A stretch of DNA of 45,742 nucleotides. Origin: Candidatus Woesearchaeota archaeon (GTDB taxonomy: Archaea > Nanobdellota > Nanobdellia > Pacearchaeales > GW2011-AR1). The notes beneath the pieces were generated by a model. It worked only from the letters and a program-made list of their open reading frames with translations, was not told where the DNA came from and searched no databases. Both the position numbers and the translations under genes were made by a program. Within the stretch, counting starts at the first letter, position 1. Every line of letters starts with the position of its first letter. Location of the stretch: the NCBI GenBank assembly GCA_964533515.1, contig CAZHMB010000003.1:1-45742 (forward strand), read 5' to 3'. This document shows positions 1 to 45,742 of this stretch, piece after piece.

Positions 1-477
1 GGAACAATAATACATCACGTCTTTTATTACGAAAGTCAAAATTCGGAAGAAGAACCAGTTTCAAGTTACCTCCAGACCGCAGAGGATATAGACTACCAAG
101 AAATATACAAACGGCTATGGAGCTCTTCTGAAAAGCCCTCTGCAAACGACACTAGTTTAATCGGTGCTAAGGATGTTAAAAACAAACTAATGAAAATCTC
201 TATTGAAACAATTCTAACGATTCTTGTAGTATTAATCGTTCTTGGAATGGCAGGTATTTTATTTAGATACAAAAGACAAGTCATCTATTTTTTCAAAAAC
301 ATAAGACCAACACGAATAAACACTCCAAAAAAATACAACAAAAATTTCGAACAAACCAACAAATCCAAAGACCAAGAATATTTCCCGGATTTAACAGACT
401 GCAAACACCAAATAACAAACCAATGCAAAAACAAAACTTCTTTTCAAAAGTTAAAGAGATTTTTTCAAAGTTTGTAA
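1..477 (+). CDS. Partial CDS (5' end outside window); hypothetical protein with C-terminal TM anchor
   Basis: Frame 1 is open from nt 1 (GTIIHHVFYYESQNSEEEPVSSYLQ...) and runs into the listed 190..477 ORF. One hydrophobic helix (ILTILVVLIVLGMAGILF) is followed by a basic tail. No family recognised. Confidence 0.5.
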   Translation, partial: GTIIHHVFYYESQNSEEEPVSSYLQTAEDIDYQEIYKRLWSSSEKPSANDTSLIGAKDVKNKLMKISIETILTILVVLIVLGMAGILFRYKRQVIYFFKNIRPTRINTPKKYNKNFEQTNKSKDQEYFPDLTDCKHQITNQCKNKTSFQKLKRFFQSL

Positions 478-506
478 ATATCTTTAGAGATTGAGATATA
501 AATTAA

Positions 507-528
507 AGGGACGCCTTTCGGCGCCCCT
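507..528 (-). terminator. GC-rich hairpin with GAAA loop immediately 3' of tRNA-Tyr
   Basis: Minus-strand reading is AGGGGCGCC-GAAA-GGCGTCCCT (9 bp including one G:U), followed by TTTAATTT. It is an isolated GC island in an AT-rich spacer. Confidence 0.4.
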
Positions 529-533
529 CTTTA

Positions 534-695
534 TCCCCCCACCAAGATTTGAACTTGGGATCTTCCGGGTCCTGTTAAATATATAACACAAACCGAACTG
601 GCTTATCGAATTTCACAGTTATCCTCTAAGAAGAGGAATCTCCATCCTAGTCATTTAACTACAGCCAGACGCTTTAACCACTAAGCTATGGAGGG
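534..695 (-). tRNA. tRNA-Tyr (anticodon GTA) with an intron of about 89 nt after position 37
   Basis: Minus strand: CCCTCCA-TA-GCTT-AGTGGTTA-AAGC-G-TCTGG-CTGTAG / intron / C-CCGGA-AGATC-CCAAG-TTCAAAT-CTTGG-TGGGGGG-A. The C1:G72 pair with A73 is the archaeal/eukaryal tRNA-Tyr identity set. Intron ends TTAAAT...ATTTAA are complementary. CCA is not encoded. Confidence 0.8.
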
Positions 696-744
696 CTTGA
701 AAACACAAGCAAGAAGGAGTTTTTAAAATTATTGATGTTGAAAA

Positions 745-954
745 TTATTTAGAAATCTTTCCATCTTTGATTATCTCATTATTTTCTTCATCTCTTAAAT
801 ACCATATGCCTCCCCCACTTAATGCGAGATGCCCTGCTTCTTTAGAACCTTTTAATCCAATCTTAAAATCTGTTCTCCATTCTTCTTCAGAAGCATAATT
901 AATTGGTTCTACAAAATGGAGTTTATCACCTATTTCTTTATCTTTTTTTGACAT
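745..954 (-). CDS. Hypothetical 69-aa protein
   Basis: The internal ATG at 954 lies 2 nt after the stop of the upstream 957..1196 ORF (TAA-AA-ATG). The listed longer N-terminus would overlap that gene. No family recognised. Confidence 0.45.
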   Translation of the reverse strand: MSKKDKEIGDKLHFVEPINYASEEEWRTDFKIGLKGSKEAGHLALSGGGIWYLRDEENNEIIKDGKISK

Positions 955-956
955 TT

Positions 957-1196
957 TTATTTCTCCCTCGCCTTCTTCGCTTTTAACCACGCTAAAAGTA
1001 AGAAAATAAAACCAAGAGCATATAACAAATAAACAAACGGTGAGAAGAGTTCTCCCCTAACACACGCAAAGATATTTGCCATTGTTACTTCATCATTAAT
1101 ATCACAAAATGATTTCCATTGCATACTTATTTTTGCAAAAAACATTCCTAATACAATAAACGAAGCCCCTAGAATACTCCACTCTCTTGGTTCCAT
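957..1196 (-). CDS. Small membrane protein (2 predicted TM helices)
   Basis: Two hydrophobic stretches (ILGASFIVLGMFFAKI and FVYLLYALGFIFLLLAWL). Translationally coupled to the 745..954 ORF. Confidence 0.5.
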   Translation of the reverse strand: MEPREWSILGASFIVLGMFFAKISMQWKSFCDINDEVTMANIFACVRGELFSPFVYLLYALGFIFLLLAWLKAKKAREK

Positions 1197-1346
1197 TTTA
1201 TACCGAATAACGCAATATTTAAAAACTTATCCTTCCTTAAAAAAATAGAACTTTTAGAGAAGTTTTTCTCTTTAGGTTTCTGATAGGGATTAAAAACAAA
1301 AAAAAGAGTGAGACTTGAATTCACTAAGATATATAAAAACAAGAAA

Positions 1347-1703
1347 ATGAAGAAAGTTAAAATAGCACAAACAAGGACTTATCTAGAATCGCTGATAAAA
1401 CTTAAGGATAACTCTGTAAGAGAAGCGGTTACAAAAAAAGTCCTTAAACTTTTAGATAATCCGAACTTGGCAGTTCCAATGGGAAAGCAACATTTTGGAA
1501 TATGCGAAATAAAAGTAACTGGAAAATATCGAATATATTGTTTAAGGAAAGAGAGGGCAATTATTCTTTTTTTACTTGGTCCAGTAATTAACCATAATAA
1601 AAACTTTGGGAAAAGCAAAGAGTATAAAAAACTTTTTTCACAATTAAGATCTCTAGAAGAAGATAAAACATCTAAAAAATTAATCAAAGAACTAATTGGT
1701 TAA
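1347..1703 (+). CDS. RelE/ParE-superfamily-like toxin (tentative)
   Basis: The core ...KKVLKLLDNPNLAVPMGKQHFGICEIKVTGKYRIYCLRKERAIILFLLGP... follows the RelE/ParE layout (helical N-terminus, G-x-YRI-x-Y strand, hydrophobic strand, G-x basic end). The start is ambiguous: GTG at 1308 or ATG at 1347. Confidence 0.45.
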   Translation: MKKVKIAQTRTYLESLIKLKDNSVREAVTKKVLKLLDNPNLAVPMGKQHFGICEIKVTGKYRIYCLRKERAIILFLLGPVINHNKNFGKSKEYKKLFSQLRSLEEDKTSKKLIKELIG

Positions 1704-1847
1704 TAAAACATAATCTCCCTTCTTAAAATCATCAACTGCTGAAATTAGTCCCTTTGTTAATTCTTGATTAACCAATACTTTTAGCATTTCCTTTAACTTT
1801 CTATTTTCAATCTTCAATTTTTCCATTTCATTCATTTGTGTTTTCAT
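1692..1847 (-). CDS. Unlisted 51-aa coiled-coil ORF, convergent with and overlapping the RelE-like gene
   Basis: Hand translation: MKTQMNEMEKLKIENRKLKEMLKVLVNQELTKGLISAVDDFKKGDYVLLTN*. It is below the 60-aa cut-off of the ORF track and overlaps 12 nt of the 3' end of the plus-strand gene. Confidence 0.25.
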   Translation of the reverse strand: MKTQMNEMEKLKIENRKLKEMLKVLVNQELTKGLISAVDDFKKGDYVLLTN

Positions 1848-2000
1848 TTTAAAATCGTAACACTTTTACTTAAAGAAATATACACAACACTCTTTATAAA
1901 CTTTTTTGATACCATCTTTTCAAATCTTCCTGTAACATTATGTTACTCCAGATTTATAAACTTATCGGAAAAAGGTATTATTAATACAAAAAACTTTCCC

Positions 2001-3407
2001 CTATTCCTCTTCTTTCCCACTCTGCTCAGAAACAAAATACGCATTATTCGAATTGCTTTCTTTGATCTTGCCATCTCTTTCATAAATCGCATTCGCTGAA
2101 GGCAAAGCAAACTTCCCAAAAACCCCAACCTTCGAATAAATAATATAACTCAATACTCTAACTTCTCCTGGCTCCAACTTTTCATACTCCCACCTAATAA
2201 TTCCCTTTTTATCATCAGCAACCTTCGGCTCTTCAACCCCAAACTTATTGAACAACTTCACCATCTTAGGAAGCCTATCAGTTATTGAAATCTTCTCAAC
2301 ATATTTCTTAGCAGAAACCTTCAATGTAACTCTCAAAGCGAACTCTCCGCCCTTAGCATTAACAAAAGAAACCTTCTTCTTCAACACAACATCTGTCTTC
2401 TTATACTGCTTAACCAAAACAACAATAACAACCAACAGAATAATAACTATCAAAGGAAAAATCCAATTTGTTTTAACTTTAATCTCCAGCTCTTCTCCCG
2501 GATTCAGCTCTGAATTCCATGTATAATAAACAGTTCCTCTCTTCCTATTGACTATGTCTGGTTCAGGTGAGAAAGTGGTAAACAACCTAGAGATAATACC
2601 TTTGCTAATAGTCTCTGTAATCTCATCAACCGTATTTCCATTATTTGTTTTAGTTATTGTCAATGTCGAGACCAAAAAACCACGATTCTCTTTTTCAGTA
2701 TCGATATCATTATTCTCAACAAACTTAATCACACCCTTTATTTCATCCGTCAAGTTTTGGGCTTCTATCTCTGCAGTCAAAGTATAAAACCCTGCAAAAA
2801 GCTGTTTGTAATTTTCCTTATCCAACTCAATTGTAAACTGTTCTCTCCCTTCACCCTCCAAGGAAAAATTCTTCTCGACCTCAAAAAAGTTAGAACTAAA
2901 CTTAACTTTTACATCCTCGAAATCTATTTTCTCTTTATTTTCTATATAAATTTCTATTGAATTTTCATTTGAATCAAAATCTTCTGCACCAATTTTAAAC
3001 ACATCCCCAAGAGATAAAATCCTGAGGGTCTTCTGCAGCTCAATCCTATCGCTTCCATCCTCTGTCCTTATGTAATAAGTAAAAAGATACCTCGCGTCAT
3101 CAAGAGTTTGTCTCGGAAACACAATCATTTCTATCTCTTCAGTTTTATTCTCCCCAACATAAAAAGAATCCCGGGGAGTCATATCATAACCCAAAAGATT
3201 ATACAATCTAAATTTTCCACCATCCCCACTATTGGAAACCTCTAAATTAAAGACCGCTGGCTTGTCTAAGCCCCGAATCATAACATCATTGACCGTTTCT
3301 ACTTCAACATCGAGAGTTTCATTCAACCCCGCATTAACAAAAGAAATAGAATTTACGATTAGACATAGAATCAACATAATTCCAAAAACAAATTTTAAAC
3401 TTCTCAT
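2001..3407 (-). CDS. Signal-peptide protein with beta-sandwich (CARDB/DUF11-like) segments and one internal TM helix
   Basis: N-terminal signal/anchor is FVFGIMLILCLIVNSISFVNA. The body is beta-rich and repetitive. The TM helix is WIFPLIVIILLVVIVVLV. The C-terminal segment ISITDRLPKMVKL...EKLEPGEVRVLSYIIYSK resembles the DUF11 conserved repeat. Confidence 0.7.
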   Translation of the reverse strand: MRSLKFVFGIMLILCLIVNSISFVNAGLNETLDVEVETVNDVMIRGLDKPAVFNLEVSNSGDGGKFRLYNLLGYDMTPRDSFYVGENKTEEIEMIVFPRQTLDDARYLFTYYIRTEDGSDRIELQKTLRILSLGDVFKIGAEDFDSNENSIEIYIENKEKIDFEDVKVKFSSNFFEVEKNFSLEGEGREQFTIELDKENYKQLFAGFYTLTAEIEAQNLTDEIKGVIKFVENNDIDTEKENRGFLVSTLTITKTNNGNTVDEITETISKGIISRLFTTFSPEPDIVNRKRGTVYYTWNSELNPGEELEIKVKTNWIFPLIVIILLVVIVVLVKQYKKTDVVLKKKVSFVNAKGGEFALRVTLKVSAKKYVEKISITDRLPKMVKLFNKFGVEEPKVADDKKGIIRWEYEKLEPGEVRVLSYIIYSKVGVFGKFALPSANAIYERDGKIKESNSNNAYFVSEQSGKEEE

Positions 3408-3457
3408 AAAAAACTCAGACTAGATATATATTTAAGACTTGTGGTGATGAAATGCAA

Positions 3458-3961
3458 CTATTTCCGACCTTCAAGTGAAAGATACGCTTTCGCCTGTTCT
3501 AAAAATTCACTACTTTTAGTAGCTATAACATCCTCAAACTGATCTACCATCGAAGGTATAATATATTTATCATATACCCCTCTCATAAACTTTTTCAGAG
3601 CAGAACTTACGAATTTTCCATCATAATCTCTTTCAAGCGTACCCGTCATTTTAATCTCAAAGTTCCCGCTATTAGTCTTTATCTTTTTCCCTTCTTGCTG
3701 AATCTCAACATTTTGCAACTGCAGAATTCTAAATTTAATCTTTGCATTAAACTTAAAATAATCTGTAAACGCCCTGCTCCCCTCCCATTCAAATTCAACT
3801 TCCTTGCTATCTCCTGCTACTTTTTCAATATATTTCGTTTCTTTAACACCTAAACCTGTTTCCTCTTCGAGCCATTCAAAACAAAATTTATAAAAATCCT
3901 TAAAATTAGCAACGCCAATGTACTTCACTTTGCTTGAAAACACTTCTTTTTTCTCGCCCAT
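3458..3961 (-). CDS. Hypothetical protein (167 aa)
   Basis: Long clean ORF of normal composition with no competing frame. No motif recognised. Confidence 0.65.
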   Translation of the reverse strand: MGEKKEVFSSKVKYIGVANFKDFYKFCFEWLEEETGLGVKETKYIEKVAGDSKEVEFEWEGSRAFTDYFKFNAKIKFRILQLQNVEIQQEGKKIKTNSGNFEIKMTGTLERDYDGKFVSSALKKFMRGVYDKYIIPSMVDQFEDVIATKSSEFLEQAKAYLSLEGRK

Positions 3962-4013
3962 ATTAAAACTCCCAGTTATTCTATATTTAAAAACTCTTCG
4001 GATTTAAATTTCT

Positions 4014-4619
4014 TCAAATTCCTTCCTTACAACTTTCACAAACCAGGGAACCATTAACATTATACAATAAATCTAACTGCCCACATTCCTCGCACATTCC
4101 TTCTTTGACAAAATTTCTCTCACTTGCCTTCTGAATTCTTTTCAATTTCTCAGATTCCTCCCTGATGCTAGCAAATTCCTCAAGCTCAGGATAAAGCTCC
4201 GGCTTAAAATTCAAGATATCTCGGGTAGTAATCAACCCCACCAACTCTCCGGCTTTAATAACCGGCAGTTTCTCAAACTTATATTTATTCATTTTTTGCA
4301 TTGCATCTTTTAGAGTAGCAGAAGGCCGAATGGTCGCAAGCTTCCTAGGGGAAATATCTATTGCTTTAATTTTCACCAGTTGATCCTGAGATCTTTTTGT
4401 CAACGCCCACAAAATATCTTTTTCAGAAAGGATCCCAACAAGTTTCTTTTCATTAACGAGAAGCAAACTTCCAACCTTGCCTTTAACCATTTGTTTAGCA
4501 CAATCTAAAAGATTCATCTCTGGCTTTGCAACCACAGGATTTCGCGTCATCACGTCAGCAACTATCGGGATACCCATAAAAAACGATGGGAACGCCGTCT
4601 TATAAAGATATTTTAGCAC
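4014..4619 (-). CDS. CBS-domain pair protein with C-terminal zinc ribbon
   Basis: Two CBS repeats (VADVMTRNPVVAKPEMNLLDCAKQM...VGILSEKDIL and ISPRKLATIRPSATLKDAMQKM...VGLITTRDIL), then CEECG...CESC. The true start may be the internal M at 4574. Confidence 0.8.
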   Translation of the reverse strand: MLKYLYKTAFPSFFMGIPIVADVMTRNPVVAKPEMNLLDCAKQMVKGKVGSLLLVNEKKLVGILSEKDILWALTKRSQDQLVKIKAIDISPRKLATIRPSATLKDAMQKMNKYKFEKLPVIKAGELVGLITTRDILNFKPELYPELEEFASIREESEKLKRIQKASERNFVKEGMCEECGQLDLLYNVNGSLVCESCKEGI

Positions 4620-4724
4620 TCAACAGTTGTTTCAAATCACAACAATGCTTTTAAACGAATTTTCAACCCCATTATCCAACTCCACCACATAAATCCTTAA
4701 AAATCCCTAATACTTTTTCTCTGC

Positions 4725-6335
4725 ATGGCTGAAGAATTTCTATCGGAAAATACAGAAAGAACAATTGGAAGAAACGCTCAAAAGAATAATATCGCTGCCG
4801 CAAAAGCCGTTGCCGATATAGTTAAAACAACTCTTGGTCCAAAAGGCATGGACAAAATGCTTCTAAGCCCAGACGGAGATTTGATAGTCACAAACGACGG
4901 AGTAACAATTCTCGAAGAAATGCAAATAGAACACCCTGCTGCAAAAACATTGGTAGAAGTTGCTCAAACCCAAGAAGCAGAAGTAGGAGACGGGACAACA
5001 ACCGCAGTAATGTTGGCAGGAAAACTCTTAGAGAACGCGGAAAAATTATTAGACAAGAAAATCCACCCGACCGCCATAGCAAAAGGTTACAAGCTAGCAG
5101 CAGAAAAATCACAAGAGATCCTAAAAGAAATCTCATTAAGAGTCACGCCCGATAACTTGGATGTTTTAAAACAAATAGCAATGACTGCCATGACCGGAAA
5201 AGGAGCCGAAGCAGAAAAAGAAAAACTTTCTGAAATAATTGTAAACGCGGTAAAACAAATTTCACAAGGATTAAATCCAGAAGAAATAAATCTTAACAAC
5301 ATTAAAATAGAAAAATCTAGAGGTGACGGAATTTCGCAAACAGAATTGATATCCGGAATTGTTTTGGATAAAGAAAAAACCTCAAACGAAATGCCAACAT
5401 TAATTCAAGATGCAAAAATTGCTTTGATTGATTTCCCTTTGGAAATAAAAAACCCCGAGATTGAAACTAGAATATCTGTTACAAGTCCTGAACAACTTCA
5501 AAGTTTTCTAAGTCAAGAAGAATCCTCAATAAGAAATATGGTTGAAAAAATCTCTCAACAAAACGTGAACGTCTTGATATGTCAAAAAGGAATTGATGAT
5601 TTTGCCCAATATCTTCTTGCGAAAAAAGGAATTTATGCATTAAGACGAGTTGCAAGAAACGATATAGAAAAAATAGCAAAAGCAACTGCAGCAAAAATAA
5701 CTTCAAGTTTAGATGAACTCACAGAATCTGAACTAGGAACAGCAAAAGAAGTCAAAGAAAAGATCTCATCTGGAGAAGCTTTCACTTATATAACCGGATG
5801 CCAAAACCCAAAAGCTTTGACAATCCTCATAAAGGGAGGAAGCGAACATGTCATGGACGAAGTAAAAAGAGCAATTCTCGACGGCCTCGGAGATGTTGCC
5901 TCATGTTTAAAATCCGGCCTTGTAGTTGCTGGCGGCGGAGCGATCGAAATGGAACTTGCAAAACAACTTGAAGAATATTCAAAAACACTCTCAGGAAGAG
6001 AACAGCTCGCTGTTAAAGAATTCGCATCAGCATTAGAATTCATTCCAATAACTTTAGCAGAAAACTCCGGCCTTGACCCCATAGACACTTTAACGGAATT
6101 AAAATCATTACATTCTCAAGGACAGAAAAATATGGGCTTAAATCTTTTTGAAAATAAAATAGCAGATACACTTCAAGCAAGAATTCTCGAGCCATGGAAG
6201 ATAAAGTCCCAAGCAATCAGCTCAGCAACCGAAGTTGCCATAATGATTCTTCGAATCGATGATATAATTGCATCAAAGCCAAAAGAACCAAAAGAAACTT
6301 CTGAAAAAGGAAAATTTGTCGAAGGTTTTGAATGA
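4725..6335 (+). CDS. ths: Thermosome subunit (group II chaperonin)
   Basis: Motifs [28 protein letters not shown] and VAGGGAIE are present. Length is 536 aa with a charged C-terminal tail. Confidence 0.97.
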
Positions 6336-6340
6336 AGGAA

Positions 6341-6484
6341 TTAATCTTCTTCAATTATTTCTATCCTAATCTCTGCTAATGTCCCGGGCCCTAGCCGATC
6401 TTGAAGTAAAGTCGGAATTATAATTACTGCTTGTTTGCCGTGCTTGGCTATTTTCTTAGTTATTATATAGGTTTTATTTTTCAT
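6341..6484 (-). CDS. Unlisted 47-aa AbrB/SpoVT-like (swapped-hairpin) small protein
   Basis: Hand translation: MKNKTYIITKKIAKHGKQAVIIIPTLLQDRLGPGTLAEIRIEIIEED*. The pattern K-x-G-x-x-x-x-I-x-I-P...L-x-x-G-x-x-h-x-h fits AbrB/MazE-type antitoxin-like domains. The ATG lies 6 nt after the stop of the 6491..7258 ORF. Confidence 0.45.
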   Translation of the reverse strand: MKNKTYIITKKIAKHGKQAVIIIPTLLQDRLGPGTLAEIRIEIIEED

Positions 6485-6490
6485 TTTACC

Positions 6491-7258
6491 TTAATCTCCC
6501 TCCAGTCCTTCTTCTAGCTGAGATAATTTAGGACTAATCCCTCTTCCGACATATGTATTTAGCATATGGGTTACTGAAAAGGCTAATCCATGTTCTTTAG
6601 GGTGATCTAACCAATAGTTAACATCTAAATGAGAGGGATAACTTGCCACCCTTTTTTCTTTATCCATAGATATTTTATCTCTTGATTTTTGAATAAGCTT
6701 AGCCATTATAGTTTTATTTGCACCTTCTCTTTGTGCTGCATGTATCTCGCCAAGGAATGTTCTTTCAGCATAAGCTTTTATCATTTCATCACCGAAATAT
6801 GTTCCTAGATTAAAACCACCATATGGATTTTCATCAGTTTCTCCAGTCATCTTTGCCAGTTGCCTTGCAGTCGGAAGATTGGCTTCAAGAAGACTTTCTA
6901 AAAATCCAAATCTAGAAGACATTCCAGGCAAGGTCAAAAGCTCCGCAAGATATCCTTTATTATCCATTAGGTCAATTAACTCTCCATCAGGCATCTCATG
7001 TTTTGCATGAATTTTCCAAGTCAAACTATCTATTTTGTCCCACAAAGGCCCAACTCTTTTTTCAACCTTTTCTCTATCTTCTTCCCCAAATGCCTTAGAC
7101 CATAGACTATGTGTTAGTTTTACAGCGGATTGTTGCGCAAAATCCCCTTTATATTTATCAACGAAATCATTCCAAGCTGAAATCTCTGCCCCATGGCCAG
7201 CAACATATCTTGCAAAGGTGCCTCCTTCGTCTCTATGTTTTTGTGTTTGATTTGCCAT
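6491..7258 (-). CDS. Orphan protein (255 aa)
   Basis: Clean ORF beginning MANQTQKH, 7 nt downstream of the 7266..7997 ORF. Rich in W/H/G/R compared with housekeeping genes. No family recognised. Confidence 0.7.
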   Translation of the reverse strand: MANQTQKHRDEGGTFARYVAGHGAEISAWNDFVDKYKGDFAQQSAVKLTHSLWSKAFGEEDREKVEKRVGPLWDKIDSLTWKIHAKHEMPDGELIDLMDNKGYLAELLTLPGMSSRFGFLESLLEANLPTARQLAKMTGETDENPYGGFNLGTYFGDEMIKAYAERTFLGEIHAAQREGANKTIMAKLIQKSRDKISMDKEKRVASYPSHLDVNYWLDHPKEHGLAFSVTHMLNTYVGRGISPKLSQLEEGLEGD

Positions 7259-7265
7259 TTTTGTT

Positions 7266-7997
7266 TTAATCTTTCTCCAATTTTTCTTCTGACTTGAGAG
7301 GTTCTCGGATTCCTCTTAATGTACTTTCGAATGAACTCATATAACCTGAACCGCATATTTGTTGTATGTAGATCCAGTCTAGCGGTTTATGAAAGATTTC
7401 TGGGAGGAACATTTGATCACAAGTGTTTTCTTCTGTTGGGCAATAAATGGGAAGACAAACTTCTTTGTGACCTAAGGAATCAAGAAAATCCCCATACTTT
7501 TGGGTTTCTTTACCAAACAAGAATACTGCAAGAGGTTCTTCTCCAAGTCTTTTTGCAGGCACTCGACCATCGTAAATACAAGGATGGCTATAGGGAATCT
7601 GAATTGAATCAGATAATGCTTCTTCTATTTCTTCATCAGTAAGTTTTCTAGAGATTATTGAAAGGGGAGGATTTCCAGGGCAACAAGGGCTTAATGCTTT
7701 TTGGGGATTCTTGATAATTGGAGAATATCTCACTAGGAAATCTCCCTTCTCCCACACAGCTCTCAATGTTCCTTCCCTAGTCCAGTTTCCACTAGGAGTT
7801 CGCCTGGAATCAACGCTAGGACCACTTTGCATCCTTAATCTTACGCTCTCTTCTAGAGATATAATCCTATATCCTTCACGAGAGAATCTATTCAAAGCAT
7901 ATTCCAAATCAGGTTCCCTATATAGATCAATAGTCCCGGAATCAATATCTCCGCTACGTATATCTATTTCTAGTTTATCTTGTGTTTGGTCTGTCAT
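7266..7997 (-). CDS. Orphan protein (243 aa, Cys-containing)
   Basis: Clean ORF beginning MTDQTQDK. Several Cys (SPCCPG, HPCIY, VCLPIYCPTEENTC). No family recognised. Confidence 0.7.
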   Translation of the reverse strand: MTDQTQDKLEIDIRSGDIDSGTIDLYREPDLEYALNRFSREGYRIISLEESVRLRMQSGPSVDSRRTPSGNWTREGTLRAVWEKGDFLVRYSPIIKNPQKALSPCCPGNPPLSIISRKLTDEEIEEALSDSIQIPYSHPCIYDGRVPAKRLGEEPLAVFLFGKETQKYGDFLDSLGHKEVCLPIYCPTEENTCDQMFLPEIFHKPLDWIYIQQICGSGYMSSFESTLRGIREPLKSEEKLEKD

Positions 7998-8130
7998 TTT
8001 TATTTCCCCAAGTAGCTATTATGTAACCACTTGATAATAGCTATAGTAGATAACCATACTTAAACTTCTTTTACCACCAAAAGAGTAAGTAGGCAGAAAG
8101 GCTTAAATATCCAAAATAGATAGATATCCC

Positions 8131-8859
8131 ATGAATAACATAGAAGAGTTGCAATCAGTAGGATTAAACAAGTGGGAATCGCAGACATATTTAGCCTTAC
8201 TCGAATTAGGCGAAACAAAAACAGGGGAGCTATCTAAAAAAGCAGAAGTTCCTCAATCAAAAATATATCCTGTTTTGGATTCTCTTATAAAAAAAGGACT
8301 CGTGAGCTATATCGTGAAAGGTCAGATAAAGTTTTTTCGGGCTTCGGATTACAAAAGGATTCTAACCCTATTCAAAGAAAAAGAAGAGAGGGTTCGAAAC
8401 TTATTAAAAAATATTCCTATTAAACAAGAGGAGAGAGATTCTGTTGAGATATTCCAGGGATTAAAAGCAATTCGTATAATGCTTTCGAGTTTAATTGAAG
8501 ACGCAAAGAAAGGAGAGGACTTGTATGGATTTTCCACTGGAGAGACCTCAGAAAACGAAGAAATTTCAGATTTTTATCATTGGTGGGGCGAAAGAAAGAG
8601 GATTGCTAAGTTAAAAGATCATTTATTATTGTCTGAAAAAAATAGGAAAGAATTTGAAAATTCAATTATCCCAGAAGACAAATCTTATGTAAAAAAGAAA
8701 ACACATTATTCGAAAATCTCTTTCCCAGGAGATGTTGCTATATTTAGAGAAAACGTTATTTTATTTAATTATGAAAGCATTCCCTCCGCAATCCTAATAA
8801 AAAGTAAAGAGATCTCCAGGCAGTATAAAGATTTTTTTCTGAGTATCCAGAAAAACTAA
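8131..8859 (+). CDS. TrmB-family winged-helix transcriptional regulator
   Basis: N-terminal LNKWESQTYLALLELGETKTGELSKKAEVPQSKIYPVLDSLIKKGLVS matches the TrmB wHTH consensus. Divergent from the 6341..7997 orphan operon. Confidence 0.8.
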   Translation: MNNIEELQSVGLNKWESQTYLALLELGETKTGELSKKAEVPQSKIYPVLDSLIKKGLVSYIVKGQIKFFRASDYKRILTLFKEKEERVRNLLKNIPIKQEERDSVEIFQGLKAIRIMLSSLIEDAKKGEDLYGFSTGETSENEEISDFYHWWGERKRIAKLKDHLLLSEKNRKEFENSIIPEDKSYVKKKTHYSKISFPGDVAIFRENVILFNYESIPSAILIKSKEISRQYKDFFLSIQKN

Positions 8860-8881
8860 GCCCCCCCTAATTTTTTATAAA

Positions 8882-8911
8882 AAAGGGAAATTTGTTGAAG
8901 ATTTTGAGTAA
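8882..8911 (+). repeat. 30-nt codon-aligned relic copy of the thermosome 3' end including its stop
   Basis: AAA GGG AAA TTT GTT GAA GAT TTT GAG TAA here versus AAA GGA AAA TTT GTC GAA GGT TTT GAA TGA at 6306..6335. Identity is 25/30, and 4 of the 5 differences are third-position or stop-to-stop changes. No ATG and no extended ORF lie upstream. Confidence 0.55.
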
Positions 8912-8915
8912 AAAT

Positions 8916-9200
8916 TTAATTAATAATGTTCCCCAACCCTCTGCCTAATGCATAGCCAATTCCAGTACAAACTGCTCCAGCAAAAGCTATATCTCTTTCA
9001 CTATTATCACCATAGTATTCCTTTCCAATTGTTAAACCAGCCAAAGCCCCGTAAGCTGTTGGGCCAATAAATGCAAAAGCTTCAACAATTTCGGGGTTAG
9101 AAATTCCTTTAGAAGCACAAAACCCATTAAAAAAGCCTGCACCTAAGCCTAATACTTCCGTACTTACAACTGCAATAATTTCTAATGTTTTCTTTTTCAT
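8916..9200 (-). CDS. Small glycine-rich membrane protein
   Basis: Gly/Ala-rich hydrophobic segments (VLGLGAGFFNGF, GALAGLTIG, AGAVCTGIGYALGRGLG) resemble a glycine zipper. No family recognised. Confidence 0.55.
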   Translation of the reverse strand: MKKKTLEIIAVVSTEVLGLGAGFFNGFCASKGISNPEIVEAFAFIGPTAYGALAGLTIGKEYYGDNSERDIAFAGAVCTGIGYALGRGLGNIIN

Positions 9201-9377
9201 CTCTGTTTAACCTCACTTAATTAGAACCCTTTTTAGTATATAAATCTTCCTATCTGTTACTCCTAAAGAGGTACAATAATGTTAAATGAAACTCCCTCTT
9301 CTAACTTTGTCTCCTACCTTCCCCCCTTCCCCATCCCCAGTAATAAACTTTTTAACCCCAAATTCTCTCATCCCAAC

Positions 9378-10511
9378 ATGCATTATCACATTATCCTAAC
9401 AGAACTTTGCAACAGCAAATGTAAATATTGTTATGAAAAATCAATGAAAGAATTCGACAACGATTTAGATAAAAAATTCCAATTTGATTTTTCTCAACCC
9501 ACAAAATCAGAAGTAAACATCAACAGATTAAAATCATTTCTTGAAAAAGATCCAAACCCCACTTTAATTTTCTACGGAGGCGAGCCCCTTCTTGAAATTG
9601 AAAGAATAAAAGAAATAATTGATGAATGCAAAGACATTTCAAATATAAAATTCAGGATACAAACAAATGGAAAACTTCTTGACAAACTTCCAATTGAATA
9701 TCTAAATCAAATAGGAAAAATGCTTGTTTCAATAGATGGCGACCAAGAAACAACAGATTACAATAGAGGGAAAGATACATACCAAAAAGTTGTGAAAAAC
9801 TTGCAAAAAGCCAAACAACAAGATTACAAAGAAGAAATAATTGCAAGAATGACTCTCTCAGCTTCAGACAAATTCCCCGATATTTTCAAACAGGTAAAAT
9901 TCTTAATAGAAGAATGCCCTGTAAAATTCCAAAGCATTCATTGGCAAATAGATGCGGGTTTTTATAAATTTGATTTTGATGAAGAAAAAATAAAAGGGTT
10001 TTTTCAAGCCTACAATAATTCCATTTCAAAATTAATTGATTATTGGATTGAAGAACTCCAAAAAGGAAACCTCCTAAAAATTTATCCTTTCCTCGGAATT
10101 GTAAATCGCCTTCTAGGGATAGATAATGAAACTTGTATACAATGCGGGGCAGGACAAAAAGGCTACGCCATAACAACAGATGGAAAAATAGTTGCGTGCC
10201 CAATTATGAACAGTATAAAAGATTTCGAAGCAGGAAATTTAAATAGTAAACCAGAAGAATTAAAGAAATTCGAGATTAAAGAATGCCAAAACTGCGATGT
10301 AAGGAAAATCTGTGGGGGTCGTTGCCTCTACTGGAGAAAATCAAATCTCTGGCCAAAAGAAGGTGATGAAATTATTTGCACTTCAATAAAACATTTAATT
10401 TCTGAATTAAAAAACCAATTACCGAAAATTCAAGAAGCAATTGATAAAAACATAATCTCAAAAAAAGATTTGGAATACGAAAAATACTTTGGTCCTGAGA
10501 TTATTCCTTAA
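9378..10511 (+). CDS. Radical SAM / SPASM-domain enzyme (peptide-maturase-like)
   Basis: CX3CX2C motif is CNSKCKYC. SPASM-type Cys clusters are CIQCGAGQKGYAITTDGKIVACP and CQNCDVRKICGGRCLY. From memory it resembles the archaeal AF0577-type family. The listed ORF starts at 9279 with a 33-aa Pro-rich in-frame extension. I prefer the ATG at 9378 (MHYHIILTELCNSKC). Confidence 0.85.
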   Translation: MHYHIILTELCNSKCKYCYEKSMKEFDNDLDKKFQFDFSQPTKSEVNINRLKSFLEKDPNPTLIFYGGEPLLEIERIKEIIDECKDISNIKFRIQTNGKLLDKLPIEYLNQIGKMLVSIDGDQETTDYNRGKDTYQKVVKNLQKAKQQDYKEEIIARMTLSASDKFPDIFKQVKFLIEECPVKFQSIHWQIDAGFYKFDFDEEKIKGFFQAYNNSISKLIDYWIEELQKGNLLKIYPFLGIVNRLLGIDNETCIQCGAGQKGYAITTDGKIVACPIMNSIKDFEAGNLNSKPEELKKFEIKECQNCDVRKICGGRCLYWRKSNLWPKEGDEIICTSIKHLISELKNQLPKIQEAIDKNIISKKDLEYEKYFGPEIIP

Positions 10512-10831
10512 TCTTCTTCAATTTTCTCGTATCTATCTTTATCCCTCTCGCATCTCGCACCAACAGTTTTTTTCCATGTTTCTTCTAAATTGATATTATG
10601 CGAATTTGCTAAACAGATCAGAGCAAACATAATGTCAGAAATCTCGCTCCCAATTTCACTTTCAGGATCCGCAGATTTCTTAACTCTTCCACCATGTTCA
10701 TTATTCAAAACTCTCGCAAGCTCCCCAGTTTCCTCAGATATCTGCGCCATAATTGACAGGGGTGGAAAGTATCCTACTTTAAGCAAACCAATCCAATCAT
10801 CAACTTGTTTCTGCATATCTTTAATTTCCAT
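10508..10831 (-). CDS. MazG-like nucleotide pyrophosphohydrolase
   Basis: EETGELARV...EIGSEISDIMFALICLAN gives the EExxE...ExxD helix pattern of small MazG/YpjD-type NTP-PPases. Confidence 0.75.
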   Translation of the reverse strand: MEIKDMQKQVDDWIGLLKVGYFPPLSIMAQISEETGELARVLNNEHGGRVKKSADPESEIGSEISDIMFALICLANSHNINLEETWKKTVGARCERDKDRYEKIEED

Positions 10832-10919
10832 AACAAGACTTAGATATCAAGGTTAATAAATTTTTCTAAGTAAACTTCAGTATACAAATCTTTAAAAATA
10901 ACTAATCGAGTTTCTTCTT

Positions 10920-11177
10920 ATGGAAAGAACGCCAGAGGGCTTACCCGTAGTTACTGAAGAAACTTTTATGGATTTTCTAGAAAATTATGATCTTGGCTCA
11001 GCTAAAAATGATCCTGCTGTAACACGCAGGATAGAAGGGGAAAATCCAGAAGTCCACAGAATTCTAAGGCTTGGGATAGAAAACGCTCCAAGTAAAGAAG
11101 CAAAAACTTATTTCGAATGTGGTATTCAAATTTGTTATGAATTACTCAGAAGACAAAGCGGACAAGGAAATCCTTAA
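10920..11177 (+). CDS. Orphan protein (85 aa)
   Basis: Isolated ORF of plausible composition. No family recognised. Confidence 0.45.
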   Translation: MERTPEGLPVVTEETFMDFLENYDLGSAKNDPAVTRRIEGENPEVHRILRLGIENAPSKEAKTYFECGIQICYELLRRQSGQGNP

Positions 11178-11188
11178 AAACTTATCCC

Positions 11189-12046
11189 CTAAAAAACAAA
11201 CTGCCTAAAATTAACATAAACTATACACAAAACAATTACAATTGAAGCTACAATATTTCTCCAACTTATTTTCTCTTTCAAAAATATCCTCGCAAAAGTG
11301 TAAACAAAGACCGGAGCAAGCAACAAAATCAAAGTTGTAAAAACAACTCCCCAATTCTGGTATCCCCAATAGGCCAAAACCCGATAAGTTATCCACAACG
11401 CAGAAATCAATAAAATAGTCCATCTTTCTTTGACCCCTATTTCCTTGAATATCTTTTTGGGCCTAAAAATTACTAAGGCAATAATACCAACAAATAAAGA
11501 CCTAACAAAATACAACGAAAGAGGAGAATAAAATTCTAAGATCATTTTAGATAAAATAATTTCAATCGCAAAGAACAAACTACCCAAAATTCCGGATACA
11601 AGATATTTATTAAAATGAATGTGATGCTTTTTGATATGTGAAGCAACAAGGGCTACAGCAGCAATCAGCGTGGGAATCAAAATCAAAGGATCTCTTTCAG
11701 ATTCGAAAAAAGCAAAAGCCAGTAAAATAACAAAGACGGGCTCGAGAAGTTTGACCGGCTCTAGATTATTCAACTTCTCCCACTTGATCGCATAATATGC
11801 AAAGATATTCGCAGCGACGGAAAAGATAACCACCAAAGCCAAAATTAAAAGATTCCTCAACTCCCAAGCTTGAGGATCTATGCGACCATAGAAAAACAAC
11901 AAAGGAATCATCAAAAGAACCATCGGAATAAAAGTGGCAACAATAAAATGTTTGAAATTAACTTTTTTCTCACGCAAGATAATTTTCTCAAAAAGCAAGC
12001 CTCCAGACGACGCTAATGCCCCAATCAATAAAATCCAAATCAACAT
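11189..12046 (-). CDS. EamA/DMT-superfamily transporter
   Basis: About 10 hydrophobic helices arranged as two similar halves over 285 aa, which is typical EamA architecture. Confidence 0.75.
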   Translation of the reverse strand: MLIWILLIGALASSGGLLFEKIILREKKVNFKHFIVATFIPMVLLMIPLLFFYGRIDPQAWELRNLLILALVVIFSVAANIFAYYAIKWEKLNNLEPVKLLEPVFVILLAFAFFESERDPLILIPTLIAAVALVASHIKKHHIHFNKYLVSGILGSLFFAIEIILSKMILEFYSPLSLYFVRSLFVGIIALVIFRPKKIFKEIGVKERWTILLISALWITYRVLAYWGYQNWGVVFTTLILLLAPVFVYTFARIFLKEKISWRNIVASIVIVLCIVYVNFRQFVF

Positions 12047-12122
12047 CTTTTTATTTTCTCCTCAATATAATCAGAACAAAAGGAATTTAAAAACCTTTAT
12101 AAACCTAAAATCCCCTTTTTAA

Positions 12123-12719
12123 ATGAATAAAATGGTAGCGAAGAAAAAATCTCCAGCAAAATCTTCTAAAAAATCAAGTTATAAAATTCAAAACATAGTT
12201 GCAACAACTTCTCTTGGAAAACCTGTTCCTTTAACAAAACTTGCAAGAACCCAACCCAACACTGAATATAATCCAGAAACTTTTCCAGGGTTGGTTTTAA
12301 GAATCAAAGAACCAAAATCGGCAGTCCTTGTTTTCTCCTCGGGAAATCTTGTTTGCACTGGAACAAAATCAACCGCACAAGTTAAAGCAGTTGTCCAAGA
12401 AGTTATAAAACAACTTAAAAAGATAAACGTAAAAATCACAACAAAACCAAAAATCACTGTCCAAAATATCGTAGCTTCGGGAACAATCAACTTGAAACTT
12501 AACCTAAACTTTTTGGCTTTAGAAATGGATAATACAGAATACGAACCGGAACAATTCCCCGGACTTGTTTACAAACTCGATGAACCCAACGCAACTTTCC
12601 TACTTTTCACAAACGGAAAACTTGTTTGCACAGGAACAAAAAACAGACAACAGCTTGAAGACAGCATGAAACAACTTCTGAAAAAAGTTAAAGAAGCTTT
12701 GAAGAATTATAAAAAATAA
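12123..12719 (+). CDS. tbp: TATA-box binding protein
   Basis: Two direct repeats: IQNIVATTSLGKPVPL...EYNPETFPGLVLRIKEPKSAVLVFSSGNLVCTG and VQNIVASGTINLKLNL...EYEPEQFPGLVYKLDEPNATFLLFTNGKLVCTG. There is a Lys-rich N-terminal extension. Confidence 0.96.
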   Translation: MNKMVAKKKSPAKSSKKSSYKIQNIVATTSLGKPVPLTKLARTQPNTEYNPETFPGLVLRIKEPKSAVLVFSSGNLVCTGTKSTAQVKAVVQEVIKQLKKINVKITTKPKITVQNIVASGTINLKLNLNFLALEMDNTEYEPEQFPGLVYKLDEPNATFLLFTNGKLVCTGTKNRQQLEDSMKQLLKKVKEALKNYKK

Positions 12720-12833
12720 TTCTCTTTCTTATTCCCACCATCTCACCCAAACCTAACCTCTTTTTATCTTATCACCCCAACACATTCTTCTCACCACAAT
12801 AAACTATAAAAACTAGCTCTCTCAACTTTCTTT

Positions 12834-14921
12834 ATGGCAAAAGAGACAAGTGAGGAAACGGAAACTGAATTCCAGGAATCGGGCGAAGAACAACGGACTT
12901 CTGAAAAACATCAAAGATCAAAAAACGACGACTTAATCACTGAAGCAAAAGGCTTCTTCAACACTTACAAAAAAGAACTCGGACAATCTTTAAGAAAAGG
13001 CGACAAAGCAATCTACCTTGACTTCATGAAGCTAACAGAATATTCAAGCAAAATAGCTGAAGAAATCCTTTCACATCCTGAAGAAACTCTAAGAATGATG
13101 GAAGTCGCAATCGAAGAATCGGGCCTAGTCAAAGATATAAGAATCCGTTTGTTCGGCTTGCCTTCAGGACACGACGTAAAGATCAGAAACATCCGTTCAA
13201 GACATCTAAACGAATTAATAGTAATAGAAGGCCTCGTCCGTCAAGCTTCAGATGTCCGACCCCAAGTTGTAAATGCAAAATTCGAATGCCCCAGTTGTGG
13301 AACAATAATCTCGGTCCTACAAATAGAGAAAAAGTTCAGAGAACCCTCAAGATGCTCCTGCGGAAGAAGAGGCGGATTCAAATTAATTTCCAAAAGTATG
13401 GTAGACACCCAAAGACTCGTTATAGAAGAATCTCCTGAAAATTTAACTGGTGGTGAACAGCCAAAAAGAATGAACATTTTCGTAAAAGAAGATTTGGTCG
13501 AACCACACATGGAAGAGAAAACAACACCGGGTAGCAAAGTAAAAGCGGTCGGAATTTTAAAAGAAGTTCCCGTGCCATTACCAACTGGGGGTCTATCAAC
13601 AAGATTCGAACTCGCAATTGAAGCAAACAATTTAATCCCCCTTGAAGAAACTTTTGAAGACCTAGATATCTCAGAAGAAGACGAGCAACAAATTCTAGAA
13701 CTTTCACAAGATCCTAAAATATTCGACAAATTAGCAACAAGCCTTTCACCAAATATCTGGGGATATGAAGAAATAAAAAAATCGCTTGTTTTACAATTAT
13801 TCGGCGGCGTCAAAAAAATCCACAAGTCCGGAGCGAGATCAAGAGGAGATATGCATATTCTTTTAGTCGGAGACCCCGGAGTAGCAAAAAGTCAGATGCT
13901 TGAATTCATGGCCAAGATTTCTCCAAAGGGAAGATATGTCGTCGGTAAATCCACATCGGGAGCAGGTTTAACCGCAACGGTTGTCCGAGACGAATATCTA
14001 AAAGGTTGGTCATTAGAAGCAGGAGCAATGGTCCTAGCGAACAAAGGACTCGTCTGTATTGACGAATTAGAAAAAATGGACCCCCAAGATCGAAGTGCAA
14101 TGCATGAAGCCCTGGAACAACAAACAGTTACAATCTCAAAAGCAAATGTTCAAGCAAGCTTAAGAGCTGAAACTTCTGTTCTCGCAGCAGCAAACCCAAA
14201 ATTCGGAAGATTCGACCCCTACCAAGCAATCGCCCAACAAATTGAATTGCCTCCAACATTGATCAATCGTTTCGATATAATTTTCACAATGCGTGACGTG
14301 CCAGACAAAAAGAAAGACGAGATGATCGCAAGCCATGTTTTACATGAACATCAAGAATCGGGAGGGGACATGTTGATAGAAAGAGAATTATTCAGAAAAT
14401 ACGCCGCATATGCAAAACAGAGAGTCAAACCAGAATTAACAACCGAAGCATCAAACGAGTTAAAAAAATTCTATGTCAATTTAAGAAACAGACCAGTCGC
14501 ATCTGAAGCCGCATTAAGACCGATTCCTATTTCAGCCCGTCAACTGGGGGCCCTAATTCGTATGTCCGAGGCATCAGCAAAAATCAGATTAAGCGAAAAA
14601 GTCACAAAAGAAGACGCGATAATCTCAATTGAATTGATGAAATACTACTTAATGCAAGTGGGTTATGATTACGAAAGCAAAAGTTTTGACATAGACCGAA
14701 TAGCCTCCAAAGTGACCTCAAGTCAAAGAGGAAAAATTATGAATGTCAAAGAAGCAATAACTGAACTCGAAGGAAAAATAGGGAAATTAATCCCCATCGA
14801 AGAAATTGAAAAAGAACTTGAAGGCAAGATGACAAAAGATGAAATAGACGAAGCAATCACAAAGTTAAACTCCGCGGGGGATATTTTCAAACCTCGAAGA
14901 GGTTACGTCCAGAAGATGTGA
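12834..14921 (+). CDS. mcm: MCM replicative helicase
   Basis: Zinc finger CPSCG...CSCG, Walker A GDPGVAKSQ, Walker B CIDELEKM and arginine finger region SVLAAANP...RFD. C-terminal winged helix. Length 695 aa. Confidence 0.97.
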   Translation: MAKETSEETETEFQESGEEQRTSEKHQRSKNDDLITEAKGFFNTYKKELGQSLRKGDKAIYLDFMKLTEYSSKIAEEILSHPEETLRMMEVAIEESGLVKDIRIRLFGLPSGHDVKIRNIRSRHLNELIVIEGLVRQASDVRPQVVNAKFECPSCGTIISVLQIEKKFREPSRCSCGRRGGFKLISKSMVDTQRLVIEESPENLTGGEQPKRMNIFVKEDLVEPHMEEKTTPGSKVKAVGILKEVPVPLPTGGLSTRFELAIEANNLIPLEETFEDLDISEEDEQQILELSQDPKIFDKLATSLSPNIWGYEEIKKSLVLQLFGGVKKIHKSGARSRGDMHILLVGDPGVAKSQMLEFMAKISPKGRYVVGKSTSGAGLTATVVRDEYLKGWSLEAGAMVLANKGLVCIDELEKMDPQDRSAMHEALEQQTVTISKANVQASLRAETSVLAAANPKFGRFDPYQAIAQQIELPPTLINRFDIIFTMRDVPDKKKDEMIASHVLHEHQESGGDMLIERELFRKYAAYAKQRVKPELTTEASNELKKFYVNLRNRPVASEAALRPIPISARQLGALIRMSEASAKIRLSEKVTKEDAIISIELMKYYLMQVGYDYESKSFDIDRIASKVTSSQRGKIMNVKEAITELEGKIGKLIPIEEIEKELEGKMTKDEIDEAITKLNSAGDIFKPRRGYVQKM

Positions 14922-14929
14922 AAGCAAAA

Positions 14930-15180
14930 TCAACTACTTCTTTTCTGCCTTCCAGATTTTTTTGGCCTTTTCGCTCGTAGTTCATTCAACCTTCCCCGTT
15001 CTTGTTCTATAAAACTCTGAACATCATCTAACAATTCTCTGACCCCATCATAGACAGGAAGACTTTCAGGAAGAACAAATTCTGTTCTAAAAACCTTCCA
15101 TCAGGGGTAGAATAATCAACTCTTCTACCATGAGTTAATAAATAACCTTGCAAAGCAACCGCACCGCGGGAAATTCCCAT
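14930..15180 (-). pseudogene. Frameshifted small gene remnant downstream of mcm
   Basis: ATG 15180 opens MGISRGAVALQGYLLTHGRRVDYSTPDGRFLEQNLFFLKVFLSMMGSENC*, which stops at 15028. The +1 frame continues without a start codon as ...LPESLPVYDGVRELLDDVQSFIEQERGRLNELRAKRPKKSGRQKRSS*, ending at 14930. The frame switch lies around TTGTTCTTCCTG. Confidence 0.3.
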
Positions 15181-15280
15181 GATATAAATTAGTGACAAGC
15201 TTTTTTAAATATTTATATTCTTAAGATAATTCCAACAACACCCCAACAAAACTTATAAACCCCTATTTATTTTACAAAAC

Positions 15281-16108
15281 ATGCCAGAAGAAAATTCGCC
15301 AAATAAAAATATTGAAGCGCCTATAAGTCCTACCTTCCAAAAAGACCCAACCCCTCAACAAACCCCTCAAACACCTTCTACTCCAACTCCCGTATCTCCA
15401 ACAAATCCAACCCCCACAGCCCCTGCAACACCTCAACAAACTTCTTCAAATTATTCAAATCCAAATGCCACTTCAGACAACCAATTCAAAAGAGGAATTG
15501 CTTACAAATTAAGAATTGGTGAAATCCTAGTCGGCAAACCTTTCATCGACCCATCAACTCAAAGATTCAATTTTCTTGAATTAGGAGACAAAAAAGTAAC
15601 AAGAGTTAATGCCATAGGAAATATTGTTGACAAATACGAAAACCCCGGAGAAAAGAACTACATCTTTTTCACATTAGACGACGGCTCAGGCCAACTCAAA
15701 GTAAGGGCCTTCGGTGATGACGCAGATAAATTCAAAGATGTAAATCAAGGACAAACAGTAGTAGTCATAGGAAAACTTAGACAATTCAACGACGAAGTTT
15801 ACGTGACTCCGGAGATAATAAAAGAAAAGGATCCGAAATATCTTTTAGTCAGAAAAAAAGAAACTGAAAAAGAAAAATCAGAAGCCGTCGGCCCAGTTGA
15901 AAAGTCACAAGTCACAGCGATAAAAGATAAAATTCTCGACCTAATAAAAAAATCGGAAGATCAAGGCGGGATAGACATAGACCAAATAATAATGTCTCAA
16001 GAACTTACAGAGGGAAGTCCAGAAATAATCAATCAAGAGGTCAAAAAGATGATTGAAGAGGGGATAATTTTTGAGCCTCGTCCTGGAAAGCTTAGGTGGC
16101 TCGGCTGA
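15281..16108 (+). CDS. RPA-like single-stranded-DNA-binding protein (OB fold plus C-terminal winged helix)
   Basis: The N-terminus is low-complexity and P/T/Q-rich. The OB-fold core is VNAIGNIVDKYENPGEKNYIFFTLDDGSGQLKVRAFGD...VVVIGKLRQFNDEVYV. The C-terminal wH ends in EEGIIFEPRPGKLRWL. It lies directly after mcm. Confidence 0.7.
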   Translation: MPEENSPNKNIEAPISPTFQKDPTPQQTPQTPSTPTPVSPTNPTPTAPATPQQTSSNYSNPNATSDNQFKRGIAYKLRIGEILVGKPFIDPSTQRFNFLELGDKKVTRVNAIGNIVDKYENPGEKNYIFFTLDDGSGQLKVRAFGDDADKFKDVNQGQTVVVIGKLRQFNDEVYVTPEIIKEKDPKYLLVRKKETEKEKSEAVGPVEKSQVTAIKDKILDLIKKSEDQGGIDIDQIIMSQELTEGSPEIINQEVKKMIEEGIIFEPRPGKLRWLG

Positions 16109-16185
16109 GCTTTCTATTTCTCCTACCTGGAAAATTGAGATGGTTGGGTTAGATTTTTAAAGTATTCTAAGTTTACTTGTTCATA

Positions 16186-17133
16186 ATGGTAAAAATATTA
16201 GTTATTGGTGATCTACACGGAAGAACACCGAAAATCCACACTAAAGATTTTGATGGCATAGCTTGTGTGGGGGATTTTGGAAACGATAAAGAGATAGCCC
16301 CGTATTACAAAAAAATGTTCAAGGAGCTTAAAAAAAATCCCGAAGCAGACACTGACATAAATCAAATAATTCTAAATTCAGTAGGGAAAAAAGAATTCGA
16401 GGCGATGCATAAAAGATCTCTGAAAAAAGGGAATAAAATATTAAAATATCTCGATAGTTTTGGGAAACCAATCTTTCTAGTCGCAGGAAACTGGGACCAA
16501 AGCTACGGCCCAAGTAGAATCAAAGACCTATCCAAAAGCGATTACAATTACCTAAAATCTTTTTCTGATTGGTTCCTCGGAGATAAGATCAATCCGATTA
16601 TAACCAAAGGTTGTAAAAATATAAAAAATTGCATGTTCAAATTACACAAATCCAACAACCTTAACTTTGTTGGTTACGGCCTATCAAGTGGGCCAGAAAA
16701 AAAGACCAAATCAAGTAAAAGGGGCTCTAATCTAACCTTCACAAAAACAGAATATAAAAAACTACAAAAAGCCCATGACAAAATAAAAAACAAATTAGAA
16801 AAAGCCTACAAAAAAAGAGATAAAAAATTTCCAACCTTTTTCATAACTCACAACATCCCCTACAAAACAAAATTAGACAAGATAAATCACAAAGGTTCCT
16901 ACGCCCATGGAAAACACAACGGAAGCACGATTGCAAGAGATTTTTGCACGAAACACCAGCCCCTAATTTGTATCGGAGGGCATATCCATGAAGGCATAGG
17001 AAAAGACAAAATTAAAAAAACAACAATCATAAATCCTGGCTTCGGACAAAATGCACAAGTTCTAGTTGAAATTGACGAACAAAAAAACAAGATCAAGAAG
17101 ATAAAGTTTTTTGAAAAGAAAACCCAAAAATAA
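16186..17133 (+). CDS. Calcineurin-like metallophosphoesterase
   Basis: Motifs ILVIGDLHG, VGDFGN, AGNWD and GGHIHEG. The listed ORF starts at TTG 16177; the ATG at 16186 is preferred. Confidence 0.8.
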   Translation: MVKILVIGDLHGRTPKIHTKDFDGIACVGDFGNDKEIAPYYKKMFKELKKNPEADTDINQIILNSVGKKEFEAMHKRSLKKGNKILKYLDSFGKPIFLVAGNWDQSYGPSRIKDLSKSDYNYLKSFSDWFLGDKINPIITKGCKNIKNCMFKLHKSNNLNFVGYGLSSGPEKKTKSSKRGSNLTFTKTEYKKLQKAHDKIKNKLEKAYKKRDKKFPTFFITHNIPYKTKLDKINHKGSYAHGKHNGSTIARDFCTKHQPLICIGGHIHEGIGKDKIKKTTIINPGFGQNAQVLVEIDEQKNKIKKIKFFEKKTQK

Positions 17134-17191
17134 TCCCCTCTAATTTCTTCCCATCAAAACTTTTATTAACCTCCCCCTCATTAATACAAAC

Positions 17192-17467
17192 ATGGCAAAC
17201 ACATTCATATGGCACCATGTTTCAGAAGATGAAAAGAAAGAAATCCAAAAAGAAGCAAAAACTGTTCTCGATGACTTTTCAAAAAAGCTTTCTAAACTTC
17301 CAGAAAACAAATTAAAAGAACCTTTAATAGAAAGACAAGAATCTGAAAGAGAAGAAAATTCATCAACTGCTCAAGAAATAGACAAAAAAATTATGTTTAG
17401 CAATGCCCCTAAAACAAACAAAGAAAACCAAACAATTGTCGCTGAAAAAATGAGCTGGGATAATTAA
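17192..17467 (+). CDS. GatC-like small protein (tentative)
   Basis: HVSEDEKKEIQKEAKTVLDDFSKKLSKL ... IMFSNAPKTNKENQTIVAEK parallels the GatC consensus (helical N-terminus, then NAP...hVP-like end). Assigned from memory only. Confidence 0.35.
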   Translation: MANTFIWHHVSEDEKKEIQKEAKTVLDDFSKKLSKLPENKLKEPLIERQESEREENSSTAQEIDKKIMFSNAPKTNKENQTIVAEKMSWDN

Positions 17468-17540
17468 TTAAGATATCAAGTGAACATTAGTTCTTTAAAC
17501 AATCTGCAATATTTCAGCCCAGAGTTTGAAAAATTCTTTA

Positions 17541-17646
17541 CCATTAATTTCGCCGACCATTTGCCGAAAGACAAATCTTATTCCTTCGGCGATTGCCTTA
17601 AGTGGAGCTTTCTGACAAAGTCGAAAGCGGAGCGACTACATTAAAA
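17541..17646. repeat. Intergenic hairpin element, copy A (with a 47-nt internal insertion)
   Basis: CCATTAATTT ... TTAAGTGGA-GCTTTC-TGACAAAGTC-GAAAGC-GGAGCGACTACATTAAAA. It abuts the stop of dys (17647). It shares the left box, stem and GGAGCG right box with copies at 21510 and 45260. Confidence 0.7.
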
Positions 17647-18558
17647 TTATTTCACACTTCCATAAATCAAAGGCAACGCAATTGTGATATCACAAAAAAC
17701 ATCAACGAACTTCGCTTTCTCATTCATCTTTCCCCATGAAATTCCTTCTTTTAACGGAGCCCCTGAACTTCCTCCTGGTTGTGGGGTGTCTGTCGTTATT
17801 TGAATCCCATAAATTGCTCCTTTCGAAAATTGCAATGATTGTTGTATAAAATTCTTCGGAGTTCCACCCCCAAGATAAATAACCCCATTCTTCTCAGAAG
17901 TCCAAGCAATATCAATTATCTCTTTCATGTCCTCAAAAGCATCAACAAAAATTTCTTTCCCTGCAGCTTTCTTACCCCATATCATTAAACCAATTCCAGA
18001 ATCAGCAAGAGCAGGACAATAAATCGGAATCTTCTTTTCATAACATAGCCCCAATATGCTCTCTTTTCTTTTTTCTTCAGGAATCAAACTTCCAATCTTT
18101 TCCAAAAGTTCCTTTATGCTTTTACATTTAGAGATAACTTCCCAATGCTCATCAAAAAAGTTCTCCATATCTTCATAAACCTCATTCTTCATAAAAACAT
18201 TATAAATTCTATCAATTCCTTTTTTGTTCAATTCGGCGTCGCTTATATTTTCATCTCCAGAATAATGGTGGTGACCAAGAGCTTCAATTAGGTCGTGTGT
18301 CAAATTCGCTCCTGTTGTAACAAGAACATCAATTTTCTTTTCATTAACCATATCAACTATAATGCTCTTCATTCCCGCCGGCACCATAGCCCCAGCCAAT
18401 CCAAGAAAAACTTTGCATTTTTCATCATCAACCATCTCTTTAAAAATATCTGAAGCCAAAGAAATCTTTCCAGCCCCAAAACCACACCCCCCCATCTCTT
18501 TTACAAGTTTAGAGACTTTCATGTCTTTTTCAATTTTTATTGATTTAATGGGTTTCAT
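17647..18558 (-). CDS. dys: Deoxyhypusine synthase
   Basis: Motifs VTTGANLTHDLIEALG, IYCPALADSGIG, YLGGGTPKNF and GGSSGAPLKEGISWGK. Length 303 aa. Confidence 0.92.
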   Translation of the reverse strand: MKPIKSIKIEKDMKVSKLVKEMGGCGFGAGKISLASDIFKEMVDDEKCKVFLGLAGAMVPAGMKSIIVDMVNEKKIDVLVTTGANLTHDLIEALGHHHYSGDENISDAELNKKGIDRIYNVFMKNEVYEDMENFFDEHWEVISKCKSIKELLEKIGSLIPEEKRKESILGLCYEKKIPIYCPALADSGIGLMIWGKKAAGKEIFVDAFEDMKEIIDIAWTSEKNGVIYLGGGTPKNFIQQSLQFSKGAIYGIQITTDTPQPGGSSGAPLKEGISWGKMNEKAKFVDVFCDITIALPLIYGSVK

Positions 18559-18689
18559 TTTTAATTAATGAATCAGAAAGAAGTATAACTAGAACTATAT
18601 CGGTATCGCGAGGTTCCTAATTAACGAGTTTTTCATATATACTCCAGCACAATAACATTTAAAAATCTTCCTTTTCTGATTTTACTACA

Positions 18690-18890
18690 ATGAATAAATG
18701 GATAGAAATAATCTTCGGGTTGATTCTTGTTGTAGGTACGATTTTGGTTTGGGGCTATTCTGCTCAATGGGGCAGCTTCTGGAACTTCGGCACAGCAGCA
18801 TGGGAGCTTCTTAAGGGTGGTTTAGTATGGTTCGTATTACTAATCGGTCTTATTTTATTGATGCTCGGAATCAGCGATTTGAAGGAATAA
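18690..18890 (+). CDS. Small membrane protein (66 aa, 2 TM)
   Basis: Two hydrophobic helices rich in W/G. No family recognised. Confidence 0.5.
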   Translation: MNKWIEIIFGLILVVGTILVWGYSAQWGSFWNFGTAAWELLKGGLVWFVLLIGLILLMLGISDLKE

Positions 18891-18986
18891 ATCTTGGTAG
18901 GGTTTTTTGTGAACTGGCATAGATGAATCTGGTAACAAAATAAAAGAATTCTAAAAATAAAAAAATAAGAATAAATCAAGGAAAAA

Positions 18987-19166
18987 TTATTCCTTGAAAA
19001 GTTTAACGATCTCCCATATACCTGCAAGTCCAACTAATGCATAGATAGTTGTTATTAACCATGGAACATTAAACCAGGTAGCCACATCAGCAGCCCAAAT
19101 AGCTAGACCCCAATTCAACGCACCAATTATCACAAGTACTCTTGCAATCCAATCAATAGTGTTCAA
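18987..19166 (-). CDS. Unlisted 59-aa DUF378-like membrane protein (TTG start)
   Basis: An AGGAGG box sits 5 nt upstream of the TTG. Translation: MNTIDWIARVLVIIGALNWGLAIWAADVATWFNVPWLITTIYALVGLAGIWEIVKLFKE*. The IGALNWGL and IYxLVGLAG motifs match my recollection of DUF378. This replaces the listed shadow ORF 18764..19033. Confidence 0.6.
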   Translation of the reverse strand: MNTIDWIARVLVIIGALNWGLAIWAADVATWFNVPWLITTIYALVGLAGIWEIVKLFKE

Positions 19167-19230
19167 TTTAACCTCCTTTTTGAATTTAATTATTCTGAAA
19201 TATCAAAGAAGCTGTTCTTTTTAAATATAA

Positions 19231-19833
19231 CTAAATTCCCAACCCAATCAAAACCCCTTCTATAATTGCCGCTATTACTAGCAAAGGAAAAATAACCAAA
19301 ATAAAAACCTTGATGGATTTAACAAAAAATTCTTTCAAACTTTTCCCCGGATCTTTCTGAAAAATAAAACTTCCTAATTTTATCCCTAAACCAAATGCAA
19401 TAAAAATAGCAGTCAATTCAAAAATACCATGCGGCAACAATCTCCACAAATCCAAAAAACTTCCTTCTTCGGATAATATAACACTTCTTATAACAATTCC
19501 AACAACATAACCGTTGAATATTGTTGACAAAATACTGGGAACTCCAAGTATAACTCCAAGCAACATTGCAAAGAAGGCTGCCTGAAAATTATTCAAAAAT
19601 ATAAAACCAATCAACTCCGGAATTGCCATCCCTTCAGTAAGTGCGAAAAGTTCTTCCAACATGTTAGTAATATAGTTCAATATGTTCTCCGGAGGCAAAA
19701 AGAAAAATCCAACAAACATAAACACAACAAAAATTCCAATTGCAGAATATATAAATTTTCGAGACGATTTGATAAACTCCCAACTTTCTTTATACTCTTT
19801 TTTAAAATTGAATGCTTGTTTCTTGGATTTCAT
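19231..19833 (-). CDS. SpoIIM/DUF95-family membrane protein
   Basis: IFLNNFQAAFFAMLLGV, FNGYVVG and LLPHGIFELTAIFIAFGLG follow the SpoIIM consensus. Confidence 0.7.
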   Translation of the reverse strand: MKSKKQAFNFKKEYKESWEFIKSSRKFIYSAIGIFVVFMFVGFFFLPPENILNYITNMLEELFALTEGMAIPELIGFIFLNNFQAAFFAMLLGVILGVPSILSTIFNGYVVGIVIRSVILSEEGSFLDLWRLLPHGIFELTAIFIAFGLGIKLGSFIFQKDPGKSLKEFFVKSIKVFILVIFPLLVIAAIIEGVLIGLGI

Positions 19834-20582
19834 TTTTTCCTCGCTTTAAAGATAATTGTCGGCGGGACAACTTGCATTCTCTTTGGAGTATAATAATCCC
19901 AAAGGCCATACCAAGGATCATTTTTATATTTAATTCTTGAATCCGGCTCAATAATCTTCTCAACCATAAAACCTGCTTCTACTAAGGGATTAAACAATTC
20001 AGAAAGAGTATGATTATATGTAACAAGACTTGGACCACTTCGCATTTTCTCCATCTGCTTTCCAGTCTTAAAATAACTTCTTTGAACCTTAAATTTTTTC
20101 GGATCAACAATATTAAATAAAGGATGATCCAAACTAAAAACAAAACTTCCTTTTTTCTTCAGAATCCTATTAATCTGTTTAAATAATTTTAATAAATCCG
20201 GAGAATACAAAAAAGCAAATGCAGAAAAAACAAGATCATAACTATTTGATTTTACTTTTCTTAGGTCCTGAAAACTTCCATGAATTAATTTTATTTTGAC
20301 CTTATTTTTATCCGCAAGTTGTTTAGCAAAGTTTAACTGCTCTTTTGATTGGTCAATTCCTGTAACTATTGCTCCTTTTTTAGCCATTGCTATTCCACAT
20401 TGGGCGCCGCCACATCCAAGCTCTATTACCTTTTTCCCTTTAAGATTTCCCAACAAATTTAATTTATCCTCAAAAGGAGAACCTGGCCCGTAATGAATCC
20501 CGATCTTTATTTTGGATTCTTCTTGATAATATCTTGAATTTTGATCCCAATATTTCTCTATATGTTTTTCTATCTTTTTCAT
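19830..20582 (-). CDS. Class I SAM-dependent methyltransferase
   Basis: Motif I VIELGCGGAQCG, acidic loop VTGIDQS, motif post-II YDLVFSAFAF. Confidence 0.85.
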   Translation of the reverse strand: MKKIEKHIEKYWDQNSRYYQEESKIKIGIHYGPGSPFEDKLNLLGNLKGKKVIELGCGGAQCGIAMAKKGAIVTGIDQSKEQLNFAKQLADKNKVKIKLIHGSFQDLRKVKSNSYDLVFSAFAFLYSPDLLKLFKQINRILKKKGSFVFSLDHPLFNIVDPKKFKVQRSYFKTGKQMEKMRSGPSLVTYNHTLSELFNPLVEAGFMVEKIIEPDSRIKYKNDPWYGLWDYYTPKRMQVVPPTIIFKARKK

Positions 20583-21406
20583 CTCTCCTCATACATATAT
20601 CCTAATTCTCTAACTTTCCTAGGAAATTTATTTCTTAAATAAAACCCATAAATCAAACCGGCAACCAAACCTCCAAAATGCGCGGAGTTTCCTATGGGCA
20701 AATCAACAAAAAAATCTATCACCACTAAAGGCACAATAGCAATAATCGGAAGCAACCACATTTCCAATTTAATAGGCAAGGCAATCTTCTGGAATGAGCT
20801 ACCAAAAGAAAACATAGCAAAAATCATAACGAAAAACAGGATATTGATTACCGTTGAAAAAACGCCAACGAAACTAGCAGGAATGAAAGGGATTAAAATA
20901 AATTGTAGAACTAAAAGTATCAACGGACCAGCGATGAGATAGATTTTAGACCGCGGAACCAAAACCGCTAAGACCCCAAGCAAACCAAACAATGCTCCGC
21001 TTGCCCCAACAGCCGGGACATCAAGATTTCCGAAAATTAATCCAGAAAGAACAAAAAATATTCCTCCAAGAATTCCCGCTGCAAAATAAATCCCCAAGAA
21101 CCTTCTATTTCCAATTAATCTCTCAAGAAAATTCCCGATGAAAAACAACGAAAACATATTTGCAAACAAGTGAAAAAAATTCGCATGCATGAACATGCTC
21201 GTTAAAAAAGTCCACAAACTTTTTCCTTGTCTAATCAAACTCGGGGTGATAGCTAGATATTTAACAAAAAAATCCTCGCCAAAGATATTGATTAAAATTA
21301 AACCTCCAAAAAAGAGAACAACATTTGAGATAATCAAAATTAAAGTTACATTCATCCCTCCAAAAATATTGAAATTCCTTGTTCCTCTTAAAGCATATCT
21401 CGCCAT
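20579..21406 (-). CDS. Rhomboid-family intramembrane serine protease
   Basis: Motifs HANFFHLFANM, GASGALFGLLG and AHFGGLVAG, with a multi-TM topology. Confidence 0.9.
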   Translation of the reverse strand: MARYALRGTRNFNIFGGMNVTLILIISNVVLFFGGLILINIFGEDFFVKYLAITPSLIRQGKSLWTFLTSMFMHANFFHLFANMFSLFFIGNFLERLIGNRRFLGIYFAAGILGGIFFVLSGLIFGNLDVPAVGASGALFGLLGVLAVLVPRSKIYLIAGPLILLVLQFILIPFIPASFVGVFSTVINILFFVMIFAMFSFGSSFQKIALPIKLEMWLLPIIAIVPLVVIDFFVDLPIGNSAHFGGLVAGLIYGFYLRNKFPRKVRELGYMYEER

Positions 21407-21509
21407 GATAATAAAATTCGATTAAACTATTTAAAGTTATTTCTTTCAATTTGTGATAAGTAAAGTGTAAAAACAACCCATCATAAGTCTCAGCTCGTGG
21501 AAATATTGT

Positions 21510-21575
21510 CCCATTAATTTTTAGTATCAAGCGAAGCTTCCTTGTAGCAAAACTGGAAGCAGAGCGATTAAAAAA
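21510..21575. repeat. Intergenic hairpin element, copy C
   Basis: CCCATTAATTTTTAGTATCAAGCGAA-GCTTCC-TTGTAGCAAAACT-GGAAGC-AGAGCGATTAAAAAAC. It abuts the stop of tfe (21576). Confidence 0.7.
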
Positions 21576-22442
21576 CTATTTCTTCTTCACAGATTTTCCC
21601 TTAACTTTCTTCTTAGAAACTTTCTTCTTTGTTTTCTTAACAACTTTCTTTTTTGCCCCAGCTTTCTTCTTGACTAGTTTTTTCTTTGCCTTCTTCGCTT
21701 TTTTCTTTTTTGCCCCAGAATTCCGCTTGTGCCCTTTAGGGTATGCTTTGGGGTATGCCGATCGGCGAGCCTTCTTCTTCACAGGTTTAGGTTTTATCCC
21801 ATTCTTACGATCTTCTTTAGCTTTCAATCTCTTTCTTTCTTTAGCATTAGCTTTTCTCTTCTCAGATTTTTCAATAGCTTCTCTCTCAAGTTCCTTCTCT
21901 TTTATCTTATCAACCTTCTCCTGCTCTTTATCAACCTCTACAGCTATCTCTTTTATCTCTTGATGGATCTTATCCAATTGTCTTTTCAATCCTTTAAGAA
22001 CCTTAGAATTATCTTTCAATGTAAAAACCTCCCCACATTCTTCACATGTAAAATCATGTAGCAACGCATTCTCCTCGCTGTACTCCAATCCACAACGCTC
22101 ACAAACATAAAACTTTTTGGATTCCCTACTTTTAATCTGATTATCCAACTGTTCTTTTCTCTTAAAAAGATTCGTCTTCAAAAACTCTAAAGTCTTCAAA
22201 ATATCAAGCCTCCAAAAATAAGTATACCACCCTTTTTTCTTATCTTTCTTTCTATTTGAAATAACCAAACCATAATCAGAAAGTTTGTAAAGAAGATTTC
22301 TCGTTTGATTAATAGTTATGTCCAATTTTTTAGCAATCAAAAATTCATTCACCGGTTTTTTGGAATTCAAAAGCTTCGCAATCTCCTCGAATTGCCTTCC
22401 TAAAACCAAGCTCACAGCCTCCCTTAAAAAATTTTCTACCAT
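21576..22442 (-). CDS. tfe: Transcription factor E (TFE alpha) with long coiled-coil and Lys-rich C-terminal extension
   Basis: The N-terminal wHTH is LIAKKLDITINQTRNLLYKLSDYGLVISNRKKDKKKGWYTYFWRLD. The Zn ribbon is CERCG...CEECG. An E/K coiled coil and a KKAKK-type tail follow (288 aa in total). Confidence 0.8.
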   Translation of the reverse strand: MVENFLREAVSLVLGRQFEEIAKLLNSKKPVNEFLIAKKLDITINQTRNLLYKLSDYGLVISNRKKDKKKGWYTYFWRLDILKTLEFLKTNLFKRKEQLDNQIKSRESKKFYVCERCGLEYSEENALLHDFTCEECGEVFTLKDNSKVLKGLKRQLDKIHQEIKEIAVEVDKEQEKVDKIKEKELEREAIEKSEKRKANAKERKRLKAKEDRKNGIKPKPVKKKARRSAYPKAYPKGHKRNSGAKKKKAKKAKKKLVKKKAGAKKKVVKKTKKKVSKKKVKGKSVKKK

Positions 22443-22575
22443 TGTATTAGATTATATTAGTCAATTAAAAACTTTTCGTTTAACTTCGATAAAACAAAAC
22501 AAAGGTTTTTAAACCTATAGTTTTTTATATATATGTTTCAATAAATATATTAGAAAATATATATTCAAGTATACA

Positions 22576-23202
22576 ATGGGATTATTTGATAAAAAAGGTG
22601 ATGAAAAAAAGGAGAAAGATATTTCTAGTAATGAAAAACCAGCATTAGATGAACCGCCGACACTTCCAGAATTACCTGAGTTGCCAGAGCTTCCAGACCG
22701 AAATGATTCCGAAGAAGATCTAGCCCCTGTAAAAAAAGAAAAGCTTCCTCAACTTCCTAGTTTCCCCTCAAGCTCATTTGGAGATAAATTTTCTCAGAAC
22801 ACTATTAAAGATGCTGTCTCTGGGAGAAAAGAGGTGTCGGGAGCTTTTGACGACGATGAATCTCTAGAAGATGAGATGAGTCCGGAGTTCCCAACTATAA
22901 AAGGTTCTTCAAGACAAAGTTTAACTGAAGAAATACCTGGAGTTCCAAGAGAATTTAAACAAGCTGCAAAAAGAGTTCAAGAAGCTGAACCAGTTTTCAT
23001 AAGAATAGACAAATTCCAAGAATCATTAAAGATAATAGAAAAGACAAAAGAGAAAATTACCGGAATAGAAAAAGTCCTACACGATATTAAAACCGTCCGA
23101 GACCAAGAGGAAAAAGAACTCCAAGGATGGGAAAAAGAAATTCAACAAGCAAAACTACATATAGAAAAAATAGACGAAGAAATATTTTCTAAAGTTGAAT
23201 AA
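22576..23202 (+). CDS. Hypothetical protein: disordered PELPELPELP N-half, coiled-coil C-half
   Basis: Clean ORF behind an AT-rich promoter region. The repeat is LPELPELPELP. The C-terminal region is helical and E/K-rich. Confidence 0.6.
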   Translation: MGLFDKKGDEKKEKDISSNEKPALDEPPTLPELPELPELPDRNDSEEDLAPVKKEKLPQLPSFPSSSFGDKFSQNTIKDAVSGRKEVSGAFDDDESLEDEMSPEFPTIKGSSRQSLTEEIPGVPREFKQAAKRVQEAEPVFIRIDKFQESLKIIEKTKEKITGIEKVLHDIKTVRDQEEKELQGWEKEIQQAKLHIEKIDEEIFSKVE

Positions 23203-23210
23203 TTAGAAAA

Positions 23211-23660
23211 ATGGCATCTAAAAATAAAAGCACTTCAAATTCTGGACAAAATTTGGTTCATATCAAATTAGACTTTCAAGAAGCGGTAGATAGTAAGAAA
23301 AACCTACTTCTAACTAAAGCAAATTTCCTAAGAACAAACCAAAACTTGAAATCTTATATTCCCTTAAGAAAAGAGGAATTAAATCAAAAGATAAAATTAA
23401 GAAATAGATTAAGAGAGCTCAAAAAGGATTTAACTTCCCTTGACGCAACTTTTCCAACACCCAAAATTCCACACATCTTAGACGATCATTTAGAACACAC
23501 CATGGATGAATCAGATGAAGGAGAAAGTGTTTTATTTAATTCACCTCCGACAGAGATTGAAAAGACGCTTGAAAAAACAAAGTCTTTTTCTCAAGATTCG
23601 GATATTGCATCTGAACTAGAAGACATCAAGAGAAAATTAGGTGAATTGGAAGAGATTTAG
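23211..23660 (+). CDS. Hypothetical coiled-coil protein (149 aa)
   Basis: Starts 8 nt after the previous stop. Helical, K/L/E-rich, with an acidic C-terminus. Confidence 0.55.
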   Translation: MASKNKSTSNSGQNLVHIKLDFQEAVDSKKNLLLTKANFLRTNQNLKSYIPLRKEELNQKIKLRNRLRELKKDLTSLDATFPTPKIPHILDDHLEHTMDESDEGESVLFNSPPTEIEKTLEKTKSFSQDSDIASELEDIKRKLGELEEI

Positions 23661-23734
23661 AATAAAAGTTACTTTTTATCTCTTTAGAAGATATAAAAAG
23701 AGCTAAAGTTCTCTTTCAATTATGTTATACACAA

Positions 23735-23752
23735 TTTTTGTATTCTTGCACT
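23735..23752 (+). repeat. Inverted repeat, left arm (TTTTTGTATTCTTGCACT)
   Basis: Perfect 18-nt reverse complement of 24416..24433. Confidence 0.9.
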
Positions 23753-23771
23753 CAGCTTCAACAACCTAATT

Positions 23772-24380
23772 CTAACCTAGTGTTGTTTTAGCTAATTCTA
23801 TAGGAGTTAGTTTATGACCGAGAATTTTTTCATATTCTGTTAGGAGAATTGCTTTATCTAGTTCCCCTATTGGCTCCACACAAGAGATATATTTTAATGG
23901 AATTCCTTTCCTGTATCTTATCTCAACAGGCTCTGAGGTCATTACCAAATGTCCTTCACCAGTATATTCTGGAAACATACCCAATTCCGAAACTTGATGA
24001 TTAAATCCGATAACTACTCCATTTTTACCTTGTAAAATTGTCTCTAATCTCTTTAATCCTTCTATAGAAGTATCATCAAGTTTGCCATTCTCATAACCTG
24101 TTGTGTGGAGGGCAGCCCAATCTACAGAAGATCTATATGCAAATTCATAATTAGATACCCCTGTTTCTGCTTTTTCTATTGGAATCCCATACTTATCAAA
24201 TGTTTCAGGAACTGCCCAAAATAAAAATGCATCTAATTCATTTAGTGGAGCCAAAAACCCCCTAAATATACTTAGTGTATATCCTGTTGCAGTTCCTCTT
24301 AATAATAAAGGCAAGTCTCCATTTCTTGAAAAAATTCTCTCTAATTCCCTAATAATATTCTTTCTTCTCATATTATACAT
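23772..24380 (-). CDS. Orphan protein (202 aa) enclosed by the 18-bp inverted repeats
   Basis: Clean ORF MYNMRRKNIIRELERIFSRNGDLPLLLRGTATGY... No family recognised. Confidence 0.7.
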   Translation of the reverse strand: MYNMRRKNIIRELERIFSRNGDLPLLLRGTATGYTLSIFRGFLAPLNELDAFLFWAVPETFDKYGIPIEKAETGVSNYEFAYRSSVDWAALHTTGYENGKLDDTSIEGLKRLETILQGKNGVVIGFNHQVSELGMFPEYTGEGHLVMTSEPVEIRYRKGIPLKYISCVEPIGELDKAILLTEYEKILGHKLTPIELAKTTLG

Positions 24381-24415
24381 GGAAGTATAAACTAACTTTT
24401 AATATTTTCGCATAT

Positions 24416-24433
24416 AGTGCAAGAATACAAAAA
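24416..24433 (-). repeat. Inverted repeat, right arm
   Basis: AGTGCAAGAATACAAAAA on the plus strand is the reverse complement of 23735..23752. It lies 36 to 53 nt upstream of the ATG at 24380. Confidence 0.9.
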
Positions 24434-24550
24434 CTTTTCCGTTCCTCGCCTCCGGCTGCGCTCCCACTCCACTTCGCTCCGAGAACTTCGTTAAATTCCG
24501 AGGTTAATCAAATCCAAAATATTAAAAAACCCTTATTCTCTTCTTTTATC

Positions 24551-26440
24551 ATGATAACTCGAAAAGAATTGATAAAAAAATACATTGAATTTTTCAAATC
24601 AAAGGGCCATAAGGAAATTCCAAACTCTTCTCTTATCCCTGAAAACGACCCAACAGTTTTATTCACAACGGCAGGAATGCATCCATTAGTTCCATTTCTT
24701 TTAGGACAAAAACATTCACAAGGAAAAAGATTAGTAAACGTCCAAAGATGCATCAGAACAGGAGATATAAACGAAGTGGGCGACACAACCCACCACACAT
24801 TTTTCGAGATGTTGGGCAACTGGTCACTAGGAGACTACTTCAAAAAAGAAGCAATAGAATATTCATTTGAATTTCTAACAAAGGTTTTAAAGATACAAAA
24901 AGAGAAACTAGCAGTAACGATTTTTGCAGGAGAAAGTAAAATGGCGCCAGCAGATTTTGAAGCAAAAGAAATATGGAGGAATCTAGGAATTCCAGAAAAT
25001 AAAATAGAACCCCTTGGAAAAGAAGGTAACTGGTGGGGACCTGCAGGAGATACAGGACTATGTGGACCAGATACAGAGATGTTTTACTGGAGATCAAAAA
25101 AACCAGTCCCAGAAAAATTGAATCCAAACTATTCTACATTGGCAACAGAAGGTAGAAAATGGGAAGAAGAAAAACAAAAATGGGGAGAAGAAGACAGCAA
25201 CTGGGTAGAAATCTGGAACGACGTCCTAATGCAATATAACAAAGACAAGAAAGGAAATTACAATGAAGCAAAGCAAAAAAACATCGACACCGGAATGGGC
25301 GTCGAAAGAACGGTTACAATCTTAAACGGACTTGAGGACAACTATCTCGCAGATATGTGGCAACCTCTAATAAAACAAATAGAAAAATTATCAGGGAAAA
25401 AATACACCTTCGCAAAAGGAGATCTTGGATTTAAAGAAATGCCAGAGTGCTGGATTGATGATATGCGCTTAATGCGAATCATAGCAGACCACATCAAAGC
25501 AGCAGTTTTTATAATCGCAGATGGAGTGGTTCCAAGTAATACCGAACAGGGATACGTCCTAAGAAGACTAATCCGAAAAGCAGTTCGGTACGCAAAAAAA
25601 TTGGGCATTCCAAAAGACTCAGACCTAATAACGCCATTGGTTAAAGAAATCCTAAAGATCTATAGTGATTATAATATTCTAAAAGATAATAAACAAAGAA
25701 TAATCGATGAAATTAATAAAGAAGAAGACAAATTTGAACTTACATTGGAAAAAGGAATTAGGAAAATTAAAAAAATGTCTCACGAAATTAATGTTAATGA
25801 AGAAATTTCTGGGAAGAAAGCATTCTTGCTCTACCAATCTTATGGTTTCCCTATTGAAATGACTAGAGAAATAGCTTTGGAATCTGGAGTAGATGTAGAT
25901 ATAAAAAGTTTTAATAAAGAACTCAAAGCCCACCAATCCCTCAGCAGAACATCCTCAGCAGGAAAATTCAAATCCGGTTTAGCAGACAATTCAGAACAAA
26001 CAGCAAAATTGCATACTGCAACACATTTATTGAATCAAGCATTGCGAGAAGTCCTGAAAGATCCAAAAATCTATCAAAGAGGAAGCAACATAACACCTGA
26101 AAGATTAAGATTCGATTTCAACTTCGATAGAAAACTCGCTGACCAAGAAAAAAAGAAAATCGAGGATTGGGTTAACGACAAGATCAAAAAAGACCACCCT
26201 GTGAAATGTGAAGAAATGCCCGTGGATGAAGCCAAGAAAAAAGGTGCCCAAGGAATCTTCGATGACAAGTATAAAGACAAAGTTAAAGTTTACTCAATTG
26301 GGAAGGAAGGAAAAGAAGTCAGCAAAGAAATTTGCGCAGGCCCACATGTAGATTCATTAGGAGAACTCGGAAAATTCAAAATCAAAAAAGAAGAATCCTC
26401 AAGTTCTGGTGTAAGAAGAATCAAAGGGGTGTTGGAATGA
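24551..26440 (+). CDS. alaS: Alanyl-tRNA synthetase, bacterial-type, short form lacking the C-Ala domain
   Basis: The N-terminus FFKSKGHKEIPNSSLIPENDPTVLFTTAGMHPLVPFLLG is the bacterial AlaRS signature. Editing-domain motifs are HTATHLL and CAGPHV. The protein ends at GVRRIKGVLE after 629 aa. Confidence 0.93.
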   Translation: MITRKELIKKYIEFFKSKGHKEIPNSSLIPENDPTVLFTTAGMHPLVPFLLGQKHSQGKRLVNVQRCIRTGDINEVGDTTHHTFFEMLGNWSLGDYFKKEAIEYSFEFLTKVLKIQKEKLAVTIFAGESKMAPADFEAKEIWRNLGIPENKIEPLGKEGNWWGPAGDTGLCGPDTEMFYWRSKKPVPEKLNPNYSTLATEGRKWEEEKQKWGEEDSNWVEIWNDVLMQYNKDKKGNYNEAKQKNIDTGMGVERTVTILNGLEDNYLADMWQPLIKQIEKLSGKKYTFAKGDLGFKEMPECWIDDMRLMRIIADHIKAAVFIIADGVVPSNTEQGYVLRRLIRKAVRYAKKLGIPKDSDLITPLVKEILKIYSDYNILKDNKQRIIDEINKEEDKFELTLEKGIRKIKKMSHEINVNEEISGKKAFLLYQSYGFPIEMTREIALESGVDVDIKSFNKELKAHQSLSRTSSAGKFKSGLADNSEQTAKLHTATHLLNQALREVLKDPKIYQRGSNITPERLRFDFNFDRKLADQEKKKIEDWVNDKIKKDHPVKCEEMPVDEAKKKGAQGIFDDKYKDKVKVYSIGKEGKEVSKEICAGPHVDSLGELGKFKIKKEESSSSGVRRIKGVLE

Positions 26441-26631
26441 ATGACTCTACTTTGACAAGAGAAGAATCTAAAACAGATTCAAAACTAATAAAAAGCGGAA
26501 TTGTAATGTGTGATAAAGCTTGGCAAAGAGAAAATGTCCCAGGCCAATGGATGTTTATCCCAGAAGATTGTAGAACTTGCGAAGGATATGATCCCCTTTG
26601 TAAAGACTATTTCCCAACAACTTTAGAATAA
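26437..26631 (+). CDS. Cys-rich 64-aa protein, ATGA-coupled to alaS
   Basis: The ATG at 26437 overlaps the alaS stop (ATGA). Translation: MNDSTLTREESKTDSKLIKSGIVMCDKAWQRENVPGQWMFIPEDCRTCEGYDPLCKDYFPTTLE. The listed ORF's N-terminus (from 26332) lies inside alaS and is rejected. Confidence 0.45.
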   Translation: MNDSTLTREESKTDSKLIKSGIVMCDKAWQRENVPGQWMFIPEDCRTCEGYDPLCKDYFPTTLE

Positions 26632-26655
26632 ATAAACTAACGGAGGAAAATAAAA

Positions 26656-26799
26656 ATGACAGAAGAAAATTGTATATTTGTGAAATGCCCGAAATGCGAT
26701 TCTGGTAGATTACTTCCATTCTCGTTCAAAGATGACGTCTTTGAAAAATGGAAATGTTCAAACCCCGATTGCGATTTCGAAGTTCTAAAAAGGGAATAA
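26656..26799 (+). CDS. Unlisted 47-aa zinc-ribbon protein
   Basis: A GGAGG box sits 9 nt upstream. Translation: MTEENCIFVKCPKCDSGRLLPFSFKDDVFEKWKCSNPDCDFEVLKRE*, with CPKC ... CSNPDC. Confidence 0.5.
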   Translation: MTEENCIFVKCPKCDSGRLLPFSFKDDVFEKWKCSNPDCDFEVLKRE

Positions 26800-26805
26800 A
26801 AATAA

Positions 26806-27774
26806 TCAAAAAGGAACTTCATCTTCGGGTTCTTCTTTTTTCTCAGTTCTTTCCAAATATTCGCTTCTTTGCTGAAAAAGATCTGTTAACAACAAATCAT
26901 CTAGAATTCTCTTGTGCTCAGAATAAAAATGCCGCAACCATTCAGCCCTATCTTCCAAACTAAGATTAATTCTTGCGACCGGAAATCCGGGCATCTCTGT
27001 ATCCCTTCCACAATAAGAAACTTTTCTAGTAGGAACCATAGATTGTTCAACACTCATTCTATCCAAAAAACAATCTTCAACTTCAATATTCTTAAAATGT
27101 TGTTGCCCGTTTGGGGATTCTCTTAAAAATCCTAAAAAATCCTGCCCTTCAAAAGCAAGATCAAAAGAACTCAAAAGAAACCCCCAATATAATTCAGAAT
27201 CCCTACCAAAATTTGATTTAGTGTGATTCATTACTTCATGACGAGAACGTGAATAAAGTAAAAGCGCAAGTGGAAGGGGAAATGTAACAAGTTTTTTTGG
27301 CATTTGAGCCAATGTAGAAACCATTTTTCCTTTTGTCGATTTAAGAAAACTAACCCCGTCTCTTCTTTTACCATAACCATAAACATGATATTCATGACTC
27401 GGCATCTCCTGACCTTCTTCTAATCTTCCAAGAAGAGAAGAACAAGCATTCTCTAATTGCTTCAAAGGACACAAGGGTCTTGATCTTTTCCTTGACATTG
27501 ATTTAACCTCAGTGGTTAAAATTCCCCCTTCTTTTTTATCAATAATATCCGGACAAAAACATCTTGAATATCTTTTATTTTCAGTTATTTCAATAGCCTC
27601 CCAAACCCCCTCATGTGTTTTCCCCCCATAAAGATGTTGACTTAAACAAGAAAAAAACCTCCCGATATTTTTCTTTACACCATGAGCCCTCACACGATAA
27701 TCTCTTCTCCCCTTTATTAAAACCGGTTTGGGAACCTCTTTTAATTTCGGTCTAAAAACCTCACTCATCTTCAA
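26806..27774 (-). CDS. PD-(D/E)xK nuclease-fold-like orphan protein (322 aa)
   Basis: CFCPDIIDKKEGGILTTEVKS contains a D-x13-E-x-K arrangement after a beta-like segment. It overlaps the upstream ORF by 14 nt. No family recognised. Confidence 0.5.
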   Translation of the reverse strand: MKMSEVFRPKLKEVPKPVLIKGRRDYRVRAHGVKKNIGRFFSCLSQHLYGGKTHEGVWEAIEITENKRYSRCFCPDIIDKKEGGILTTEVKSMSRKRSRPLCPLKQLENACSSLLGRLEEGQEMPSHEYHVYGYGKRRDGVSFLKSTKGKMVSTLAQMPKKLVTFPLPLALLLYSRSRHEVMNHTKSNFGRDSELYWGFLLSSFDLAFEGQDFLGFLRESPNGQQHFKNIEVEDCFLDRMSVEQSMVPTRKVSYCGRDTEMPGFPVARINLSLEDRAEWLRHFYSEHKRILDDLLLTDLFQQRSEYLERTEKKEEPEDEVPF

Positions 27775-29134
27775 ACTCCAACCTCAATTTACCTTGATTC
27801 TTGTCCTTCGTCCAATTTCTTGCTCTTTTTTTCTCCAATAATCCCCGAGCATATTCTGGATCAAGCTCCGCTAATTTAGAAATGTGAAATCTCAAAAGAC
27901 CATCTTTAAAAGTATAATCTTCTCCGCAACATGAAACCCCCTCGACTAATCCTTCAAATCCCTGACGCAAATTTTCATCAACTCTACAAAAATCGCAATA
28001 TTCCCAATCGCCAACAGCTCCACAAACACCTACCCCTTCATCAACCAAGTTCTGAAAATCCGGATGCATCTCTGCAGGAATCCATGTGTTTTTCCCTTTC
28101 TTTCTATAAATTGGTTTTTCTTCTAAAAAATCATCCTTATATCTATCGCTTCCATCCAAATTTTTTCCATCACAAACTTTCTCTAATCTAGAACCTTTCT
28201 TTATCTCCTCCCACGATCTACACAAAAGCTTATCTGCAGTTTTTTTATCATCAGCTCTAACGGTTATCAATCTCAATGGGATGCCATATTTCTCTCTAGC
28301 TTCTAAAGCTTCTCTAACAACCGAACCTCTCTTCGCATTGTCATCAATCGATTGCGCTAAATCCGCCACAAGAGTCAAATCTGCGGGAACGCCATTCAAG
28401 AAATAATTCACTGCTTGTCTAATTCTCCAAAGATTTGAAAACCCCTGAGAAATTGCTCCCGATTCAACATCCAAGCTTTCCCATCCTAAGCTGTAATGAA
28501 GGAAAACTCTTCTTTCTCTAAGTTTCTCGGCCATTTCTTTCCCAGATAACATCTCAACACTTTCAACAACATTCCCTTTTCTGTATCTAACTAAATTTCG
28601 AGATAACTCTGCAACAACGGGATTTCCCCTACGGGCATGTTCTCTTGTTTCCAAAGCACCTTCCAAACCAAAAGGCAACATCTTCGTCGGAAGAATAAAT
28701 CCCGAACCAAATTCAGAACACATCTCTGTAAAATCCATTAGAACCGGATAATAATACGGATGCCCACATTCAACATTCTTTCCACCCCTTACAACTAACG
28801 GACGCTGCTTTTCAAAAGTTTTTTTAGTCTCTTTATCAACAACTCTCGGAGTCACCTTCCCAGTATTATATTCTGCATAACAATAAATACATCTCTTATT
28901 TATTCTTCCCTGTTCCTTATAGATTTCAAAATTCCCGGGGGCATAAACTCCCCTATTATCAATAACTTCCTTCAAGAGATCAACATCCACTTGCGCGATA
29001 CAAGCCCTCGCAAAATCAACGTTGTTCCAATTTAAACAAACCATTTCAACACTGCTATCAGGCATGACCATCTTTACGCTCGGTCCTTTTCCTCCCCATG
29101 AAAGTTTAACAGAATCTACTGATGCTCTCGCCAT
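27761..29134 (-). CDS. Radical-SAM/SplB-like TIM-barrel protein with incomplete Cys triad plus C-terminal Cys cluster
   Basis: GRINKRCIYCYAEY aligns with the CxxxCxYCYA of COG1533-type radical SAM enzymes, but Ile replaces the first Cys. Later blocks GKNVECGHPYY, FILPTKML, LHYSLGWESLDVESGA and RIRQAVNYFLNGVP follow the same fold order. The C-terminus carries CGAVGDWEYCDFC...SCC. I prefer the start at ATG 29134, which leaves a 97-nt divergent spacer. Confidence 0.45.
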   Translation of the reverse strand: MARASVDSVKLSWGGKGPSVKMVMPDSSVEMVCLNWNNVDFARACIAQVDVDLLKEVIDNRGVYAPGNFEIYKEQGRINKRCIYCYAEYNTGKVTPRVVDKETKKTFEKQRPLVVRGGKNVECGHPYYYPVLMDFTEMCSEFGSGFILPTKMLPFGLEGALETREHARRGNPVVAELSRNLVRYRKGNVVESVEMLSGKEMAEKLRERRVFLHYSLGWESLDVESGAISQGFSNLWRIRQAVNYFLNGVPADLTLVADLAQSIDDNAKRGSVVREALEAREKYGIPLRLITVRADDKKTADKLLCRSWEEIKKGSRLEKVCDGKNLDGSDRYKDDFLEEKPIYRKKGKNTWIPAEMHPDFQNLVDEGVGVCGAVGDWEYCDFCRVDENLRQGFEGLVEGVSCCGEDYTFKDGLLRFHISKLAELDPEYARGLLEKKRARNWTKDKNQGKLRLEFEDE

Positions 29135-29231
29135 AAAAACCCTACAAAATTCCAATTTAAAAATACTTATATTCAAAAAGCGATACTTCAAGAATCCCAA
29201 AACTTATAAACTAATTATTTTTGTCTTTAAC

Positions 29232-29648
29232 ATGACAAAAGATAAATATGAAGAACTTCTAGAGAAAGCTTACAGCAAAGTAGAATCAAAAGTTGAAAAC
29301 GGAGAAAGATTCGAAATCCCGAAAATCGAAGGCCATTTCCAAGGTAAAAAAACAATTCTAACAAACTTCATTCAATTAGCAAACCATCTAAGAAGGTCTT
29401 CAGAACAATTACAGAAATTCTTATTAAGAGAACTTGCAGCAGCAGGAGTCATCGAAGGAGAACGGCTCGTTCTAAACAAAAATGTCCCAAGTGCGAAAAT
29501 AAACGAAAAAATAGAACAATACGCAAACGAATTCGTCCTCTGTAAAGAATGCAAAAAACCCGACACCGAAATAATCAAACAAGGCCGAATCAACCTTCTT
29601 CATTGCCTCGCTTGCGGAGCAAAGCACCCAATTAGAGGAAAAATCTAA
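29232..29648 (+). CDS. eif2b: Translation initiation factor aIF2 beta subunit
   Basis: MTKDKYEELLEKAY...RFEIPKIEG...FLLRELAAAG...FVLCKECKKPDTEIIKQGRINLLHCLACGA includes the C4 zinc finger. The listed ORF's 70-aa N-terminal extension is rejected. Confidence 0.93.
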   Translation: MTKDKYEELLEKAYSKVESKVENGERFEIPKIEGHFQGKKTILTNFIQLANHLRRSSEQLQKFLLRELAAAGVIEGERLVLNKNVPSAKINEKIEQYANEFVLCKECKKPDTEIIKQGRINLLHCLACGAKHPIRGKI

Positions 29649-29734
29649 ATCCCCCTCGTCCAAAGCTTTAAAAATCCGCATTTCTTTAGGAAATCGTTCA
29701 TAAGAACAAAATAAATTCACAAAGGAGGAAAAAT

Positions 29735-29935
29735 ATGACAATAAAAGGATACTGCGTTGTTTGTAAGGAAAAAGGAGTCCCTATGAAAGATGCAAAAATA
29801 TCAAAAACTTCAAGAGGCGGGTACATCGCAAAAGGTATTTGTACTAAGTGTAACAAGACAAAAATGTGTGCAATGATGTCAAAGGAAAACGCTGAGAAAG
29901 CTATGGCATCTGGCGAAGCAAAGAAGGACTTTTAA
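29735..29935 (+). CDS. Small zinc-ribbon protein (DUF5679-like, from memory)
   Basis: CVVCKEK...CTKCNK, with a basic/acidic tail and a GGAGG box upstream. Confidence 0.55.
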   Translation: MTIKGYCVVCKEKGVPMKDAKISKTSRGGYIAKGICTKCNKTKMCAMMSKENAEKAMASGEAKKDF

Positions 29936-29971
29936 TTTTATTTTTATTCTCTTTTTTTTATTTTTTCTATT

Positions 29972-30047
29972 GCCTTCTGAGGTTTACTCCGTAGCTTGCT
30001 ACGGCGAAGAAGGGAATGCATAAGAATTTCCATTCTTAGGAAATTCT
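29972..30047 (+). ncRNA. Two-hairpin structured element bracketed by T-rich direct repeats (candidate small RNA or terminator)
   Basis: Outer stem CCTTCT/AGAAGG encloses CCGTAG-CTTG-CTACGG. A 10-bp hairpin AAGAATTTCC-ATTCTTA-GGAAATTCTT follows. Flanks are CTC-T8-A-T6 (29948..29965) and CTC-T9-A-T6 (30053..30071). Confidence 0.3.
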
Positions 30048-30110
30048 TTTCATCTCTTTTTTTTATTTTTTATCAACAAACTTTAAAAGTCCGGTTATTT
30101 CTCTTAAAAT

Positions 30111-30428
30111 ATGCAAGTTAACATCATAAAATCCTACAGAGAAGTTATAGCTATCTGTGACACTGAACTGATAGGCAAAAAATTCCAACAAGAAAACCCC
30201 TCTGACAAAGAACACAATCTTTTGCTAGATGTTAAAGAATCTTTCTACAAGGGCGAAGAAAAGACAAAAGAAGAAACAATAACGATAATGCAATTTCATT
30301 CAAAAGAAGACGCAACATTCAATATCGCCGGAAAAGAATCAATACAAACGGCTATTGAAGCAGGAATTATATCTGAAAAGGCCGTTGGAAAAATTCAAGG
30401 GATTCCTTATGCTTTAATCTTGTGTTGA
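30111..30428 (+). CDS. DUF424-like archaeal protein
   Basis: EVIAICDTELIGKKF...LLDVKESFYKGEE...NIAGKESIQTAIEAGII...IQGIPYALI follows my recollection of the DUF424 consensus. Confidence 0.6.
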   Translation: MQVNIIKSYREVIAICDTELIGKKFQQENPSDKEHNLLLDVKESFYKGEEKTKEETITIMQFHSKEDATFNIAGKESIQTAIEAGIISEKAVGKIQGIPYALILC

Positions 30429-30482
30429 AAGTATATCTTTCATCACACATTTATTTTTAAATATAAAATACAAAAAGAGATT

Positions 30483-31037
30483 ATGGAAATATCGGCAATA
30501 ACTTTCATTGGAAAGGATTTAGATCTATCAAGATTTGATGCTATGAAACAACTTTCTCCTCCAAGAATTATGTTTAAAACACCGATAGTTATATTTACCC
30601 CAAGAGCATTAAATGAGCCGGGACGAGGGGCATATAATGAAGGAATCCTATCCCATTCAACATTTGATGGGACCGAAGAAGAATTCAGATCTGAACTAGA
30701 AAATTATCTAATTGAAACCGCCGGTGTTCTTGAAAAAGCTTATTGCGAGGCCATGCATGGAAAAGACCCACAACTTGAGGCAGGATTACACCACCACCAA
30801 ATAGCAAGAGAAATAAATCCCCCACCTGGAAGCAACGTTCATTATCAACCTTATTTTGAAATATTGGAAACGTCAGAACCCCCATTAATTAATTCTCGCT
30901 ACTTAACTAAAGGAGCCGATCTTATTGAAAAAACAAGGCTCGCTAGAATTAACCAAGCAACCCTCAGTGCTCACGCAAGATCTGTTAATGACCTAGCCCG
31001 TCTAGCGGGAGATTATCTAAAGGCCCAGGAGCAGTAG
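30483..31037 (+). CDS. Orphan protein (184 aa)
   Basis: Clean ORF rich in P/H/G/R, inserted between the DUF424 gene and aIF1A. No family recognised. Confidence 0.6.
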   Translation: MEISAITFIGKDLDLSRFDAMKQLSPPRIMFKTPIVIFTPRALNEPGRGAYNEGILSHSTFDGTEEEFRSELENYLIETAGVLEKAYCEAMHGKDPQLEAGLHHHQIAREINPPPGSNVHYQPYFEILETSEPPLINSRYLTKGADLIEKTRLARINQATLSAHARSVNDLARLAGDYLKAQEQ

Positions 31038-31082
31038 ATAAAATTCCATCAAACTTATAAACCTTTTAATTCTAAATTTAAT

Positions 31083-31427
31083 ATGGCTAAAAGCATGAAA
31101 CAACAAGAGCAGGAAAAAGCCGCTCAACAAGCTAGTCAAGGCCCCATAAGAGTGAGACTTCCAAAACCACCTCAAATGTTGGGCCTAATTGACCAGCGAC
31201 TTGGTGGAAACAAGATGCTCGTTACATGTAGCGACGGCAAAACAAGAAACTGTAGGGTCCCAGGAAGATTAAAAAGATACTTATGGCTCAGGCCTGGAGA
31301 TGTTGTAATAATAGAGCCTTGGGAATTAGACAATACCAAAGGAGACGTTCTTTTCAAATACAAACCAGGCCAAGCAGACTGGATAAAAAGGAACGGTTAT
31401 CTTGAAACAGAAAAAACAGAATTTTAG
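31083..31427 (+). CDS. eif1a: Translation initiation factor aIF1A
   Basis: The S1-like OB core is MLGLIDQRLGGNKMLVTCSDGKTRNCRVPGRLKRYLWLRPGDVVIIEPWE...KGDVLFKY. Confidence 0.93.
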   Translation: MAKSMKQQEQEKAAQQASQGPIRVRLPKPPQMLGLIDQRLGGNKMLVTCSDGKTRNCRVPGRLKRYLWLRPGDVVIIEPWELDNTKGDVLFKYKPGQADWIKRNGYLETEKTEF

Positions 31428-31433
31428 ATAAAA

Positions 31434-31727
31434 ATGAAAAATCTTAAAGATATTCAAGAACATTATGATTTGCAATTTAATGAAATAGAAAAACAAATAA
31501 AATCTTCAAAAGCAAAAAGAATCTTATTGCAATTCCCTGACGGCCTCAAAAGTTATTCTCTTGCTATTGAAAACTATCTAAAAACAAAGTTTCCAAACGT
31601 TGATTTCTTAATTTGGTTTGGAACTTGCTACGGTGCTTGCGACACTCCGATACTCCCAAAAGATTTAGAGAAAAAAATAGATCTAACAATTCAATTTGGA
31701 CACTCCGAACTTCAGCCACAATATTAG
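31434..31727 (+). pseudogene. dph2: Truncated dph2 (diphthamide synthesis): only the first ~95 of ~330 residues
   Basis: AKRILLQFPDGLKSYSLAIENYL...FGTCYGACDTPILPKDLEKKIDLTIQFGHS matches the N-terminal Dph2 block (vlLQfPdGL...yGaCd...HfGHS). The ORF then stops at SELQPQY*. No continuation is seen in any frame before 31884. Confidence 0.7.
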
Positions 31728-31795
31728 GAGTTGGGAGCATCTAGAAATCTTTGATTTATGGTGTTGTGAGATGATGCTGAGGTATTAAATAACAA

Positions 31796-31854
31796 GTTTC
31801 ACTTTTTTGAAACTATAAAAAGAAGGGTTTCACTTTTTTGAAACTATAAAAAGA
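31796..31854 (+). promoter_or_regulatory. Tandem duplicated promoter/operator: 2 x 28 nt, each with a palindrome and a TATA box
   Basis: GTTTCACTTTTTTGAAACTATAAAAAGA occurs at 31796..31823 and again at 31827..31854, both perfect copies. Each contains GTTTCA-N6-TGAAAC followed by TATAAAAA. The second TATA lies about 35 nt upstream of the ATG at 31884. Confidence 0.6.
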
Positions 31855-31883
31855 TTTAAAAACTAAAAATTTCTAATTCATCT

Positions 31884-32342
31884 ATGAACAAAAGGGTAAA
31901 TTATATAATCCTCGCAATATCGTCCCTATCCTTTATAGCCCTTGTAATATCAATTAGTTTATTATTGGGGGAACATTTTCAAGTTGAATCATGTGCATGT
32001 CCAAAGATGGTAAGCCAAAACTTTATCGCACTCTTCATAATCCTTTCAATTATATTCGTGGGTGGACTAATTTATTACCTTTTATCATTACAAATAGAAA
32101 AAAAGGAGAAAAAAGTAAAATTCAACATAGAGACTGTAAAAAAGTTCCTTGACAAGGATGAAAATTTAGTATTAAATCAATTAGATAAAAATAATGGGGA
32201 AATATTTCAATCGCGATTAAAAGGGAATAAAGTAAGAGTCTCTAGAGCATTAAAAAAATTAAAAGAGAAAGATATTGTAAAAATTGAAAAACATAACAAA
32301 CAAAATAAAATAAAACTGAATAAACATTTTATATTCAAATGA
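31884..32342 (+). CDS. Membrane-anchored winged-helix (MarR/ArsR-like) protein
   Basis: Two TM helices flank an outward loop containing ESCACPK. The cytoplasmic C-terminal wHTH is LVLNQLDKNNGEIFQSRLKGNKVRVSRALKKLKEKDIVKIE. Confidence 0.6.
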   Translation: MNKRVNYIILAISSLSFIALVISISLLLGEHFQVESCACPKMVSQNFIALFIILSIIFVGGLIYYLLSLQIEKKEKKVKFNIETVKKFLDKDENLVLNQLDKNNGEIFQSRLKGNKVRVSRALKKLKEKDIVKIEKHNKQNKIKLNKHFIFK

Positions 32343-32692
32343 AAGAAATAAAAAAATCAGAGATATGGTCTCTCGCCATAATCATAATAATTCTTCTTTT
32401 GGCTTTTGGCATAATCTATTTTCCAAAGAACACTGTAACTCCAGAAAAAGAAACTGCAATATGCATAGGAGAAAACGCAATATTCTATACTCAAATAGGA
32501 TGCCATTATTGTGGGATACAAGAAGAGATGTTTGGAGAAAATTCTCAATATTTAGATATATTCTTATGTAATAATAATTGGACAAAATGCAGAGAAGCTG
32601 AAATCCGCGGGACACCTTCATGGGAAATCAATGGAAAGCTATACTCTGGGGTCCAATCAATTGAGAAATTAAAAACATTGACAAATTGCTAA
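32339..32692 (+). CDS. Membrane-anchored thioredoxin-like protein (VKOR-associated Trx type)
   Basis: N-terminal TM helix, then FYTQIGCHYCGIQEEMFG...FLCNNNWTKCREAEIRGTPSWEINGKLYSGVQSIEKL. This parallels the CxxC...C...C...PTW-x-ING Trx domain fused to VKOR homologs. Confidence 0.75.
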   Translation: MKEIKKSEIWSLAIIIIILLLAFGIIYFPKNTVTPEKETAICIGENAIFYTQIGCHYCGIQEEMFGENSQYLDIFLCNNNWTKCREAEIRGTPSWEINGKLYSGVQSIEKLKTLTNC

Positions 32693-32693
32693 A

Positions 32694-33398
32694 ATGGCAG
32701 AACTAACAAACTTACTGAGAATAACAACCCTGGCTCTTGCGGACTCTGTTAATCCATGTGCAATAGCCGTTTTAACAATGGTCCTTGTTTCCATTTTAAT
32801 ACAAAATCCGGACAAACGGAAAAAAATCCTTGCAGCCGGTTTGAGCTTCACCGCAGCAATCTATATCGGTTACATGTTCTACGGAGTAATTATTGTTCAA
32901 ATATTCAGTACCTTTGCAAATTTTCTAAGAGAAAATTCGGGTTATGTGTATAACGGGCTTGCAATTTTAGCGATGATTATCGGTGCTTTAAATATTAAAG
33001 ATTTTTTTGTTTATCGTCCAGGTTCAACAGGAACTGAAATGCCCTTGTTTATGAGACCAAAAATTAAAAAGATAATAAACAGAATAACCTCTCCGGGCGG
33101 GGCGTTCATAATAGGTTTCCTTGTGACGATCTTTCTACTTCCCTGTACAATCGGGCCATACGTTGTAGTGTCGGGGCTCTTATCCGAAATTGGGATATTA
33201 AAAGCTATTCCGTGGCTTTTATATTACAATATAATTTTTGTAATCCCCATGATAGTTATAACTCTAATTGTTTATTGGGGTTTCGCAAAAGTCCAAGACG
33301 TCTCAGGATGGAAAGAAAGAAATATTAAAAAATTACATTTAATCGCAGGCATATTATTGTTCTTAGTTGGTATCGCTTTGTTAGCCGGTTGGTTATAG
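32694..33398 (+). CDS. ccdA: CcdA/DsbD-family thiol:disulfide electron-transfer membrane protein
   Basis: LALADSVNPCAIAVL and FLLPCTIGPY are the two conserved Cys-containing half-site motifs. About 6 TM helices. Confidence 0.85.
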   Translation: MAELTNLLRITTLALADSVNPCAIAVLTMVLVSILIQNPDKRKKILAAGLSFTAAIYIGYMFYGVIIVQIFSTFANFLRENSGYVYNGLAILAMIIGALNIKDFFVYRPGSTGTEMPLFMRPKIKKIINRITSPGGAFIIGFLVTIFLLPCTIGPYVVVSGLLSEIGILKAIPWLLYYNIIFVIPMIVITLIVYWGFAKVQDVSGWKERNIKKLHLIAGILLFLVGIALLAGWL

Positions 33399-33480
33399 GA
33401 TTATTCTTCCGGGATTTCCCAAAGAGAATTTTCTGAGGTCCGTCTTGCTTCTACTTCCAATTGTCTCGCTGAATCTGACC

Positions 33481-33672
33481 TTACTTTTTTCTCAAGACCG
33501 TGTTTCTCAGCATAATTATCAAAAAACCCCCCAGAGAAAAATCCGTTCTAGAACCAAAAGCCCCCATACAAAATTCTTCATAACACGGAACACAAACAGA
33601 AATCTCATACCTTCCAGATTTAAAAGAATCCCTTGTCACTTCACCACAACTATGACATTTTTCTCCAGACAT
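33481..33672 (-). CDS. Small zinc-ribbon protein with hydrophobic C-terminus
   Basis: CHSCG ... CVPC, then GGFLIIML. It is the last gene of the 34634..33481 orphan string. Confidence 0.4.
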   Translation of the reverse strand: MSGEKCHSCGEVTRDSFKSGRYEISVCVPCYEEFCMGAFGSRTDFSLGGFLIIMLRNTVLRKK

Positions 33673-33699
33673 TTTTATTTTAATAAAATTTAATAAACA

Positions 33700-33900
33700 T
33701 CACCCTAAACAAACAGAACCTCTACCAGCTTCAATAATCAAATCTCTAGATCCAACAACATCTTCTTCAGTAAGCTCACCTGCCATAGAATCATCATAAC
33801 GAGATCGGGCTTCACTTTGAGAAGCCAAAAAATATTTTCTCCATCTTCTAATACTTTCAAGAGGAGGGAGATTTTTATTTACAGGTACGTATTCTATCAT
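33700..33900 (-). CDS. Orphan protein (66 aa)
   Basis: The internal ATG at 33900 lies 1 nt after the stop of the PC4-like gene (TAA-A-ATGA). Translation begins MIEYVPVNKNLPPLESIRRWRKYFLASQSEARSRYDD... Confidence 0.4.
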   Translation of the reverse strand: MIEYVPVNKNLPPLESIRRWRKYFLASQSEARSRYDDSMAGELTEEDVVGSRDLIIEAGRGSVCLG

Positions 33901-33901
33901 T

Positions 33902-34201
33902 TTAATAATCTGGCAAGGTTTCTTGCTCAGCATCCGGTTTTTTCTCAATTGGCTTTTCAGACGGAGCTTCACCACCATCAGCAGGCTGAGCCATTTCTTC
34001 TTCAGAAACTGAATTAATCATTTCTTTAAACTTTGGAAAATCAGCAGCTAAAATTCTAACGCCCGCTTTTGTAAAACCAGTATATCTATCACTTGTAACA
34101 AATTCTCGAACAGTCAACCCTCGCTTACCACCAAAATCATCAACTCTAATAACAATATCAGACTGATCATTCTTAGAAATTTTCCCTATATCTTTTTCCA
34201 T
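33902..34201 (-). CDS. PC4/YdbC-like single-stranded-DNA-binding domain protein with acidic tail
   Basis: DIVIRVDDFGGKRGLTVREFVTSDRYTGFTKAGVRILAADFPKFKEMI follows the PC4 pattern (beta strands around G-K-x-x-h-D/T-h-R-E-a, then K-G-h-x-h). The tail is acidic and Pro-rich. Confidence 0.6.
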   Translation of the reverse strand: MEKDIGKISKNDQSDIVIRVDDFGGKRGLTVREFVTSDRYTGFTKAGVRILAADFPKFKEMINSVSEEEMAQPADGGEAPSEKPIEKKPDAEQETLPDY

Positions 34202-34223
34202 AAATTATTCAAAGAAAAGACCT

Positions 34224-34634
34224 TTATAAATTTTGTTGTGTTAAAAGAATTCCATCCACTTCCTCAAGAACATTTGCAAAAAACCCGCTGTTCTTCTGAG
34301 CATTCAACTTTGACACCACTTCCGAAACATCCTTTCCAGTAATCAAAGAAACTCTTTTACTGCCCCCCCCTTCAAGAGGCCTATAATGAGGAAAAGAAAG
34401 AAGCCCTTCCCCCGACCCATCAGAACAAAAACTTGCTAAAGAATACCCTGAAACCCCCCTTGATTCCCAAACAAGTTTTCCAATATCTTCCAAAAAAGCG
34501 ACGGGATAAACATGTGAAAGGAAATTATCCTCGTTTCCTATAAAATGATGACCATAAAAATATTCTTGATTCTCACTATCTTCAAAACATACTCGTCTAC
34601 CCATACCCATATTTCCTTTTTCCCCATCTATCAT
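34224..34634 (-). CDS. Orphan protein (136 aa)
   Basis: Clean ORF. It contains an in-frame G8 run (34363..34370) encoding GGG. No family recognised. Confidence 0.55.
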   Translation of the reverse strand: MIDGEKGNMGMGRRVCFEDSENQEYFYGHHFIGNEDNFLSHVYPVAFLEDIGKLVWESRGVSGYSLASFCSDGSGEGLLSFPHYRPLEGGGSKRVSLITGKDVSEVVSKLNAQKNSGFFANVLEEVDGILLTQQNL

Positions 34635-34798
34635 AAAATTTCATCAGTTACTCAATTTAAAAACCTTTCTTATTACCATTTTAGAATAACTAAAGTTATT
34701 TCCATATAAAAAAAATAATTTTAAAATATAGCCTCGAGGACAGAAGTATTTAAAAACCCTACAAATCTTTTTGGAGCAACAAAAAAACGAGGTAAAAA

Positions 34799-34897
34799 AT
34801 GTCAAAAACAGAAAGCTTCGACGAAGCTTCCAAAAACCCCGAAGAGATTGAAGACAACTTTGATAAAGAGCTTGATCAATTAGATCTTGATGATTAG
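34799..34897 (+). CDS. Unlisted 32-aa acidic micro-ORF (speculative)
   Basis: GAGGT lies 8 nt upstream. Translation: MSKTESFDEASKNPEEIEDNFDKELDQLDLDD*. It contains the near-tandem GAAAGCTTCGACGAAGCTTCC. Confidence 0.2.
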   Translation: MSKTESFDEASKNPEEIEDNFDKELDQLDLDD

Positions 34898-34956
34898 TTA
34901 TCTTAAAAATCCAAAAACTTTTTCTTTTATTTTATTTTTTATTCACAAAAAAACGA

Positions 34957-35871
34957 TTACTGCAAACCAAGAATTATTTTATTATTTAACTTATCCATTT
35001 CACCAAAATTATTTTCTATCTCCAAAGAAACTTCATCAGGATTAATCTCTCTGATGGCTATGCCTCCAAGCTTAACGACAACTCCTGCCCCAGGTTCAAT
35101 TTCCTCTAAGTCATAAGTTTTAACATCTCTGCCTTCAACATATACAACTACCTCAGAATCCTCCGAAATTATCAAACCCCGATTAACCACACTAAAATTA
35201 ACATCTAAAAACCGCCCTTTTATTTGAGCAGAGACACCCTCAAATGCCAAATCGGGTTTTGCTTCTATAGAATATAACTCATTAATTAAATTTGGGATCT
35301 CATCCCCAATTTCCTGTCCACATTCATAAATCGGATACATAATATTATTGGGATTTTCTGAATGCCCAAAGCCCAAGGTATGCAACAACTCATGCACTTC
35401 AACATTTGGTTGCGGACAATCAGAAACCCTTATCAATAAAATTTTACCCTCAAGAATAAGATTATAATCCCCCGTTTCAATAATCTTTGAAGGTCCGCCT
35501 TCACCTGCAACAAATAAATCCCCATTCATAACGTTCCCACTCTCGCAAGTAATATAAAGTTCCTCTCCAGATTCAACGGAAACATATTCCAAAATGGTCA
35601 AATCCTCAATTATTCTCAACGCCCGTTCCATATCATTCATTTGCTGGAGCGGACAATCATGAATCCTATAACTAATCTCATTTGAAGGATACCTCATATT
35701 TTCATAAAACTGAAATTCTCCACTTCCATTAACCCCTGAAGATAGAGAAAAATTGCCATCATTTTTTTCATGTTTAAATTCAACCCCAGAAAAAGGATAA
35801 AACCAATAAATACTGAGTAAAACTAAGACAAGTAAAAAAAATACAAAACCCAAAAGTTTGCTTATCCACAT
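34957..35871 (-). CDS. Membrane-anchored metzincin zinc protease with C-terminal CARDB-like domain
   Basis: N-terminal anchor GFVFFLLVLVLLSIYWF, zinc site HELLHTLGFGH (HExxHxxGxxH), followed by NNIMYP (Met-turn). The C-terminus is beta-rich. Confidence 0.85.
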   Translation of the reverse strand: MWISKLLGFVFFLLVLVLLSIYWFYPFSGVEFKHEKNDGNFSLSSGVNGSGEFQFYENMRYPSNEISYRIHDCPLQQMNDMERALRIIEDLTILEYVSVESGEELYITCESGNVMNGDLFVAGEGGPSKIIETGDYNLILEGKILLIRVSDCPQPNVEVHELLHTLGFGHSENPNNIMYPIYECGQEIGDEIPNLINELYSIEAKPDLAFEGVSAQIKGRFLDVNFSVVNRGLIISEDSEVVVYVEGRDVKTYDLEEIEPGAGVVVKLGGIAIREINPDEVSLEIENNFGEMDKLNNKIILGLQ

Positions 35872-35961
35872 ATCTCTAGAACTTAAAATAAGTTATTAAA
35901 GTTTTCTAAAACCAACAATAGGAAAAATAAAAATAAAAAAGAAAGAGATAAATAAATAAAT

Positions 35962-36180
35962 TTATTCTGCGTCTGCTTCTGGCTCTGCTGCAACTTCTTC
36001 TGTTTTCTCTTCGTCAACAACAGGAGCGTCTTCAGCAACAACGTCTTCAGCAGCATCTTCTGCAGGCTCTGCAGCATCATCTGTAGTCTCAGCAGCTTCT
36101 TCCGCTTCTGGAGCGGCTTCAGTAGCTTCTTCAGCAGGTGCTTCCGGAGCAGCTTCTTGAACTTGTTCGTTTTCGTCCAT
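35962..36180 (-). CDS. Extremely acidic Ala/Glu/Pro/Asp-rich 72-aa protein (no basic residues except one K)
   Basis: MDENEQVQEAAPEAPAEEATEAAPEAEEAAETTDDAAEPAEDAAEDVVAEDAPVVDEEKTEEVAAEPEADAE. The listed antisense ORF 35883..36293 is its K/L-rich shadow. Confidence 0.5.
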   Translation of the reverse strand: MDENEQVQEAAPEAPAEEATEAAPEAEEAAETTDDAAEPAEDAAEDVVAEDAPVVDEEKTEEVAAEPEADAE

Positions 36181-36327
36181 TTTAAAAAATATACCTCATT
36201 TAATTCTAGATATCCAAACTCAGCTGTTTTATAAAGTTTTTGTATTTTTTTGGAGTGGAAAAATTCAATAACAAAATAACTACTCCACAACACAAAACTT
36301 TAAAATACCTAAAATACAAGAATAAAT

Positions 36328-36972
36328 ATGGTGATAAAAATAATGAAAAACTTTTTTTCAAGAATATTCTCAAACTTATTTAAAAATAATCGTGAAATAA
36401 AACTCGGTTTCTACGGCCCCCCAAATGCCGGAAAGACAAGCTTAGCAAACCATATTTGCAAAGATTTCACCGGAGAAGAAATGGGAAGTGTGAGCAAAAT
36501 CCCACACGAAACGAGAAATGTACAGTTCAAAGAAAAAGTTGAGATTGAATACAAAGGGAAAACCCTAATGTTCAAAATGGTTGACACACCGGGAATTGCA
36601 ACAAAAATAGATTACGAAGAATTCTTAAAATACAAAGTAAAAAAGAAGGAAGCTAAAAAGAGGGCCAAAGAGGCAACGCAAGGAGTAGTCGAGAGTATAA
36701 AATGGCTAGAGGACATGGATTTAGTTGTTGTGGTTCTTGATGCAACAGAAAATCCTTACAACCAGGTTAATATAACAATAATCGGAAATCTGCAAGCAAG
36801 AAAAATCCCTGTTTTAATTATAGCAAACAAAATTGACTTAAAAAAAGCAGACATAAAGAAAATAGAGTCAGCATTCCCAGAGTATGACACAATTGGAATA
36901 AGTGCAAAGACTGGAAAAAATTTAGAAGAGTTCTACGAATCAGTTTTTAAACTTTCAAAAAAGATAAGATAA
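36328..36972 (+). CDS. Small P-loop GTPase
   Basis: G1 GPPNAGKTS, G3 DTPG, G4 NKID, G5 SAK. Confidence 0.85.
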   Translation: MVIKIMKNFFSRIFSNLFKNNREIKLGFYGPPNAGKTSLANHICKDFTGEEMGSVSKIPHETRNVQFKEKVEIEYKGKTLMFKMVDTPGIATKIDYEEFLKYKVKKKEAKKRAKEATQGVVESIKWLEDMDLVVVVLDATENPYNQVNITIIGNLQARKIPVLIIANKIDLKKADIKKIESAFPEYDTIGISAKTGKNLEEFYESVFKLSKKIR

Positions 36973-37016
36973 AAAACATTAAAAACCCCTAAATATTATA
37001 AATAAAAAAGAGGAAG

Positions 37017-37433
37017 ATGGTAAAAAAGATAAATTCAAAAAAGAAGCTAGGTAAGCTAAAAGGATTTTCTATCCAGTTCATGCCTTATTATGAAATTCGG
37101 GAGTTGGGTAGCAACGACAGAATAAGAAAAGTCTTGGAAATAGTTCTAGGAAATAATATTTTAATTCTTCAGGGAAAACTTCAACCAGAAGAAGAAACGA
37201 GATTGATCGGGGATACGATGGCAATGATTGGCCATGTGAAAAGCTTCAAAGGAATTGAACTAGCAGTTATTGATAATTCAAAAAAAGAAACCTTTATTGA
37301 AAGAGTTAAAAAATCCGTTCTAGATACCTTGGCTGGAGGAGATCTCGGAGCAGTTACAATTATCGGCCCAGCAAGCATCATTAAAGAGATAAAGCGAAAT
37401 CCAAAGAAAATTGAACTTATGTTGAAAGGATAA
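37017..37433 (+). CDS. Conserved archaeal protein usually paired with this GTPase (DUF2073-like, from memory)
   Basis: Co-oriented, 44 nt after the GTPase gene. The family assignment is recalled, not searched. Confidence 0.5.
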   Translation: MVKKINSKKKLGKLKGFSIQFMPYYEIRELGSNDRIRKVLEIVLGNNILILQGKLQPEEETRLIGDTMAMIGHVKSFKGIELAVIDNSKKETFIERVKKSVLDTLAGGDLGAVTIIGPASIIKEIKRNPKKIELMLKG

Positions 37434-37434
37434 G

Positions 37435-38028
37435 TTACTCTTTAACTTGTAATAATTTATTTTGTTGATAAAACATTTCTATACTATCTGGAATTCCTTG
37501 AAGATTATTTTGTAACCACCAGGGAGGATTTTTATCAAAATCTCTTTCTCTTCCTTTATATTTAATTTTCCCTCTATAAATCATTCTCGGAAGATGAAAA
37601 GGAACTCTATGTGGCCCGAGTAAATCCCCATTTTTTTCAGGCTGAACATGAAGCAATCCCTTTCTTGCCCGAAAATTTAATCCCAAATCCAAAACAACAG
37701 CCCTTCTAATAGCAACATCATGAATGTGATTATTTGGTGTTTCTTGAACATCATAACTTAGTGCCGCATCAACATTAGAAGGCGCCGTATCAAAAATATC
37801 ATCAAATTCGATTAACCAACGAAGGGTTTTTCTATCAGATTGTAAAAAACAAGTATATGCTCTTTGATAAACTTGTAACGCATCAGATCTTTCAATAACC
37901 TCTCCTCCCCATTGCCAAGCAATTTTCCAATTTCCTTCTCCAAACTCATTATTCCATTGTGAGAAAAGCCCATCTCTGCTCTGACCAAAATATCCTGGCC
38001 TATCAATCGCTCTCCATTCCATCAACAA
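37435..38028 (-). CDS. Orphan Trp/Arg-rich protein (197 aa)
   Basis: Clean ORF (EWRAIDRPGYFGQSRDGLFSQWNNEFGEGNWKIAWQWGG...). No family recognised. Confidence 0.6.
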   Translation of the reverse strand: MLMEWRAIDRPGYFGQSRDGLFSQWNNEFGEGNWKIAWQWGGEVIERSDALQVYQRAYTCFLQSDRKTLRWLIEFDDIFDTAPSNVDAALSYDVQETPNNHIHDVAIRRAVVLDLGLNFRARKGLLHVQPEKNGDLLGPHRVPFHLPRMIYRGKIKYKGRERDFDKNPPWWLQNNLQGIPDSIEMFYQQNKLLQVKE

Positions 38029-38075
38029 GAATAAGAAAAAGACTTTTTAATTATTTATATCCTAAAATTCAACTT

Positions 38076-38456
38076 TCATTCCTCTTTCTTAGGAAGCACT
38101 AACGAAGTCAGGTCGATGATATATTTTCCTTCTTCCATTTTATATATTAAAGGTCGATTTTTGCTAAACAAATTTGCAAGATCAATTTCATATCTTCCAC
38201 TTCCAGTTGCCCTTATAGATTCGAGATCCAAGATAACGGGAGCATCCTCTTTCTCGATGCCAGCCATCTCACGGATATCCATTTCAACTTGCTTCTTATC
38301 TTCTACTTCAAGTTCAACAGGCTCTTTCTTAACTTGCTCAAGTTGCTCATCCCTAATATAAAAGAAAAAATGGCCCTGGCAATCTTTACACCCTTCGATT
38401 AATTCCCTACTTCCAGCAGGAATAATTCTTTTACAATGTACACATTGGTGTGGCAT
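38076..38456 (-). CDS. Zn-ribbon protein (DUF2072-like, from memory)
   Basis: MPHQCVHCKRIIPAGSRELIEGCKDCQGHFFFY gives CxxC...CxxC at the N-terminus. Confidence 0.6.
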   Translation of the reverse strand: MPHQCVHCKRIIPAGSRELIEGCKDCQGHFFFYIRDEQLEQVKKEPVELEVEDKKQVEMDIREMAGIEKEDAPVILDLESIRATGSGRYEIDLANLFSKNRPLIYKMEEGKYIIDLTSLVLPKKEE

Positions 38457-38532
38457 GCGAGACTAAAGAAAACACCATTAATAAATTTAATGGAATAGTT
38501 AAAATTATAAATCCCCTACTCCATAATAAACC

Positions 38533-39834
38533 ATGACCAAAACAACTGAAAAAATATACAAAGAAATTCTAAAAGAGATAACCCCAAACAAAGAGGCCCA
38601 AGAAAAGATAGCTTTCATATTAAAGGATTTCCAAAGAAAATTAAAAAACCAAATCTCAAAATTGAATATTGAAGCTGAAATTTTTATTGGGGGAAGCTAT
38701 GCTAAGAAAACTTTAATACAAAAAGAGAAATATGATGTGGATATTTTTATAAGATTTAATGAAAAATATCCCAATCAAGAAATCTCAAAATTAACAAAAA
38801 ATATCTTAACAAACTTAAAACCCAAACCAAACCTAAGAATTTTGCACGGCTCAAGAGATTACTTCCAAATATCAGCAACAAAAAATATAGAATTAGAAAT
38901 ATTACCTGTGAAAAAATCCCCTTCTCCAGAAAAAGCTGAAAATATAACAGACCTCTCATACAGCCATGTAAGTTATGTAAATAAAAAAGCAAAAGCAAAA
39001 AGAGTTTTAGATGAAATAAAAATCTCAAAAGCCTTCACTCACGCCTGCAATTGCTACGGTGCCGAATCATACATCCAAGGTTTTTCAGGATATGCTCTGG
39101 AACTTTTAATTTTGCATTATAAATCCTTTGAAAAATTTCTTAGAGAAACAATAAAAGTAAAAACAGGGAAACAATTAATAATTGATATTGAAAAACAATT
39201 CAAAAGACCTTCAGAAGTTTTGCTCGAATTAAACTCTTCAAAACTTCAATCCCCAATAATCTTGGTTGATCCTACTTACAAGAAAAGAAATGTCCTTGCT
39301 GCCCTCTCCCAAGAAACTTTTGAAAAATTCCAGACCCACGCAAGAAATTTCTTAAAAAAACCCTCTATAAATTTCTTCCACAAAACACAAATAAATTTAG
39401 AAAAAGAAAAAACCAAAGCAGAAAAAAACAAAAACCAATTCCTTATTCTTGAAATCCAAACAGCCAAACAACCGGGAGACATAGCAGGAACAAAACTTTT
39501 GAAATTTTACAAACATTTGAACCAAGAAATTTCAAAAGTTTTTGACATTAAAAATTCCGGATTTCTTTACAACGAAAAACAATCTGCAAGAATATTCCTT
39601 TCTGTCAAACCAAAAAAGCAAATTGTTTTCCAAGGCCCAAATTTGAAAGAAAAACACCACGTCAAAAAATTTAAGAAAATTCATAAAAAGACTTTAATAA
39701 AGAACAACACAATTTACGCAAAAGAAATTCCAATTCAAAGTTTAAAGGAATTTCTAAACGTTTGGACAAAAAACAAAGCCAACAAAAGAAAAATTCGAGA
39801 AATGTATGTCAAAAATTTTAAGATTGTTGAATAA
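38533..39834 (+). CDS. cca: Archaeal class I CCA-adding tRNA nucleotidyltransferase
   Basis: The GGSYAKKTLIQKEKYDVDIFIRF catalytic motif (GS...DxD), a length of 433 aa and the tail-domain layout all fit. Confidence 0.88.
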   Translation: MTKTTEKIYKEILKEITPNKEAQEKIAFILKDFQRKLKNQISKLNIEAEIFIGGSYAKKTLIQKEKYDVDIFIRFNEKYPNQEISKLTKNILTNLKPKPNLRILHGSRDYFQISATKNIELEILPVKKSPSPEKAENITDLSYSHVSYVNKKAKAKRVLDEIKISKAFTHACNCYGAESYIQGFSGYALELLILHYKSFEKFLRETIKVKTGKQLIIDIEKQFKRPSEVLLELNSSKLQSPIILVDPTYKKRNVLAALSQETFEKFQTHARNFLKKPSINFFHKTQINLEKEKTKAEKNKNQFLILEIQTAKQPGDIAGTKLLKFYKHLNQEISKVFDIKNSGFLYNEKQSARIFLSVKPKKQIVFQGPNLKEKHHVKKFKKIHKKTLIKNNTIYAKEIPIQSLKEFLNVWTKNKANKRKIREMYVKNFKIVE

Positions 39835-39836
39835 AG

Positions 39837-40052
39837 TTATTTATCGCTCCTTCTAAATGTAATTTTTTTAGGAATCACCCCAAGTTTAGAGCCATGTTCA
39901 TGAGTTAAAAAATAAACTTGCATAATACGTCTTCGATCTTCCTTTAAATCCCCTGTTGTTCTTTTACGCAACACCCCAGGAAGTTCCCCCCCATCTGCAT
40001 AGGGCTGATAATCATGTCTTTCTTCAGACCCCGATGAATCACTTTCACCCAT
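39837..40052 (-). CDS. Operon gene 9: 71-aa charged orphan protein
   Basis: The ATG lies 2 nt after the TrmB stop, with GGGGAGG inside the last TrmB codons. Translation begins MGESDSSGSEERHDYQPYADGGELPGVLRKRTTGDLKEDRRR... Confidence 0.5.
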   Translation of the reverse strand: MGESDSSGSEERHDYQPYADGGELPGVLRKRTTGDLKEDRRRIMQVYFLTHEHGSKLGVIPKKITFRRSDK

Positions 40053-40054
40053 CC

Positions 40055-40879
40055 TTATTTCCTCCCCTTTACCTTTTTATCTTTTTTGGCTTTCTCAGCA
40101 TCTGCAACTTTCATTGCTCCTTCAAACATGTCGGCAAAAGCTGTCGAGAAAAAATCTGAATTCAACCAAACAGCAATATCATCGTTGTCCGCGTCTTTCG
40201 CTAAGTAGAATAAAATTTCCCTTCGATCTATGATAAAAAACTTTGCTTTGATTTCTGTTTTCTTCGCTTTAACTCCAAGTCTCTCGCCTATTCTTTGAAC
40301 CATTTCTTCCTCGCCATTAAGGACAACAACAACTTTCATTCCCGCTTTTTGCAATCTGTCAATTGTTTCTTTAAACAAACTTACTCTTCGATTTATGTCC
40401 TCAACGTGCGTACAGATTATAACTTCCTTTTGCGCATTTTCCAAAATTTCTCTAAGATAATGCGAAATGTTCGACTTTCCTTTCAGCGAAGCTGAAACAT
40501 CTTCTCTCTTCACAGGCTCAATTCCACCCTTATACAATTTATCAAGTTGAACAAACTCATCAGACTCTTTAATCTTCGAAAGTCTCTCAACTCTATCATG
40601 CGCATCCTTCTGAGCATTCCGTTTCATCTTCTCAATTATTGTCTCAGGTTTAAGTCCAAGATATTTCACTGGCTTACCAAGTTTGATTATTGCAAATCCT
40701 CTTTTCTCAAGAGATTCAAGAACATCATAAGTTCTAGACCTCGGAACTCCAGAAATGCTCGCAACCTCACCAGCTGATGCAACTCCTTTAGACAATAAAG
40801 CTAACCAAACCTTCGTCTCATAAATATTAAGATTGAAATAATCTTTTACTCTTTCAATTAATTCTTTTTGTACTATCAT
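40055..40879 (-). CDS. Operon gene 8: TrmB-family transcriptional regulator
   Basis: YETKVWLALLSKGVASAGEVASISGVPRSRTYDVLESLEKRGF is the TrmB wHTH. ATGA overlap with gene 7. Confidence 0.8.
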   Translation of the reverse strand: MIVQKELIERVKDYFNLNIYETKVWLALLSKGVASAGEVASISGVPRSRTYDVLESLEKRGFAIIKLGKPVKYLGLKPETIIEKMKRNAQKDAHDRVERLSKIKESDEFVQLDKLYKGGIEPVKREDVSASLKGKSNISHYLREILENAQKEVIICTHVEDINRRVSLFKETIDRLQKAGMKVVVVLNGEEEMVQRIGERLGVKAKKTEIKAKFFIIDRREILFYLAKDADNDDIAVWLNSDFFSTAFADMFEGAMKVADAEKAKKDKKVKGRK

Positions 40880-41187
40880 TGTGTTGCTCCTTCAGCTTTT
40901 AACTTTCTTAATCGTTTTTCCTTTTTCATCCTTTCTGAAATTCTCTTATTAACTTGGTAAGCCATAATAGCAGCAACAGGAATAGCTACAGCATACCCCA
41001 ATACTGTAAAAAGGGCACTAGTCATCTCCCGAGAAGTAATTTCCTTTGTTCTTTCCCAATCATGTCTTAACACTTCCGCCTGACCATACTCTTTAACATT
41101 TCTTATCCCATCTCGAAAATCATAAGGATATTTATACATTGTAATTCTTTTTCTCCCAACATCTTGTCTTCCTTCTTTTTCTGTCAT
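40876..41187 (-). CDS. Operon gene 7: 103-aa protein with C-terminal-half TM helix and basic tail
   Basis: MTEKEGRQ...; TM helix ALFTVLGYAVAIPVAAIMAY; tail KKEKRLRKLK. Confidence 0.55.
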   Translation of the reverse strand: MTEKEGRQDVGRKRITMYKYPYDFRDGIRNVKEYGQAEVLRHDWERTKEITSREMTSALFTVLGYAVAIPVAAIMAYQVNKRISERMKKEKRLRKLKAEGATQ

Positions 41188-41188
41188 T

Positions 41189-41404
41189 TTAATCTCGACC
41201 CCCCATTTCTATGACACTATCTCCTTCATAAACAACATCTCCAGAAGGTTTTGCATAAAATTCTGAAGTTAAAAAAGAGACAACTTTCCCGGTTTTAATA
41301 TCCCTGAAATCAGTTCTATTTTTATTTGTAGTAGGTCCTCTTAAAAAATATTCTTTCCCCCCCATTCTAGGGCAGCTTATCCTTATTCCTTCTTCTCCCG
41401 TCAT
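41189..41404 (-). CDS. Operon gene 6: 71-aa soluble beta-rich orphan
   Basis: MTGEEGIRISCPRMGGKEYFLRGPTTNKNRTDFRDIKTGKVVSF...EMGGRD*. It has the standard junction on both sides. Confidence 0.5.
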   Translation of the reverse strand: MTGEEGIRISCPRMGGKEYFLRGPTTNKNRTDFRDIKTGKVVSFLTSEFYAKPSGDVVYEGDSVIEMGGRD

Positions 41405-41405
41405 T

Positions 41406-41935
41406 TTATTTCTGACCCCCAGTAATAATTAATCCATATTTCTCTTTTACTTCTCTTTGATCAAGATTTAACTCAGAAGTTAGATATCTTAATTTTGCTG
41501 CAGTGCTAGCTTGCAAATTTTCTTGCTCTTTCACAGATCTACGATTTAATCTTGCTAATTCTGCTTCTGCTGCGGATAAAGCAAGAACGAAATCTCCCTC
41601 TAAACCCCTAAGACGCCTTCCATTAATATCATAAACTGCCGGAACTGGATTTGAAACAAAATAATTAGTAGCCCCACCATTAGTTACAACTTTGAACTCA
41701 TTAGTTCCATCTCCATCTCGATCCACTCCAGAGATATACTTTGCTCTCGCGCTGGCTTTTCCCTCACTCTTTCCAACCTCAAGACCTTGATCATACCCAT
41801 GATTAATCATAGCTGTTAGCCCTGCCCCCCCCCCCCCAATATTACTAAACCCCCAAGAACACCGGTCACAATCCGACTAGCGATTCCTGAGGCATTGTTT
41901 CTCCCATCTAATACTTGTGAAGCTTTATTTCTCAT
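41406..41935 (-). pseudogene. Operon gene 5: TM-anchored DxDxDG paralog split by a G13 tract (intact 176 aa if G14)
   Basis: The 5' fragment 41816..41935 reads MRNKASQVLDGRNNASGIASRIVTGVLGGLVILGGGGQG*. The 3' fragment 41406..41810 is in the other frame. One extra G yields ...VILGGGGAGLTAMINHGY... The core motif is GVDRDGDGTNEFKVVTNGGATNYFV. Confidence 0.6.
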
Positions 41936-41936
41936 T

Positions 41937-42296
41937 TTATTTTAACCCCATTGTCTGTTTTCTTGATCCGTCTATTCCCTCTGGATTTATAAGAGTATAT
42001 CTTGGAGAATTGTCTTGTTCACGCGAGCAGGTTAAACCTTCTCCCAAATAGTTTGTTCCTGAAAATAAATAAGAATTTGTTTCTCCTTCTCTTACGACAA
42101 CATATTCTGTTCCTGCACCTCTGCTCATCTGAACATTTCTCAAAAATACTTGTTCTGCTTTTTCTCCTTCAGATCTAACTCCAGCCCCAGATTCTCTAGG
42201 ACTTTTAAAATGGGATATGCCAAACAGAGTAGCCACCATAGCCAATGCGAATATTGTATTATTTCTTGATATCTTTCTTTCATTTTCTTTTGTCAT
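41937..42296 (-). CDS. Operon gene 4: 119-aa TM-anchored paralog (degenerate loop)
   Basis: Internal ATG at 42296 with the standard junction. MTKENERKISRNNTIFALAMVATLFGISHF..., then SRGAGTEYVVVREGETNSYLF. Confidence 0.6.
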   Translation of the reverse strand: MTKENERKISRNNTIFALAMVATLFGISHFKSPRESGAGVRSEGEKAEQVFLRNVQMSRGAGTEYVVVREGETNSYLFSGTNYLGEGLTCSREQDNSPRYTLINPEGIDGSRKQTMGLK

Positions 42297-42297
42297 T

Positions 42298-42471
42298 TTA
42301 TTCTCGACCCCCTTTAACTTTTCCAACACTTGCATCAGCACCAAGATATCTCTCTAAAGTATCATCAGAACCCGTATCTCCAACAGTTCTTTCACCTGCA
42401 CAATCATATTCCGTTTTACCTACAGCTTTTCTTATTCCTTCCACTATTTCCTTAGATTTATCTTTATCCAT
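42298..42471 (-). CDS. Operon gene 3: unlisted 57-aa soluble orphan
   Basis: Hand translation: MDKDKSKEIVEGIRKAVGKTEYDCAGERTVGDTGSDDTLERYLGADASVGKVKGGRE*. It fills the gap between genes 2 and 4 exactly. Confidence 0.5.
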   Translation of the reverse strand: MDKDKSKEIVEGIRKAVGKTEYDCAGERTVGDTGSDDTLERYLGADASVGKVKGGRE

Positions 42472-42480
42472 TTAAAATCC

Positions 42481-42963
42481 TTAATGACTAAAAAGCTCCT
42501 CAGCTCTTCCTCTAGCTTTTTCATATTTAATTGCTGAACCAGATTTATTCCCTACTGATTGACCTTCCAATCTCGCCACATCATTAGAACGAGCTTCGCC
42601 TAAAGGCAAATATTCTCTCTGGTCAGGAACCAGCTGTCCCCACGTCAAATCTGCAACAGATCTTTCTCCCCTATAAACAAAAGTCTTCACATCACCGTTT
42701 CCTTGTAAAAAAGATACATCATTTGTTCCATCTTGATCAACATCGTATAATCCAAAATCTACAACTCTAGAACCTTCGGTTCCGTCCTTAAACCCTTTTC
42801 TATAACTCTTCCTACTATTGTTTTCTCCTATTGCAATAGTAAACAAACAACTAATTAATCCAATTGCAGCCGTAAGAACACTAATTCCCTTCTGTCTTCT
42901 AAGAAGAGATGCTGTTGGCGCTTCTTCTCCTTTCACTGTTTTTTCAGGTTTATCTTGTGTCAT
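42481..42963 (-). CDS. Operon gene 2: 160-aa TM-anchored DxDxDG paralog with prepilin-like N-terminus
   Basis: Internal ATG at 42963 with the standard junction. LLRRQKG-ISVLTAAIGLISCLFTIAIG, then YDVDQDGTNDVSFLQGNGDVKTFVY. Confidence 0.6.
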   Translation of the reverse strand: MTQDKPEKTVKGEEAPTASLLRRQKGISVLTAAIGLISCLFTIAIGENNSRKSYRKGFKDGTEGSRVVDFGLYDVDQDGTNDVSFLQGNGDVKTFVYRGERSVADLTWGQLVPDQREYLPLGEARSNDVARLEGQSVGNKSGSAIKYEKARGRAEELFSH

Positions 42964-42964
42964 T

Positions 42965-43192
42965 TTATTTACAACCTCTCCCTTGACTATTATCTCGACA
43001 ACGACCAATCCAACCATCATCAAAAGATTGCGGACCAAGTTGTCCAGGATTTAAAAGAACGCAATGATACTCCTCACAAGGACCAACCATCCCCTCTTCA
43101 GCAACTCTCTTAAGATGTTCAAAACTATCCCTTGATGTTGGGCCACCACCATCTGGATTAAATTCTTGATTGTATAAATCATCTTGTGTCAT
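42965..43192 (-). CDS. Operon gene 1: 75-aa Cys-containing soluble orphan
   Basis: Internal ATG at 43192. MTQDDLYNQEFNPDGGGPTSRDSFEHLKRVAEEGMVGPCEEYHCVLLNPG...RCRDNSQGRGCK*. It shares AAAATGACACAAGAT with the start of gene 2. Confidence 0.5.
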   Translation of the reverse strand: MTQDDLYNQEFNPDGGGPTSRDSFEHLKRVAEEGMVGPCEEYHCVLLNPGQLGPQSFDDGWIGRCRDNSQGRGCK

Positions 43193-43220
43193 TTTAACTA
43201 CTAAACGATAAAAAATATTC

Positions 43221-43228
43221 TTTATAAA
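43221..43228 (-). promoter_or_regulatory. Palindromic TATA box (TTTATAAA) for the minus-strand operon
   Basis: Lies 29 to 36 nt upstream of the ATG at 43192. This is the usual archaeal spacing for short-leader or leaderless mRNAs. Confidence 0.4.
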
Positions 43229-43274
43229 TCTTTCGATTATGTCGCAACTTATCAAAGGTAACAAAAGGGTAAGC

Positions 43275-43283
43275 TTTATAAAA
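43275..43283 (+). promoter_or_regulatory. TATA box (TTTATAAAA) for the divergent 43307 gene
   Basis: Lies 24 to 32 nt upstream of the ATG at 43307. Confidence 0.4.
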
Positions 43284-43306
43284 TGTAAAAATGGTTAAAA
43301 AGTACA

Positions 43307-43702
43307 ATGAAAAAATCAACCGTTGGTTTCGCCAATACAAAACGAGAAGAAGATTTTTACCAAGATCATATTGGAGAATGGGTAAATCTTTTTCCAAAAG
43401 ATAAGGATGCGCTAGCAACTTCGGGAGTTATAACAAGATATTCTAGATCAGACCACTCTGTAATTCTCAATCCTTTTCTGGGTATACATTACTCTTCAGA
43501 CGGAGGTGCTGAATGGCAAATTCTAAGGAAAGCTACTGCAGTTGATCTGCACACTGTCGGAAGGCCTGAAGAAACAGATGAAGGAAACGCCGAGGGAAGA
43601 GCTATAAATTACAACAAACAATTAAGAATAAATCGCTTAGAGAGAAATGCAAAACTAGAAAAACTAGAAGCAGAAGCCAAAAAAGATTCACCTTCTCAAT
43701 AA
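43307..43702 (+). CDS. Orphan protein (131 aa), divergent from the operon
   Basis: Clean ORF with a beta-rich N-half (GEWVNLFPKDKDALATSGVITRYSRSDHSVILNPF) and a coiled-coil C-half. No family recognised. Confidence 0.55.
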   Translation: MKKSTVGFANTKREEDFYQDHIGEWVNLFPKDKDALATSGVITRYSRSDHSVILNPFLGIHYSSDGGAEWQILRKATAVDLHTVGRPEETDEGNAEGRAINYNKQLRINRLERNAKLEKLEAEAKKDSPSQ

Positions 43703-43709
43703 ACTTTAT

Positions 43710-44708
43710 CTATCCAAAAGCCAACTTCCAAAGAATCCCAAGAATTATGGAAACAAAAATTCCAGTGGTAACAAAGGGCATGGCTGGATAACTTTCATTC
43801 TTCTTTTTCTTTGATTCGAAAAACAGATAGATTAAAGCGGATGTGGCCCCAAGCAGAACTAACAGCGAGGGTATCAAACCTAAAATCCTATAGACAACCC
43901 CCATCGAGATTACTGAGAAGACAATATCGCCACCCCCAAGAACAGCAATATTAACATTCAACTTGTTTTTCTTAATAACATTCGCCGGAATAACCTTCTT
44001 ATCTTTATATTTCAAACGAAGCGCTTTAATCTTTTCTTTAACTTTTCTTGAAGCATAAGGAACCAAGAAACCTCCAAAAACGCCAACAGACTCAATCTGA
44101 TATGAAGCCATTTTCTGCATAATACCCGTATGCCAAACCGCCCACATATCATAAGCCGAAATCAATATCAAAATAACAACAAGCGAATAAATATTCAACA
44201 ATGGAACAAAGATTAACGCTATTCCCGGATAGATAAACAATTCAGTTAAATTATGAACAAGCATATTTCTTTTAAAGATTTTCCAAATTCCAAAAACCAA
44301 AGCAATTCCTAGAGGAATTATAATTCTCCAAAAGTTCTGGAAATCAAAAAAGAATTTTTGAAAAGCATACAAACTCAAGAACAAAGCAAAAGTTGCAACA
44401 ATAAAAAACCAACCCCTGAGAAAAAAGTCGGCTTTAATTTTATTCAAAACTAAGATCAAGACTATTGCAATAATAAAAGCGAAAATCAAATTGAAAATCA
44501 TAGCAGCAGCGCCCCCGGCATCTTCAATATCTGGAGATTCAATAAACATAAAATCAGGATTCATTGATTCCACAACACTTCCGTTCACAATTTCAGAAAC
44601 ATGCAACGGATCAATAGAAATAACAAACAACCCGATTAACAATGTCAAAATAAACATCCCAAGAATAATTGAATAAACTTTTACTTTCTTATCCATCTCT
44701 TTTTTCAT
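43710..44708 (-). CDS. Presenilin / signal-peptide-peptidase homolog (A22 GxGD intramembrane aspartyl protease)
   Basis: YD motif in ISAYDMWAVW, GxGD motif in AVLGGGDIVFS, PAL-like YPAMPF. About 9 TM helices. Confidence 0.8.
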   Translation of the reverse strand: MKKEMDKKVKVYSIILGMFILTLLIGLFVISIDPLHVSEIVNGSVVESMNPDFMFIESPDIEDAGGAAAMIFNLIFAFIIAIVLILVLNKIKADFFLRGWFFIVATFALFLSLYAFQKFFFDFQNFWRIIIPLGIALVFGIWKIFKRNMLVHNLTELFIYPGIALIFVPLLNIYSLVVILILISAYDMWAVWHTGIMQKMASYQIESVGVFGGFLVPYASRKVKEKIKALRLKYKDKKVIPANVIKKNKLNVNIAVLGGGDIVFSVISMGVVYRILGLIPSLLVLLGATSALIYLFFESKKKKNESYPAMPFVTTGIFVSIILGILWKLAFG

Positions 44709-44836
44709 AAGCCAAAAAGAAGATTAGAGTTTATAAGATTATCTTTAAGAAATAAAAACAAAAGTTTTAAAAACAAGGATTTGATAACCAACTTAAGAGG
44801 TGGATAAACCTCCCAAGAATTCTTGGGTATAATAAG

Positions 44837-45222
44837 ATGGAAAAGATATTATGGCTCGAAGCTGAAACAGGATGTTGTTCTGGGATAAAAATGGTTTTAG
44901 AAAGAGAAGGGGGGGGGTTGTTAAGATCGCCCAAAATGTAGAAACCGCACTCAATTGTTTAGACACTTCAAGATATGGGTTTGTTATCGCTGAACCTTAT
45001 CATAGTTGTGTTGAGAAAATTCCAGAACGAATGGCCCTGATTCAATCCTTTCTAGAAAAGGCAACTGCAAAATCCCCAACAATGTTATTAACTTCTCTTA
45101 ATGAGGAATGGCTTGCAGATTATGGTTTGGAAAAAGGGGCACATTATCATCATTATATGCAAAAGCCAACCCCCTCAGAGAAAATTATCTCAAGAATAGG
45201 CCAAATACTTTCAGGACAATAA
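44837..45222 (+). pseudogene. Atypical CheY-like receiver-domain protein split by a G9 tract (intact if G10)
   Basis: ATG 44837 gives MEKILWLEAETGCCSGIKMVLEREGGG, then an out-of-frame stop at 44941. The listed ORF 44872..45222 carries ...VVKIAQNVETALNCLDTSRYGFVIAEPYH...MLLTSL...YMQKPTPSEKIISRIGQIL. REC landmarks are present (beta1 KILWLEAE, acceptor position E in VIAEP, T in LLTS, the KP pair), but the acidic residues are substituted. Confidence 0.55.
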
Positions 45223-45259
45223 TTCCAGAATTTTTCCCATTAATCTTCTGTTAATTTTT

Positions 45260-45322
45260 CCCATTAATTTTTTGTTTTAAGCGTAGCATTCTGACAGAGT
45301 CGAATGCGGAGCGTCTTAAAAC
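45260..45322. repeat. Intergenic hairpin element, copy B
   Basis: CCCATTAATTTTTTGTTTTAAGCGTA-GCATTC-TGACAGAGTC-GAATGC-GGAGCGTCTTAAAAC. It is preceded by an extra tandem copy of the left box (TTTTTCCCATTAAT at 45231 and 45255). Confidence 0.7.
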
Positions 45323-45366
45323 TAAATCACAATAATCTTTAAAAACAAGAATCGCCAAATAAAAAC

Positions 45367-45735
45367 ATGGCATCAGAAGATCCAACTCAAGAAAGACCAA
45401 CAATCTATTTAAGAGTTTACAGGCCCGATTCAATGCAACCCTATGAGATTTGTACAAATGAAGCGGGAGAAGATATTTTAGAGGGTATAGGTATGGGAAG
45501 GGTCTCAATTCTCCCAAATAGTTGCGATGATAATCTAACAGTTGTATTAGCGAAAAAGAGCCTTAAATTAGAAGCAATTCTTGGATCTATAGCTGAAGAT
45601 CGTCAAGATATAACTCAAAAAGTGTATGATTATGCAGTTCAATTTGCAAGAAGACAGGCCGAATCAATGCCAGATCCATTTGAATTTGTTAATGAAGTTA
45701 AGGAACCTGTTAAAATTAAATTAAGAAGTCTGTAA
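45367..45735 (+). CDS. Orphan protein (122 aa)
   Basis: Clean ORF to the end of the window. No family recognised. Confidence 0.55.
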   Translation: MASEDPTQERPTIYLRVYRPDSMQPYEICTNEAGEDILEGIGMGRVSILPNSCDDNLTVVLAKKSLKLEAILGSIAEDRQDITQKVYDYAVQFARRQAESMPDPFEFVNEVKEPVKIKLRSL

Positions 45736-45742
45736 ATTTTTT

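Follow-up and report, generated by a model that had tools for sequence, protein, structure and literature searches.

The window analyzed here, that is, the whole stretch of 45,742 nucleotides, belongs to a tiny DPANN archaeon of symbiotic, Pacearchaeota/Woesearchaeota type and carries a genuine polycistronic, chromosomal array of small genes on the minus strand at positions 39837 to 43192. Nine ORFs, g1 through g9, follow one another head to tail with gaps of 1, 9, 1, 1, 1, 1, -4 and 2 nt, in that order, which reproduces the coordinates and the range of -4 to +9 given in the first-pass annotation. ORFs of at least 50 aa on this one strand cover 96% of the segment; in 1000 runs of a first-order Markov simulation, the cover averaged 7%, with a maximum of 31%. 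For all nine ORFs, the annotated frame scored highest of the six, with log-odds of 0.20–0.59 in the operon vs 0.13–0.43 in the conserved genes of the window, and GC1 exceeds GC3 in all of them. These are genuine small genes with host-like codon usage. The array is bounded upstream by a conserved gene for a presenilin/SPP-type intramembrane protease (43710..44708, minus strand), with YD, GGGD and PAM motifs and matches to PF06550 (22.7 bits) and PSH (28 bits), and downstream by a conserved, convergent gene for a CCA-adding tRNA nucleotidyltransferase (38533..39834, plus strand), whose stop codon lies 2 nt from that of g9.

Five of the proteins, g1, g3, g4, g6 and g9, had relatives nowhere in the searches made, and for these the earlier description of the operon as orphan holds, but it fails for g2, g5 and g7, for which relatives were detected. 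The first gene, g1 (42965..43192, minus strand, as are all genes of the array), encodes a soluble 75-aa protein with four cysteines (C-x4-C ... C-x8-C) and lies in the best frame with a score of 0.20; it matched no family, and tblastn across 160 related loci yielded no match. The products of g3 (42298..42471; 57 aa; frame score 0.59) and g6 (41189..41404; 71 aa) are soluble, the former being acidic, and g9 (39837..40052; 71 aa), in the variable slot downstream of the trmB gene, is charged. The 103-aa product of g7 (40876..41187) combines an N-terminal domain bearing an NV(K/R)EYG motif with a TM helix at residues 58–76 and a basic tail, and matches an ORF of another locus, L048, with E = 5.6e-8. 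Such comparisons indicate that g7 is a member of a second small family adjoining TrmB in two other lineages.

Promoter and junctions

A TATA-like box, TTTATAAA, is present on the minus strand at 43221..43228, as had been reported, 36 nt ahead of the g1 ATG, and this spacing resembles that of most other window genes. It is the putative sole promoter of the operon, whose interior has no further TATA-like box at a suitable position; a second copy of TTTATAAA, at 43275-43282, faces a divergent ORF (43307-43702). The box upstream of g1 would drive all nine cistrons, and TrmB would hence be expressed as cistron 8.

The junctions between the genes had been described as copies of one shared module. 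The repeats are real, with three 48-nt copies of 63–73% identity plus four 27-nt copies, and the pattern GGGGT..stop-A-ATG occurs four times in the window, always within the operon, whereas related loci totalling 1.23 Mb contain it five times. However, the elements of the module occur lineage-wide: most of the 78 orthologous loci compared have the ATAAAATG context ahead of trmB, with G enriched at -8 to -15, a gap of 1 nt is the commonest junction (76 of 193), and 22% of the ORFs in the slots around trmB begin with Met-Thr. Judging from these comparisons, the "module" is the initiation context general to the lineage, namely, a G-rich SD, AATAAA, ATG and a 1-nt gap. In the array, the junctions (a G-rich SD within the terminal Gly codons, then TAA, a single A and ATG) would couple the translation of neighboring cistrons, an arrangement that appears to be standard for such arrays in this lineage. 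The earlier view of a co-directional operon of small genes in a DPANN genome is supported, translational coupling included.

A family of single-blade membrane proteins

The g2 gene (42481..42963) encodes 160 aa, predicted to form a type-II membrane protein whose TM helix spans residues 27–45 and which also has a C-terminal helix; the product of g5 (41406..41935), the founding member of the family described here, combines a TM helix rich in Gly, a single FG-GAP/VCBS-like blade and a helix of ~54 residues. Both contain the previously noted DxDxDG loop of the FG-GAP kind, DVDQDGTND in g2 and DRDGDGTNE in g5. The g2-g5 Smith-Waterman score was 64, vs 31 ± 5 for shuffles (0 of 2000 reached it), and g2 matches the g5 homologs with 14–19 bits; these alignments indicate that g2 is a diverged in-operon paralog of g5. 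The g4 protein (41937..42296; 119 aa), proposed as a third paralog with its own TM helix, was not supported as such: shuffle tests gave p = 0.06 against g5 and 0.4 against g2, the family HMM gave E = 6, the DxDxDG loop is absent, and the weakly hydrophobic N-terminal segment falls below the TM threshold (1.37 in a 19-residue Kyte-Doolittle window). Of the three, only g2 and g5 are paralogs.

As read, g5 is split into 39 + 134 aa by a G13 homopolymer at 41825..41837 (minus strand), the tract that the first-pass annotation had noticed, which lies within the TM-coding part and breaks the frame. Either G14 or G11 would join the two portions, g5a and g5b, into 176 or 175 aa, and alignments to homologs cross the break into the TM helix. 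Because the homologs are single ORFs, we interpret g5 as one gene interrupted at the tract. Phase-variable homopolymer-tract contingency genes are found in host-associated bacteria (surveyed in PMC2831843), and g5 resembles these in the long G tract in its 5' part, in its predicted surface-exposed product and in the restoration of the frame by a +1 change. In contrast to contingency genes, no length polymorphism separates the two assemblies that span the tract, the independent one (L081) reading GGGGGTGGGGGGG, also 13 nt but T-interrupted, and the homologs of g5 carry no such tract; contig-end artefact aside, 1.27 Mb of related loci contain no G/C run of at least 9. Frame-broken in both spanning assemblies, g5 may therefore be dead in this strain.

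An exhaustive hmmsearch of 1.84 billion proteins with a g2+g5 profile returned five full-length small g5-like proteins (E from 1e-10 to 1.7e-4; 143–183 aa), each with a TM helix, one FG-GAP/VCBS-type DxDxDG blade and a long helix, to which g5 aligns with 30–59 bits. The same profile also matched multi-blade proteins called FG-GAP/FG-GAP_3 by Pfam, blade by blade, in up to 8 stretches per protein with E down to 3e-12. Conversely, none of the Pfam FG-GAP models reached even E = 1 on g2 or g5, Pfam and NCBIfam hold no model for the g5 family, and a fold search produced no significant match (best E 0.58). An AF2 model of g5 from a 7-sequence alignment (pLDDT 76.7) contains five strands and a helix at 77–130; the single-sequence model of g2 was uninformative (pLDDT 40). 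Taken at the level of sequence, g5 and g2 represent a rare, undescribed family with a single Ca-loop blade on a membrane anchor, and the predicted layout is a short cytoplasmic N-terminus, variable among the members, one TM helix and, outside, the blade followed by the long helix.

The FG-GAP/VCBS β-propeller repeats are part of a DxDxDG cation-binding supercluster (PMC9218822). Compared with these repeats (Pfam PF01839, PF13517; integrin-alpha type), g2 and g5 share the D-x-D/N-x-D/N-G-x-x-D/E loop followed by hydrophobic strands, the predicted extracytoplasmic location, and the profile matches to single blades of Pfam-confirmed proteins. They differ in that the Pfam models are not significant on them and in that the g5-family chain has one blade, vs 4–8 or more in tandem, set between an N-terminal TM anchor and the C-terminal helix, with motifs (NPxPxEYD, GDY, DKY) foreign to FG-GAP. 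Oligomeric β-propellers built from fragments, both designed ones and natural partial-propeller lectins, support the idea that a toroid can form from single or few blades (PMC6805158, PMC4735018). The g5 family would be a natural single-blade chain of this kind with a likely oligomerisation helix, although a g2/g5 ring is hypothetical. Known natural partial-propeller cases are soluble lectins with at least two blades per chain.

Variable slots around a conserved TrmB gene

The eighth gene (40055..40879) overlaps g7 through ATGA and encodes a TrmB-family protein (PF01978 at 1e-17, plus PF11495), in agreement with the first-pass annotation. Its proposed role as a dedicated regulator of the operon was rejected: trmB orthologs were found in at least 448 loci from genomes and 479 from metagenomes, with 56–78% protein identity across >400 Pacearchaeota/Woesearchaeota genomes, and the SPP-TrmB-CCA synteny is fixed regardless of slot content. 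By this conservation, the operon's TrmB is a housekeeping gene and the conserved core of the locus. TrmBL2 is a TrmB-family global repressor. It is the best NCBIfam match of the operon's TrmB (7.5e-26), which is similar in length (274 vs 264 aa), likewise pairs the wHTH with an effector domain reduced to its N-terminal part, and is highly conserved across the lineage. The match to TrmBL2, in Thermococcales a nucleoid-associated protein (PMC6136690), scores 91 bits, far under the equivalog cut-off of 530, and the operon's TrmB differs in being the eighth cistron among small-protein genes.

Of 80 loci, 66 have the SPP gene upstream and 67 the CCA gene downstream, across gaps of 0.08–2.75 kb and 0.02–5 kb, respectively. 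In 54 of the 80, the start of trmB lies no more than 30 nt, and mostly no more than 10 nt, from the end of an ORF of ≥60 aa. Comparison of these loci indicates that g1–g7 and g9 occupy two hypervariable slots on either side of TrmB.

All four informative contexts of g5 homologs, from more distant DPANN genomes, fall in the same SPP-TrmB slot, upstream of an orthologous TrmB and/or downstream of SPP, so that co-localization, which had been open to refutation, was recovered. With sizes in aa and the g5 homolog in brackets, these are 86-69-[183]-107-TrmB (L164), SPP-(159, opposite strand)-94-[171]-TrmB-78-CCA (L168), 87-[147]-126-165-67-TrmB (P0009) and SPP-(132, opposite strand)-[153]-128 (L173), the last protein being a lipobox + DIDGDG protein. 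The SPP orthologs in L168 and L173 carry PF06550, and a HEPN/nucleotidyltransferase pair is located near the L164 locus. The g5 family is absent from the closest genomes (TrmB 56–78% identical) and present in a clade where TrmB is only 46–47% identical. Linkage to the slot is thus patchy, as might result if a permissive slot received accessory genes again and again.

Interpretation of the array

On balance, we consider the array to be probably a co-translated envelope module of single-blade Ca-binding proteins, in variable slots flanking a conserved TrmBL2-like gene. Against this reading, the slot ORFs of relatives are mostly soluble, and only 16 of 220 have a TM-like segment. A possible, though clearly less likely, explanation is that the permissive, well-expressed slots around TrmB gather unrelated small genes with turnover, these being acquired, duplicated or born de novo and sharing a transcript with no common function, so that the g5 family would be one recurrent passenger. 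The slots of relatives indeed contain unrelated small ORFs, and among the 249 ORFs compared (240 slot ORFs and the nine window proteins), 181 are singletons at E < 1e-4. L001, with a TrmB 78% identical, has different slot neighbors, L164 and L168, with TrmBs 75% identical to each other, have only the g5-like gene in common, and the HEPN/nucleotidyltransferase pair in L164, the variation in slot size and the five genes without relatives point the same way. However, the g5-family matches came from an unbiased search and nevertheless fell in the slot in 4/4 informative contexts, a bias in location so strong that a link through function or expression explains it better than neutral deposition would. 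Recent acquisition from a foreign source is made less likely by codon usage that is host-like throughout and by the uniformity of the junctions, and the g2/g5 duplication suggests selection on a module.

It is improbable that the array is part of an intramembrane proteolysis circuit, in which SPP would cleave the g2/g4/g5-type anchors upon an extracellular Ca2+ or ligand signal, releasing short cytoplasmic peptides or altering surface display, with feedback on the co-expressed TrmB. SPP-type (A22 family) proteases require type-II (N-in) substrates, and the basic residues ahead of the g2 and g5 TM helices predict this N-in, C-out topology under the positive-inside rule; in the 66 loci mentioned above, the SPP gene precedes the slot on the same strand, and in L168 and L173 it adjoins g5 homologs. 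The N-terminal tails, however, are not conserved in the g5 family. SPP-TrmB adjacency is kept where the slot has no TM protein, so the synteny is independent of such substrates.

Still less probable is that the anchored DxDxDG β proteins are tethered inhibitors or immunity proteins, comparable to bacterial PliI or XAC2610-type lipoproteins, guarding the envelope against lytic enzymes of competitors or the host. Proteins of 104–152 aa with a lipobox and DxDxDG recur in these slots (L034, L046, L051, L068, L132, L149 (two), L153, L173), XAC2610_fam weakly matches P0007 and an L149 protein (14–15 bits), and PliI is among the weak Pfam and fold matches. Yet these matches are far under the cut-off (35 bits for XAC2610_fam) and cover the Ca loop only, the hhalign alignment between the lipobox proteins and the g5 family extends over only 22 residues (probability 63%), and no toxin or hydrolase partner is apparent in the operon. 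The class III prepilin signal formerly proposed for g2 (RRQKG, with K-G directly preceding a 20-residue hydrophobic segment), which would make the operon one of minor pilins or an adhesion filament, is hardly credible, as the KG motif is missing from g5 and its five homologs, the 26-residue leader of g2 is long for a class III signal, family searches matched no pilin family, and the 25 of 39 families listed for the window's other genes include neither a pilus ATPase nor a platform protein nor an A24 peptidase.

Under the envelope-module reading, g2, g5, g7 and perhaps g4 would be targeted to the membrane, and g1, g3, g6 and g9 would be strain-specific cytoplasmic passengers or partners. The blades of g2 and g5, stabilised by Ca2+, are predicted to face the cell exterior, and the two proteins probably oligomerise via the long helix; the oligomer may serve envelope or host contact as a putative binding surface.

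A genuine operon with native codon usage

We followed up a first-pass annotation that described a self-contained, nine-gene orphan operon at 39837-43192, and found its observations largely correct and its interpretation half right: the operon is genuine and coupled and encodes predicted membrane-anchored proteins with calcium loops of the FG-GAP kind, but it is not a self-contained orphan system. The nine ORFs lie head to tail on the minus strand, in the order g1 (42965-43192, 75 aa), g2 (42481-42963, 160 aa), g3 (42298-42471, 57 aa), g4 (41937-42296, 119 aa), g5, split into g5a (41816-41935, 39 aa) and g5b (41406-41810, 134 aa), g6 (41189-41404, 71 aa), g7 (40876-41187, 103 aa), a TrmB-family gene (40055-40879, 274 aa) and g9 (39837-40052, 71 aa), with successive junction gaps of 1, 9, 1, 1, 1, 1, -4 and 2 nt. 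ORFs of at least 50 aa on this single strand cover 96% of the interval, whereas in 1000 first-order Markov simulations of the operon sequence coverage averaged 7% and never exceeded 31%. A codon log-odds score trained on 30 long genes of the window peaked in the annotated frame for each operon ORF (0.20-0.59, against 0.13-0.43 for the training genes), and GC1 exceeded GC3 in all of them. Given this coverage, the best-frame codon scores and the GC1 excess, the operon ORFs are real genes with native codon usage, and the head-to-tail arrangement with gaps from -4 to +9 nt was borne out.

A TTTATAAA box at 43221-43228 lies 36 nt 5' of the g1 ATG, at about the spacing observed for most other genes in the window. 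From this spacing and the lack of a well-placed TATA-like box within the array, we infer that a single transcript with trmB as its eighth cistron is plausible.

A family of predicted membrane-anchored single-blade proteins

With g5, g2 and g7 as queries, a word-indexed search across 5.8 billion proteins recovered nothing beyond the three queries. A profile of the g2 ectodomain and g5b was run in an exhaustive hmmsearch against 1.84 billion representative proteins, of which 22 matched at E <= 1e-3. Among the 22, five small proteins are matched over their full length: P0005 (183 aa, 1.1e-10), P0007 (171 aa, 3.9e-7), P0009 (147 aa, 5.2e-7), P0016 (143 aa, 4.6e-5) and P0020 (153 aa, 1.7e-4). The rest, including P0004, P0008, P0010, P0013 and P0023, are multi-repeat proteins in which profile positions 13-58 are matched 4-8 times each (E 3e-12 to 1e-3), and all five that were checked contain FG-GAP/FG-GAP_3 above the Pfam cut-offs. 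Whereas FG-GAP/VCBS proteins (PF01839, PF13517) carry tandem blades that close a propeller, g2, g5 and the five small homologs each contain one profile-matched stretch per chain.

The VCBS/FG-GAP supercluster is defined by the DxDxDG cation-binding motif (PMC9218822). A loop of this type followed by a hydrophobic beta strand is present in g2 (DVDQDGTNDVSFL) and g5 (DRDGDGTNEFKVV), and the pattern is rare: of 2259 ORFs from the window and the related loci, only 13 have it. The FG-GAP HMMs (PF01839, PF13517) did not match g2 or g5 at E <= 1, and the homolog P0020 is sub-threshold for these models (18.3 and 18.6 bits, cut-offs 22.1 and 26.9). The five small homologs align end to end with g5, sharing a Gly-rich TM helix, a D-x-N/D-x-DGTN(E/D) loop followed by strands, the motifs F-V-x-N-P-x-P-x-E-Y-D and G-D-Y, and a long helix, often with D-K-Y close to its end; in phmmer comparisons with these homologs, g5 scored 30-59 bits and g2 14-19 bits.

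The first-pass annotation had grouped g2, g4 and g5 as three paralogs, two of them with the DxDxDG signature. The relationship between g2 and g5 stands, with a Smith-Waterman score of 64 that none of 2000 shuffles reached (31 +/- 5), and their loop regions are also alike over 20 nt of DNA (repeat family D8). Membership of g4 was rejected (shuffle tests, p = 0.06 and 0.4; HMM E = 6), and g4 lacks the loop, leaving the signature to g2 and g5. The orphan label likewise applies only in part: g5, g2 and g7 have homologs, and g1, g3, g4, g6 and g9 were singletons in our searches. A class III, prepilin-like signal had also been proposed for g2. The cleavage motif (RRQKG/ISVL) occurs only in g2, its KG being kept neither in g5 nor in P0005, P0007, P0009, P0016 or P0020, so that the proposal is not supported. 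For the 38 other window ORFs, the 25 listed Pfam families (of 39) include no pilus biogenesis or prepilin peptidase genes.

An AF2 model of g5b built with a 7-sequence alignment (pLDDT 76.7) contains a short helix, five strands (23-29, 38-43, 48-53, 66-68, 74-76) and a single helix (77-130), that is, one beta meander and a long helix; the single-sequence model of g2 (pLDDT 40) was uninformative. Foldseek comparison of the g5 model with the PDB returned nothing significant (best E 0.58), and a profile search of PDB sequences recovered only weak FG-GAP-like repeats in a secreted esterase (8w20, E 0.13). The g5b model is compatible with, but not proof of, one blade plus an oligomerization helix.

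Judged by sequence, g2 and g5 appear to be membrane-anchored calcium-loop proteins of the FG-GAP kind, with a predicted binding function. With their small homologs they define a family for which neither Pfam nor NCBIfam has a model, built from a TM anchor, a single FG-GAP/VCBS blade with predicted Ca binding, and a long helix. A literature search on TrmB in Pacearchaeota or FG-GAP proteins in DPANN found nothing relevant.

The TrmB gene belongs to a conserved neighborhood

The operon TrmB matched PF01978 in Pfam with 64.2 bits (1e-17; cut-off 25.6) and PF11495 with 31.1 bits (cut-off 22.2) over profile positions 6-131 of 233, the N-terminal half. Of four NCBIfam TrmB models the best was TrmBL2 (NF041141), at 91.2 bits against an equivalog cut-off of 530, which is not reached. 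TrmBL2 is counted among the archaeal nucleoid-associated proteins (PMC6136690). A scan of GTDB species representatives identified 448 loci encoding a TrmB relative, the best 80 of which are 58-78% identical and nearly all from MAGs labelled Pacearchaeota, Woesearchaeota or Nanoarchaeota. A metagenome scan added 479 loci, of which the best 80 were kept (56-66% identical), so that the closest TrmB match in metagenome contigs is only 66% identical.

Among the best 80 of the 448 genome loci, a presenilin/SPP-type protease is encoded upstream of TrmB on the same strand in 66, and a CCA-adding enzyme is encoded downstream, convergently, in 67. The window has the same arrangement, with the protease gene at 43710-44708, on the TrmB strand, and the CCA-adding enzyme gene at 38533-39834, convergent to TrmB. 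Across the 80 loci, the intervening gaps span 0.08-2.75 kb upstream and 0.02-5 kb downstream; the upstream gap of the window, at 2.8 kb about the largest observed, is precisely where g1-g7 sit, and g9 occupies the downstream gap. The synteny of TrmB, SPP and CCA thus recurs while the genes in these slots change: at least 448 genome loci carry a TrmB ortholog, with which the slot genes do not co-vary. This rules out a regulator dedicated to the operon, as had been supposed, and the regulator is instead a conserved TrmBL2-like core gene.

In the SPP gene of the window, the motifs AYDMW, GGGD and PAM are visible; its matches to PF06550 (22.7 bits, cut-off 23.9) and PSH (28, cut-off 125) are sub-threshold, and orthologs with 40-46% identity carry PF06550 in precomputed annotation. 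Inside this gene, at 44472-44532, eight substitutions fall within 60 nt relative to contigs of the same species (L081, L082), seven synonymous and one changing A67 to G, with the remaining 11 kb almost identical; this cluster resembles a small patch of recombination or a marker distinguishing strains. Farther away, the window encodes a second TrmB-type winged-helix protein (8131-8859, plus strand, 242 aa), 43% identical to the operon TrmB over the HTH, and, at 36328-38456, a GTPase (MMR_HSR1), OapB and OapC, 'origin-associated proteins' in Pfam. A replication origin may be close to the window, inside which cumulative GC skew has no turning point.

Hypervariable slots flank TrmB

The slots of the relatives hold chains of small same-strand ORFs unlike those of the window, and in 54 of 80 loci an ORF of at least 60 aa ends within 30 nt, mostly within 10 nt, of the trmB start. 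In L001, a related locus whose TrmB is 78% identical, the neighbors of TrmB differ from those in the window. Comparing 249 ORFs all against all (240 slot ORFs of at least 50 aa and the nine window proteins) left 181 singletons at BLAST E < 1e-4, and only 16 of 220 slot ORFs contain a TM-like segment. Searched with tblastn and phmmer, g1-g6 and g9 had no match in 160 TrmB-orthologous loci, g7 being the sole small protein of the operon with relatives there: a 94-aa protein in L048 and L121 (5.6e-8) and a 73-aa protein in L013 and L093. Both adjoin TrmB directly on its downstream side and share with g7 an NV(K/R)EYG motif, a TM helix and a basic tail. Consistent with the initial failure to recognize any family, scans of Pfam, PHROGs and PADLOC were empty for all small proteins of the operon, as was NCBIfam for g1, g2, g4, g5 and g7. 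Contigs of the same strain are 99.7-100% identical, with no informative substitutions inside the operon.

Throughout the lineage (L001-L080), arrays of ORFs of about 60-250 aa lie on both sides of TrmB, most without relatives, sister genomes included; long examples are six ORFs downstream in L019 and about a dozen across 5 kb in L034. Between the SPP gene and the operon, the window has a divergent 131-aa ORF (43307-43702, plus strand); its sole positional relative is a weak one in L023 (27% over 70 aa, E 4e-4 to 6e-4). The opposite-strand ORFs at the equivalent position in L168 and L173 are unrelated to it, and that of L168 looks like signal peptidase I.

Exact protein look-up placed the g5 homologs in the same neighborhood. 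With lengths in aa and the homolog in brackets, L164 reads 86 - 69 - [183] - 107 - TrmB - 106 - 105 - 87 - 131 - 100 - 138, all on one strand with mostly 1-nt gaps; L168 reads SPP - (159 aa, opposite strand) - 94 - [171] - TrmB - 78 - CCA; the P0009 locus reads 87 - [147] - 126 - 165 - 67 - TrmB - 93 - 155; and L173 reads SPP - (132 aa, opposite strand) - [153] - 128, then the contig ends, the 128-aa neighbor being a lipobox protein with DIDGDGLVD. The context in L169 (82 - [143] - 281) is uninformative due to short contigs. The homologs are therefore co-localized in related genomes, residing in the SPP-TrmB slot in all four informative contexts, and the g5 family is syntenic with TrmB. The TrmBs of L164 and L168 are 46-47% identical to that of the window and 75% to each other; since none of the 160 closer loci contains a family member at E < 1e-3, the distribution of the family is patchy. 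No slot ORF of these loci other than the g5-like gene matches one from the window or from another of the loci.

In L164, a toxin-antitoxin-like pair of a nucleotidyltransferase-like and a HEPN gene (215-1251) precedes the g5-like/TrmB array by about 2 kb, which fits the neighborhood as a collector of accessory genes. Proteins of 250-280 aa encoded directly after the g5-like gene in L169 (684-1526) and directly upstream of trmB in L055 (252 aa) have, by eye, a C-terminal GNRxLYT...GRVVxVN motif in common.

Ten small ORFs (104-152 aa) in the TrmB slots combine an N-terminal lipobox or hydrophobic anchor with a DxDxDG-like loop, among them L034 3530-3943, L046 5538-5996, L051 4871-5248, L068 3520-3834, L149 586-978 and 2589-2975, L153 76-474, L132 1446-1823 and L173 2782-3168. 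The L068 and L149 proteins are clear homologs (3e-11). We did not accept the lipobox group as homologs of the g5 family, as their hhalign alignment is confined to the 22-residue loop (probability 63%). The anchored-DxDxDG architecture thus recurs in these slots, though what these proteins share with the g5 family is limited to the loop. Weak, sub-threshold matches to XAC2610_fam are a lead only.

A provirus or other mobile element as the source of the operon was rejected, given its native codon usage, the lack of relatives of the g5-family profile in viral contigs and the absence of an integrase from the Pfam families listed for the window.

Junctions follow the initiation context of the lineage

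A repeat finder recovered three 48-nt junction copies with 63-73% identity and four 27-nt copies, confirming the repeats that had been described as a junction module, and the GGGGT..stop-A-ATG pattern occurs 4 times in the operon versus 5 times in 1.23 Mb of related loci. What did not hold up is the special status of the module. When the 60 nt upstream of trmB were aligned across 78 orthologous loci, the ATG was directly preceded by T69 A96 A93 A89 A100 (percent), with G enriched at -8 to -15, and this context was the same with or without an ORF ending there. Among 193 junctions in slot arrays the most frequent gap is 1 nt (76), with the -4 overlap in second place, and slot ORFs start most often with Met-Thr (ATGAC), in 22% of cases compared to 5% of other window genes. 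On these three grounds, the module is the ordinary initiation context of the lineage, comprising a putative G-rich Shine-Dalgarno sequence in terminal Gly codons, an A-rich spacer with a TAA stop, and the ATG, in what appears to be a translational-coupling arrangement. An integron-like cassette array was rejected, the repeat being the lineage-wide SD + ATAAA + ATG that is also found before trmB without an upstream ORF. Nothing pointed to a recombination system: the families listed for the window include no integrase, and no viral relatives were recovered. The extra likeness of the three junctions may stem from local duplication or convergence.

The frame break in g5

A G13 tract at 41825-41837 breaks the g5 frame, which G14 or G11 restores. 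The initial view of g5 as one gene split by a G tract is supported by its homologs, all of which encode the TM helix and ectodomain in one ORF, and by alignments of g5 fused through G14, which cross the break into the TM helix in 4 of 5 cases. The homologs lack the homopolymer, and 1.27 Mb of related loci contain no G/C run of 9 or more, bar one contig-end artefact. L081, an independent assembly from a slightly different strain (10 SNPs in 11.4 kb), has GGGGGTGGGGGGG, likewise 13 nt, so that the two assemblies spanning the tract, with G13 and G5TG7, agree in length. Two contigs stop 7-23 nt before the tract; because a third begins near a G7 run in g6, we rejected these breaks, which look technical, as evidence for tract heterogeneity. 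With two spanning assemblies in agreement at 13 nt and technical-looking contig breaks, these populations probably do carry the frame break. It may mark g5 as a recent pseudogene, as being in a phase-OFF state or as a gene whose product is restored through -1 slippage at the tract.

Other G runs in the window are G9 at 44909-44917, inside a plus-strand ORF (44872-45222), and G7 at 41357-41363, in g6. Public contigs of the source organism (L082, L083, L176) end or start beside G runs, a pattern suggesting that assemblies break at poly-G for technical reasons.

Implications

These findings correct the attractive but mistaken view that the operon is an orphan system, complete in itself and equipped with a dedicated regulator. 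The operon is most likely a strain-variable envelope module around single-blade proteins with a predicted calcium-binding function. We consider it improbable that the single-blade g2 and g5, TM-tethered and joined by their long C-terminal helices, would form a Ca2+-dependent, propeller-like homo- or hetero-oligomeric binding ring at the cell surface, with g5 switched at G13 through phase variation of the DNA or through -1 slippage in translation or transcription. Were this so, the ring would represent, in a living organism, the 'single blade' stage that has been postulated for the evolution of propellers, and the tract would be a contingency switch in a DPANN archaeon.

Propellers have been argued to keep arising from single blades (PMC9218822). 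For evolutionary and structural work, single-blade proteins that stand on their own are of interest because such propellers are thought to have grown from single blades. Across this whole DPANN lineage, a conserved TrmBL2-like gene sits amid fast-turnover arrays of tightly coupled small genes, and its slots are a defined place in which to seek genes for the envelope or for host interaction that are specific to a strain, in organisms that do not grow in culture by themselves.

Follow-up and report, generated by a model that had tools for sequence, protein, structure and literature searches.

Is the run of thirteen G's that cuts one small gene of a DPANN archaeon in two a slippage-driven on/off site, or is it a miscount, the mark of a lost gene, or a frame break mended during expression? 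Repeat-slippage phase variation is a cornerstone of bacterial host-microbe and phage-microbe biology; DPANN archaea have small genomes and many are thought to live attached to hosts, and it would be biologically reasonable for them to turn envelope or signalling proteins on and off by a cheap stochastic device. A 2025 review lists the distribution of phase variation over archaeal phylogenies as future work (PMC11868660), and earlier in-silico surveys treated archaeal homopolymers only statistically (PMC2831843, PMC3315296). Such surveys were all that the literature on Archaea yielded, in keeping with the statement, made in an earlier sequence-only reading of this locus, that switching of this kind is not established in DPANN archaea. 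Repeat-mediated phase variation is itself a known mechanism; what the present candidate would add, if confirmed, is a lineage in which it has not been shown.

The whole 45,742-nt stretch of DNA that we analysed (the window) has a GC content of about 35% and includes genes for an archaeal MCM, a thermosome, a CCA-adding enzyme, OapC and a TrmB-family regulator; an intron-containing tRNA is also present. Compared with the database, the thermosome protein is 66-75% identical to those of Woesearchaeota, Pacearchaeota and Nanoarchaeota MAGs, which supports a DPANN archaeon as the source and bears out the origin assumed earlier. The four public runs that hold the window sequence, the only ones to do so, are all labelled salt lake metagenome.

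A poly-G tract divides g3 between two reading frames

The plus strand reads G-C13-A across 41824..41838, confirming the run of thirteen C's reported at 41825..41837; read on the coding (minus) strand and in the mRNA, it is G13. The tract starts at nt 99 of the gene, g3, at 18.6% of its length. Translation from the ATG at 41935..41933 proceeds for 39 codons (MRNKASQVLDGRNNASGIASRIVTGVLGGLVILGGGGQG) to a premature TAA at 41818..41816, and so defines a 5' fragment at 41816..41935 on the minus strand. The 3' fragment, a 134-codon ORF at 41406..41810 on the same strand, starts from an ATG at 41810, 5 nt past the premature stop and 125 nt 3' of ATG 41935, hence in the other frame; both ORFs are as first described. 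One additional G brings the 3' frame into line: whole g3 (41406..41935, minus strand) would then encode a single 176-aa protein, anchored by an N-terminal transmembrane (TM) helix, that contains ...VILGGGGAGLTAMI... and in which ...VILGGGGAGLTAMINHGYDQGLEVGK spans the junction. When tract length was varied in silico, G14 gave 176 aa, G11 175 aa and G17 177 aa, and G12, G13, G15 and G16 gave stubs of 39-44 aa. Changes of one unit thus toggle g3 between full-length and truncated forms, the rest of the gene being intact. The expectation that either G14 or G11 would restore a 176-aa product stands for G14; the G11 product is one of 175 aa.

A run of this length had been called striking in an AT-rich genome, and the numbers agree: a first-order Markov model predicts 4e-4 G/C runs of at least 13 in the window, and in 200 simulated windows no such run was longer than 11. 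No other homopolymer in the window, whatever its base, is as long as G13: the G/C runs that come next measure 9 and 8 nt, and A/T runs reach 8 at most. From 282 kb of related DPANN loci, G/C runs of at least 8 are absent. GGG accounts for 21.7% of the Gly codons of 46 long ORFs, and the probability of four consecutive GGG codons is about 0.002. The tract is not a chance feature.

The gene belongs to a same-strand row whose downstream end is the TrmB-family transcription regulator (40055..40879, minus strand). Upstream of it lie g2 (41937..42296, minus strand), which encodes a 119-aa TM-anchored weak paralogue, and g1 (42481..42963, minus strand), which encodes a 160-aa TM-anchored paralogue with a DVDQDGTND motif. 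The stop/start junction TAA-A-ATG noticed between g3 and its neighbour g2 is present at 41933..41939, read from 41939 to 41933 on the minus strand; junctions of this type are also found at 41402..41408, 41185..41191, 42294..42300, 42961..42967 and 43190..43196, and three other gene boundaries combine the TAA-A-ATG junction with a conserved GGGGGTCGAGAaTAAAATGAC motif. As for the claimed paralogy, the g3-like neighbours do share an N-terminal TM helix and a D-x-D-x-DGTN motif, so the relationship is real, but it is a weak one, phmmer giving E = 0.0025 to the ORF at 42481..43038.

The relatives of g3 are single open reading frames

An exhaustive HMMER search with the 134-aa part identified a small unnamed family of four proteins, P0003, P0006, P0007 and P0008, with phmmer E values of 2e-9 to 7e-5 against 1.84 billion representatives; the best, P0003 (183 aa), was found at E = 2e-9 and matches g3 at E = 3e-19 in pairwise comparison. 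The same search returned weak matches to FG-GAP-like DxDxDG repeats. The domain shared by the family follows the pattern GY...DxDxDGTN[ED]...NPxPxxY...G, with 15 invariant alignment columns; the 134-codon part of g3 reads GY...DxDxDGTNE...NPxPxxY...G, followed by a long C-terminal helix, and retains all 14 of the invariant positions that lie 3' of the tract.

All four family members are encoded by single ORFs, with a hydrophobic helix 35-55 residues ahead of the GY motif. That four of four distant homologues are unsplit, and carry an N-terminal TM helix like that of the fusion, argues that the fused frame of g3 is the native one. The Kyte-Doolittle maximum of fused g3 is 1.83, at residues 22-40 (IVTGVLGGLVILGGGGAGL), maxima within the N-terminal 40 residues lying at 1.8-1.9, and a G-x-GAG[LF] motif that crosses the junction is common to fused g3 and P0003. 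Because the hydrophobic maximum runs through the tract, the predicted TM helix would be complete only in the fused frame, and the proposed placing of the tract-encoded Gly run within this helix is borne out. The label 'surface protein' given to g3 is tentative and derives from this N-terminal helix and the N-in anchor topology that it suggests.

The comparison of orthologous loci that the sequence-only reading had recommended also bears on the origin of the tract. At the homologous site P0003 has CTT GGG GGG ATT (Leu-Gly-Gly, G6), and P0006 and P0008 have no run at all; this comparison of DNA took in these three, P0007 being a single ORF at the protein level. With G6 or no run in the homologues, the long tract is a lineage-specific expansion of a Gly-codon seed. 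The tract itself is thus conserved in no homologue, which means that there is no comparative sign of a maintained switch.

Gene order ties g3 to the family as well. P0003 is encoded two genes upstream of a TrmB orthologue (TrmB E = 2.6e-81) and P0006 directly upstream of TrmB in locus L087, whose order is that of the window: signal-peptide-peptidase-like (SPP) gene, small genes, family gene, TrmB, small gene, CCA enzyme. In L083, in L087 and on the contig of P0007, TrmB follows within 0-3 genes of the family gene. This conserved position upstream of TrmB indicates that g3 is the orthologue of P0003 and P0006, which belong to other DPANN genomes. Even were the tract a miscount, the conserved SPP...TM-protein-TrmB-CCA locus and the unnamed protein family would be of use for annotation.

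Other approaches added less. Pfam has nothing that matches g3, g1, g2 or their small neighbours. AlphaFold2 modelled fused g3 with low confidence (pLDDT 56 overall), reaching 74-85 only at residues ~90-160, which form a beta sheet and a long helix; a Foldseek search of PDB with the model gave nothing better than E = 0.4. Word-indexed homology searches with fused g3, and with the fused product of the second split gene described below, recovered only ORFs of the window itself, and a scan of genome contigs with fused g3 gave no match. A metagenome scan with fused g3 produced two contigs: L001, which stops before the tract, and L002, which we rejected as a source of a homologue, its unrelated 684-aa protein, on a contig of 54% GC, having only the repeat motif DGDGTNEF in common with g3.

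The part of g3 beyond the tract bears none of the decay signatures by which the sequence-only reading would have recognised a plain pseudogene: it is free of stops and of further indels, and the residues invariant in the family are all kept. Of the stop-to-stop stretches in the window, just 0.9% reach the length of this 134-codon frame, and none of 20000 shuffles of g3 stays open. The open downstream frame and the 14 invariant positions kept after the tract argue against an old pseudogene. They count also against a recent one, in which a single slippage deletion from G14 to G13 has been fixed and the loss is tolerated thanks to g1 and g2, with no switching, as do the uninterrupted state of the tract and the expectation, taken from bacterial rates, that G13 would not hold one length for long. 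It is true that the locus has grown to three paralogues, against one in L083 and L087, that long G tracts in bacteria mutate mostly by -1 deletions (PMC3401435), and that a second frameshifted gene nearby could mean general decay in a reduced genome. The copy that would have been lost, however, is the one closest to the conserved family: g3 matches it at 3e-19, g1 at 2e-5, and g2, which resembles it only in architecture and motif, shows no match. We consider a recent pseudogene quite unlikely.

A second poly-G tract lies in a receiver-like gene

The only other G/C run of at least 9 in the window, a G9 at 44909..44917 on the plus strand, likewise splits a gene. The gene (44837..45222, plus strand) is divided by G9 into ORFs 44837..44941 and 44872..45222; as in g3 one additional G is needed, G10 or G7 giving in silico a 127-aa product in which ...EREGGGVVK spans the junction. 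Both tracts consist of G on the coding strand and start at about 19% of their genes (18.9% for G9).

Residues 1-125 of the fused product align with the receiver domains of CpxR (4uhj, E = 1.2e-3), PhoP and PhoB, and Pfam PF00072 (Response_reg) matches residues 10-51, across the junction, at E = 0.0019 and 18.8 bits, below the gathering cut-off of 30.2. The acidic pocket reads LEAE in place of VDDD and the acceptor position is not Asp. The product of the second split gene is receiver-like, and possibly a pseudo-receiver. A protein at 6325..6741 of L083 that also begins MKKLLWV was considered as a relative, and dismissed as it has no significant similarity to the receiver-like product.

Unlike the longer tract, G9 can be checked in a second assembly: a separate Logan assembly of run X1 crosses it with no mismatch and no gap. 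Since its length is reproduced exactly, the G9 frameshift is not one assembler's artefact. None of the shorter homopolymers breaks a frame, neither the 63 A/T runs of 7-8 nt nor the G/C runs of up to 8, among them a G8 at 34363..34370 and a G7 at 41357..41363, and the contig is therefore not generally prone to homopolymer errors.

Two genes out of frame at G runs raise the question of recoding, by which the DNA would stay stably at G13 and G9 and the frame be restored in expression, either through RNA polymerase stutter that adds one G or through -1 slippage of tRNA-Gly on G GGG GGG. In insect endosymbionts, frameshifts at poly(A) tracts are reportedly rescued by transcriptional slippage (Tamas et al. 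2008). Documented transcriptional slippage mostly involves A/T runs, however, and we know of no demonstration of slippage on G runs by an archaeal RNA polymerase. Bacterial IS elements use transcriptional slippage too, known on runs of at least 9, and it is their A and T runs that were analysed (PMC1088944). What these cases have in common with ours is a reduced genome and genes, otherwise intact, whose frame is lost at a long homopolymer and could be corrected in RNA; their runs are of A or T and ours of G. What would restore the frame is identical in the two split genes, +1 nt in RNA or a -1 ribosomal shift, but two sites would agree in direction by chance with a probability of 0.5.

For the ribosomal variant there is archaeal precedent, -1 frameshifting being documented for fucA1 of Sulfolobus solfataricus (PMC1616953; review, PMC8211752), likewise a gene in two ORFs that needs a -1 shift. 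In our tracts the slippery heptamer G GGG GGG is present, though in formal compliance only, and the identical GGG codons permit perfect -1 re-pairing. In fucA1 the heptamer is A-AAA-AAT and the split was validated by experiment, whereas here the 80 nt after either tract contain no stimulatory RNA structure (z = 0.03 and 2.0 against shuffles) and the orthologues are unsplit; these two points make a classical programmed -1 frameshift unlikely. That the split is not conserved weighs against recoding in any form: all four homologues are single ORFs and, where the DNA was read, the long tract is absent. Altogether we regard recoding as very unlikely.

Tract length in separate assemblies

The evidence on tract length comes from assemblies, that of the run holding the locus, X1, having been read as Logan contigs at about 5-8x word depth. 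X1 holds 95% of the local words. One of its contigs, of 433 nt and 4.7x, covers 41408..41837 and then has 3 letters that differ from the AAT of the window; the next (7.76x) starts at 41860. The X1 Logan contigs lack the 22 nt of 41838..41859 and every word that crosses the tract's right edge. A JGI contig, L001, matches the window without a difference over 41860..44471, and its end lies exactly at 41860. With both other assemblies broken beside the tract, the call of 13 rather than 14 is fragile. A plausible account is that the assembler had too few words through the tract, or words too varied, and clipped the short stub 41838..41889 as a dead end; the break fits true length heterogeneity and low-depth Illumina poly-G error equally well. 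The same applies to depth, which is 4.7x on the tract contig and 7.8x beside it, a difference that strain heterogeneity and short-contig noise would explain equally.

A sequencing or assembly miscount would mean that the true dominant tract is in frame, most simply as G14, and the gene intact; such a G14 would still be prone to slip. Each irregularity just described has a place in this account, namely the depth of just 4.7x on the contig that bears the tract, the words missing at 41838..41859 and over the right edge from the sole run that holds the locus, the three letters after C13, which would suit a longer run, and the ending of L001 at the same position; and g3 is otherwise perfect and orthologous to intact genes. 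Against it stands G9, which is short enough for reliable reading and was reproduced exactly by the separate Logan assembly, yet splits its gene; so does the finding that the shorter homopolymers, the 63 A/T runs of 7-8 nt and the G/C runs of up to 8, all leave their frames whole. A miscount at g3 is in our view unlikely. If there was one, it would teach that a gene can be falsely split at a long G run when the coverage of a MAG is low.

The sequence around g3 varies between runs. In X3 and X4 there is a related allele whose domain is about 93% identical; it departs from the window sequence at 41795 and is joined through 144 other letters to 42294, so that the protein has a different N-terminus and g2 is absent. 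What looked like a second X1 allele with a 6-nt insertion at 41430 was rejected, an unrelated contig of 1524 nt matching there over 31 nt by chance. The public-run search found no RNA-seq run holding the locus, and searches centred on each tract brought in no additional run.

A candidate slippage site compared with known systems

The explanation that we put forward, as a serious possibility lying just short of probable, is that a hypermutable coding-strand poly-G tract acts as a slippage on/off site in g3. A spot coding for Leu-Gly-Gly, G6 in the nearest orthologue, would have expanded in this lineage to a homopolymer of 13-14 G's. It lies in the first fifth of the gene, which is conserved in DPANN archaea and whose small product would be held in the membrane by its N-terminus. 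Slipped-strand mispairing in replication would, if bacterial rates are a guide, add or remove single G's. The in-frame state (G14 or G11) would yield the full anchored protein of 176 or 175 aa, and the out-of-frame state (G13 or G12) only a stub of 39-43 aa with a truncated TM helix; we may speculate that a TM-less 134-aa domain arises in this state by re-initiation at the ATG 5 nt past the stop, as at the other tight junctions of the operon. The assembly would on this model have recorded the OFF length, and the G9 in the receiver-like gene, 3 kb away, would act likewise.

Three considerations lead us to favour slippage. The G9 case is robust, so that real G-tract frameshifts do occur in this genome; a run of 13-14 nt is expected on physical grounds to slip; and the combination of coding-strand poly-G, a position early in the ORF, an AT-rich genome and few runs of intermediate length is the pattern of Campylobacter jejuni. 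We infer both that members of the population differ in tract length and that the organism exploits such differences instead of just tolerating them. The wider proposition, that a salt-lake DPANN archaeon of the Woese- or Pacearchaeota type has true contingency loci in its coding-strand poly-G tracts, with at least two here, in the genes for a TrmB-linked membrane-anchored protein and a receiver-like signalling protein that are switched on and off stochastically, we hold to be somewhat unlikely. If true, Archaea would have their first 'phasome' of simple sequence repeats, and the organism concerned is one thought to need contact with a host cell.

Some features of the locus speak against a switch. 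Two loci in one 46-kb contig are too few for a phasome. Since g3 is by position the orthologue of a gene conserved in single copy, an in-frame G14 that was simply miscounted is an attractive reading, and at the low depth of ~4.7x Illumina poly-G errors alone would predict breaks there.

The poly-G/C contingency loci of C. jejuni (Parkhill 2000; Bayliss et al. 2012, PMC3401435) offer the closest parallel. That genome is AT-rich as well (31% GC there, ~35% here); G runs of at least 9 stand out over a dearth of shorter ones; the tracts lie in reading frames, mostly as coding-strand G and early in the gene, where a single base toggles the frame; and the targets are often envelope-associated. Of the C. 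jejuni tracts, 80% are runs of G on the coding strand of ORFs, and poly-G tracts of G8-G11 mutate at 1e-4 to 4e-3 per division, G11 mainly by deletion (PMC3401435). Length variation, rates and reversibility have been measured there, whereas here the tracts are known from assembled sequence alone, at two loci on one contig of an uncultured DPANN archaeon with another replication and repair apparatus.

The placing of the g3 tract brings to mind Neisseria pilC, in which a poly-G tract reportedly occupies the region coding for the signal peptide and switching is said to have been shown experimentally (Jonsson et al. 1991). In both, a G run of ~11-13 lies in a segment coding for an N-terminal hydrophobic export signal or anchor, and a frameshift turns the whole protein off; pilC, unlike g3, belongs to a bacterial pathogen and has a known role in pilus assembly and adhesion. 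Reversible homopolymer frameshifts are known as well from the 7C tract of glpK in Mycobacterium tuberculosis (PMC10334774; bioRxiv 10.1101/717272). There a coding homopolymer causes transient heritable loss of function in a gene that, like g3, is otherwise conserved and intact; the tracts of M. tuberculosis are short, however, belong to a GC-rich genome and are seen as polymorphism in thousands of isolates.

For DPANN and CPR organisms, another source of protein variation is said to exist in the diversity-generating retroelements described by Paul et al. (2015/2017). These rewrite codons by means of a reverse transcriptase, a mechanism wholly different from slippage at a homopolymer; the likeness is that each would give DPANN archaea a means to vary proteins thought to contact the host or the environment.

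The g3/g2 locus and its variant allele

The locus comprising g3 (41406..41935, minus strand), the gene split by the G13 tract, and its upstream paralogue g2 (41937..42296) is structurally variable between populations over 41795..42294, since in X3 and X4, Logan assemblies of sibling salt-lake samples, 144 other letters stand in place of window positions 41796..42293. The stretch swapped out comprises the g3 N-terminus and the whole of g2; the g3 domain is retained, at about 93% identity to the window. The first 30 replaced letters of this allele read in frame as KSIHNYGESR, followed by YDQG.

The G13 tract itself lies within a formal G-quadruplex motif (41819..41854, minus-strand sense; G5...G13-CA-GGG), which reads G3-N1-G3-N1-G3-N3-G3 in both the coding strand and the mRNA. 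The putative quadruplex could stall polymerases, and it may contribute to slippage and to sequencing drop-out beside the tract.

Genes of the minus-strand row share a boundary motif, in sense GGGGGTC(G/A)AGA(A/T)TAAAATGAC, found on the minus strand at 41161..41208, 41378..41425 and 42270..42317, and also at 42952..42972 and 43181..43201. It consists of a G-rich Shine-Dalgarno-like box, then a stop, a single A and ATG-AC; several products of the row begin MT(Q/K/G)(D/E). These boundaries suggest a small-gene module that has been duplicated repeatedly, with translation that would be tightly coupled.

Gene neighbourhood and co-occurring strains

Window positions 38533..44708 were compared with two related DPANN loci, L087 (JGI Ga0373649_0000283) and L083 (GCA_964489675.1). 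The order presenilin/SPP-like membrane protease, small genes, TM-anchored DxDxDGTN protein, TrmB regulator, small gene and CCA-adding enzyme is, on this comparison of sequences, a conserved DPANN neighbourhood, in which the DxDxDGTN protein is represented by three paralogues in the window and by one gene in the relatives.

Differences between the window and its matching JGI contig, L001, all fall within 61 nt of the SPP-like gene (eight of eight, 44472..44532), and seven of the eight are synonymous. Over the same interval the salt-lake run X1 yields two 121-nt contigs, one at 4.8x depth and the other at 6.4x. There appear to be two or more co-occurring strains that have the operon in common and differ at its edges.

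Other features of the window

A second gene of the window split by poly-G is the receiver-like gene at 44837..45222 (plus strand), interrupted by a coding-strand G9 run at 44909..44917, whose length is the same in the Logan assembly of X1. Setting the run in silico to G10 or G7 yields one receiver-domain-like product of 127 aa, whose alignment with CpxR, PhoP and PhoB extends end to end; the acidic pocket of this protein is degenerate (LEAE). In the spacer 3' of this gene (45229..45276), a 24-nt unit, AATTTTTCCCATTAATCTTCTGTT, is tandemly duplicated in perfect register, the two copies being 92% identical.

Elsewhere, genes for the origin-associated protein OapC (38076..38456) and for MCM (12834..14921) are present, and a putative origin of replication could be situated around 38.0-38.5 kb. 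The Rfam tRNA match at 534..695 (minus strand; 49.9 bits), spread across 162 nt, gave no tRNA with ARAGORN in bacterial mode, and is presumably an intron-containing archaeal tRNA.
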